The notes under the pieces were generated by a model. It worked only from the letters and a program-made list of their open reading frames with translations, had not been told where the DNA came from and ran no database searches. Shown here in pieces: positions 1 to 64,000 of a stretch of 64,000 bases of DNA. The stretch's first letter is position 1. The number at the start of each line of letters is the position of its first letter. Both the position numbers and the translations under genes were made by a program. Location: NCBI GenBank assembly GCA_047495785.1, contig JBLDXI010000014.1, positions 558,001-622,000 of the forward strand, written 5' to 3'. The stretch comes from Lepidodermella squamata. Taxonomy: Eukaryota > Animalia > Gastrotricha.

Positions 1-2
1 GG

Positions 3-598
3 TTAAAAAAGAAGAAGGGAAATGACCGACTGCTACCTGCGACTACCGGCAAGCTTTGTTTTCTTAGCAGGAGAAAACAACGATGGACATTTTATTTGTT
101 CTCGAGACTAAACAGCGACTTAAATTGCTGGTGTAACATCCCAAGAGGTCTCAATTTTTATTGGGCTAATGTCGGGCAAAATATTCCTCAGCCAAATCTA
201 TTCTACAATGTGCGAAGTGTCCCGAAAGAATTGACACTGAAGGACACATTTAATCTTCTATGGACAAGACACCGAAGTCAAGGGATTATTATGTTAATGT
301 CTTTAAAGGGGCGATAATGCTCTTCCCAATGTTTTACTCCTTACATTAGCCCATAAATAGCCCCATTCATTTGTAGATTCGCGCGTATGATGTATGTATG
401 CACAGGGCTCAGTTTACTCTCGAGACACTCACGAAACATCAACTTACAAATCCATCTTACAAATCCATATCTATCTGTTATCGCAAAAATGAGCAAAGAT
501 TGACCGGACGCGGCATGTTGATCCCTAATGATGGACAACAAGTCGAAATGTTCAGGAGACCTCTCGTCTCAAACTCATGTTCCAAGGATGACGCATGA
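3..598 (+). CDS. Possible 3' part of an unidentified spliced gene
   Basis: A frame is open from position 3 to 317. A second open frame follows an acceptor (TTGTAG near 376) and ends at TGA 598. No family recognised. Confidence 0.3.
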
Positions 599-762
599 AT
601 TTGTTTAGCTTCTGACTCATTATTCTAAATTTTTCATCGATCGAATGGATCCTGAGCTGTCTTCTTTCGGGCTGCATGGCTCCTTATAACGGCCGCATAA
701 TAAAGAGGTAGATGGTTAGATTTTAATGATCTCGAACGAATAGTGAGTCGGTCTCAAATTTA

Positions 763-1850
763 TTAGAAAAATAGTATAAATGACAGTAGCTTAGCAGTTC
801 GATTCACAGAAATTGAAACTGATCATTAGGGTTTCTTTTCTCACCCAATGCCGCCGAAGCACAAGGAGGCATCCAAGCAGAGATGTTACCGTCCACAACG
901 ATGGGCGTATTTTCAAGCTGCTCGAAGTTTGCGTTGGCGGTCGATACTAGTAGTAAATGACGGAAGATGAATAATCAAGATCGGGAAGAAATGAGCCGAG
1001 TAAACTTACTAGTATAATATTGCCACAGGCAATGATGCTTCCTAAATTACAACCTTAAATTCGCTTATATAAAAAATATAATCAAGCTAAAACCAGAGTT
1101 TCCGGAGCTCATGCTCTCTTCGGCACCACCGATACCTGTGAAAATAATTAGTCGTATCAGCTTTCAGCCATGGTGACATCACAGAAATAATAAATATTTA
1201 CCGAAATCATCCATGGACTGATGGATTGCGAGGGACCTGCCGACTACATCGTAAGTTGCATCCTTAGATCTGCATTCAATTAAACAACAGCGGGGTCTAT
1301 ATAATTTATTGAAGAAACAAGAAACAACTCACCCAACCCTAATTAATTTGTCCGTGATGGAAATTCTGGTCTTTCCAGACGAGTCTGATCTGAGGATTCA
1401 ATAATGATTATTCGTGCACCAAAGATATAGGATACTCGCAATAATTTACCTAATATTTCCGAGATCCCCCACGTGTCGAGTTGATGAATTTCCTGTTTGC
1501 GGACCATGATTAACGCGCTTTGGATTGAAGTGCTTCCCAAGGGCTGAACAGCCGCCGGCCTTCGATGATGCCTGACTTTCGTGAACATGGAAGCCATGCC
1601 AATTATTACCCGGAAATATCGATTGCACCATTCCAGTTAGATTGACGTATCTCACGGTGTTTCCGTTAGCAAGCGTTTCGCTGAATTCTTGAAGTAAAAT
1701 TGTTCCCACGATATTCATTTCCATTCCGAAGCCCTGGGCAGAGTACATTACAACACTAGCATTACCCGTCATAACTGTCGTCGACTGCGACTCGGCATCT
1801 TCGAAATTAATCGCAATTATTGATAGCAGCAAAAACGAGCAAGTAATCAT
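763..1850 (-). CDS. Secreted Cu/Zn superoxide dismutase-like protein 1 (multi-exon, hydrophobic GPI-like tail)
   Basis: Signal peptide, then HGFHVH...C...HFNP...HG...RHVGDLGNI. Downstream exons give GRSLAIHQSMDDFG and GNSGSIIACGNI, and the tail reads SLWTVTSLLGCLLVL. The last exon and stop are approximate. Confidence 0.85.
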
Positions 1851-3167
1851 GTTGCCTATAAGAAAAGACTGGCTGTCAAATTTAGGGCCACTATAAAAGT
1901 GTGGGAAACGATATTATCGGCATGTTGCTGTTAGATTGAGGTGTAAGAGCGTTACATTTAATGGTAAACAAAGAGAAGGACAGGGGATGAATGAGCTACG
2001 CGCATAAACACAAACGGTTGCACTGAGGTTGTTTTGCTGAGCGCAAATTGCGGGTCAGAAGGCGTCGGAAGTTGCAAGTAATCACTCCGCGCTTGTCAAC
2101 CGCCATCTTAGCACTCAACAATGCTATATGAGTATATTGGCTGTTAATACGGCGAGTTTTCAGCCACCTCCGACGTCGCGAGGCAGGCCGCGGCATCTAT
2201 AAATAATATATTTTCGCGTATCCCATTTGATAAGGACATATATACTTACTTGGAAAAATAACTCTTCTAAGCATATTTTCCCCGTTTGTTTGCCTCGTCA
2301 CTTTTCAGTAAGCGATATATACGTGAACGCTGATGACGTTGCAACGACGGGCTTAGCGTTTATACGCATTCTCTATGCATTTTCTGTGAATGGCCAGGCA
2401 TATATAATATACCTGGGACGATTTTGTAGAAGAGAATACCTCAATATAGGCTCTAACTATGATTAGCAAAGGGCGATGACTCACATAGTCATACAGACAT
2501 GATTTCAACAAGAACTCGCATGTCTGGTATAAATAATGTAGAAGAAATGCTTGAGGTGGGTTTTGATGCAATCATTTGAGCACACATTGCTCGCCGTTTG
2601 ACAATCGTCAACTGGCATCAGCCCAAAAGTTATCAACCTGATAATACATTAAAATGTCATTGAAAGCTGGTTGCTTGAATATGGTAATTCAGTGATTCAA
2701 CATCACTTGCCGAGGATGCTTACATTCTTGCTCGTTTTCTTGCTAATGACAGTAAACAAATTTATCCACTTGAGAAGCCTTCACTGACATGTAGGGGGTA
2801 GAAATGCATTGTTTACTTCTCTCATAACTGGGATATATAAACATAAAAGATAATTTTATTTCTCCCGAGGTGAATAATAAATAATAGCTTCTACTACATT
2901 TTACGGGCTTTTTAATTTAAGTCTCGTTGCCCACCGAGAGATGTGTCGAGCTGCTGTAAAAGGAGTGATTAATTACGTTATCCATCTTGCATCTACCAAG
3001 CCATCAATGGTATGTTGACGTAGCGTTGATTCCAAACGCCAATGATGGCATTTAACATCATATAACAAATTTACCTGAGCAATCTTTTGCGAAAGTTTTT
3101 ATTTCAAAATGTTCAGTTTCAGCCGGATGTTCAGTGGATACAAAAAATATTCTCGATTTAAGCAATT

Positions 3168-4018
3168 TCATAGGAAAAGGAAAAGGGCCGCCAAAGCTTC
3201 TATCGCCGTCAAGATTTTGCTTAAGCCAAGGTTGAACGGTTCATTGGCGGAATTTCGTCCACTGGACTGCTGGTTCTAAAATATAAGCCATTTGTTAGTT
3301 GATTAAAAAATGAAATTAAGGAAGGGGCACGAACCAAGACTATTCCACCGCACGCAATAATTTTACCAGCGTTGCCGGTAATTTTGCTGACATTGGTCCC
3401 ACCAACGCCCAAATCGTCCGTTCCAACATGAATTGCAATGGCTCTCCCGATAACGTCATAGCGTGAGTCCTTAGTTCTAAAAATACCGAATACTGAGGTT
3501 CAATAAGGTGGAAGAAACAGTTGAAACATACCCGACTTGAATTACTCTGTCTTTGATATTGACGCGAACATTACCATCAGCATCGGACATTACGTTACCA
3601 AGATCGCCTATGTGCCTATCTGTACTGTTCGGAGAGCCATGCTCTTTCTGGAAAGGATTGTAGTGGGGACCCAGCGTTGTACATCCTCCGTTTAAATCAG
3701 GGAAGTTCTCGTGAATGTGAAATCCATGCTCAGCCTAATAAAACAATGAAATATGATTTTTTGTAACTAATGATTTCAAGTAGTTACCTGAGGAAAAATC
3801 GACTTCAAATCACCGGTAATTTCGACGAAAATCGTGTCATCACGATCTGTTCCTTGCTCACGAAATTGCTTCAGCGTCAATACTCCAAGACGGATCGTGC
3901 TGAAATTTGTGGCTGAAAATATTTCAGCTGTGGCTGAGTAAACCGCGGCGCGAATCGTCGCCTCGGATATGGCCCAGCACAACAGCAAAGTCCCAGCAAA
4001 CACGAAAAAAGCTTTCAT
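3168..4018 (-). CDS. Secreted Cu/Zn SOD-like protein 2 (4 exons, GPI-like tail)
   Basis: Signal [16 protein letters not shown]; [22 protein letters not shown]; [14 protein letters not shown]; [12 protein letters not shown]. The last exon ends [15 protein letters not shown]. Confidence 0.9.
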
Positions 4019-4868
4019 CTATACAACGTGAAATAACGTCAAATATATGCGATTTTCGGCAATTTCAAGGAGGACCGCTTATAATTGGATGGGTTAATCA
4101 TTTTTAGCATATGAGTGGCGATTGCTCTACCTGTTGGGTGTTGCGCAGAAACTTAATTCTTACTATTTCAAGACGTTAATTGGTCGTAGACCGCACATTT
4201 TAGGTTGCAGATTCAGACATACGGAAGCAACCAGCAGAGAATGCTTATATAACCAAACTAGGGCGCGCCGGTATAAACCATTTTCTGATGCGTTGCAGGG
4301 TGTTCAAATACAATGCAGTAGCAAGCTATAACGTATGCAAAAAAACACGTGCACGTTTTTTACAGGTCATTGTATTTGTTATTTGTTATGAACCGTCTCG
4401 CTGGAAAAATGGACTGATACTATCTCATACTCGAACACGTAGAATCGGCTGAGATGAAACATCATTGCGGTACTTTTATCACCCCTCTATAACACAATTA
4501 CAATCGGCCTCTGTACCAACTGTACATGAAACATGATAGCCTAGAAATACGCTATATCAATTAAATTTATGGATAGTGCGAAAAGTACACAGCGTACACA
4601 GAGTTGAATGGGGATCAGGACCTTATGAGTGCATACAACATATTCGAGCTAAATTGTTCGCAGTAATTTATTCCACTTTTTGTCGTATATTCCTCACAGA
4701 AAAGAAGCTCGCGATTTTTTTTGGTACCAAAGCTTTTCCATCATCGGCCGATCTCTTTTTAACTCATGTTTGTGGATTAATTTTGCCAGCAGCAACTGGA
4801 ATTTTTTCCAAGTCCGATTCCGAATTTTATTGATTTACGATTTGCGCTCATCTAAATATATTACGCCG

Positions 4869-5673
4869 CTATAAATATCGAACGGATTGTGAAAAGAGTT
4901 GAATTGTCCAAATAATTGAGGTTGCAAACGCGGCAGTCGAAAAGTAACAACGGCTAGCGGATGAGTAGCTATCCTGTTGATGAAAAACATGTTTAGGGCT
5001 ATTATTAGTCTGATTTTAAATCCACAAATACCGTCTTGGTAAGGATAATATTCCCACAGGCCATGATCGAACCAGCGTTTCCAGCGGCTAGGCTCGCAGT
5101 TCTATTGGCTCCTAAGCCTAAATCGTCTGTACCAATGTGCACTGCGATGGGTCTGCCAGCAACGTCAAACTTCGGGTCTCCAGTTCTATAGATAAAAATA
5201 GTCGAAGTAACCAGGGAAAAAAATCCATGTGTCGAGTAATATTACCCGAGCTGGATAATAGAATCTCTGATATTTACATAGACCGTGTTCGTTTGGTCGG
5301 ATTGAATATTCCCAAGATCGCCAACATGTCTCATGTTGACATTGTTAGAAGGAGACCCATGATCAGTCGAGAAAGGATTCAGATGCTTATCCAGTCCAGT
5401 GCAACCTTTAGCTTGTGTTGCGAGTGTTTGATGTATGTGGAATCCATGCAAGCCCGGTGGATAAATGTCATTTAAAGTGCCCGTGATTTCGACGTAAAGA
5501 GGCCTGCCATCATCCATGTATTGGCTAAAAAATAGGCGCCCTAGTCTGTCCGAACCGAAGTTGCTAGCTAAGTAGATATCGGCTACCGCTGATGAAGAGA
5601 CAGACACGCTTCGAACGACATGCCAGCTTGCAAGCACAAACAGTGCCAGTGTAAAAATCTTATGCATCATCAC
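4869..5673 (-). CDS. Secreted Cu/Zn SOD-like protein 3 (3 exons)
   Basis: Signal peptide; HGFHIH..C..HLNP..HG..RHVGDLGNI; GRPIAVHIGTDDLG; GNAGSIMACGNI; hydrophobic C-terminal exon. Confidence 0.9.
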
Positions 5674-6884
5674 TATTCGTCGGATTCAAAATCCTAAGAT
5701 TCTCGATTCTCGAGTAAGTATATGTCAAATGATGTGAGGATGGCTTTAAAAAAGTTGCCATTTGCATCGCACGCATAGAGACCTCAATTAGAAATGCGCA
5801 ATGAAAAATGTTTCAATGGAGGGCATATGCATTTCTTGAATTGACCGTCTTAAATACAAACCTTTTCTTTGAGGTGGTGTCGCCTTCGTCAGTGAAAACT
5901 CAGGAGCCTCATCAAGATCAGATTGGAATTTTAATTAATATAACTCATAATTATGACTATAAATCCTTTGGATCTTTACTATAATTCGGCATTTACGTTA
6001 GTATATGTCAGCGAGCCCTTGTGATAGAGCGCATTAATTTCTTCGCAGTGTTAACAATTTCCCTGAAATGAAAATTAGAAACGTCGTCACGCAACGTCCA
6101 GCAAAATCCTTTCCGGTGTTTAAAGGTGTTCATCATGTGCATAATTACTCATACATAAAGATCGAAAGAGCCATCTTCCAAGCGATTTTTCACGAAATTC
6201 ATCATGCATTGAAGCGTAAAAAACACACTGTAAACTGCTTCAAAAATTCTCAAGTCGGTACGACATTTGACATGACCAGCGAAGATGACAAAGATACTCG
6301 AGACTATTGACACCAAGGGAATTGAAACGATAAATTAGCTTATCAACTTTCCATTACCTATGTTTTGCGCTTCATGCAGATTTGGCTTTGTCAGAAAATA
6401 GGTCAAGAATAAATCCAATGACGAAAAAACGTCATAACATCTTTCAGCAGGGTCGATTACGGTATTCTGCGGTATTGCGACGGCTGCGTAAAACCCAAAT
6501 TGAGCTCGGCTGTGATCTTCAAGGTGTGTTGGACACCAAATTCAACAAAAATTGTCCAAGGATAGGTCGGATCAAAAATTTGATGTCATTTAATCAGATT
6601 CAGCGGGGGCGAAAACACTGTTACCATTCACCAGGGCACAGGTGCTAAAAAACAGGTTGTGGACACCCTAAAAGGTGAATTCAGCAGTAAAATGTCGCAC
6701 ATGAGCCCTAGGAAAGTAATATGTGGGCAAATTTTGTGTCATTCAATTTGCGCGCAGGTCCATAAAAACTTGTTACAAAGCGCATCTCTGTAACACTTGC
6801 AGCTTCGTCAGCTGCAAAATTTCGCTGCTGACTTATTTATAGACAGTCTTAAAATCCGAGTTATTCAACGACGCTAACGATTTG

Positions 6885-7694
6885 CTATAAATATCGAACG
6901 AATATTAAATGCGCTCGAATTGTCCATGTAGTAATTGCAGTCGCAAACGCGGCAGCCGAAAAATAACCACGGCTAGCGGATGAGTAGGCTTCCTGTTAGA
7001 GATACATCCGTTAAAGGCTTTATAATTGACCTAATTGCAATCCACAAATACCGTTTTGGTTAGAATGATATTTCCACAGGCCATGATCGAACCAGCGTTT
7101 CCAGCGGCCAGGCTCGCCGTTCTATTGATACCTAGGCCTAAATCGTCCATACCAAAGTGCACTGCGATGGGTCTGCCAGCAACGTCAAACTGCTGGTCGC
7201 CAGTTCTAGATAAAATTTGTCAAACTAATCCAGATCATGTATCTAACCTTCGAGTAATATTACCCGAGCTGGATGATAGAATCTCTGATATTTACATAGA
7301 CCGTGTTCGTTTGGTCGGATTGAATATTCCCAAGATCGCCAACATGTCTCATGTTCACATTGTTAGAAGGAGATCCGTGATCAGTTGAGAAAGGATTGAG
7401 ATGCTTATCCAGTCCAGTGCAACCTTTAGCTTGTGTTGCGAGTGTTTGGTGTATGTGGAATCCATGCCAGCCGGATGGATAAATGCCGGTTAGTGTACCC
7501 TTTATTTCAACGTAAAGAGGCCTGCCATCATCCTTGTATTGGCGCAAAAATAGAATCCCTAGTCTGTCTGATCCATAGTTGCTAGCCAAGAAGACATCTG
7601 CCACTGCTGATGAAGATATAGTCACGCTTCGAACGAAAGGGCTTAGCCAGCTTGCAAAAACAAACAGTGCCAGTGGAAAATTATTGTACTTCAT
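6885..7694 (-). CDS. Secreted Cu/Zn SOD-like protein 4 (recent tandem paralogue of protein 3)
   Basis: Same exon structure as 4869-5673 and protein-identical from HGFHIH to IIQLG; AVHFGMDDLG; GNAGSIMACGNI. Confidence 0.9.
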
Positions 7695-8411
7695 CGCTAT
7701 TCGTGTGATTCAAAACCGCAAGACTCCAGAGTAAGAATGTCAAATGACGACGACGGCTTTGCTACACAAGACCTCAATCACAACAAAGAAAAGTGTTTAA
7801 TGGAGCCAAAGAATCATCTATCGTGTTTATTTAAAGATACCTCTGTATTCGCGAGTAGTATCGTGATACTACTTTCTGGTAATAGTACCCTCTCGTGTGA
7901 TTTTTGAGCGTTACATTAAAAATACACCTGCACATATTTGGATCGCAGAAAAAGTTAGAACGCTCCAATTATCACACTATGAATGTCGTACTTTAATGTA
8001 CTTTTCGGTATTTGTATTTATTCAATCGTACATCCTACATCATCGCGTGGCGTTTGGAAGGAGCCACCCCTGTTTTATTATTCATAAAAAAGGCAACAAA
8101 TACAAAAGAAGGTGCCCCTTTCAAACGCACGGCGAGGACATAACTGTTCTCTACTCGCAGTGTACGGTGCGTATCACTGTACAGAAACGGTACAACACCA
8201 TTATATCCTACCCTTTATGATTTCTTTCTCTCATTTTGCGGAATAAGTATTACATTGCAGATGATGAGTAAGCCAGGCATCAACGTGAAAAAAATTGAAA
8301 AAGCGAGGGTTAAAAAATTATCATGTGCGAATTGGAACCAGGAAACATTATAATCATTCAATTTTTATTCATTGCTGATAGAAATATTTTCATAGTAGAT
8401 AAGATTTTGTC

Positions 8412-10234
<1,823 letters not shown>

Positions 10235-10494
10235 TTACCAAATTATGGGAAGTAAAAAGTATGCCGCCCGACATACTATCAAATAATATGCGCATTAAGT
10301 GGAAGCGCGCACGCACCTGAAGATACTACGTCAGCGGCACCGTGTTCGTTTTATGCGCAAATCTCACGCCAAATCCGAAAAAATCCATATTTAAAACGCC
10401 AATAAAAGCGTTAAATATCATTATGTTAGCTGTGTTTTATTGTTACGATATAGACATTTTTACAAAGCGACGCCCATAAATCGGGGCCGAGCGT

Positions 10495-11805
10495 TCAGCA
10501 GCGCATCCAGGCGCACATGCAAGAGCTGGCGTAGTTGACCACCACAACAAGCGGATTGGAAGACGGAGGCGGTGTAGTTATATCACTCTGAGTTGCTGTC
10601 GCTTGATTATCGGCGTTCGGTTTAGCTTGGCCGGAGAGCTCTTGGATCGGCTTTCCGTTTGAAGATTGGCTAACTGGACCATCGAGCTCGATATTTCCGC
10701 ATGCCATGATAACACCAGCGTTTCCATTTACTCGGCTGGTGTTGGCATTACCTTGCCCCAGATCGTCCTCGCCGATATGGACTGCAAATGATCGCCCGAC
10801 AACGTCGAAAATTGGATCGTTCGTGCTGAAAATAAATTCGATGAAATAATTTTTTGACTATATAAATTAAAATACTTACCCGACTTGAATGACTGAATCG
10901 ATAATATCCAAAACAACTGATCCGGATGAATCTGACATGACGTTCCCTAGATCTCCGACGTGTCTTTCATTTACGCTGGCATTTTGAGCACCGTGAGGCG
11001 CCATCAACGGGTTGTAATGAGTTCCAAGAGTGGTGCAGTTCGCCGGCTGCGCAGATTTTGACATGTGCACGTGAAAACCGTGGTTTGCCGACGGAAAAAT
11101 TGACCTCAAATTGCCTGAGATTGTTGCATACGCTGACTCGCTTGAATTGGCATCAACATACTGTCGGATTTTTACGACACCTGCCTCATCTGCATTTGCT
11201 TTCGATGCCAAGTAAATTTTTGCTGTTGCACTGGCCAGCAGTTTAGTTTTAAGAACAATTGTCCCGCAAGCAATAATAGCCCCTGCATTTCCGTTGACCA
11301 AACTCGTCCCGGCACCTTTCCCAAGATCATCTGTTCCGGCATGAAGAGCGACCGACCTCCCGACTACGTCGAAGACTGAATCGCCCGTTCCGATTTGAAT
11401 TACCGGGTCCAAGTCAGAGATCACAATGTCGCCATTTTCGGATTGAACGTTGCCCAAATCTCCGACGTGTCTCGCATCGACTTCGTTACTGGGTGAGCCG
11501 TGACTGGCAGATAATGGATTGTAATGGCGACCTAACGTTGTGCAGGCCGGATTTGAGACGTTTTCGTGAATATGAAATCCTCGAAGGCCAGGCGGTAAAA
11601 TCTTGGACAGCTTTCCTGATATTGCAACACCGCCGGCGTTGCTGTACTGTTCAAATTTTACCGATCCGACGTAAACTCGGTCGGTAGTGGCGGTTGCGGC
11701 TAAATAAATATCCGAGACAGCCGTGGCGATCACGTGATGATCATTTGCGAAGACTATAGTCGCATCGCTTAAAATAAAGATAACACTCAATGAGATACGC
11801 AGCAT
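10495..11805 (-). CDS. Secreted two-domain Cu/Zn SOD-like protein 5
   Basis: Signal peptide and two SOD repeats (GFHIH/HYNP/RHVGDLG/ALHAG/GNAGAIIACG and GFHVH/HYNP/RHVGDLG/AVHIG/GNAGVIMACG). One intron at about 10826-10879. The tail ends SSCMCAWMRC*. Confidence 0.9.
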
Positions 11806-12232
11806 TTTAGATTTCTAATCCAAAGATAAAACGCTTGTGACTGTGGTTAAGATATAGGGCAAAGATCCAGTCAGTACCAGCTATGGGTTGATGGCAATTT
11901 ATTTTTATGACTAATGACGCAAAATAGCGCCATGTTGAGCACGAAATGCGCCTATTGGCCTTAAAAGAGTACCCACGTGGCTGAACGCAGCTTTTTTCCG
12001 CAGACCAACTCATGTTGTCGCAGCAGTTTTCGGTGCCATTGTGGTAACAAAAAATTAGCCTTGTTATTCTGCGCGTTTTTTTCTCGGGCTAATAACGCGT
12101 TGGAAAAAAGATGATTCTCGGCCTTTGTAAATAGACAAACATAAGATACAATTTCATGCACAGGTCGCATTAGGGCACCTATTTCGAGCTTTATTTTTTC
12201 ATAAGAATACATGCCAATGAATGAAATACTAC

Positions 12233-12272
12233 AACACTGTTGCAAAAACTTGTGGCCCTGAAAAGGGCCGGT
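12233..12272 (-). promoter_or_regulatory. Histone 3' stem-loop plus conserved downstream element (H3)
   Basis: Minus strand reads ACC GGCCCTTTTCAGGGCC ACAAGTTTTTGCAACAGTGTT. Confidence 0.92.
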
Positions 12273-12300
12273 CGGTGTTGTTTTTTACTGAACCAGTCGC

Positions 12301-13290
<990 letters not shown>

Positions 13291-13342
13291 GCGGTCACCT
13301 GCTATTTCGACTACAGCTCTCACCATCAGCTCTCGACTACTA

Positions 13343-13382
13343 ACCGGCCCTTTTCAGGGCCACAAGTTGTTGCAACAGTGTT
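13343..13382 (+). promoter_or_regulatory. Histone 3' stem-loop plus conserved downstream element (H4)
   Basis: ACC GGCCCTTTTCAGGGCC ACAAGTTGTTGCAACAGTGTT. Confidence 0.92.
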
Positions 13383-14011
13383 TGACGATTAAATGTTGGA
13401 GAAAATAAATAATTATTGAAGAAATTACAATAAATAAAACCTTTCCTGCGAAAATGACGAAGCCAACTGATATTCTGTGCATTCTCTATCACTAAATCAC
13501 TCACTAATTAGGCAAGTTATTGGGTCGACCGTATACAGCGCATCAAGTATATCAAGGTGCTGGTGAAATTTTTATCCATCAGTTTTATATTCGATATCGG
13601 CATAATTGAGCTTGAGCGTTGAGGTAAAATTGCAAGTCATGCTTTGCCTGAGTTCGGCGAAATAATAGTTGTATCTTCGGAGTGCGCGTGCCCACATCAA
13701 AAGAATCCCAAGTTTATGAGGCGGTGGCTTCATTTTGTCAGTGCTTAACTTTCTCATACCCCAAACATTTCGTCTTGAAAAAAATAACCGAGTCGAACGC
13801 ACGACTGGACTTCGGAATCTACACATATACAGGTAAAACAGGTAAAACCTTTTGACTCACACATTGCTTTTTTTACTGTTTGCCTCGGCAATTGCACCGA
13901 TTATTGCTCTGATGATTATGGATCTTCCGTCGAAAAAGATGTAACTTGATTGAAGAAATGATAAAATCCCAGTTAAATTATTTAATTTATTCATGCAAAT
14001 CGATTGAAATT

Positions 14012-14051
14012 AACACTGTTGCAACAACTTGTGGCCCTGAAAAGGGCCGGT
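14012..14051 (-). promoter_or_regulatory. Histone 3' stem-loop plus conserved downstream element (H2A)
   Basis: Same 40-mer as the H4 copy, on the minus strand. Confidence 0.92.
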
Positions 14052-14092
14052 TCATGCTTTTCAAAAGCTGCGATGAGATGGAAGAGAGTCGC

Positions 14093-14536
14093 TTATTGAG
14101 ACTGGCTGGCGGCGGCCTTCTTCTTGCCACCAGAAGCCGGCTTGGCAGCGGGTGCCTCGGCGGTCTTCTTCGGCAGCAAAACGGTCTGGATGTTGGGCAG
14201 AACACCGCCTTGGGCAATCGTAACGTGCGACAGCAGCTTGTTCAACTCCTCGTCGTTGCGGATCGCCAGTTGGATGTGGCGAGGCACGATGCGCGTCTTC
14301 TTGTTGTCACGAGCGGCGTTACCGGCCAACTCGAGCACTTCAGCGGCCAGGTACTCCATGACGGCGGCGAGGTACACGGGCGCACCCGCACCGACACGCT
14401 CGGCGTAGTTACCGCGCTTCAACAGACGGGTGATACGACCGACCGGAAACTGGAGACCGGCACGCGACGACTTGGTCTTCGCCTTCTGGCGGTTGGCCTT
14501 GCCTCCCTTACCACGACCAGCAGCTGGAGCGGACAT
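14093..14536 (-). CDS. H2A: Histone H2A with an extended H2A.X-like C-terminal tail ending SQSQ
   Basis: ATG at 14536 ([10 protein letters not shown]); AGLQFPVGR histone fold; tail [25 protein letters not shown]. Confidence 0.96.
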
Positions 14537-14925
14537 TATTACGGATGTAGTTGTTTGAGCGAAAAGCAAAAGAAAATGCGATTTCTGAGCACGAACAAAG
14601 TGTTTGATCACTCTATCTCGGTTTATATACCCCGCTCTGGCATTTATTTCGCGCCTTTCGATTGTCTTTTGAAAATCTCATCATCTGTTTACGGCTTTAT
14701 TAACCAATCAAGGCGCGAGTCGTAAAAGGGCGCCTCATTACGGCACGCGCGCCAATTTGATTGGTCACCCAGGCACGCGCCATAAATAATTTGAACACCG
14801 GATGCGCCAGGGTGCGCGCACTAATGCCGGCCGGATGTTAAAATGAGAGCGGAAGTGCGTGCCTCGGTGTTCGGAAGCTCATAATTATTATTTGCTTATC
14901 AATTCTCGCTTGATTTCAATCGATC
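14537..14925. promoter_or_regulatory. Bidirectional H2A/H2B promoter
   Basis: Divergent gene pair with TATATA near 14624 and CCAAT/ATTGG near 14704, 14752 and 14760. Confidence 0.6.
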
Positions 14926-15300
14926 ATGTCGCCCAAAGTTACTGGTAAAGTCGCGTCGAAGGGTTCGAAGAAGGCCGCGAAGCCGAAGACCGCCGGCGAG
15001 AAGAAGAAGCGCCATCGCCGCCGCGAGTCGTACAACATCTACATCTACAAGGTGCTGAAACAGGTCCACCCGGACACCGGCATCTCCGGCAAGGCCATGG
15101 CCATCATGAACTCGTTCGTCAACGACATCTTCGAGCGCATCGCTCTCGAGTCGTCGCGCCTGGCCCACTACAACAAGAAGGCCACCATCAGCAGTCGAGA
15201 GGTACAAACGGCTGTTCGTCTCCTTCTGCCTGGCGAGCTTGCCAAGCACGCCGTTTCAGAAGGTACCAAGGCCGTCACCAAGTACACCAGCTCGAAATAA
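14926..15300 (+). CDS. H2B: Histone H2B
   Basis: [23 protein letters not shown]...[17 protein letters not shown]. Confidence 0.99.
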
Positions 15301-15338
15301 GCTGCCCTGAAGACATCAACACCGTCTTCTGACTCCGA

Positions 15339-15378
15339 ACCGGCCCTTTTCAGGGCCACAAGTTGTTGCAACAGTGTT
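15339..15378 (+). promoter_or_regulatory. Histone 3' stem-loop plus conserved downstream element (H2B)
   Basis: Same 40-mer as the H4 and H2A copies. Confidence 0.92.
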
Positions 15379-16129
15379 TTGACAGTAACCAGTAAATTAG
15401 TAACCAGTTGAATAAAATAAGGCCCTATATACGGCCCTACCTAAACGCTCACTAACATCATATTTTTCCCACGGTCTTTCAGTCAGCTCCGAGTGAACGC
15501 AATAAAACTTTCGGCTTTCCAACACCGGCAAAAACTGCCACTTAAGATGACTTCTGCTGGCTATGCGAGATCAGCAGCAGGAGTGAATTTCATCTTTACG
15601 TCGCTTGAAAAATGACTGGGTCTGTTTTCGCTTAGCTTTACAAGAGTTCTTCCTTCGGTTTGCTCCCAGAAGTACAGTTGCATCATGACAGTGTTTTTAA
15701 GGTGGAAATTTTCGCATTGACTCACCCCCCAAAATGACACACCAAAGCCGTACTTAAAAAATACACTGGCTAATACCTGCGCCGTTCCTGTGGCTAATGG
15801 CACTGTTAACCTACTTTACGGACAGATTCAATTCGTTCTTCAGTAATGACTTCGAAAATTTGCCCGAACAGATTTCGATTTGGTAAAAGGTTTTGTAACA
15901 AAATCTGCACAACTCTGCCGATAAATAGTAATAAATACTGCATTTATTCTGTTTGAAATATTTTGGCCGGTATGTTGACGACTGAGATTGCAAGCTCATG
16001 AGAAAGAAAATAGAAGCACCTGAAGAATAGGCATTGGTATAAGTAATAAGGTGTTAAAATAAATGAATTCGATTTCACAGCTATAAAAATAGTTACATCA
16101 AAACAAAGTTAGAATATTAGGCACGGAGA

Positions 16130-17306
16130 TCACGAATCTTTCAACAAAGTATAATTCATTTCATCGGGAAGAAGCATTTCAAGGAAATGTTTAAAATTTT
16201 GCAGGCCAATAAGGTAATTAATATCTTGTCCGGAATTCCCATCAGCAACGTGAGCGAAGTCGATCATTTTCACGTCTACTTTGCACGGATCGTTGGAATA
16301 GTCATTCGCACCCTCGTAAATGATCAAAATTGAGCTGGAATAGAACCGAAACCGCTCGTTGCCTTGGAACCACTGCTCGATCAAACTGAGGCGCTTTATA
16401 ACTTCGAGAACAACATCTAACCGCAACTTTCCACTTTCGTGAGAGAAAAACGGCTGCAGAACTGAGAAAAACAGCATATAATTATCATCAACTGATTTTT
16501 CTAGAGGAAACTCACTTTCATGGAGCAAGTACGCTGCCGATAGACCTCGAATTTTCCAAAACGAGATTTTCTTGTACGAATTAGACGAGCCAATGAACTA
16601 AAACAAAATTACTTTAATTGAAATTCTACTAAATGAATCAATCGAGGTGTGAAAAAACTGAATTCCCCGAATCTCATGAGCACGGCATTTGTCACATGCA
16701 ACAAATCCTCTAAGTTTTCCAAGCACTTCGCCAACTTGCCAATTTTGTATGATGCTTTTAGTCATAATAGTTCTTAAAACTGAATCATCGTACTCACCAT
16801 GCGAAGGCCAGTTACACGGAATCCAAGTGAGCATCCCAAAGGATATAACATTTTCTCCTTGGCGATTTTCAGGAAGCAATCGGTCGGCGACCACGTTTGA
16901 GCTCCAATTTTCACATCAATTATCGAAGGGTGTTTGAAATTAAGCGTCAAGTCCTCCAATATCAGGAACGAAACTAAATAAAAAACAATTCATATTAATA
17001 AAAAACGCTAATATTAGTATCAGGTGTCAACTAACAATGATTATTCACCGTAGTTCCGTAAAACTTTGACACGAATTGATTAATATCTGGATTTGATTTA
17101 GGCCGTGATTCATCGTTAATCCAACGGTAAAATTCCTCCTCCGCGAGGGGCGATCGTCGCGGGTACGGTTTCAGGATCTTACCAGCTGGTTTTGAGCATA
17201 AAAATGAGCGTTTGCCGGACGTTTGCGTCGGCATCGGACATGTGCCGTCCTGGTTGAAGTCGCCGGGAAAGAACAACCTGAGGCATTTCAACTTCAACGA
17301 TATCAT
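16130..17306 (-). CDS. IPMK: Inositol polyphosphate multikinase (IPK family), multi-exon
   Basis: PSIIDVKIG (PxxxDxKxG), FYSSSILIIYEG and KMIDFAH motifs. The start codon is uncertain. Confidence 0.82.
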
Positions 17307-17653
17307 GAATAAGAAGCCTAGAGTAGAGTAGTCTGATGTTATTCACGAAAACCAGGCCCGATTAACTTAGTCTTGTATTTATCAAGCTCATACATGACTT
17401 GGCAGTAGTACACATGCAATCAGCGTAATTGTAATGTAATATAAAACATCAGAATGCATCAGCGAGTGAATCACAAAAGCGCGAAAAGTCTACCTAGCGC
17501 TATGAATGTACAAATACTGGTAATAAGAAAAAACCTGTTCTGTAAACTATCCGACATCACGCATGCTTCAATACACATCAGCCATGGCTGCTCGCAATAA
17601 AAATGTAATAAAAGAACGTCTAACAACCTGCAAATAAATAGACAGGTCCGTTC

Positions 17654-19042
17654 TTAGCTTAGCAGCTTTTTTGCCGCAGAGGGTAACAGATTGACCCGCG
17701 CAAAATTAAGAAGTTCTGGCGCTATATTGTTCGCGGACAAATATTCGACTAGATCAAAGTGTTGGAATGAGCACAGGTATTGGGTTGAAGTCTTCTGCGT
17801 CGCAGCGACGCGACCCGTCCAGCCGGAACCAGCTCCGCTGTCAACGCTGTTTCTTTGAATCAAACCAGCGTCGATCAAGCGTTCGAATGCCCTTAGCGCA
17901 GTGGCTTTCGAGCAAAAAAATCGAGCCTCGTGGTGGCGACGTACAAACTGCTCATATACAGCATAGGCAGCTTCTAATAGCACCGGTTGGTGGTTGGAAG
18001 TCACAGCAACGTGGAAACTGACTAATAGAGCCAGTTCAAGAGGAGAAAGGGCAAGTAGAGCCGTGTGACCAGGAGGGTTATAAAACAGTTCAATTTGAGT
18101 CGACAAGCGAGCAGGATTAAGACAGTCATCAAAAGTTCCAATGCCGGCTTGAAAAATCAGCCGGCCTAATATCATTTTTAGATCCCGAACACTGGGGTTT
18201 CGTTCGAGCCAAGCTTGAATAACAGCTTTTGTTTCGTTTGACTCAATGAACTGCGAAACAGTGTTGTTCCAACGTTGCGTAATATCTTTCTGAGAAGCAT
18301 TGTTGCTTTTCGTAACACCGACCGTCAAAAATAGCTTCATCAAATTTTTCATAGTTTCAACACTGTGGCAAGGTGGGATGAGCAACTGCTCACCCGAAAA
18401 CCGGGATCTAACTCGTTTCTCCAATAACTCCAATACTCCAAATCGATTTGATAGAGCCAACACGCAGATCGGAAGTTTATCAGCATTGTGAACTGAATCG
18501 ACCAAAGTGTACAAAAGACCTTGGCTTCGCCTGGCAGCAAAAATTTCGAGTGGATCCAAGACAAATATCAAGGCAAAAGGTCTAGTTTGAGTTGTCAGAA
18601 GGGACATCACTCTACCAAAACGATCGCCAAGCAAGACTTCCTCAGATTCTTCAGCAAGTATTTTGATTGAAGTGCCAGTTTGCTCCTCTATTTGAGCGGC
18701 AATGTCGTCGATTGCCGATTCGTCAGTCGAATGCACAGAAGTCAATCGTATAACGACGATATGACGGTCATTCTTAGCTTTCGTCACATTTGATCTAACC
18801 CGGTTCAATGCAGCTTCGACAAGAGCTGTTTTGCCACTTCCAGCCAATCCACATACCAAGACGGCGTCTGACTGCTTGTTTTGAACTGATCGTGAGATTA
18901 ACGAAACAAGTTGTTCGAGTTCACTGGGAACGATTTCGGTGACCAACCGTTCGGTAAATGATGGATCGCTGCTTTCAGACAATAATCTGGCGCTCAATTC
19001 GGCGCGCATAAAGGGCGCTTCCGACAATGAGTAAGACTTCAT
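17654..19042 (-). CDS. ORC4: Origin recognition complex subunit 4 (intronless CDS)
   Basis: Walker A GLAGSGKT, QGLLYTLVD, arginine-finger motif LEKRVRSRFS, and a C-terminal region LSPLELALL...AFERL. Confidence 0.9.
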   Translation of the reverse strand: MKSYSLSEAPFMRAELSARLLSESSDPSFTERLVTEIVPSELEQLVSLISRSVQNKQSDAVLVCGLAGSGKTALVEAALNRVRSNVTKAKNDRHIVVIRLTSVHSTDESAIDDIAAQIEEQTGTSIKILAEESEEVLLGDRFGRVMSLLTTQTRPFALIFVLDPLEIFAARRSQGLLYTLVDSVHNADKLPICVLALSNRFGVLELLEKRVRSRFSGEQLLIPPCHSVETMKNLMKLFLTVGVTKSNNASQKDITQRWNNTVSQFIESNETKAVIQAWLERNPSVRDLKMILGRLIFQAGIGTFDDCLNPARLSTQIELFYNPPGHTALLALSPLELALLVSFHVAVTSNHQPVLLEAAYAVYEQFVRRHHEARFFCSKATALRAFERLIDAGLIQRNSVDSGAGSGWTGRVAATQKTSTQYLCSFQHFDLVEYLSANNIAPELLNFARVNLLPSAAKKLLS

Positions 19043-20289
19043 AGTGTGAGGGACCTAAAAACAGAAAAGCTGGTCGAAGCAAGCTTCAATAATCAGTGTT
19101 GGTTCATGAGGAGAAAATGATCTTTTACAAATAAGAATAATTTCTGAGCATCCATGTAAAGAAAATAAGAATGAAAAACTTTTGAAACAATAATATTTTC
19201 TAATCGCAGGGTTCTTTCAGTTTGAAAAAAACGCGAAGGCAGGAAGCGGCTATTCGGTCGGTTCATGTCAAGCCTTATTAGTAGAAAAAGATGCGAAGCG
19301 AATGAGGATAAGATCTCATTGGACATGCGGCTTATTGATCTGCCATTTTTTAATTAAAGAATTCGGAGACTATTTAAACGAACGTTCTAGAGGATCTAGT
19401 GATCTAAAAAAATTTAAGATAACAATATACATGGGAATTATCAAGGTCAAATATAAAAGTAACGGCGCAAAGTACTCATCATTCACATTCCATGGCAGGG
19501 TAACGTTTAGGACAATATTGAACCAACAGACGCCACTGGGTCTAAGATTTATGATCTCTACATGCAGGTTGACAGAGCAGGCGAGAAAAGCATCATAGAA
19601 TTCATCTCTGATCCTCAAAAGACCCAATATAAAATCTGCTGACAAATGTCTTCATTACCGCCTTTGAGCTGAAACTAGATATGGACTCGCGACTAGGAAA
19701 GGCCGATGGCGCTCGCGGTTATTAGACGCATAGTATCACCACCTTTAGAAAAAATGCATCGATTTGCGCAGGTAACATTCAGAGCGGCTTATTCAAATGT
19801 CTGACAGCTACAGTTGAACTGATAGCCGTTCACACATTTGTGGGGCATGTGATGGAATACGAAATACATGGAATCTTGTTGACATGAAATGTTAAGCACA
19901 AGAAACTGCTTCTTATAAGGTAAGGGTGTCCTGACTTATGAGTGCTTCTCGTGGGAAAGACCGAACGCAGAGCTCCAAAAACCTTGGAGCTTCCGAAAAT
20001 TCCGAAATCTCAAAATACGCGGGCTTCCAGCTTAGTTCAAGGTTGTTTGCAAGATATCAAAATTTACAGCAGCACTAAATAAATAGAGTAACCACAATTT
20101 AACTTATATAATTAGAAGGGTTTTTAATTGCAGCTTAATCGAACCTTCCGTCGATGGATGTTGGCTGGGCAGCTGGGAGCGTTGGGAGAGGGAGGGATTT
20201 TTATTGTGCACACGGATGTTTATAGTGACAATCCTAGGTCGTTCATCTGAGATTTGATAAAGTGTATGGCGGAAAACAAAAGCTTTGGG

Positions 20290-20620
20290 ATTTCATTCCA
20301 TTTTTGAACGATGATGTTGATCCTTTTGAATGGTTTCATCTTCAGCCACTAGGTCGATTGTCGATAGCTTTGTTAATTGACAGTGATGCTTCAATGTTGA
20401 GGCACGAGTAACGCCGCGCTGTTTGAATATTCTTGCAAAACTTTTTGATCGCACCTGCTTGGTGCCTAGCCAAGCCTTTCGCGCGGAAATGATTCTGTAC
20501 CGCGTCAAGCTTTTCGAGGGTTCTTTTAGGTGGAGCCACAAAATTGATGGAACCATAGTGAACTCTATGAAGAAGGCACTATGTTTTGAATACATTTTCA
20601 AGTTTCGCAAGGGAAAGAAA
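20290..20620 (-). mobile_element. Degenerate non-LTR retrotransposon (LINE, RT C-terminal region) fragment
   Basis: VHYGSINFVAPPKRTLEKLDAVQNHF resembles the LINE post-RT motif L(D/E)YGSxxY...LxKLDxxQN. Stops and frameshifts surround it. Confidence 0.45.
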
Positions 20621-21921
20621 TGGATGGGGTCACATTATTTGAGCCTTGTTTGCATGACGAAATTGTCTGGCAACACACACCATTTCCACTGTGAACAAAT
20701 CGCCCAGAACTCAGAACTAAACCCGGGAGAGTCATCGTTTCGCAGTCGACTCGTCAAGCACAGGGTCGTCGGCGACTCTATGCCTCACATCTGAAACTTG
20801 GGTGGGAGAACTTGCGTATCAACACGCTTTTTCGGTTCCATTGAAACTCGTCAATGCGTTTGGGCCCATTGTGTCGCCTTTGCTTCCGCGATGTCAACCT
20901 CCGAAGATGAATAAACACTGGAAGCTGCACCTGCTAATAACCCACAGAAGGATCTAATGAAGTCTCGCAACGTCTGCCAAGGACGGCGTCGCGGTTTGCA
21001 ATCCCTCTTAACATCGGTAACATCGGTATCATCGTAACATCTCATTGGTTAGCAGAGAAAACATTCTCGCAATTACCGCATCAACAGCTCGCAACATTGT
21101 AAAATCTGTGATGTGCTTTTAGTCTTTAGGCTGAAATTTTGCTAGCGTTTTTTGAAAAATCACTTGAGTGTAAGCACAATTGAAAAATTATTTGGAGGAA
21201 AAGATACTATCTTACGAATATAGAAATTTTATAGAAATTTTACGAAAATCGACAAAAGAATTAAAACTTCAAGTTTCCAATAGGAGTTTCATCTCTGGTA
21301 AAACTCTATTCTCTATGAATGTGGCCGATGAATCATGCGCACTTCATATAAGCTAGCAGTTATTTTTGGGGTTCATTTTCCAAGTCATCACATTGCTTAA
21401 ACACTGAAGCACTTCAGCAATTCAGCTAACAAAACAACTCAAATGCTAACAATTCAAAAGCACTTGAGCACAGTTATTTTTTTGTTAAGTTTCAAGTATT
21501 TGAGCAAAACATAGCAGAACAATTATTCATTTAACTTTTAACTTTGCTGGAGCTTGGCAAAAAAGTATCAAATTTTCATCATATTGTCGGCCCATAAGTA
21601 TATATTAAACCAGCTTAAAGGCGAAAGATGAGATTTATCGATTTGAACGGCTCTTTAGGGCGTGCGCTCATTGATTGGAATGTTGCCATACTATCGCATT
21701 TTTTTGCACCAACTGTTTATCTTCTAAGCTGACCGTGCCTACCTATGTAGTCACAACACTCTAATAACAATGGAATACATCATCCAGTAAGATTCGCTGA
21801 TTGTGTAAATCGATAATAACGATCGACGATCACACCTCTGCTTGAATGGCTGCAAGTTGACCATGTTCACATTGTGTCATATTTCGACTGGAACGTTTGG
21901 ACATTCAATTCGGCAATCGGA

Positions 21922-23221
21922 ATGATTCGCATAGCCCTGACATCAGTTTTGATGGCCAACATGGTCATTCACGTCAATGGTAAGCCCTAATGAAAACTCA
22001 TGTTGGGAGAAGTATATTTTTGAATTGTTTGATAGCCCAAACCGATACCACAACAATCGTTCCTTCTGCTACAACAATCGGATCGGTTTGCACTCAAGAT
22101 TCTGATTGTTTGGGCAACGGAATTTTATGTAAGATTCCATCTAATGGATGTACTTACGGAGAATGCGGCTGTCCTGATGGATATTCGTATGACAAAGTCA
22201 GCTTCATATGCAAACCATGTATGCCATAAAATTGATCGTTCATATTCTTCTCATACCATCCATTTTGTTAAGCTTCTGCTGTTGGCCAACCCTGTGGTGA
22301 TGACAGGGCTTGCAAACAACTGAACTCAGTTTGTACTAATGGCTTTTGTGATTGCGTAGATGGGTATGATACTTTTGGTGTAGCCTATATTTTATGTTTT
22401 TTTCGGTTTCGCCATGATCAAGCTACGTCAAGAGACTGTCTTTGGACAAAATTTATCTGATCTGCGTGCCCAAAGAAGCCAAAGGTCAGCAAGGAGAGAA
22501 GTGCGCAGATTCCAATCAATGCCTTCCTCCGCTTGTCTGTTCCACCAGTAAACAAGTTTGCACGTGTCCAATCGGCTACAAATACACTGGGAACAACAAG
22601 CGCTTGTGCGCCCCAAGTGAGATAACTTGGGCCTTCAAACATCTATACTTACCTTTTAATGCTTTTCAGATAGCGTCGGCGATCCATGCACGACTGATAA
22701 CGACTGCCTAGTTGCCAATGCGTTTTGCCGCAACTCAACTTGTAACTGCTCCGGAGGATTCCGTCAAATCGATTGGCGCGTGCAGTTTCGCGAACCGCTC
22801 ACTGGAACTTACACTGCTTGGAACATCAAAGCATGTGTTGGAGCTGTTGGTATGTCTCGAAGCGATGTAATCAACTATTTTACCTAAATTCTTCCTCATT
22901 CACAGAACCTATTTACACCACTGGAAATCAATGCCTGACTGTATTACGAAGAAGTGTTAGTACGGCATGTGATTCAGAAAACATATGCATTCCTTGCAAT
23001 CCAAACGTAAATAATACTGGATTCTGCACGTGTAAGTCTCAGCGAGCTTTGAGAAGATATTCACTAATTTTTGTGTATGGACAGCTCTGAAAATCAGCCC
23101 GAGTCCAGTGGATGGATTTTCCAGTAAAATAATTCTCAGCGGATCAAGCTCGATCGTGGCTTCGGCCAATGTCGCCATCATCGGTCTCGCAATCGGGCTT
23201 ATTGCACATGTTTTGCATTGA
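21922..23221 (+). CDS. Cysteine-rich EB-module/EGF-like repeat surface protein with a GPI-like tail
   Basis: Signal MIRIALTSVLM; repeats such as IGSVCTQDSDC...CGCPDGY and QGEKCADSNQC...CTCPIGY; C-terminus VAIIGLAIGLIAHVLH*. Confidence 0.78.
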
Positions 23222-24151
23222 TTGAGGCGGTGGTTCGCTTCACCAGCAATAATGATATATTCCTGTGAAATACAGAATAGCCTAGCACATGTCCCTCCTA
23301 TGTTTATTTTTAACTTTAGACCTCACACAAGCTTGGTGATGTAATTATACCACTTTTCAGTGTTTACTTTGAGTACTTTGAGTAAAATGGTTTCTTTATT
23401 CCTAAAGATGTATTTTAGCTAGATGAGATTGGTGTTCCGACTTGAACATGGCGAATTTTTCTTAAGATAAGAGGAGAAAAAGAAGGTTTCGTGGGCTGCT
23501 CAGCGACGAGCGGCGATACAAATACGGAGCATGAGAGAGCAGCTTTGGATTGCTAGTCGAGTAAGTTTAATGACACCCATCGTTTCGTTATATAACTCTC
23601 CATTTGATACCTTTTTCAATTTATAAAGCATCGCCAATTTGAAAGAAAGACGCAGAATCTTTTACTTGCTCCTATGGAATTCGGAGGCATGTAACACTGA
23701 AAAATAATAACGAACGAAGCCCAAAGCCGAAAGCTGCTGCTGCTGTGTAATTGGTTGTGGCCACTAAACTTCAGATTTTCTGTGTGATGGGAAGGGCGCT
23801 TTGGCTAGGAAAAGATCCATAAAAAAAATTATCGGCTAAAAACGGAGATCCCAGTGTCTCTAAACTCCGAGTACTTTTCGCCAAAGCTTTTGTCAACAAT
23901 TGTGTCATAGCTAAATCATAATTTTTTAGTTATCGAAGAAGTTCGAGCTGAGAGCAAGCAATTATTGCTATAATTCACATAATTATATAGTTTGCAAAGA
24001 AGAATTGAATATAAAGTAACAACTTATGTCTCCCAGAATTACCCATCCTCCTACCTCCGGCTACAGCAGCTTGGATTCGCTTGCAAGGCACCCGGCAAAA
24101 ATTTTGGCAGAACACCAAAGGCTTCGTGAATCAAGGTCTGATTTCCCTATT

Positions 24152-24409
24152 GAAACCATAGCAACGATTTAGGCCAACTGGGCGATTGCGAAAGCATTCA
24201 GCTGAATACATTTTGCTAGCTTAAATGCAGAGTGCAGTATCTATTCTTCAACTTCGCTGCTCGCTGCTCGGCGCGCACGCAAAAAAAGGAAAGAAATTAA
24301 AAATAAATGCTGCGATGGTTGTACGCATTGCACAAAATTTAAAATATCAATTTATATTATTAAAATGTTGTTGGTAACAAAATTGATTTAAAAAAAATGT
24401 CATAGCAAC
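24152..24409. promoter_or_regulatory. RFX X-box-like sites upstream of KIF9
   Basis: GAAACCATAGCAAC (24152), GTTGTTGGTAAC (24367) and TGTCATAGCAAC (to 24409) are partial matches to GTNRCC-N-RGYAAC. Confidence 0.45.
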
Positions 24410-24619
24410 GAAGACTCTTGAATTCGCAATCCTTCGAGCTCGACCCTCGTGTTGTTGACAGCAGATGCAGGAATCTCTCATCTGTACTCACTTGTTTCAT
24501 GTGTAAATGGTCGCTTGCTATGATTTATCACTTTGCTTCCTTGCTATTATCTTACCAACTCAAGTGCAATTCTATTAGAATCTGATTGCAAATTTTATTT
24601 AGGTTTTGCGGCCATTACA

Positions 24620-27440
24620 ATGAAGAATAAAGTGACAGTGTGGTGCCGTATAAGACCCAGCGCGCAATTCGCTAACACCGCCATCCATATTTTGAAGGAG
24701 GATAAAACCATAAACATTCATTATCCGCGAGATGAGAAGCAAGGAGTTGTGAACAATCAATGTCTGGACTGGTCGTTTCGCCTAGATGGAATTCTTCACA
24801 ATGCATCGCAAGATGACGTCTACAATTGTTGCGTTGACCGCATCGTCAACGAAGCTTTAAATGGATTCAGTGGCACGGTTATGTGTTACGGGCAGACCGG
24901 GGCTGGAAAGACTTTTACGATGACTGGTACGACGGAGAACTTTCATCACCGAGGAGTTATACCGCGGGCGATCGCAGGTTAGATTTGCTGAAATATTGTT
25001 GGTTGATTTTGCATACAATCTATGTTATTAGGACTGTTCCGTGCCATTAGAGACCGACAAGATCTCTCAGTTAGCATTAAGATATCATATTTTGAAGTTT
25101 ACAATGAAGCTATAAACGATTTGTTGTCTTCGCTTCCTGAGGCAGCTACAGTAAATTCTAATTCGGAGCCTGCGGTTGTGGTTGAGGATGAAAATGGAGC
25201 TTACGTCCGCGGATTATCTTATCATCTTGTGCAAAACGAAGAAGATGCCGTTAGTTTACTGTTTGAGGGCGAGGCTTCTCGGGTCATTGCAGCTCACTCC
25301 TTGAATCGTCAATCGAGCCGATCACATGCCGTTTTCACTGTTTACCTCGAATGCAGATCTCGTATCGCTACAGGTTTACCAATTCAACACTGCTCATGAT
25401 TTTTTAGTAAGCTATTATTTTAGATGCAAGATATACTACTGCCAAGTTGAATTTTGTCGACTTGGCGGGGTCAGAAAGGTTGGCCAAGACCATGTCAGCC
25501 GGAAAAGCTCGCGAAGAGGCGATGTACATTAACAAGTCACTATCGTTCTTAGAGCAAGTAGTCGTCGCTCTGGCAGAAAAGCGCCGAGAACATGTTCCGT
25601 TCCGTCAATCAAAATTAACTCACTTTCTCAAGGTAAATTTGTTTTGTTTTTGTTGTCAGTTCGGCAATTTTATGTTTTGATACAGGACTCTATAGGTGGT
25701 AAATGCAATACTGTCCTTATTGCAAACGTTCGCGCGGAACTTGCTCATATGGAGGAAACTGTTTCAACTCTTCGATTTGCCGTTCGTATGATGAACGTCA
25801 CTGCAGAGCCAGCAGCGCTTGAACACGTCGATCCGACCGCAATGGTTCGTCAACTTCAGGGCGAAGTCGGTGCTCTTCGCAGGGAATTAGCGATGAAAGA
25901 CGCTCTCTCGAATCGCCAACCCGAGCGTTATGAGCCTCTGACTGACCAGCAACGTCGTGAGTTGGAGCGTTCGGTTCGTAAATACATCGAAGGTGGTGCA
26001 GATTCTTTGGAGATCATCAGCGCTCGGCAGGTTGAAACCGTGTTTGAAATCTTCAGGAAAGTTTTCAAGGAACTTGAAAGGGACACCGAAAAAAGACTCC
26101 GAGAAGCTCAACAACAAGGCGTTAGGAAGGGTCAACCAGGAGGGGTTGTTTCTGGCCAGCCATCTGATTTGTCAGATGACATGGGCAATGCTGGTGAACT
26201 AGACCGGCGAGGTGGTTTCGGCATTTCTGGAGCCCCGGCGGGCAGCAAAGCCGAGCCGAATGCTGTGGCTAATGCAAAGAAAAAAGAAGCAGCAGCCGCA
26301 GCCCTGAAGCGCCGATCAACTTTGATTTCACAAAGCCCTGCGCCAGAGCAGCCTGAACACCCGCAAGCTCCTCCAAGTCCTCAGATGCAACCACAAGGTA
26401 CGGCCAGCAGTAACAAGAAAGGGTCTACCGGGGCTCAACGAGACCCGTCTTCGGGCCACGCGCCTCCTGTTCAGCAAGGAAGCACAGTAGCTGATACGGT
26501 ACATCCACCAAATAGATCAGAGGCTTTCGAGGAATTTAAAAGAGGCCGCGGCCAAGAAATTCAACGCGTACTCACAGAGAACAAAGAAGTTCTCATGCGT
26601 AAGAAACGCGCTTATGCCGAAGTTGCTCGACGAGTTAACTCTCTGAAGTCTGAAATCGACAAAACTCGAGGAAAACTTGATCAGTTGAAAGCCGAACGAG
26701 AGGCGGAGGGTTTCGCAGTACCGGTTGGTGAAAACGGCGAGAAAGAGGAGGTTGTCATCACGGAAGATGAATTCGTCGAGATTCGGAAACTGCACGATTT
26801 GAAACAGAAATATCGCCTCGCATATGATGAATTGTCTAACATCCGCTCAAAAATAACTTATTGCCAACGATTGATCGATCAATGCCGGCAAAGGTTACTC
26901 CGCGAATTCCAGCAATGGTACGCTGAGTCTTATGGCGTAAACCTCGGACTGATTTCATCTGCAGATGGCTTGGACAAGGACGATAGACAGGCAAATTAAA
27001 CCCAAAAGCTTTTATTTGAAAAATTAATTCAAATTTATTTCTAGATTGGAATCGATACTGGTCTGAGCGGCGAAAGTTTTGTGGTCGATGAAGACGAGGG
27101 CGATCGATTCGAAAGAAAACAGCGCGAGCTGATTGAAGACCCTGAGCAGTACTCATTCGCTAAGGCTCGAAATCGTGCCGATCATCGGATAGCGCAGCAG
27201 TCGCCTAATTCGTTCAGTGTTTACAACAGCTACCGCAAAAACGCGCCACAAGTCTTTAATGTTGTTGGCGTAGCCGGCGGTCTCGATCACCCTAATCATC
27301 CCTACATGATCGGTGCGGTCCAACCGGGGCCCAGCCCGCTACCTGTTGGCATGCTATCTCCTCATCAACAGGCTATTACTGGGCCGGTGACCAAGCCGAC
27401 CAAAGGTGGCCGGCTTCCGCCCATGCCCGTCGGTGGCTAA
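24620..27440 (+). CDS. KIF9: Kinesin-9 family motor KIF9 (5 exons)
   Basis: GVVNNQCLDWSFRLDGILHNASQ, GQTGAGKT, SSRSH, FVDLAGSER and HVPFRQSKLT, followed by a coiled-coil tail. Confidence 0.9.
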
Positions 27441-28590
27441 TCACCCTAATTTATGATGAAGACTTGAAATACTTTAGAATTTGATTTTATGTTGTCATTG
27501 ATTTGTACACAGCGTAGACTCATCGAATTTTTGCCAAAATAAGTGTTTTGAAGTAATACTGTTAGATAAATTCGAAGATGATAAGAAAGCAAACCTGTGG
27601 ATCTCACTGTGAAATTGATTGGGAACGGTAATTCCATTTATCGTTAAGTTGTTTAGTTCATCAAAGATATCACATCTATTTCTTGAAGAATTTACCCTTC
27701 ATCAGCCCTTATTTTCAAATCGGCTCGAGCTTGAATTATGCATTCATATTAAATTGTTATTTTAATTATCAATGATATTGGGAGAATAAATAAGTTTTCG
27801 ATTGTTCACTTTTTTGTATCACGAGGTCAGCAAAGGTCAGCAAATCTGCCCAAGGCAACGGGAGAAAATGCAATAACGTGGCATGCCCCTAGCTCATAAG
27901 CTCAACGTATCTTGCGGTTTTTAATTATCCTTGGAGCTATTTGCCGGACGGCAAAAATGCATTCCTGTGAAAATATTGTATCATTATTCGCGGGTATGCA
28001 GTCAAATAGCAAGGATTTGAGCATTACATAGTAAAAAAATGCCTCCGTAATATGCGTAGTCGGCGAACAAACGACTTTTTTACGCTAATACCATGAATCC
28101 GAAGTTGACTTTGTAACGCATTTGCCGTCCAAATCCGTCTTTTTATCCATTTTCATTGTATTAACAAAGAATCGCTTTCATGAAAGGATAACAAATGACA
28201 ATCGCGCTTTACGTTGAAAAAACTGTCAAATGGATATTCCACACCGCTTTATCTTTAATTCCATCCTTGATCCACATTTCCAGCTATGCTTTACTACCTT
28301 TTACACTTCTTCACACTTGTACCTAAATTCTCGAATATTGGCAGTTTGGCGGAGTATTATGAAACTTTTGTATTAATGTAATTACGCATGTAGTGAAAAC
28401 CAATATCCGCAGTCGCGGAACGACGAAAACAAAAGGGGTCGCGTTGCGATTTTTTGCGCACCTGGAACTTTTTAATCTCATTTTTTATACGAAATGTTTG
28501 TCCCCTTAGCAAAACTTGATGAATGCTTGGATTATTTCGCGCTACCGCAATATAATCACGTAAATGCTTGCGTCTAATTATTGTTAAAAT

Positions 28591-30268
28591 ATGCCGACGA
28601 ATCCCAAGCTGCGAGCGGGCTGGTTATATCGGATTACTTGCGGCTTTTGGTTATTTCTCGTTTGGATAAACTTGACTGAGTCACAAAGTTGGCAAGCATT
28701 AGCTCAACACTGCAACACGTGAATTTTTGTTTAAATAGACACTCCGGCACCGTTCAGGCAGTGTCCCCGTGGCAACGATACAATTGTTGGCTTCGAATAT
28801 GAACCATCGAGGTACTTGCAGAGCGTATCATCAACAATGCTCCAAATCTACCTGGGGTTGGTTATTCCGTGCGATGGGTTGCTAACTAAATGGCGGTAAA
28901 TCATTGCATGAACCACTCGGATTTTCGCAGAATTTTTTTGCCTAGATTTTTCACCGAACAGTCAAACATCGAAAATCTGTATTTATGCCTGGCTGATGTG
29001 AGAAAAACAGCGAAAGGCGAGTATCAGCTGATAGATTTTTCTTGCCCTTTGGGTGAGATTTCTATACCAAACGCCCCAGCTCGATCGTGGTACGAAATAG
29101 CCGTTCCACCCAGTGAATTTTTGCCAGTAACAAGCGGCTACGTCCTCGGTTTTTTATCACGATGATCAACATAAAATACTAATATTTCTGACATTTCAGC
29201 AATCGCATATTCGCTGTGGAACAATCCCAATGTGAAAACTATAATTCCTTACATGGCAGCTAATACTGCTCCCAACCCAGCGGCCCGCAACGCCGGGACG
29301 ACGTTGCTTTTTCAGGCAGACATTGCGTATCTAGAAAAACAGTGCTCATCAGATACGACAATTTGCACCTTGCCCAATGTTGCTCTTATATCTGATCGTT
29401 TACCGGCATTTACAGTAACACTGATTCCAAGTTAGCTTTTCTATTTTTACTCTATGCGTCAGTTAACTGAATTATCTCGTTTCAGTCGGCGTTACACCAT
29501 CTCTGCCCACAACGACTTCTTCGGTACAAACTCAGTGTTATTTTCTGCCTAGTATTTTCACCTATCTTTGAATCTTTTCAGACGACGTCGACGACGACAA
29601 CGACTACTACAACAACAACGCCAACAACCACTGTATGTTTGAGAATTCAAATCAGCATCGATTAGGATGGAAATAAGTTATAAATGAGAGCCAAATCAAA
29701 AGTTGTAATTTGCAGACGTCGACAACAACGTTGCCAACGACCACCACATCCACTACCACAACTTCCACCTCGACAACCACCTCAACTACGACGACCACAG
29801 TAAAAGCTATAATTTTAAGTACAGATTATTTTAATATCTGATGTTTGCATCAGCCGAGAACAAGAAGAACAACTACAACGCCTAGAACGACTACAACTAC
29901 CACGACGAGTAAAATTTTGCGTGTTTACCATCTACTCTTTTCTATCCGAAATTGCATGTCTCATTTTTAAAACAGCGACACCTTCTCCGACCACAACGAC
30001 GCCAACAACAGCTACAAAGAACGCCGAAACGACGACTTTTTTAACAGCAACACCTTGTAAGATCTTGATATTGCATCAGAAGTTTATGCTACTTCCTGCT
30101 GTATTAACAGCTCCTTGTATAATGCGGCCCGCAGTAGGATATTGTAGGGCTGCGTTGATCCGGTGGTACTACGAAGCGAAGCAAAATAAATGCAAATGGT
30201 ATCTGTATAGTGGCTGTGGAGCTACTGATAACCTATTTTTCGACGAGCTAACCTGCATGGAAAAATGA
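28591..30268 (+). CDS. Secreted protein with Thr-rich mucin micro-exons and a C-terminal Kunitz domain (TGA at the 6th Cys)
   Basis: Hydrophobic N-terminus, several poly-Thr small exons (29486-30056), and Kunitz C-x8-C-x15-C-x7-C-x12-C-x3-[TGA]. Confidence 0.72.
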
Positions 30269-31023
30269 GGAAGGAACTACGCTTAAAGCAAAAACTAACT
30301 CAGGAAAAGGATATTGACGTTGAGCCTTTGTCCTATGTGAAAAGTATCTTGTGATTTCAAGAGCTCGAGGGAAGCGACCACTTTATGTAATAAGTTTTTC
30401 AAAAAATAAATGGATACAAGATTTCGGCAATTATGACAAACTATCAAACGCCTTGCGGAACTGGCGGAAAAGGATGCGAAACCAACGCGGATATCGTCGA
30501 AGAATCAAAGATCGGATCCTAAATCTCAAATAAAATAAAATCATTTTATTATTTCTTACTCGAAATGATAATAATGCACCAATATTATAATAAGTTTTAT
30601 TCAGTGAGAAAATTCGAACAAGAGGACCCAAAGAACGAGATTTACACCTTCTTTATAATGATACGAAAGGCACAAACTTCATATTCTATTAATAATCATA
30701 ACAACATTCATTTCAGTTAATTTTTAACAACAACTTCAGTTTTTCTTTAACACGCAATCCTACTATCGAAGGAAGTATACCTAGCTGTAATTACCTTTCA
30801 TTGAATCTACTTCCGCAGCTGATATCTTGATCAAGGCTTTGATTTGAAACTATTACATCAAAATATCTGCAATTCAATCCAAATTGGTGGCGTGCCAATT
30901 CGGCTCTTTGATTCCTGAGCGATTGATTCCTTTTTGCTTGTGATTCCTTACCTGGATTTTTGCCGCCAAACCGGTCCAGGTGATTCTGCTAGGAAAACGG
31001 ATTGCACCACGAGAATCAGCATG

Positions 31024-31313
31024 CGATTAGATTCGAGTCAACTGAAGACCAATTTACAGTTGTAGATCTGGAAAAGCGTTCAATATATGAACCGTGCAGT
31101 AACTTTATTTGTGAAGCTTTCGACCTGGACTCGGTCGAAGTACGCGGCCTCTACATTGGCGCCCGTGGCTCACTGACAAAAGAAGCGGTAAAACTACTTC
31201 AGGATTACGGCATCAGCAGCAGCAAATCAGTGGAAATCGCCCTTCAAGTTCTAAAAGATGGAATTAGAATCCTAAATCATCATCTATACGCTAACAATCA
31301 ATCCAACCATTAA
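31024..31313 (+). mobile_element. 5'-truncated non-LTR retrotransposon, restriction-like endonuclease (R2/NeSL/Utopia-like) C-terminus
   Basis: IRFES...EKRSIYEPC...VEVRGLYIGARGS matches the RLE C-terminal pattern (xxFE...EKxxxY...xxGARG). No RT is visible upstream. Confidence 0.7.
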
Positions 31314-31873
31314 TCAAAATATTATCCAACTAAAATTAAGAAATATATACCACTGCGTCTTAAAGGCATTGTTATTATTGTTAATAACACAGTACAACCA
31401 AATAAAATGGTTTCTCTCTTATATAACAAAATTTCCATTATAGGGCGACTTTGCAGTCGGACTTGTAGCTCTTGTAGTCCTGTAGCTATTCTACTGGAAA
31501 CTTTCGATTGATTACACCGCTCCTTGCTAAAATCTTCCTTCTCGGCCACAACCCCGAACATTTCTCGTTTCAATCAGAAGAATGGCCCGTGTATATTTTC
31601 GAAATGTACTGTAGCTTGATCTGAGACTGATTGTTGCCTATATAGCTAAAAAAAATATTAGATCAACTCCTGTTATATGCTCATGAATTGTAAATTATGC
31701 ATATATAGGTATATTTATTATAGCTCATTAATTCATAATCCATTATCACGCGACTGGTTTGAATTTAGAATTTCATAGCCATTGGATGCGCTTCATAAGA
31801 ATCACAATTTTTAAATTATCAGGTCACATTATTTTAATTATTTCATTTATTGGTTTTTCATGGCGTGGAACGC

Positions 31874-34479
31874 TTAGAGCTTGGGAGACGCACGATGGAG
31901 ATCGTCTTTCCGCCCTTTCGGAATTAGCACTTGCCAGTATGGCGGCCTGTCGAAACATCCGGGCTCCCTAAGGAAAGTTTGAATAAGATTGCGATAGGCG
32001 TAACCATCGGCCGCGCCCAAAGGTGAAGCAAGAACGTAATCAGGTACGGCCACAGCGTCAACCAGGGCGATGGCGTCGGGTTTCAACTGATCACAGAGAA
32101 TAGCCTGTGCCTCGTTGATCGTCGACGACGAACTCTTCAAAAATCCACCTTCGATGAGCAACACTGAGTGCTGTTGCAGGCGCCAAATGCCAAACAACAT
32201 AAACAGCCGCTCGAGGGCGGGCACTAGCTTGGCTGACGTAGATTCGCCATGAAGCACCTCGTCATAGAAACGGCTTAGCATCATCAACTATCAGGAAAAT
32301 AAGATTATTTTCACTGTTTCATGGTAACGGAACCAACCTCGGCGAAACCGATTGCCAGTGGTTTCAAGTGTGTAGGCCCGATGGCGGCCTTTGCGGCGGC
32401 CAGGGGCTGGCCGGACTTGGTCATTGCGGCAAGGGTGTCTGCAGCTCGATTCAAACGGAACTTGACGACCCATCGGTACGCAGCCATGATAGCTGTAATA
32501 TTATGATAAAAATTTCAATGATTAGGCTAAACAAGCAATATCAACGTACTCTCAGGCTTCAACCAATCCTGAGCCACCTTGATATTTGGAATCTCGTCTT
32601 TCATCGTCAAAAACAGCAATGTTTTCATGGGTGACTTGACTTTGCCTGTTGTTTTCAAGTCTTCAAGAGCCGTGAACAGAAAGTTGGTGGTTTGAAATAG
32701 AATGACGTTGTTGTCGCCTTCATAGGTTACAACAGGGTCGAAATCAGCGCGCAAACGACCGATCTGTGCTGCCCATAAATAACCATGACCACCGCAAGCT
32801 TCACGGCATTCCTATTCGAAATGCGTAAAGGGGAAAAATCATTCAAAGTCAAGCGCTATGGATTATCAATTCCATTTCCAAATTATATAAAATTGGTTGC
32901 TATTACCTGAAGTCCATCACGCATGATGAAACCCGATACAGCTTTAGCCGCACAAGAAGTTGCATGCAGCTCCTTCCCAGTTTGGTTCTGCTCCTCACTT
33001 TTGTCACCCATTAGGATTCCGGTATGGAAAAGCACCAAGTTTTTAAACAGCGAATAAGCCAAGTGCTGCATCACATAAGTTGCAGCCAGGTATGGAAATA
33101 GCCTCCAGCGCTGCCAATGATAATTCAGAAATTCACGTAAGTTGGCTAAAAAAAATTGAGATTCACCTGAAGAGGATGTTCGATAACCGGAACCTCCGGG
33201 CCACCTTCAACAATGGCAAACTGGCGACGGACAGCAGAATATCTCAAAGCGATAGTTACGGCCATCGACAAAGCAGCTGGGCCAAAAACGCAGATTCCTA
33301 CCCTAGCAGAAGAAAGCGCGCCCAAAGCCAAGCCCTGGCGTTCTGCACTCGACTAAATTGAGAAAAATCATAATTTCAAGAATTATTAATTTGTATCAGA
33401 TATCAACCTTTGTTGGAGTAACGTATTTTCCCTCAGGTGTGACATCGGCGCTTCGATTCAGCAAATTCTCCCGGGGAATTCGAACATTATCGAAGATGCA
33501 AAAGCTAAAAATAAAAGTATAGAAGAAATTAAGTACAGTTTCTTTAAATTCGAACCCATTCTCGATGGCATTGAAGCCTATTTTCGGGCCCATATCACCA
33601 ACCATCACTCCAGGGTATGGAATTAAAGAAACTGGGTCTCGTAAAGGCACAACGAATGCATGCAGTCCCTTCTTCACTCCATCAGGAGTGATAAGCTGGG
33701 CATAGACTATTCCATGGGTCGCAGCATGGCCAAGGTTACCAACCCAACATTTCCTGCAAAATAACCCAATTTGTTTGTGCTAGCTTTAACTATGGAAAGT
33801 CATACATGTCCTCGAATTTCGGGGTATTGATGATGAACTGCTGCGTTTTAGGGTCATATGTTGCAGTTGTATTCATCGCTGAAGTATTACTGCCATGAGC
33901 CAGTTCAGTCAAGCAGAAAGCACCAAAAATCTTAAAATCAAAAGGTTTGGCGTGTTTTGCCTTCTAATTTTAAATGATCACTTCTTTATTGCGAATCTGT
34001 TCGTGGAAAGCTTGATGGCGATCACTGCCCAAAGTCAGCAATGCGTTGCCAAAAACTTGGCTACTCAAGCCAATTCGAGCACCCATCGCAATGTCGAACT
34101 GGGACAGCAATTCGCTCAATTTTTGGATTTTCAACGGGTTTTCCATTGTTTCATCCTCGTTTAGAAAGTTGTAATCGAACAATGCATTTGTCTGCCTAGC
34201 ACCAAGCTCTCTAATCTCAGGAATCGACTGATAGGACGCGGGAGATCTCCGGAACAGAGGGTCTTTTTCAAGAATCCGCAGAATGTTGTACTAAATCGAC
34301 GAATACTTATTATTTACCAAATTACGTGGGAAATTTGATGATACCTTGAACTTGAAAAGGTCGGCTCCACCCTCGTATAAAACTTTCATCTCTTTCCAGC
34401 AGAAGCTTGCTGTTTTACGATATTCGTCCAAAGGACCACTTGGTTGATTGGACAACAGACTGGCCAAGGATGGGTCCAT
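31874..34479 (-). CDS. ACOX3: Peroxisomal acyl-CoA oxidase 3
   Basis: [51 protein letters not shown] and TYEGDNNV; ends with PTS1-like PKL*. Confidence 0.9.
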
Positions 34480-34730
34480 CTTTTAGCTCTTTTAAAAACT
34501 AGCTTTGCGCAAAAACAGACATTACTTAGGCCAAATTTATTTCAGAATTATTCATGCATCGAATGCAAAGATTCTCGTTATGTATCAGACCTTGTAGGTT
34601 AACCGGAAAATGTAGCTGAAAAGCATCTCAAAGCAAATATAAATGTTTCTTACGTTTGAAATTTAATTTCATAGCGGTGAAAGAGTTACTAGTGAGCCCA
34701 CAATAGTCAAATGTCTCAAATTGCGATCGG

Positions 34731-36617
34731 TTACATCTTGACGAACGTAGCAGCAGTGGCAACACCACAGTTATTATCCTTCGGCGACATAAGAACTGCG
34801 AATAAAATACGGTAAACAAAATATTCAGACCATCTAAAGTATAACTTACCGTAACCGTCGTTGCCCCAGTAAGTAGACCAGGAATTCTGTTCGAAATAAA
34901 TTACGAACTGTTTAATCAGGCATTTAAAGGTCAAACCTTCACGAGCCAATATTCAGACCCATCCATTAGTTTGCCATAACCGACGGCCAAAACAGCGTGA
35001 TCAAGACCGCTTTCACTGTTGCTGCAAGCCGGTTCATAGTAAACACCATTGGCGTAAAAGGAGAACGACTTGTGAGAAGCGTCGATAGCGACTGAGATGG
35101 GGCCGTTGGTGGCGATAGCTTTCTTCAGAGCTTGAATGTCGCCAGATGGCACGCTGACGTATCCAGTGATATTGGCGACGCCAGAAACGTTTTGAACCTT
35201 GCACATGCCATCTTGAGCAATATAGGGACCATATTGCTCCTCGGAGGTGAGACCGTGCTTCTTGATGAATTCGTAAGCATTGAAATCTTCTCCACCATCG
35301 CAAGCATTATTGCCCTCGCCCCAAGAACAGTCGACAAGCTCTTGCTGAGAGAGACGAACGAGATGACCGGTTTTAAGGAAGTAAGCGCCTTCGACGGTTC
35401 CGGTTGTTCCAAATGACCAGCAAGAACCACATACTGCTTGATCTTTAACTGGAGTAACAGCACCGTACAAACGCCAGTCAATGTTGTCAGGAACGGCTTG
35501 AGTACCGAGGAGGTTGTGCAGCACGGGGTCGAACGACTCTGGCTTGGCAACTTTGGAAGAGCGGCGGAAGCCTCGCATGACCTTCAGCTCGTCACTAGTG
35601 CGGTCAGCCAAATGGTTGATAGCAACTCGATACGATTTTCCGGCACGATTGACTGAATGAACGTATCGGACGTTTTGCATGAAAATGCTGTTACGTAAAA
35701 GTAAACAGTCGAAGTCATCAAAATAAGCAAAATAAAAATTCATCACAATTTACCTTTTGCGGACGGCATGCTCTTTGACTGAATCGTATTCCTTGCCATG
35801 CATGCGTTGGTAATTTTCGAACAGCTCATCGTGGTGATCGCGGTAATTGTGGATATATTCAGCCAGAGGATTCATCAAGACTGAATGCTCGGCCGTGCGC
35901 TGTGATCCGGGGTTCCAATTTGAGCATTTGACATCAGCTGGGGGATCGAAGACTTCTTGATTTGGGGTGGTGGGAGAGAAATACTTGTACTCAATGACGT
36001 ACTAAACCATAAATCATAACTCATACTTGAAAAAATGATTCTTCGACTTATACCTTGTCAAAGTGGCTTCCAAACAGTGAGTCGTAGCCAATCATTTCGT
36101 ATCGGTAAGGCTGTCCGGTGACTGGGTCGACAGTGTATGTGTAAGTGTTCTTCTTGGAACCAACTTCCTCAACAAATTGCCACTGATCAGCAGAGTGACC
36201 ATTGTACTGAGTCGTTCCAACGTAGGCAAACCCGTCAAGCTCTGGAATGCCACCTTGAATGCTGGTAGAGCCATCTACTTGAAAGCATGACAACTGATTC
36301 AATACAGTTTCAGTAGAAGTATATGCTATCTTGTATGAAGATCCAGAGTCGCCACGCTGGATTGTCTTTACCAAGCCATCGTAATAATCAATACGACTGC
36401 GTTTGCCTTCAGGGTCGAAGTAAACGGTGAACTGCTCTTTAATCTCGGCATAGGGCAGCTCAAGATAGCCCGATAAAATATAGGCAGAGTACGTTGGAGG
36501 CTTCTTTACTTGCACATTAGGTTTTGCTTCTTCGAACAATTTACGACTCCAGAGAGGGAGAGGATCCCAAGCAGCGACAGCACTGATAAGAACGAGCAGC
36601 AATAGAAAAATCTTCAT
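34731..36617 (-). CDS. Papain-family cysteine protease, 26/29-kDa proteinase / CfaD-like
   Basis: Signal peptide and a long N-terminal domain (RYEMIGYDSLFGSHFDK), I29-like prodomain, and catalytic motifs QAVCGSCWSF, LDHAV and NSWS. Confidence 0.9.
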
Positions 36618-37435
36618 TTTATAATGACTTCTAAAGCGAGTAAATAAGGAAAAATAAGTAGATGCAATTTATAGTTCAGCCAAGCCTCTCGGAAGAACTT
36701 CGGAACTCCAGCATTCCAAAAATCTCGGCCAGTGGATCGTCCTCCCGTCATGCTGACTGTTAACTCTTCGGTGTCATGAGTAAATGAAATATGTATACCA
36801 TTCTGAGAACTGAGAATAGCTAAACTAAGAAACATAATCAGCGCTAGTTCGCGCCGAAACCCTAGTACGGACACACCAGACACACGCCCACGTCTTCTTT
36901 CTTCTTTCGTAACAAAGCACGAAAAGAACAGGTGACCAAAAACTAAAAAATGAACTCACTTTTCAGAAAAGCTTTTTTCGCGCCATTTGAAAAACATGAT
37001 TAGTGTTTTATTGACTGAACAGAAATTTACATTTAAATTATAAATTTTACTTTCAATTATGACCTTGACACTTATTTCTATGGACGCGTTGCTGCCTATG
37101 CATGGTTAGTCCATGTTTGGCCATCCTCTTGGACCATTTCTGTTTCCCCTAAAGAGTTTTAGACGGGAAACCGCTTTCATAATCGTCCTTCTTCCCTCAT
37201 CTTCAACCAGCTTTGTCCTGATGCTCTCAGTCATCTTCATCCTCGTGTTCTCTAATCCTATTCTGGTTAAGTACTTACTCTTGTCATCATAATGTGAGAC
37301 GGTTTGATTCGCGTTCGTCTTAATCAGCTAATGTGATCACCGATGTTCCATTGATGACTCGAAGCTGTTCGATTCGTTTGTCTTTAACAATTACCTCGCT
37401 GGATTGACGATTGAAGGAATTGACAGGAACGTTGA

Positions 37436-40400
37436 ATGATGGCCTCCTTCGCACGCGTTGAAATGTATCACCACTTACTACTTACAAACCCCACAGCCAC
37501 AGCTACTCAATGCCGAGACATTGACATCCTGATTTAGTCGATACTAAGGACCCAGCGATTACTCGCGACCTTATCAGTGACTGCAAAGGATGGCGACGGC
37601 TGATTGCTCGGATTGATTCTTCTGTGCTCCAACGTTTTAGCCTTTTTACTTCCTCTAGATATTTTTTCCACCATGAGTATTGAATCTTTAGCTGTATGGA
37701 AGGGATTTTTCCGCTCATTTGCATCGACAGCTCCTCAGAACCAGAAAGCTACCCAAAGCCATCCGTTTCGGGTTTATATCAAAGAAATTGGCGTGCCGAA
37801 GGCGCTATTTCGTCAGGTAATATTTTAGTTTCAAATCCGATTCGTCAAAGCTTACATATACGAAATTTTCTCTTTTCAGACTGAACAGAAGTCTTATGAT
37901 GTCGAGTTGAATTTGATGTTATTTGACTCCAAAGCCTTGACATTTGTTGGGAATTTGCAAAGCTCAAAGACGACATTGTCCATATCTAACAAGTCAACTG
38001 TTGAAATGGTAGGTAAAGTAAGCTAATAACCCATCTCCGAAAAGTCGGTCAGGAAGAAAAATACACTCGAATAAGATACAGGGTCTGCGGTTTTCCCTTG
38101 AATGAATGACAGTTCATGCTAGTAAAGCAATGTGATTTGACATAATCCCGATCATCAACCAGACTCAGCTTATCAATAGAAATGGGTAAATTCATTTTCA
38201 CTGCGCAAATAACTTCGTCCCTTGTCCGCGATTCCCATTTCGCTTGCGAAAATAGCCCATAATTGCACAACGGATTTTTCTGCATATCCTCGTCGTCTAT
38301 CTGATATGAGAGCAGCTTTTCAATTTCGGTTGAGTTTTACCGCAGATTCATCATCAACATGATTATTTCGATTTGCGATGAAACCGGACTGGTTTTGCGC
38401 AGTGTAACATATTCGCAATATCTGAAGATGAGGTTGATAGCTTTGTTAGGTTAACGATAGGAATAATCAAAGAGCTAATACTAGGTGTTTATTGAAATTC
38501 ATTTCTCCTTCCTGAATTTAGATATTTGAGGACGAATTTCAGATGTTGAGATCATTATAATTAGAGGGCGATGTCCGATTAGATGAGAAAATTAAAAATA
38601 GGCTTTACTTTTAGGACGGTGTTGTAATTCTCTTTACTCACTCTAAACCACTCTAATTTTAAGATGGCGTATTTTGCTGTTGAACGTCTGGATGCGGCGA
38701 AATATTTGATTATCGAGGTTTCATCGAGCGTTAAGAATCAGCCTGGCGCTGCAGCCGAACATTGCCTGGGATTTGTTGCCGTCAAGCTCGACGGTCGGGA
38801 CACAAACTTGCAAAGGCTTGTTTTCCTTCAGCAAATTTGATTCGTATTACCTTTTTCGATTTTCAGCTTGAAATTTAACAGTGGATCATCTAGAGCGTTG
38901 CTGTTCATGGACGACCCGTTAAAATGTAACTCATCCTATAGCAGGCTATTTTCATAATACGGTGTTGATTTATTTTATCCTAGTAACAACTGCTCAAATG
39001 GAAGATTTCTTCATTTCGCTACTCGTGACGCCATGGCAACCACTTGACATTGTTCGAAATATCTTTCCAGTTAATGCGTTGATCAACTCTAAAGCAGACA
39101 TTCCCGGAATAATGCACGGAGGACAAAATCCTGAGTTTCCAACGATTGGTGGGTTCGGTGAAATTGACATTTCTATCCTTATATACTATTTCCAGGTCAA
39201 GATAACTTCCATAGTCCACGAATAATGGAGTTCGATGTTTCTTGTCAGCTTAGCAAGTTTTTAGTCCGAATGCGACCTGATGTTACGAATGTTGAAAGCA
39301 CCATCCAAAATATGTTGGTCTCTGAAATTGAACAGAACCCCAAGGCAGCCACCAAACTGAAGACTACCGAGCGAAGAATTAAGGTGACAAATCTGAATGA
39401 GTTTCACGCAGTCCATAAGTGATTATTTACAGATTGCTGTTCATAACGGCGTGAGATACATCTCTGAACCCATTACAATTTCGTTAAAGCTGAGTGCTGA
39501 TGGAGCACTAACCACCGATTCCTTCAAATCTGATGTCCAGGACTTGGTTGTAAAAATTCCACGTCATCCAGCGTTTGCTATAATATTTCATCTCGAGCTC
39601 GAATTCACCGAAGTTGCTTCTTCCTCGATATTTAAAGTAAGGAAATTCCTAAAATATTCTTATAAAATGATTTTTAATTGCTTGTTACGCATTTCCAGAA
39701 AAATGCTGCGCCAAAAATGTATTCTGTTTATGCCGGATGGTCCGGGGTTGCTCCATTCGGCTTTGAGAACTTATTGCAACCCGGAACTAGTTTGACCTTG
39801 GATTTGATAGCTCCAGATAAGATGATGCAGAGTCCTGACGACATCATTCCGTGCGCACTGAAAAGCGAATCGGACTCGTCTCGCTCAAGTGGCATTGTGC
39901 TGAATGTAACCATTAATGGCGATTGGAGCGGGGCAGGCCAAATACCTGTACTTGATCCTAGACAACAAATGCAGCAGCAACAACAACTGTTCCATCAAAC
40001 TGTGCAACCCTCAGTTCCGCCAATAATTCCACATGCTCAAAATGTACCATCGCAGCAGATTCATGATCAAATTGTGCCACAACTGCAGCAAATGCAGGGC
40101 GTAACGCCTCGATTGTTCCAGCCGATGACCCCGCAAAGTGTGGCGCCGGCTTCGGATTACGCTCAACGGCAGTACCCCGTCGAAGTCAGACATCTTATTG
40201 ATGACGATCAAAAGACTGCGTTGATTGGAACAACTTTAATTCATCGCCATCCATCGAACAAAAACTTGACTGTAACTCCGGTTCACATTCCAATGCCACC
40301 CCTGCCGCCATTACCTGTCGCATCGTTACCGCGAGCTGCATACGCCCAGTTGTATGCTGCTGGATTTCCTGTTATAAGAGATCGGCATGGCGATTTGCCG

Positions 40401-43297
40401 GAAGTTATTGACCTGTCCGTGTCTTCTAGCCATTTATCATCGCTGGATTTCGCTGCTGAAAAATCCGATCCCCTACAAGGCAACGAAATCGTTTTCCAAT
40501 TTCTAGCCCTGTCCAGCTTCGTGCATGCCACCACAACAGCTTTTGATCAGCCGCAATGTGTCTTTTTCACATTCCAATTTTATAATTTCCCCCCGATTCA
40601 AACGGAACGAATGTTGATGACTTGCGGCGACAAGTTAGTTGTAAGTGATCCTAACGAACGGATGTCATCTGTTTTCGTCCTTCGTGCCCTTGATAAAACA
40701 ACGGGAGCCATTGCCATTCAGCCACCTGGCTGCCAAGTGAAATTCGCAGTCGACTCATCCGTACTTAAACCCGGCGAGGAAGACGCATTTTGGCGTTACC
40801 TTGTCACTCAGTCACTCCATGTCGACATATGGGACGGCGATTCGTTGATGTTGATCGGTTCTTGCTCAATTCCGATTCGATTCTTACTGCGTCAAGGAAA
40901 AGAGGCCGTCCAAATGACATTGGAAATGGACGTATTTTCGACAGAATACGGCAGTCTTACCTCGAATATTATCGCGGATGTGACAAGGGCTGGATCGGCT
41001 CGCTACATCGATGTTGCTGCGGTTTTGAAGGGCCGTTTACATCTGCGCCTAGCAAACGTTGGCTACGTCAGCGAAATGAGGCCTATTGTCAGCAAGTCTT
41101 CGGCACTTGCAAAGGTTTACGGCGGTTCGAGCTCAGGACGGCTGGCCATCGTCGAATCTCAGAATGCTCACAGCGGTAAGGTTGAGCAGCGACTGAATTT
41201 TTTGGCCGATCAGACTAACCGCCCAGCTGGGATTCGTACACGAATCGGTCAAGGAGCTCATATGCTGGAAGCGGCTGGAAACCGAGCGTTGCTAGACTCA
41301 GCTGGAGCTTTAGCAGGCGTCAGTATGGCTAGTGATTTAATGGGAGCCGCAGCAGCCGGCGAATCTTTGGACGAAAGAGCTAGAAAATTGGAGAAATTTC
41401 GAAAAGTCCTCGGCGCTCCCGACAAATCAATCGAAGCTGCTAATCTTGTAAACGGCGCCGCTGTAATTGCGTACAAACACGCCAAAGACATGCGCGAGTT
41501 CGGCTACAAAAATTTGGAAACTTATCGCGAGAAAACGAAACATCAGTCGATCGTTAGCCTGCTATGCGAGGCGATCACAAGTCGCCATGAAATTACGACT
41601 TCTTTCGGCCGTGCAGAATATTTTGAATTCATGCTTCGGAATCCGACCAACGAGCAGCACATTGTTCGCATCGAGTCCCAGGACCCTGATCTATCAGTTG
41701 TAACGGATGTTAACGAATGGCGTCATTTTCGAAAAATTCTCAACGAACCAACAAGTGTTGTCGAGGAGAAAATGTTCAACGCCGACGCTTCTTCGCCGCA
41801 CATTCCGGAGGTGTTCATAAAACCCCGCGAAGTCATCCGAATTCCGTTCAGATATCAGACTTTCAAAGCTTACGAAGCTCCGCATGAAAACGAGGTTGAT
41901 TCGAAACAGATTGACTCGGTAATAACGCTAAATTTTGATTTTAAATAAATAATTTTGTTTCATATAACCAGAAATCAAATGCCTTAGCGGTACCAGGCAA
42001 AAAGTTGACCAAGGCCTCTACAAATCAAAGAGTCATCACCGTTCATTTCACATCAACTAGCACGAAAAATGAGCACTTGGAGGTGCAGGACGGCGGAGCT
42101 GGAGCTCAGCCATTAGCTGTGTTGGAGGTCAACGTTCAGCTGCAGCCACATTCAACTGATCAAGTTTTCCGCTTTTACGCCCCGGAGAATTCTTTCCTTC
42201 GGAAAGCAATTCGTCTACCCCCTTACGGCCTTGGTAATTCGGCAGATGGGTTGGGTGATATGAGGAGATTCACTGTTCGCTGCAGTGACTCCGCCGTTAT
42301 CGCTGAGGTAAAACTCGCTATTTTATTTAGAATCAAACTTTATTACATTTTTCAGGCGCGAAATAATGGCCCCGGCGAGCCTCAGGACATCATGTTGAGA
42401 GTAGCCGTAGGAGCCTCTCCAAGTTTTAAAAACATATTCGTTGGAATTTTTGCGGATCCATACCTGGCTGTCCCGCTCCAGATATGGGAACTTTGGGTCC
42501 ACGCTCTTCAGCGCTATGATGTCACCTGCGTTGAAGGGGAGACAACGAAATTCTCCCTTGTTTTAAGGTTTGAATTTAGTAATTGAAACTTGGATTTTGA
42601 CTTGAATTTGTTTTAGGGGTTCAAATTCTACACGACTCGTTCGATGCTTTTCATCCCACGCCTCGGAGCTTTTAGTAGAACCAGCTATTCCTTTCATGCT
42701 AGTTGCTAATACAGTACACGAACTCGCATTCACTCTCAGACCTTTGTCGGCCGGTCAGCGTTTGATGGTTGTAAACGTGGTCGATTTACAGTTGCATCAA
42801 TTGCTTCGATCTTGGTTGGTTTGTGTCTCCGTCGAACCACCGGCCTATTCAAGCTATTTCGACCTGATTTTGCCCTGCGGACCGGCTGGTCAAACCCACA
42901 ACAAAAAGCTGGCTTACAAAAACCCTTTCGGCCGAACGCAAAGCTTTTTTCTCAAGTTTGCTCATCCGAATACATTTTATTCATTTGAATACGTGTTTCG
43001 TTCGTTCTAGGACCAATCGAAGTGACTTGCTCACCTTGAGGGAAACGACAATGCCTCAAATGGCGCCGGGTGAAACCAGGGACATCGGCATGAGATTCGC
43101 ACCTTCTCAGGTTCCAGGAACTGCCGAAATGGTTACTTCATTTATTATTTTAGTATCAATCTTTGATGACGATTTTCCGCATCTAGGCTGTGTATGTGAA
43201 CGACGACTATGATCGAAATATTGAGAGCGTTTGCATTCGCCTGGCATACGTTGCCGCGGCCCCCGCCGTTCCAGCTGGCTACACGAATCAACATTAA
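37436..43297 (+). CDS. NPHP4: Nephrocystin-4 (ciliary transition zone), multi-exon
   Basis: VHNG, NEIVFQFLA, DIWDGDSLMLIG, FGRAEYFEFMLRNP, DQVFRFYAPENSFLRKAIRLPP and GEPQDI; C-terminus VYVNDDYDRNIESVCIRLAY. The 5' end is approximate. Confidence 0.88.
38049..38502 (-). CDS. Candidate small gene nested antisense in a long NPHP4 intron
   Basis: ATG at 38502. GT-AG introns 38481-38422 (60 nt) and 38340-38301 (40 nt), plus a possible 45-nt third intron, join in frame to TGA at 38049. Confidence 0.4.
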
Positions 43298-44562
43298 AAT
43301 CTTTTTTATAGAATCTGACAGCGTTCCTCGGTCACGTTTTCCGAAAAAAACTTTGCTTCCTCGACACGTTTGCGCATCAGCACTCAGCTCAAATAACTGT
43401 TGAAATATGATCTCACTTATTAATATATTATTTGTAAACCTCTGTTGGTTGCTTTTCTTCAGAGTGATTGTGCCAATTTTCGTTGATTTTGGAGTGAAAC
43501 TTCAATTGTTGAGTGTAACTTACAAATAAACAATTACCGCTTCACGAAAATGAATTTATTATTACAAGAACATGCGTTTAGTCGAATACCAAAGGCGCCT
43601 GATCGAACAAACGGCTAAGTTCATGATAGCTTCATCATTTTCGGCGCGTTCAACGCTCGATTTACACCTCGAGTATTTCGTGAGGTTCTTAGCGCCGAAG
43701 AGTAGCCTTCGCAAGCGCCCACAACTCAGCAATCAACAGACAAAAAGACATATAAAACACAACTTGAAGCGAATGTCGTTTTTCATCTATCGATGGCAAT
43801 AATGATCTAGGCAGGAGCTGAATCGCTAAAACGAAAACATAACACAACGTATATGTGTAATGTTCAATCAACTAGATAGACAGAGAAAAGGAGACAATCA
43901 AAAACTGCGAATTACACGTATAGTCGGTATAACAAAAAAACAAGAAAGATAATAAGAAAAAGTATAGAACGATTTGCTCTCCTCAACAAATCGTTGAATG
44001 AAGAAATAATGAGCAATCACAAGCAACATTGAACGATCCGTGGTTGTGATGTTATGATGTACATAAGGTATTGGATACGTTTCAGGATGAATTGAATGAC
44101 TGAGTAAATTCAAGCCTGTTTAAAAACAGTTTTGGTACGCAAGAAAGAAAAATGATCACGGCTACACGAAGGTTGCTTTTTCACGTTCAAGTTACAAAAT
44201 CAGCAAGTTAAAACAACGAAGCTTGGAGCTCGAAGAAGATAAGTGATGCTTTTCACAATCAGAAGTACGAATAAGAGAAAACGCGTACGACAGGAGTGAA
44301 ATGCAATCGGGAAGTAATGTAACAACAATATCCGAGTAATAGCGCGTATAAATAAGCTCTTTATCGGCAACGATCGAGAGGAATGAAATGTATGTTTCCT
44401 TATTCCAGCTAATGTAACAGCTACATCACTTGCTAGGTTAGAAGCGACGATTGATTGCGTAGTAGAAAAGTCATTTGGGTCGTTATTTTCATCATCATCA
44501 TCATCACCACCATTAAGAAGCAGATTCTATCATGATTGGGCTGCAAAAATATCTCGGCCAGC

Positions 44563-45611
44563 TTATTCGTCATCTTCATCGGCGTCTTTGGCCTTGCCCT
44601 TCGATTGACGGCCGCGTTTTGCGGGCGAGGCAGCGGCGACTGGGGCTGGTTCGGCTCCCCGGCTACGGCGAGTCGTGCGACCTTCCTTCACGTCACCAGC
44701 TGCATTTCCCGCAAACTTCTGAGCCTGCAAGGTAAAAATGCATGAAAAAATGAGGAGATGGTTGAAACTGAACGAACCTCTTCGAGCAATTGGTTAACCC
44801 CCGAGTTACGACCTCCACGCTTCTTCGGACTGGCGGCTGCTTTCTTTTCCTCGGCATCTTTTTTAGCAGGTGAACTTTTTTCTACCTCGGCCTCTGCCGC
44901 TGGCTCTTCTGACTTTTTCGCTTTTTTGGCGGCAGGCGATGCTTTTTCTTTGGCCGGAGATTTCTTAGCAGGAGATTTCTTCGTCGCAGCAGCAGGCGCC
45001 TCTTCTGCGGCAGAAGCCTCCTCCTTTTTCTCATCGGCCTGAGCGTCCTTGTGATCACCGTTCTTCTCACTTTCGGCTTCTTTCGCCGATTCCTCCTCCG
45101 CTTTCTTAGTCTCAGCAGTCTGTTTACGCGTTTCGCCAATCAGCGGAGCTTCAGCGCCCAACAGCGCCTGGCCAATTTTCGCGGTTTCGACCATGGTTCG
45201 GCTTTTCTGCGGTGGGCTTGAGGTAGCGACAGCATTTTTCAGTTGTTCGGTCGAGGCTCTGGTCTCCGCCAAAGTCTCTCCGGCTAATACGTGCTCTGCT
45301 TCTTTGGTAGTTTCTACAATAGTGCGATGTTGAGGTAGCGCGGGGGTGGCATCAGTTTCCATCTTGCTGTCGCCATTGCCGTTGGCGGCACCGTTATGAC
45401 TAGCATCGTGACCATCAGTTTTAGCATCCCCATTGCCGTTCTTCACAGCATCTAGGCCTTGTAACGCAATCAGATCACCCGCGCCTTCTTTTTCGAGAAA
45501 AGCGACGCCCTCCTTGAAATAAGTAAAAATATAGCAAAATTGATTAAGAGGAATTTCAAATCAAACCTTTGCTGTAGCGACCATAGTGTTATCACGGGCA
45601 AGAGCAGTCAT
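44563..45611 (-). CDS. Lys/Ala/Glu-rich low-complexity protein with T(M/I)VxTxK repeats and SPAK/SPKK motifs (3 exons)
   Basis: Spliced ORF MTALARDNTMVATAK|EGVAFL...SPAKKSPAK...SPKKRGGR...|AQKFAG...AKRGRQSKGK...DEDDE*. Confidence 0.7.
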
Positions 45612-46496
45612 GCTGACAGAGCAGAAACGGGGTTTTTCTATTAAATGACCCTAAAGTAGAAAAATAGTTCAAAATCATAAACGGTTCCATTTTGATTGGA
45701 AAAATTCTTCAACAAGACGACAAACTGTTGGTATTTTGTTGGTACAAAGCTCAACGTCATTATTTCAAAGAAAGTCCGAGAAAATTAATTCATCATTTTT
45801 AAATATCCCATTTGTTGTAGCGATATCGGTGAAAAAAACAGCGCGTTGTCATCATACTCTCTTCATAACATCATCAAGGCCACACCACGTGTCTGAATAC
45901 ACATATATAAATACGTCTAGAAGCATCTTTGTAAAAAGAACAATGCAGCGAGAAGACTCGAGAAGTGATTGTACCAAATGATAACAATAATAATTAATAA
46001 TTTGACAACATCTACATTTTTCGAGCAAAGAATTACACGAACTGCGAGAAGAAAAGCCCAAAGTTATCGTCGCTCTTCCGTAAAACACGAATTAAATTAT
46101 AATTACATATAGGCCAACTTCATATAATTTTGACATCGTATCACGCTTCTGAGTCTTCTAACAAGTAGCCAACAAGTACAACAATAAAACGCTGATCTGG
46201 GCCCAAAATCAAACTGAAGGCATTAAAATTGAAAGGTTTTCTTAGATTACATAGAGCAAAGCCTCGTAACGGGTGCAACGGTGGAAGCTCTCAATAGCAA
46301 CAACTATGGCGAACTATAACAACTAACCAAGCTGTAACTAAAATAACTCGAATTCGGTAATCTCAAAAACGAGGGAAGGCGCGAGCATCTTTTTCAAGTC
46401 ACTTGATTTTACTCCATACTCATTTTTACGATATGTGGCAAAGCTCAACTCGCAGGCAGACAGGATTAACATAAGGCGAAGCTACAAATTTTACTC

Positions 46497-48319
46497 TCAT
46501 GTTTGAACAGTTGCGTCTGTCGATGATGAGTCGTCAAAGCCGCCATTATTTGACATATCGGGCCGCTCAATTTGAGGCGAGGTGACATCTATGGAATTTG
46601 CCGAGGGCGATCTTTCGCGCTGTTGTGGATTGAAATATTGCAGTTGCTGTTGAGGCGGCTGGCGTACAGTCGACGTTTTCGGAAGTTGGTTTCCATTAGG
46701 TGACGAAGACATCATCACAAATGAAGGCGAGGGAGGTGTCGCGATAGACACAGGTGGGTTATTTACGGCGTTTTCAACGGGGGCCAGGGCCATTGTGCCG
46801 AGAGGTGTGCCGCCTGTCGCATTACTGACTTGCGGCTGTTGAATCATAGCGGGGATTTGGTGATCGGTTAACAATAAACTCTGTAAAACATCGTCGGGAA
46901 CGTTGGCTCGAAGCAGCTCGTTCTCACGCTGAACGACATCGAGCCGATTTTGAAGGTCGACAACCACGCCTTGCATAGCTTCCAGTTCGTGCCTTACGGC
47001 GGCCATGAGATACTTTTTAACAAGATCCAATGCTTGTGATACTTTTGTTTCAATAGCAGCCAGGTCGCTGCCTGGGGTCGGGTGGGCGGCACTGAAAAAG
47101 CCGGCGGAAGAAGGGGCGCCGCCTACCGAGGATGAAGCGGCACTAGTCGATTGCACCATGACAGGCGCTGTCACGCCCTGAGTTTGGCCGAAAGCTGAGA
47201 AGCCGCTGGTCGCGGCGGGGTAACCGGAGGGGTCGGTGGAGAGAGCGCGGGACAGAGCCGCCGCGGTCCGTTCCACCATTTGTTGGGTCGAAAAATTATT
47301 CTGTTGAGGCTGCTGAGGCGGCTGCGGGTACCTCTGTGCCTGCATTTGAGGTTGAAGAGCACCGTTCGTCTTAGCCTGGTTCTGCTGCTCCAATATCACT
47401 GGAAGATGACTGTTCGACGATGGCGGCGCCATTTGCACAGGCCCCGCGTTCAACTGATTAGTCATGCTGGGCGCAACCACACCGGAGGCGGGCGAGGGAT
47501 TCGGAGGGGGAGGGGAAGTGTCTCGATGGTCGTGGTAGTCGCTACACGCCCATCGACCTCTCCTAAACTCGGCTTCGACTTTTAGAATTGTCTGTAAAAA
47601 GAAAATTAAATTAACCAACAGTTTTGCGTCGCTTATAGTAAAATTACGATTTCTCGACCAGTTTCGGTCTTTATAGTTGATACTGATGGGGCGGGTACAA
47701 CCGGTACATTGGAAGGAACAACCGCACTAGCCGGAGCGACTGGTACGGTCGAAGTCGAGGGAGGGGGCTGAGCCTGGGTAGTTACGATCGTAGAGATGAT
47801 GTTCGGGGCCTGAGAGTTATCAACCGCGTTTACAGCGGAAATAGGAGGGAATTCAACGATGACTTCTTGTGGCGATGATATATGCATGGCATTGTTCTGT
47901 TGACTCATTTGATCGAGATTCGCTTGTTCTATCGAGTAGCCTTGGACAGCTTCCGACTCCGACTCGGTAGCCGGGCCCTCCTCGCCAGAAACTCCATTGC
48001 CATTAAGCTGAAAGTCCTGCTCCTGGTCGGTATCATTTGCCGTTCCTGTCAAACTGAGACTGCTGTGGTGCAGATTTCCGTTGCCAGGCGATGAAGCAGC
48101 GTCAGTTTGTAGTTCAACTGCGATTATTTCAAAAGCAGACGAGGCCATCTTGCCGGGGATTTGAACGCGGGTGGACGAAGAGACGTTCATTGAGTCTGAA
48201 CTGGAGCCGGGTTCCACCTCGGCCTCCGAGTTCACTTCGTCCTCGAGCGGCGACTGGGGCGTTCCCAGCAACATTCCTGATTTCGAGCCATTGGTGCTGC
48301 CCGCACTGGAAGATGCCAT
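46497..48319 (-). CDS. TSC22D: TSC22 domain family / bunched, long isoform (2 exons)
   Basis: Long-isoform motifs SAFEIIAV and FRRGRWACSDY, plus TSC box and leucine zipper AIETKVSQALDLVKKYLMAAVRHE...ENELLR. Confidence 0.85.
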
Positions 48320-49175
48320 ATAACATTCAGTTATAACATACTAAATGCGACGAGAAACGAATTTTAGAAAATTTATCAGCACGATGCCACGCATCATTAT
48401 TATTTACGAATTATTGGTTTGCTTTCTCGAAAACGGTCAAAGCGCTTGGAAAACAACAGATATTGCTACAACTACGTAATCCTAAAATGTAGAAAGTGGT
48501 GCAGACACTGTGCGGCTTCCAGATAAAGCTGAAAGAAACGCTCTCCATAAAAAATGATACATTATTTAAAATTAGATAAGGGTTAGAACGCAGCGGTTGA
48601 TTATCAATTAAGTCAAGATTTAAAAACAAAAGTTCACAAAAAATCGGGCAAATAGTTATCAGCAATAACAATCGATAATTAATAGAATGATAATAAATAT
48701 TGACATCGGTCGAGCTTACCGGTCGCACGAAATTGATAGAATAATTTCAACAACGTAAGAACAAACACAGCAGTGATGAAAAATGTTCCATTCTTGAAAA
48801 ATAGCGATACGAAATTTCAATAAAAACGGCGAGCAAAATTGTTCACCTGCGTTTTAACCCAGCACCAACCGTCATATGCGCGTCGCGACACGTCGGTTCA
48901 AAACAATACATATGTATTCATATAATATAAATTATGATAACAGTGTATGACCATAAAATAGGACAAAGCAGTTGCAACATTTTAGCCTCCGTTCACGCCG
49001 ACACGGTAACATTGGTACATAATTCTCATCTCCTTTTGCTCTATCGTAATTTCAAGCTACGAGTCAAATATATTCCACAGAATGAACAGCAACAAATAAT
49101 TTTCGAGCAGCAAATATGTGCGTCATACCGATGACCGATAAATTGAACAGAGAGCTTTACAAAAGAGTACGATCT

Positions 49176-50509
49176 CTACATCCAGCCCGCAGAAGCGCTC
49201 CCATTTTCAAGATGATTCGATGACATTATCGCACCGCTTTGTTCGAGCTATTCACAGAAAAATATGTTTTACAAATAACATTGCATTAAATACGACTCAC
49301 TTGTAAAGATGGAATCAAATCTTCTGGTGTCGATGGAATAACATTGCCACTCGGATAGTATCCATTTGTGGAGTTTACGCCACCAGAAACTGTGAGAGCC
49401 GACATTACTTCTTCCAATTTTTGCTCCAGATCTTTGATCTTGGCCTGCATGCGATCTCGCTCGTCTTTCAAGCGAGCAGCTATAACCATTAACTGGCGCC
49501 GTTCTTCATCCGGAATTGGCGCGGTAGCAACCTGCTGAGGTGGCTGCTGATAGACGACATTTGCATCGCCCACTGTCATATTTGGTGGGGGCATAGTCGT
49601 AGCAGGCCAGGAATCTGCGTTATTCGCAGTTGACCACCCATTGTTGGGCTGATAGCTCTGCGATGTTACTGGCAAGGAGCGAGGAGCTGGAGTAGCAAAG
49701 ACTGAGGAGTCAGGTACGACAACACTTTCCGAGGGTCCTTGCTGCCACTGGTCCTGAAGGTTAGATTGTGGCCATTGATGGCTTAGGCCAGCTGATGAGT
49801 TAGTAACTGAGATGTTTGGGGGAGGGTATTGAATTGGAGATGGTTGCTGTTGTTGCTGTTGCTGGTGAGGCCACCAGTCGGTGGCGGGCTTGGATTGCTG
49901 CTGCTTCAACGTGGCAGTGGGATATCGATGGCTGCCAGGGGCCATACGCGGATTAGCATACGGCAATGACGCTTGCCTGCCATGCTGAATATGTGCTCCA
50001 TAAGCCAACGACGTTTGTGAACCACTGGGCTGTTGGTAGAATTGGGATCGTTGTTCATACGGAGTATAGTTAGTTTGCATATTGTAAGGATCCGCCGAAG
50101 AAACCGGCAATGAATGCATTTCTTTCAGACCATCAGAGGTAACATATTCAGGTTGCTGAACAGAACTTGGTAATGTAGAAGTTCCCCATAAGTTCGCATT
50201 TGGCTGGCCTCTACTGAAAACTGATCGCGAAGGAGCGAAATTTATTGCGGGAGTAGATCGCGAATACGCATGAGATATTCCGGAGAAAGAAGCATTGGCG
50301 GGGCTTTGAGAATCAATATGATCTGGAGGCGGTTGAAAAAACGACGGTGGTAGTTTGCGATCTTTCCATGGAACTCTCGGATATCCTGAATCATCTCTAA
50401 TCGACTTTTGAGATCCATTGCTACAATTAGCAAACAAATCGTTGAATAGCTTGTCGCTATTTTCCCTAACGTGCTCGATTCGCCGAGGCGATCGAGCCAA
50501 TTCCGTCAT
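49176..50509 (-). CDS. YAP: YAP/Yorkie homologue lacking WW domains (2 exons)
   Basis: TEAD-binding HVRENSDKLFNDLF...RKLPPSFFQPP; LATS-type site HGRQAS; coiled coil; DLIPSLQ; intron 49248-49300; C-terminus AGWM*. Confidence 0.8.
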
Positions 50510-50987
50510 GGCAGCGATAACGATACGACAATTTAAACTGCCTAAAATAAGGAAAATTGTGGAATGTAATGCCTTTAATTTACTTCCCGCGTTATTTACA
50601 AGTCAATGACATCAACGAGAAAATAATTGCAGCTATCACTTATTAATATTCGCATGCTACATGCTCCACGCCACGGCTCTACAAACAATAATGATTACCG
50701 CCAGCTATTACTGCCATTCATCGAGCAAATTTTCAAATTCCACAAACCAAGTACCATGAATAATAATAAGTTATCCTGGGACATACATTACATGTCTCTG
50801 AGTTAACCATTAACAACTTCAGTCAAAGTTCAAATGAAGATATTATATAAGCATCATAAGAACAGAGATGTGCTGGTCTTTGGCATACAGGCCACCAAGG
50901 GATAGATATTATGAAGCAGCATAAAAACAAAAAGTGCTTTAACATGGAATACATTATTACTCGGCCGTAAGTTCTTCATTATCCTGT

Positions 50988-51258
<271 letters not shown>

Positions 51259-52227
51259 TCAAGAGGAATAGGTGGAATCTAACAATACATGCACAAAAGT
51301 TAGATGACAAGCAAATAAAAGTAGTAAGGTGAGAGCATTGAGCATCATTCAAGCAGACTAGTTTGAGACTATTTCAAGCATCAAGCATCAAACGTGAAGA
51401 GATGTCAACATTTCAAAGTACTAGGAGACTACGATCTATGAGCATCAGCGTAAATGCATCGAGGTGACAGCAAACGAAAAAATCATTACGGTGAGAACAA
51501 AGATCTGGCCTTTCTTCTCTATAGCATATATCAAGAGTCAAGAGGGAATCGAAATTAATTTTATCATACGCGGGATGGGAGATAAACTTGCAGCTTGCGA
51601 CTTGCTAACTAATGAATTCAAGAAAAATATTGATAGCACAAGTTTAATAGTTTGAGCTCAACAATGTAGCTCTTGCGTTCGAAAGATTGGGTTGAGTCGA
51701 GAAACCGAGCTGAAAGGCATTTGACAAGCCATTTGTACTTCAACTGCATTTAATTTTTAAAATTAATGCAATTAATCAATACGCATGTTCAGAGCAATAA
51801 TAAACAATTATTTTCGAGATAATAAATGAAAATAGTAATGCTATGCTAAAAAGGTGTTGGCTCAAATTCTCCAGACCGTCGCCGCAGTTTTTTGCATTAA
51901 AAAATAAAATCGAAATAAAATGATCAATTTCTAATGAAAAATAAACGTTATTAATAAAAAGATGTAAATTTTCAAAATTGCAAGGTCATTTGGTTTTGCC
52001 GGCTGGCGATCTCTACGGAGACGTTTAGGATTCAGCGGCCGATCTGGCGTTGAGTTGCTGACCTGTTCGAGACACTCATTGACCAGCAGTTTAGCAACTT
52101 TGAAGTGAGGAGACGCGTTTTTCTCCGCAACATTAGTTTTACAATTAGAGTACACAGCCTGACGAACGGCTCGCAGGCAAAGTTTTCAATGACTTATGTT
52201 TTTTAGGGTTTCGTGATGTTAATAAAC

Positions 52228-53867
52228 ATGAATGCTCCATACTGTTGCCATCGAAGTTGTCAAGTTCGTGGAAAAGGATTGCACAGAGTCAAACTTCCAA
52301 AGAATGAAAGCGAAGCTGCTGAATGGTTGAAATATCTTAAGTGTGTTGCTATGATTTTTGAGTGACCGTGATTCATTTTTGTTTAGAATTACAGGCGTTA
52401 CTCCAGAGAAGGCTCGGAAAAGGGGCTATCGCGCATGTGATGTACACTACCGAGGGCTCATGGATCTTTCCGGGGAAAAATCATTATCGCCACCGCATAA
52501 ATTTAGGTATGTCTTAGATAGTGGAATTAATCGGTCCCTATTTGAATACATTTTTATATAAATTTAGAGTTCTACCTCCGGATCATTCTTATACTGTTCC
52601 CACCATTGCGACTGAGCACGCCTACTTCGTTTCATCCATGGCAACTGGAATGACTCAGGAGGAAGCAACCGCATACCCTTGCGATCTTTTTGCAGCAATG
52701 GACTTGAATGCTGCTCATGATTCGGGGGAAACGCAACAAACGCACGAATTGAGTGAAGTTGTTTCTGAACCAATCGATGTTGATAACGTGGCAGCAACGG
52801 TGGTCCCTCTGGAGGAAGTTACGCAAGGTCAACTACAAAAAGAGGTCAGCCTTATTGCTGGTGCTTCTTCGACAATTTATGTAGGATATAAGCCAACTCC
52901 TGTTAATCCTGATTTGCCGCGATGGTCGTTTGCTCAACAGTGTTTCGAACGAGGAGAAAAGCATTTTCTTGAAGAAATAGGAATCGTAGATTTGCAAACT
53001 TTTGATGCGCTACATGGTCTGCTTGATGATGTTAAAGATTATTTCCCATATAAATGTTCAATTCTTCCGATTCGTGATCAATTATATCTCACTCTAGCTA
53101 AACTGAGGTTCAATCATAGAAATCACACTTTGGCTAACATGTTTGATATTTCTGAAACCGTTGCTGCGGATGTTTTTAATAGCACTATTTTGGTTCTTGA
53201 CGACCTGCTAAGCCACGCCTTCTTATTACCTCCTCCGTTGGAGCAATCGACAAATCCAAGTTTTGTGCCCAATTCCTTCAAACCTTCTCTAGAAATGACA
53301 ACTTTTATAATCGATTGTACTGATTTCTTTTGCGACGAGCCCAGAAAAGATCTAAACTTGAAACAACCAATGTATAGCGCTTATCGTGGTGGCACTACGC
53401 TCAAACTACTAGTTTCAATCGCTCCTTGTGGTACTATTAATTTTGTGTCACCTTTATTTCCGGGCAGTACTAGTGATAAGAAAGTTGTCATTCACGGCGG
53501 TCTTTTGAAGCATCTTAAAGATCCCGGTCATTTTATTTTAGCCGATAAGGGTTTCTTGATTGAGGATATCTTGCCCCGACATGTCGGATGTAACATACCT
53601 CCCTTTGCTTTTTTACCTCAATTTACTTTAGATGAAATAGAACATACCAGGCAGGTTGCGCGGAACCGCGTGCATATAGAGAGAGCGATCGGGCGAATGA
53701 AATTTTATGAAATATTACAGTATTTTCATTTGAATACTTGGCCTTATGCAACAGCGATTGTCCGCGTCGTGGCATCACTTGTGAACTTGGAAAGACCGAT
53801 TATAAATGAGATGAGTGATGCCTTCATGTCATTGTCAACAGCCCGTATTGTAGTCACGATGAAATAA
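52228..53867 (+). CDS. Transposase: THAP zinc finger + HTH + DDE_Tnp_4 (3 exons)
   Basis: THAP CCHRSC...P...W...CDVHY; DQLYLTLAKLRFN HTH region; catalytic IIDCTD, GSTSD, LADKGF and RVHIERAIGRMK. Confidence 0.9.
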
Positions 53868-53997
53868 TCTGTCTCTTAAACACTTCGTCTTTCTCAGCTG
53901 CCGACTTTATACCCGGTACAAACAGTTTGTGCATTTTTTATACTTTTATTTGTATGAAAATTGCTTTCATTTCAAAATATTATGTCTTTAAATACAT

Positions 53998-55975
53998 TTA
54001 CTTCATAGCTTTTAAGACTTTGAAAGATGACGGAAAAAAATTGCGCCAATAAAATTCAATTATTAAATCGACCGAGTTCGCCCAGGTTTCGTCTTTTTGT
54101 ATTGTTAGTAGCAATTGCTGATCAGGAGTCCACAGCAAAAGATACGCAATTCGTCGACCCGTGCAAACCAGTGTCGCCTGTATTTGGTGAAACCAGGGAT
54201 GCCGCTCTTGTAAGTGATATTTGCCGCGCAAATACTTGATGGCTGGCACTTTACCAGCTCGAATTTGACCAGTCAAAGTTACGGCTCGCTTCTTTGATGG
54301 CCTGCAGGAGAACAAACATTTGACCTATCAAAAACAAGCTATTTTTAAGAATAAATTAATAAAAAAAGCTTCAACCTCTAAAATAGCGTCATCTCGCACT
54401 AAACCATCAGGGCTGGCGCCGAAAATTCCCGATGAGTGCAACCAGATGCCGGTGTGTTTAGAAGAACCAAAACCAAGCTTCTCAAAAGCAGCAATGCCAT
54501 CACTCTCGTGCTGCACGCCGTATCTTACCGCTTTCACATTCTAAGCATTTCGATACTTGAATCGAATTTTCACATAACAAAATAATAAACCTATAACGAG
54601 GGAATCATGCGTAATGTTCACGAGGTAATGATTGAACGTAAAATAAATAAATTGTAGGCCGGGTTTGCAGGGTCAAAGTACAACTCTAAAAATAGCGCGC
54701 GACGGTTAAAAATAGCACTATTCTGTAACGTTCTATGTGTAGTCTTATTTTTCAAATTTTTCAGATTTTTCAAACTATTTTAGAAATTCCACTATTGAAA
54801 TAACCCAGAATTATCAAGATAAATTTAAATAATCTGGAGAATCTGAAGAATTTGAAAAAATATGCTAACAACTAACTGCATTATTTCAATAGCGTGAATC
54901 ATGCTTTGGACTTTGACCTTACGAAACCCGGCCTACAATGAGAGTAACTCATCGAAAGAACATCGATTGTAACCTATCTCTTAGCTTTTCCTTGAATTGA
55001 CGGCTTCACTTATGATTAGCTAGAAAATTCTTACTTTAAGATCGGATTTTCCGAAAACCTTCTTCATTGATTTCGGCATCTCTCCAGTCTCAAGAAATTT
55101 CTTCGATTTGACGGTGTTGAACACTGCATGAATCATCGAAGATGTAAGTCTGCCGACTCGAACGCGAAACCACATCGGCTCATCACGCTGTCCCGTGGTC
55201 ACAAATGCGACAAGCTGTTGATGATTTGGGCTTACTTGCAACAAATTTCTCAGATCGTTCAGACGATCACGATCGTGTTTGTTGCATTTTGAACAAGGAT
55301 CGGTACAGCCCCAAATGCGGCGAATACCCTCAGGCAGATAAACAAAAGCGATTGGGTCCGAAACAATTGCGTCAAACTTTGTAACAAGAAATAGGTACGG
55401 AACAGGGCGCGTTATTTTCTGAAGACTCAAATAAAACTTCGTTAGAGCATTCAATTTAACTTCGCGAGGGATAGAAACCTGTTAATAAATATGTGTTTTA
55501 GGTGATTTTATACAAGCTATTCAAGAAAATTAACTGTTTGCCTAGGAGGAAAGAGCATTTCAATCGTTTTCCCCTCGAGGCTAGGTATATCCTCGAAAAA
55601 CTTCCTCCAGGCCCTGTCAGTTTTTGAAAACGATGACTTGACCGCCATCATCACTGCAGCCTTGTGCTTGCAACGTCCTAGTCCACGCTTGCAGCCACAC
55701 GTAGCATTCTTAATGCCGAGCTTGTCATCCAGATCCATCTTCGAAGAAATCTTATGATTAATTGTTAACTATTAATTGAGAAAACATACTTCCACCGAAT
55801 AAGAATGCGTCCGATATGAAGACCAGACACTTCCATTTACGTGTCCTGTGTCACCGTCGTAGCATATACTTCGAACTCGATTAAACTTGAGGTAAAGTTC
55901 GCCATGCTTCTTAAAACTCGCATATTCGTCACCAAAAAACTCTTCTATCCACTTGTCTTTAACAACACTGGACAT
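53998..55975 (-). CDS. Transposon ORF2: SWIM zinc finger + YqaJ/lambda-exonuclease domain (5 exons)
   Basis: CGCKRGLGRCKH (SWIM); QRDEPMWFRVRVGRLTSS; YGVQHE; GASPDGLV; spliced LE|VKC; WFHQIQ. The exons join in frame. Confidence 0.85.
54651..54939. mobile_element. MITE / foldback element inside an ORF2 intron
   Basis: About 30-bp TIRs (ATTGTAGGCCGGGTTTGCAGGGTCAAAGT and ACTTTGACCTTACGAAACCCGGCCTACAAT) plus internal imperfect inverted repeats. Confidence 0.8.
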
Positions 55976-57108
55976 TTCTTTAATGAAAATGCTGATATGT
56001 GATGTGGATCATAGTTTGATAGCAAAAAACAGCATTCAAATTGCATATGAGTGACGATTACGACCTCTGAAGCACTAAAACCCAGGATAACGTTGTCCGT
56101 CAGCGAGGAAAGCGGAAGCATCCGTAAAACGAACGCGTCTTCATGGTGACCGCCATTTGTAAAATCAAAAATTCTTGTATATTTAGGCAAGATATATGTC
56201 GTTGTATTTCTAAAATCGAGTGTTTTCAAATTTTAATAAATGACAAAATTTCATTTTTTTGGCCAATCAGCTGCGGCGGTCTGGAGAATGCTAAACAAAG
56301 ACCTCATTTGCATACGTGAGATCATTTGCATAGCCCTATTTAAGCACAAAAATCCATTCAGTCTGGATTCAGAGCGGTGGTTGGCAGGAACCTGTCATTT
56401 GCTTTATCACAAGTCTCAAATCACAAGTTTCGAAGATATTTTACTGCATATACCATATAACGCTCGACTCTGGTAACTTGGGCGTGCAAAAAGCCATCAG
56501 CTGATCGCTTGATCTCAGCTTCATTCACTATTGTTCCTTACTGATACTTGATGTTCCGCTGATGTGTTTTCCTCATCGTAAATCCAACTTTTGCTGCTGC
56601 AAACACCAGCGGGGATGGAAAGTATAATTTCTTTGACCGACTTTTATCAAACATTCAATGGTTGGTGAATGTTCTGGTTAGTGGTTAGCGAAGAGGTCGA
56701 AGGCTTTAATTCTGGAAACCACTCCTGTTTGAATCAATCGTGTTACGTGTTACTTGTGGTTCATGCTAGATCTTTGCGTTTTTTGATCAGTTAGGCGCTG
56801 ATTCCCATAACGTGGCACGAGCTATTCAGAGCTCTTCATTTTTCAAAGCGGCGTCTGGATTGGATGGCGACGCTCCATCTAAGTATGTATATCTTATCCA
56901 TTGAGCTATGATATCAGCAAATATTATCGATAATTGTTGGCTCCATAATGTCATTCTTTGAATATTGAGTATCGAGTGCAGGTGTTTTTTATTGAGTGTA
57001 GTGTAGAGGGATAAAGTCCTGCAAGCCCATCTATTATTCACTCATTGTTCAAAACTCCCTAACTCTAATTTTGTTCACTAGTCAAGTAATGTTTGTTTTA
57101 ACCATCAA

Positions 57109-59160
57109 ATGACTCGCAAGCGACGGATTTCAGAAGCGGTGATACCTAGCAACATTCGGGATCCATTAAACCTAAAGGCTGTAACGAGCGATGTGACGGC
57201 TTTTGATGCGGAAGAGCCTAGCGCCAAAGTTCCCGATTTAATTGAATCCTGCCGTCAGATTCCTGCTGGGGAAACATCTCAAAATACGAAATGTGCTGAA
57301 GAATTGAAAGCTAAGCATGAATCGATTAGTCATCAAAAATCGGGAAATCATTTTTCAACGCCACCGCGCCTCATTCGTCCTCTTCTCGCTCGAAACCCGA
57401 AGGATCCTCTGGATCTCCTGAATTCTGGGCCTTCAGACAATAGTAACACTATTTCTATCAGCCGTAGTAACAAGATACCAAGCCCTGTCATTCCAATCGT
57501 AAGCACCGCTCTTTTTATTTATGTTAGTATCTAATTTCTTTAATTTAGGCTATCGTCACGCCATCGAATGAACATGCTCCCAAATCGAATGGAAGAAAGC
57601 GACGTCGTAATCGGTCGACGGGCGCTTCTGAGGCTGAATCTGTTCAGCATCAGCGACCTAGTACGGCTCTTGAAGAGCCTCGTGCTTCATCAGCTTTTGA
57701 AAAACCTGTTGAGAGAAAGCTGAAGAGCTCACAAGAAAGAAAGATCCAGGTATCGAAATCCTCCAAGAGACCGAAAAAAGCTAACAAGCGTAAGCGAAAA
57801 CGGCGCCATGCAAACAAAAGCAAAAAGAAAGATCAAGTTCATTCTGATGTCCAAAACGCGAAAATTGAAGCCGAGGGGCAAACAATTTCCAAGAAACGTG
57901 TGCAACCTCCGCTAATCCGAAATTCGCCGTCAAGTCTTTTAAATTTGGTAACATCAGTGCGCTGTTTATTTTCAAGGTTTGTATCATTACACATTAGTAG
58001 CTTGCTGAAGAAAAGCTGCGTTTTATTTCTAGGAGAAAAGTACTGCACATAGGATCTTGCGGGGATGGAGGGTCCTTTACCGTACAGGTGGTGTCTCAGT
58101 TCGGTGCCGATCGCGTTGTTGGCGTCGATCGTTGTATAAAAAGAGTCAAAGCAGCTCGGCGTTTTCTCGGCTCAATTTCTGGGCAGTTATCTCTGCCACC
58201 TGTTGATTGCACATCCGGTGATGAAAATCTTACTTCCAAGTCAAAAATGCCTTTTCCTCGGTCTTTTTCGGCCTGCTTTGGCCCAGTGGGCCCAGACGTG
58301 ACGAACGCCTCTGCATCTTCTCTGTTGCGATCCGTGGAATTTGTATATGCATCTGACTATTCCGCTATACCTTCAAATCTACTAGGTAAGTTTTTAGTTT
58401 TTACCGATTTTTGTTATGCATTTCATTTTTCAAAGCCGATGAATCATCCCAATCTTCTATGTGGGATACTATCGTCATTCAAGAATGCGTAATATCTTCC
58501 ATACTGTGCAATCCTGCCCTTGGACCTAGTGCTGTTCACCGTTTACTAGCTCGAATCACTAACAGTCTCGCTGTTGGTGGTCATGTGATTCTAGTTCTGG
58601 GAAGATTGCGTTGGCAAAAGGAGCTTCGATCTCAGTCTACACCTCAATCGCATCAAGAAACGCAGCTACCTCAAAAAGAGGGTATGTTTTTTCTGTTATT
58701 ATTCATTGACGTCGTGTTGAATGTGCTTTTGTAGCTGCTAGCTGTTCTAAAGATGACATTCCCTCGCCTGCTCAACTGCATCCACTTGCACAACTACGAA
58801 AATACTTCAGCTTTCGTTTAGTGCGGAGGATCGCAAACCCCGTGCCGTTTTCTTCTCGACTAAGACGGCCAAGCAGTGTATCCTGGCGCGGAATCTCTCC
58901 ATTTCAATCTCGACACCGCCGTAAGTAGTTGGGCTATGCAAAAAACGATTTTCATTGTTTGCTCAATAGATTCTCAAACATTACGGCCGCAATCCTTGCT
59001 TTCCACCACGTCGAGTTTTCACGCGAATCACGGTGAGCAAAGCAAAGCTCCGCAAAAACGATATGGAGGCAGTCATCGCATATCATTTGTTCTGCAAAAG
59101 AGAAACCAAGTGCCTGAAAAATCACCCCACAATGAGGCTGTGGAGCCATTATCCCAATGA
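57109..59160 (+). CDS. Divergent MEPCE/Bin3-like (7SK methylphosphate capping enzyme family) protein
   Basis: NIRDPLNL, FKFGN, KVLHIGSCGDGG, FGADRVVGVD...VKAARR, FPRSFSACFGP and LAVGGHVIL occur in the same order as MEPCE blocks. Multi-exon. Confidence 0.62.
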
Positions 59161-60430
59161 AACTTGTTATCGTCATATTAAATCTATCTTTTATGTCAGC
59201 TATTGAATTAGATGAGATGATTAAATGCTGCCTGGTTGCATTAATACAGTGGTATTTGCCTACTACAAATTGAAAACGGTTTTGTGTAATTATTAATTAT
59301 GTGAAAAATCAATCGACTGAATACTGACTGGATGCCGTAATATTTTGCTTGTATCGTAGATTTTTCACAAGAGAATTCAGAATATTTACGAATGCAGGTC
59401 TATGTTATTTCTTCATCTCGGCGATTCGTACCACGTACTACTGTTAAATAAAAACAATAATTTTTCGATGAACACATCTTTTTTATTACCGAGGTCGTTT
59501 CACTGTCCAGGATGTACAACGCTTCGATTTACGCCGGATACTCGCGTGATTCGTATTATAGATAATAACGTAGAACGATGTACCACATGCAATACACGTA
59601 AGCAATATTCGGTCTCGCAGCAACAACACAAAGAACGAATATAATCATATCCAATAACAATTTTCGAATTTACGTTGCCGCTGTTGTTTCTATAACCTCC
59701 CGCGCACAAACGCAGGAGTAGCATGCCAGTGGAGAAAGAGAGCGAGCAGCATGAATTCGTCTTCGATGATCGTCACAGCTACTTAATGATTTGAGCGTTT
59801 CAACACAAATAATAGAGGACATACTCTTTCAATTATCGAAATGAAAAGTGCGTCATCATGATATAAGTTAGAAACAGAAGAGAAAAGAGACAGGGTTCAA
59901 TATCATGATATAACTGTCATCTCTGCCGCGAATGGATGCACTGAAAAATTTGCTTCGTAGGCGATATAAAATTCTCAAAGACTCAAAAACGAATACATGT
60001 GCAAGCATTTTGTGATTTTACAACATGAGAAACTATTCTGATATTTAATTTTATTCTTCTTCATGCTTGAACGAAGAGATGAAACGAGATGCAACATAGC
60101 AGTCACAAGTCACAACTCGTAATAAGAAAAATTACACTGCTAATAATGACGACGGAATGAATCCATTTGACAGCATTTTTCAAAGGCTAATAACTTATCG
60201 ATTCATTGTAATAAGATGGATCATTTAGGCCGATCTCTTTTCACCAAACTGGCACGGAGCAATACAAAAGTGACAACAATCAGCTTCGACAAGAAGAGTG
60301 AGAGAGCAGAGAGAGATAGAGAAAGTGATAACGATCAACTTTACTTGATAGTATTCTACTATTATTTATCTTTGGATTTCGGATAGATAATGCAATGACC
60401 AGTATAGTGGAATCGATTCATCACCTAGAG

Positions 60431-62496
60431 CTAGTGTGTTTTCCGGACGTCGATTACGTAGACGGTGCCGTCGGCAGTGGAGGCTCCGACAAGAGTGCCG
60501 CGCGAGTTCCAACAGACCTCAAAAACGCCAGCGGAGCCGCGGAAGCGCCGCGCGGGCGACATTTGCCCAACTCCAGTAGGCACGGAGATCACCGGATTGG
60601 GTTGCCGTACGTCCCAGATGTAGACGAACTTGTCGAAGGCGCCCGAGGCAAGCAGAGTACCGTCCGGAGAGAAGGCCACGCTATAAACCGGTTCAGTGTG
60701 CTGCAAGCGGAAATTTCAGCGTAAAACAGGCATATCACAATGATAGCAAATAACAAACCTTGTCTAGTACTCGGGTACAGTAGCCTCGATCGACATCCCA
60801 AAGGCGCACTGTTGAGTCGAAGGAGGCAGAGGCGAGGCAGAGGGGGAGGTTAGGGTTGGGAGAACCCGGGCCGGTCGGGCTCCATTTTATTGTGTAAATT
60901 TCCCTAGGAAAAGCATTCGTGTAAACACATTCAATATACAACCAAAGTTTACTCACTTATCATGTCCTTTGAGGTCATGAAGGTATGTGTCACTTCGCAT
61001 GGACCAAATCTAAAAATATCAAATAACCGTAACATATATGCCCGATTGCAAATGGTTGAAACTGACCTTGAGCGTCATGTCATCGCTGCAAGAAGCCAGG
61101 AGAGTAGCTTCCGGACTCCATTTAATGGCGTTCACTTCGTTGGTATGGCCACGTAGAGTGCGAATCGGAGCAGTCTGGCCGATTTCACACACGTATATGA
61201 GTTTATCGGTGGAGCAACTCGCGAAAGTTTTCTCCGACTGCCAGTCGACGTCGAGCGCCGGCGCTGTATGCAACGGAAACTGTTGGATTATCCGCCCGTT
61301 CGACGCGTCCCACACCGCCGTTGTCTTGTCGACGCCCGCTGACAACAGGTACCGGCTGGTGCGGTTCCACTTGAGCGCGAATATGGGACCGCGGTGCTGA
61401 GTCAGCAGGGTAAGAAGCCGGCCGTCGACCGACCACACACGGGCACAGCCGTCGTACGACCCGGTCGCGAGCCGCTTGCCGTCGCGGCTCCAGTCGAGAC
61501 TCGTCACGTCCTTGTTCGGCTTGCCACCGCCGTTCGCCGTGGGCGCAGAGGGTGACGAAGAGCCGTCGTGCGATGGCGACGACGCGTTATTGCCACTAGC
61601 CGCGCCGGTGTTGCGCAACACGACGTGGTTTAGTGTCGGACTGGTGAGGTCCCAAATGCGAGCGGTGCTGTCGCCACTTCCCGAGGCGAGAAGATCTGTC
61701 TGAGGATTCCATGCACAAATAAACACCTCCGACTCGTGGCCGCGCAGCACGAAGACGCCGGACGAGTCTGTTTTGCCCGACGGGTCGATTTCGACCATGC
61801 AGGGGAGAGGAGCGACTTGTGGCGCCTGGTCACCGGAGACATCCGGATGGTGCCGCGAGCCGTGGTTTGACTCGGAAACGTCCATCCTGTTGCCATCTGG
61901 TGGCGCTGATTGCACGGCGTTCGTTGAATCGACCGCCGCGCCAGGAGCAGAAGAGGTTGAAAGACATGATGCATGTTGCGTACCATTGCCGGTATTCTGT
62001 TGCTGTTGTTGCTGAGATTGGGTATTTACAGGCATGGGCGGTACCGGTAGCTGGGGCCGCAAAGTTTGGCGCTTTGCTTCGACGATTTCCGGCGTCACAG
62101 CATCGATTATACTCAGAGGAGGCACGATGGGGGTGTAAGGAGTTTGCTGATCTGCCGACAGCGCTGCGCCGTTCGACAATTCCGCCTTAAAAACATCCAT
62201 TTTATATTTACACGCTTCAACTCAAATCAAATTACTTCTGCATGAATTTCTGCTTCGACATACTGCACACCGCGTTGTATTAGCGATAACAGTGCTCCCG
62301 ACGGCACCTGACTCCATACGATATTGGAATGCGCGATATTTGATTCGGTTCCAAAAGAAAATGCGGAATGAGTGAACCCTTGTAAACAAATTTTTTCAGT
62401 CATTAAAACTCCAACAATTTTCATTTCGTCTCTTTTACCCGATTCAAGAAGATACCGCCATATTAAATAATTGATTTCATCTGTACTGAAGCTCAT
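60431..62496 (-). CDS. TBL1XR1: TBL1X/TBL1XR1/ebi LisH + WD40 co-repressor subunit
   Basis: [26 protein letters not shown] (LisH), [24 protein letters not shown] and [11 protein letters not shown]. Confidence 0.93.
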
Positions 62497-64000
62497 CCGT
62501 TCGGATCACTATGAAATTATGAGATAAATGACAAGGCGGTTACGCCGGTCACCTCATTTTCACAATTTTGAAATCTAGAAAACAGATAAATTGCAGCAAA
62601 TAAAGGGACATTACTGTAGTCAGCCCATCGAGAACACCTCGTAAACAGACGGAAGATAATTATTGAATAAGAGATTACACTGGCGTATTACTTCAAACGC
62701 ACCGCTTACTGTGCTTGTTGCACTTGGTAGCGTATATAGAGCCTTCCTTTATTTATTGTGTTGCACTCTCACACGCATTCGTTATGTTTCTTCTTCAACT
62801 AAGTATACGAGCTACATAAGGCTCGTAAGGCACAGTGCACTGAGACGACGCGCATGTATTAATATGTTTGAGGTATAGTCTCTACGCGCACACTACATGA
62901 GAGACTATACACACATAATTCACAGTACACCATAGGAGACTTCTATCAAGAAGGAATACTCAAATCCATCAATTGATTTTCCCTCTTCGGGAGAGAGATC
63001 GAACGCTAGCGTGAGGTATGATTAGAGCTAATGCCTGATGTAAATTCATTCTCAACTTTTCGGACGTGAGGGTTAACAAAATCAAATAAATAGAAAATTT
63101 CAAAGGAAATTGTCATCAGAAAACGCCAGGTTTTCTTGCCATCATTACTCTTAAAAAGATAATTTGACGTTATGCAAGTGAGATTGCAGGCGATTCCGCC
63201 AAAGTAGAAATAGAGAAAGAGCGTGGGATTCCTAGTATATAAGCTGAGAACAGAAAAGCAACGATTTCGAACGCTAATGGTGATTCACAACTACCCATGT
63301 ATAGTGATTTATGGTGCCCGAAATTCCTAAAGATCAAACATAGATATCTGGATGTTGAGACTCCAGCATATAGTCCAGTCTCAAGACGCGACGAGTTTCA
63401 TCATGTTGCGCAGATGATTGCTTCTCCAGCAGATTTCACTGAGCGCTCAATTAATTTTTGGGAGCAACGACTGCTGCGAACGTAACAAGCAGTCATGAAT
63501 TATGCGGTCCAACTTAGGCAGTAAATTATCAATGATTTGCTAACTACGAACTACGACTGAAAAATAAAATTCAAATTGTCGGCGAAAAATGAGCTTTCGC
63601 CATAAGTGCGAATCATAATCTACATGCTTCAAGAGAATATACCTAAGAAAAGACGCACGGCACAATGCCTGCTCAAAGACTGAAAATTCATGCGATTCTT
63701 GATGAAAAATGAGGAGAAGTTGTCTCAGCAACTGATTGCCTTTGATGTTAGATAACTGCGGCTGTACATCCGAAAAACGCGCAGATGCAATTGTACTAAG
63801 GTCTAATGAAAGCCCAACACACCGTCAAGTTTCATCAAGTCACGGGTAAAAAAAACCTCGTAGATGCGGGGAAATATATCAAAGGCCGATAAGTCGCGCT
63901 GTTGAATAATGAAATAATTTTATTATCGGGTCAGGGGACACGGCACAGGCAAACCAGAAACATGAAGAAATCAGCAATTCGTTTGATAAAACTTTGGAGA

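Follow-up and report, generated by a model that had tools for sequence, protein, structure and literature searches.

The YAP-like gene on the minus strand of the 64-kb stretch of DNA analysed here (the window) quite probably encodes a transcriptional co-factor that derives from YAP/Yorkie, having lost the WW domain(s) and retained the remainder of the YAP layout. As judged from its sequence, the product is a real, expressed YAP-derived partner of TEAD (binding is predicted) that is WW-less and conserved in its lineage, and it constitutes a new form of YAP/Yorkie.

The transcript was defined by comparing contigs of public runs with positions 46300-52000 of the window; two of the runs, X2 and X3, behave as transcriptomes. 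Their contigs omit exactly 49248-49300, together with the short introns of both neighbouring genes, and match the genome collinearly everywhere else between 50543 and 48419, which bears out the two-exon splicing put forward in the original prediction. The encoded protein comprises 426 residues, with the ATG at 50509 and the TAG stop at 49178-49176. Because the RNA contigs are collinear with the genome, no hidden exon is present between the TEAD-binding domain and the coiled coil, as had also been anticipated from the single uninterrupted open reading frame. The 5'UTR extends from 50541 to 50510, the acceptor context is ttattttag/gcag, and an AATAA-rich stretch at ∼48400-48420 lies near the 3' end of the mRNA.

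Loose contig ends at 50543 (YAP-like gene) and at 51280 (the upstream RAMP4 gene) carry identical non-genomic letters, which occur nowhere in the 64-kb window. Both mRNAs are therefore trans-spliced to a leader at a ttttag acceptor. The N-terminus of the YAP-like protein is accordingly complete. Read from the two loose ends, the spliced leader is ...GGGAACCATCTGCGAATTTGATTTGTGTCTA(AG); the published leader of the ctenophore Hormiphora differs from it, and literature searches on the leader brought up nothing relevant. The positions of all features are collected in Table 1.

Table 1. Positions of the YAP-like gene, its protein features and its two neighbours in the window, listed in the direction of transcription.
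Feature	Position	Strand	Basis or remark
Upstream neighbour, RAMP4/SERP gene, two exons, intron 51029-51080	50593..51280	-	Same spliced leader as the YAP-like gene
Trans-splice acceptor	50541..50543	-	AG at 50543-50542; first transcribed genomic base after the leader near 50541
YAP-like gene, coding exon 1 (residues 1-403)	49301..50509	-	Open frame; collinear RNA contigs
TEAD-binding domain, residues 13-61	50327..50473	-	Pfam, PDB search, hhalign, AlphaFold2
S/P/Q-rich disordered interval, residues 62-330	49520..50326	-	Occupies the position of the WW domains in canonical YAP
HAYSRSTP, residues 80-87	50249..50272	-	Positional equivalent of YAP Ser127 by alignments; kept in three species
HGRQASLP, residues 176-183	49961..49984	-	Complete HxRxxS LATS/Warts consensus with Pro at +2 (RxxSxP, 14-3-3 mode I)
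Predicted long helix/coiled coil, residues 334-372	49394..49510	-	AlphaFold2, pLDDT 80-95
LIPSLQ, residues 398-403	49301..49318	-	E[DE]L[IV]PS[LI] in three species
YAP-like gene, GT..AG intron, 53 nt, phase 0	49248..49300	-	Joint 49247->49301 in X2 and X3 contigs
YAP-like gene, coding exon 2 (residues 404-426 and TAG stop)	49176..49247	-	Protein end ...SAGWM
C-terminal G-W-M	49179..49187	-	Relatives P-W-M and S-W-I; canonical YAP T-W-L
YAP-like gene, 3'UTR, ∼757 nt	48419..49175	-	One X2 contig reaches 48419
Downstream neighbour, TSC22-domain gene, intron 47592-47647	46497..48323	-	Start ∼95 nt past the 3' end of the YAP-like mRNA

Relatives of the protein were sought by several routes. A word-index search with the whole sequence returned a single relative, P0001 (391 aa); the same search with residues 1-100 at E<=10 was blank and missed even P0001, and this result is not evidence. 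An exhaustive HMMER profile search of 1.84 billion representative proteins (E<=1e-3) yielded three matches: P0001, P0002 (379 aa, from an mRNA-like metatranscriptome contig) and P0003, a 128-aa first-exon fragment of canonical YAP, which is the only match from outside the family and comes from an unrelated run. Identity to the window protein is 49% for P0001 and 39% for P0002, and both relatives have the same layout and are WW-less. Conserved in all three species are the omega loop, HAYS[RK]S[TV]P, HI[QS]H[GA][RK]Q[ANH]SLPY, short tryptophan motifs, the coiled coil, E[DE]L[IV]PS and an x-W-[MI] end. A further sequence, P0004, is nearly identical to P0001 (two substitutions), a distance at which dN/dS is uninformative, and runs X1-X4 contain too few variants for an assessment of selection. 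An ESM-Atlas feature search gave only low scores (<=0.81) to unrelated low-complexity clusters, which were rejected. The mRNA-like contig of P0002 begins with a leader similar to that of the window gene (L003:1-40; GGGATCACTTGCTGAATTTG...TTAATTTGAG). It ends in AATTTGAG, a motif described for ctenophore leaders (PMC8527503), and differs in the remainder.

By sequence comparison, the N-terminus of the YAP-like protein is YAP-derived and contains a YAP-type TEAD-binding domain, in agreement with what had been predicted. The domain consists of HVRENS, a helix with F22-x-x-L25-F26, a linker and the omega loop V46-P-W-K-D-R-K-L-P-P-S-F-F-Q-P-P61. The omega loop (residues 46-61) was recognized by the Pfam family TEADIR3 with an E-value of 2.4e-6 and 28 bits against a cut-off of 26. 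TEADIR3 was the sole Pfam family above its cut-off, and Vg_Tdu, the TONDU motif of Vestigial/VGLL, gave no match at E<=10. When residues 1-103 were compared by phmmer with all PDB chains, all eight matches were YAP (one filed as 'Yorkie homolog') and none was TAZ, FAM181 or VGLL. The best of them, 3kys_B (E 0.007), aligned over residues 10-88 and paired HVRENS with HVRGDS, followed by the helix, the omega loop and the flank of Ser127. Similarly, hhalign of the three-species alignment against the canonical invertebrate YAP fragment P0003 gave a probability of 94.8 and an E-value of 5e-8 over residues 11-93, a match that extends past the omega loop into the Ser127 flank.

The TEAD-contacting residues are all preserved. 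Residues P47, W48, R51, L53, P54, S56, F57 and F58 correspond to human P85, M86, R89, L91, P92, S94, F95 and F96, all of which are identical except M86, which is replaced by Trp; the same residue is found at this position in TAZ and beetle YAP (PMC7784741). The positions of human L65, L68 and F69 are occupied by F, L and F (residue roles from PMC7784741), so that the helix motif of the family reads FxxLF or FxxMF compared with the canonical LxxLF. FxxLF is a conservative change, and the Met at the L68 position of P0001 is likewise seen in some YAPs (PMC7784741).

Canonical YAP was represented by L004, a contig of the Logan assembly of SRR10189786, which holds an invertebrate YAP in pieces: its first exon ends inside WW1 at ...ERYFMK, and a later open reading frame encodes WW2, the coiled coil, HMREES and then DSGLG, and the end FLTWL. 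A piece of this sequence (L004:1018-1722) served as the positive control of the Pfam scan and yielded a WW domain at an E-value of 1.3e-10. In the same scan, neither the window protein nor P0001 nor P0002 gave a WW domain at E<=10. The tryptophan spacing W-x(18-24)-W is absent from the YAP-like protein, and W-x(19-23)-W-x2-P is absent from every frame of the 64-kb window. AlphaFold2, supplied with the three-sequence alignment, placed no strand across residues 66-325, where pLDDT is below 50; apart from a confident helix at residues 334-372, it predicted only a helix at residues 12-30 and, with moderate confidence, an omega-loop region. The interval from residue 62 to 330 has the Q/P/S-rich character ascribed to it in the original prediction, with 39 Ser, 35 Pro and 35 Gln among its 269 residues, and carries short conserved tryptophan motifs (NLWG, D[WF]W, PNLW and NSW). 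Collectively, these data demonstrate that the YAP-like protein is truly WW-less, as had been claimed, and that this condition is conserved in the lineage and is no artefact of annotation or assembly.

Within the interval, residues ∼212-232 (49870-49940) form a block of the type W-(S-N-x-P-S)-H-x-[VI]-[DN]-[QH]..[FY]-x(1-2)-P that follows K-P-A-x-D-[WF]-W. We considered this block as a collapsed relic of WW1, which it resembles by eye in the three-species alignment (P-P-G-W...L-N-H...W-x-x-P) at about half the length. We mention this candidate as a remark only; neither Pfam nor AlphaFold2 lends it support.

The consensus of LATS/NDR kinases is HxR/KxxS/T, and the mode I site of 14-3-3 is RxxpSxP. 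Three sites of the YAP-like protein bear on this type of control. The first, HVRENS at residues 13-18, is equivalent to Ser61; it fits HxRxxS and is present in the window species only, being absent in P0001 and P0002. The second, HAYSRSTP, aligns onto HVRAHSSP of human YAP and HSRAHSSP of invertebrate YAP. In all three species this Ser127-equivalent site reads HAYS[RK]S[TV]P, with Tyr in place of the Arg at -3, and is off the kinase consensus; the loss of Arg noted in the original prediction is thus confirmed by alignment. The third, HGRQASLP, also fits HxRxxS, as predicted for it and for HVRENS, and is conserved in all three species as H[GA][RK]Q[ANH]SLP. Its position matches the HxRxxS site found directly before WW1 in canonical YAPs, which we take to be human Ser164. 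The motif suggests that control by a kinase and 14-3-3 may be retained through HGRQASLP. Since this HxR/KxxSxP site is complete and conserved in all three species, the further proposal that the protein escapes 14-3-3 control is unsupported.

The C-terminal half was examined for the remaining YAP features. Hydrophobic residues are spaced every 3-4 positions in the helix at residues 334-372, a segment that is conserved in the three species. LIPSLQ is presumably comparable to human LMPSLQ; a match of this type is not shown by a canonical invertebrate YAP. Of the PDZ-binding tail of canonical YAP (T-W-L), the three ends keep the Trp at -1 and a hydrophobic last residue, and Ser/Thr at -2 occurs in one species only (S-W-I). 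Homology of the C-terminal half was not detectable by hhalign of the three-species alignment against the canonical C-terminal half (L004:1018-1722; probability 0.65), and homology is therefore proven for residues ∼11-93 only. The TEAD-binding domain, coiled coil, LIPSLQ and xWM do follow one another in YAP order, as had been noted from the sequence, and the C-terminal likeness to YAP appears to be one of motif order only.

The YAP-like gene lies between the RAMP4 gene, whose 3' end is ∼50 nt from the YAP-like acceptor, and the TSC22-domain gene. The order RAMP4 > YAP-like > TSC22 (46300-51280, minus strand) is an operon-like run, in which the shared leader was seen on the first two genes, and the same order is found in the metagenomic organism of P0001 (L001, L002, L005 and L006). 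It is curious that a growth-related gene of the TSC22/bunched type stands immediately downstream of a YAP-like gene. The cluster is adjoined by a transposase open reading frame of 448 aa at 52521-53867 on the plus strand, which contains DDE_Tnp_4 (E 2e-31) and HTH_Tnp_4 and is of the Harbinger/PIF type. Elsewhere in the window there are long intron-poor open reading frames for ORC4 (17654-19042), a KIF9-type kinesin tail (25644-26999), a cathepsin-L-type protease (34931-35746) and a WD40 protein (61019-62200); Rfam gave no match in the 64 kb, and the taxa that the Atlas lists for ORC4 were uninformative. The intron-poor frames and the introns of 52-56 nt seen in RNA indicate a compact, gene-dense genome, and KIF9 in the window together with NPHP4 at the locus of the relative indicates a ciliated animal.

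Two readings of the gene are close competitors. In the first, it is an extra, lineage-specific paralogue, and a canonical YAP with a TEAD-binding domain and WW domains elsewhere in the genome carries the standard Hippo output. The WW-less copy would then be a specialised TEAD partner, or a competing and dominant-negative-like one, freed from PPxY control. We give this reading a nearly even chance. Domain loss is generally commoner after duplication, which favours it. The canonical first-exon open reading frames that we found all break at the same point inside WW1, and the intron position is thus widely conserved; the WW-less gene has no intron there, which is compatible with a derived or retro-copied gene. 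At ∼50269, moreover, the final part of an X2 transcript contig is inverted and codes for VPWKDRKLPP, differing at two synonymous positions, and this end may be an assembly hairpin using an allele or a hint of a second gene copy. Against an added paralogue, the searches linked no canonical YAP to the lineage. The one canonical fragment recovered comes from an unrelated run, and of the ENA-sourced hits checked from a search seeded with P0003, none came from the samples holding the relative, an absence that weighs lightly in these partial data. In addition, nearly all YAP hallmarks other than the WW domain are kept across three species whose identity is only 39-49%.

On balance, we lean slightly towards the gene being the YAP orthologue of its lineage rather than an added copy. 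In its fullest form, the orthologue reading holds that this is the sole YAP/Yorkie of the lineage (probably gastrotrichs), that all WW domains were shed, and that the following HxRxxS site took over the 14-3-3 switch from the Ser127-type site. We put this forward tentatively, at somewhat less than an even chance.

The remaining alternatives fare much worse. An unrelated disordered protein could have gained an omega-loop motif, as in FAM181A/B, and acquired the YAP motif order by chance. It is true that the sole Pfam match is a 16-residue omega loop common to YAP, TAZ and FAM181, and that the C-terminal half lacks significant similarity to YAP. FAM181A/B also share with the window protein the omega-loop TEAD-binding motif (Pfam TEADIR3) and the lack of WW domains. 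However, the loop of the window protein sits in a YAP context, with HVRxxS, a helix 20 residues upstream and a flank of the Ser127 type, and the similarity to YAP spans residues 11-93 compared with the 16-residue loop of the FAM181 type. These ∼80 residues, which include HVR-x-x-S, the helix, the omega loop and the I-S-H-x-x-x-S-x-P-A flank of Ser127, were matched at an E-value of 5e-8. Moreover, all PDB matches are YAP, and the HxRxxS site, the coiled coil and the xW-hydrophobic C-terminus succeed one another in YAP order, so that we regard a non-YAP origin as improbable. Least probable of all is a decaying or non-functional copy whose WW loss is degeneration: the long low-complexity middle and the missing Arg of the Ser127-type site would suit it, but the reading frame of 426 codons is unbroken, and two independent transcriptome-like runs contain the mRNA in spliced, leader-capped form. 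Three species at 39-49% identity share the layout and the short motifs, one relative also shares the gene order, and the pseudogene and annotation-artefact readings were rejected on this RNA and conservation evidence.

A mechanism can be proposed for a YAP-derived co-factor of this kind. The N-terminal helix (F22-x-x-L25-F26) and the omega loop would bind TEAD/Scalloped in the fashion of YAP. A Warts/LATS-type kinase would phosphorylate Ser181 in HGRQASLP, and phospho-Ser181 with its Pro at +2 would form a 14-3-3 site of mode I by which the protein is retained in the cytoplasm. Because the Ser127 equivalent is off the kinase consensus, the regulatory role has probably shifted to the next HxRxxS site, the presumed equivalent of human Ser164. 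The coiled coil and the E[DE]L[IV]PS and xW[MI] tail may provide dimerisation, transactivation and localisation. Without a WW domain, the PPxY inhibitors Warts/LATS, Expanded, AMOT and PTPN14 would be unable to dock, as would co-activators of the Wbp2 or NcoA6 type, and control as well as output would have to run free of WW-PPxY contacts.

Compared with YAP, TAZ and Yorkie, the window protein shares the TEAD-binding helix and omega loop with all contact residues, the coiled coil, the x-W-hydrophobic end and the HxRxxS-type sites in matching order, at Ser61-, Ser127- and Ser164-type positions. It differs in the loss of the Ser127-type Arg and in having no WW domain, whereas the known members have one or two; single-WW forms occur in sponges, Trichoplax and TAZ (PMC4761220). 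We found no report in the literature of an animal YAP without any WW domain. The main survey of YAP required a TEAD-binding domain plus at least one WW domain for inclusion (PMC7784741), and WW-less forms were therefore filtered out by design. Sequences like the TEAD-binding domain have been described in WW-less proteins of the choanoflagellates Salpingoeca rosetta and Monosiga brevicollis (Mesrouze et al. 2020, PMC7784741). These proteins are non-metazoan and described by sequence similarity only, whereas the window protein adds phosphosite flanks of the bilaterian YAP type, and its lack of WW domains is best read as a secondary loss within animals. The reverse case is provided by YAP-1 of C. 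elegans, also from a fast-evolving invertebrate lineage that dropped one YAP module, in which the WW domain is kept and the canonical TEAD-binding domain is missing (PMC7784741). MleYki-like, described in 2016, has two Nedd4-like WW domains, in contrast to the window protein, which has none. It indicates that the architecture of TEAD-binding domain plus WW can come apart or be rearranged in certain animal lineages, and that WW-keyed searches can miss partners bearing a TEAD-binding domain (PMC4761220).

The WW domain is treated as defining for YAP/TAZ/Yorkie, from the unicellular relatives of animals to humans. A natural, expressed and lineage-conserved form without it sets the TEAD arm of YAP function apart from its WW/PPxY arm. 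Because this form recurs in no fewer than two related species, it offers a natural experiment on the functions open to YAP in the absence of WW docking modules, and its conservation shows which short motifs selection retains in the disordered middle. If the protein is the sole YAP of its lineage, the output of the Hippo pathway has been rewired, and Warts docking, sequestration by Expanded/AMOT and WW-dependent recruitment of co-activators would be dispensable for a working YAP-TEAD axis of an animal. As a paralogue, the protein would represent a novel kind of TEAD partner derived from YAP. In both cases, the finding suggests that WW-keyed homology searches under-report the co-factors of TEAD.
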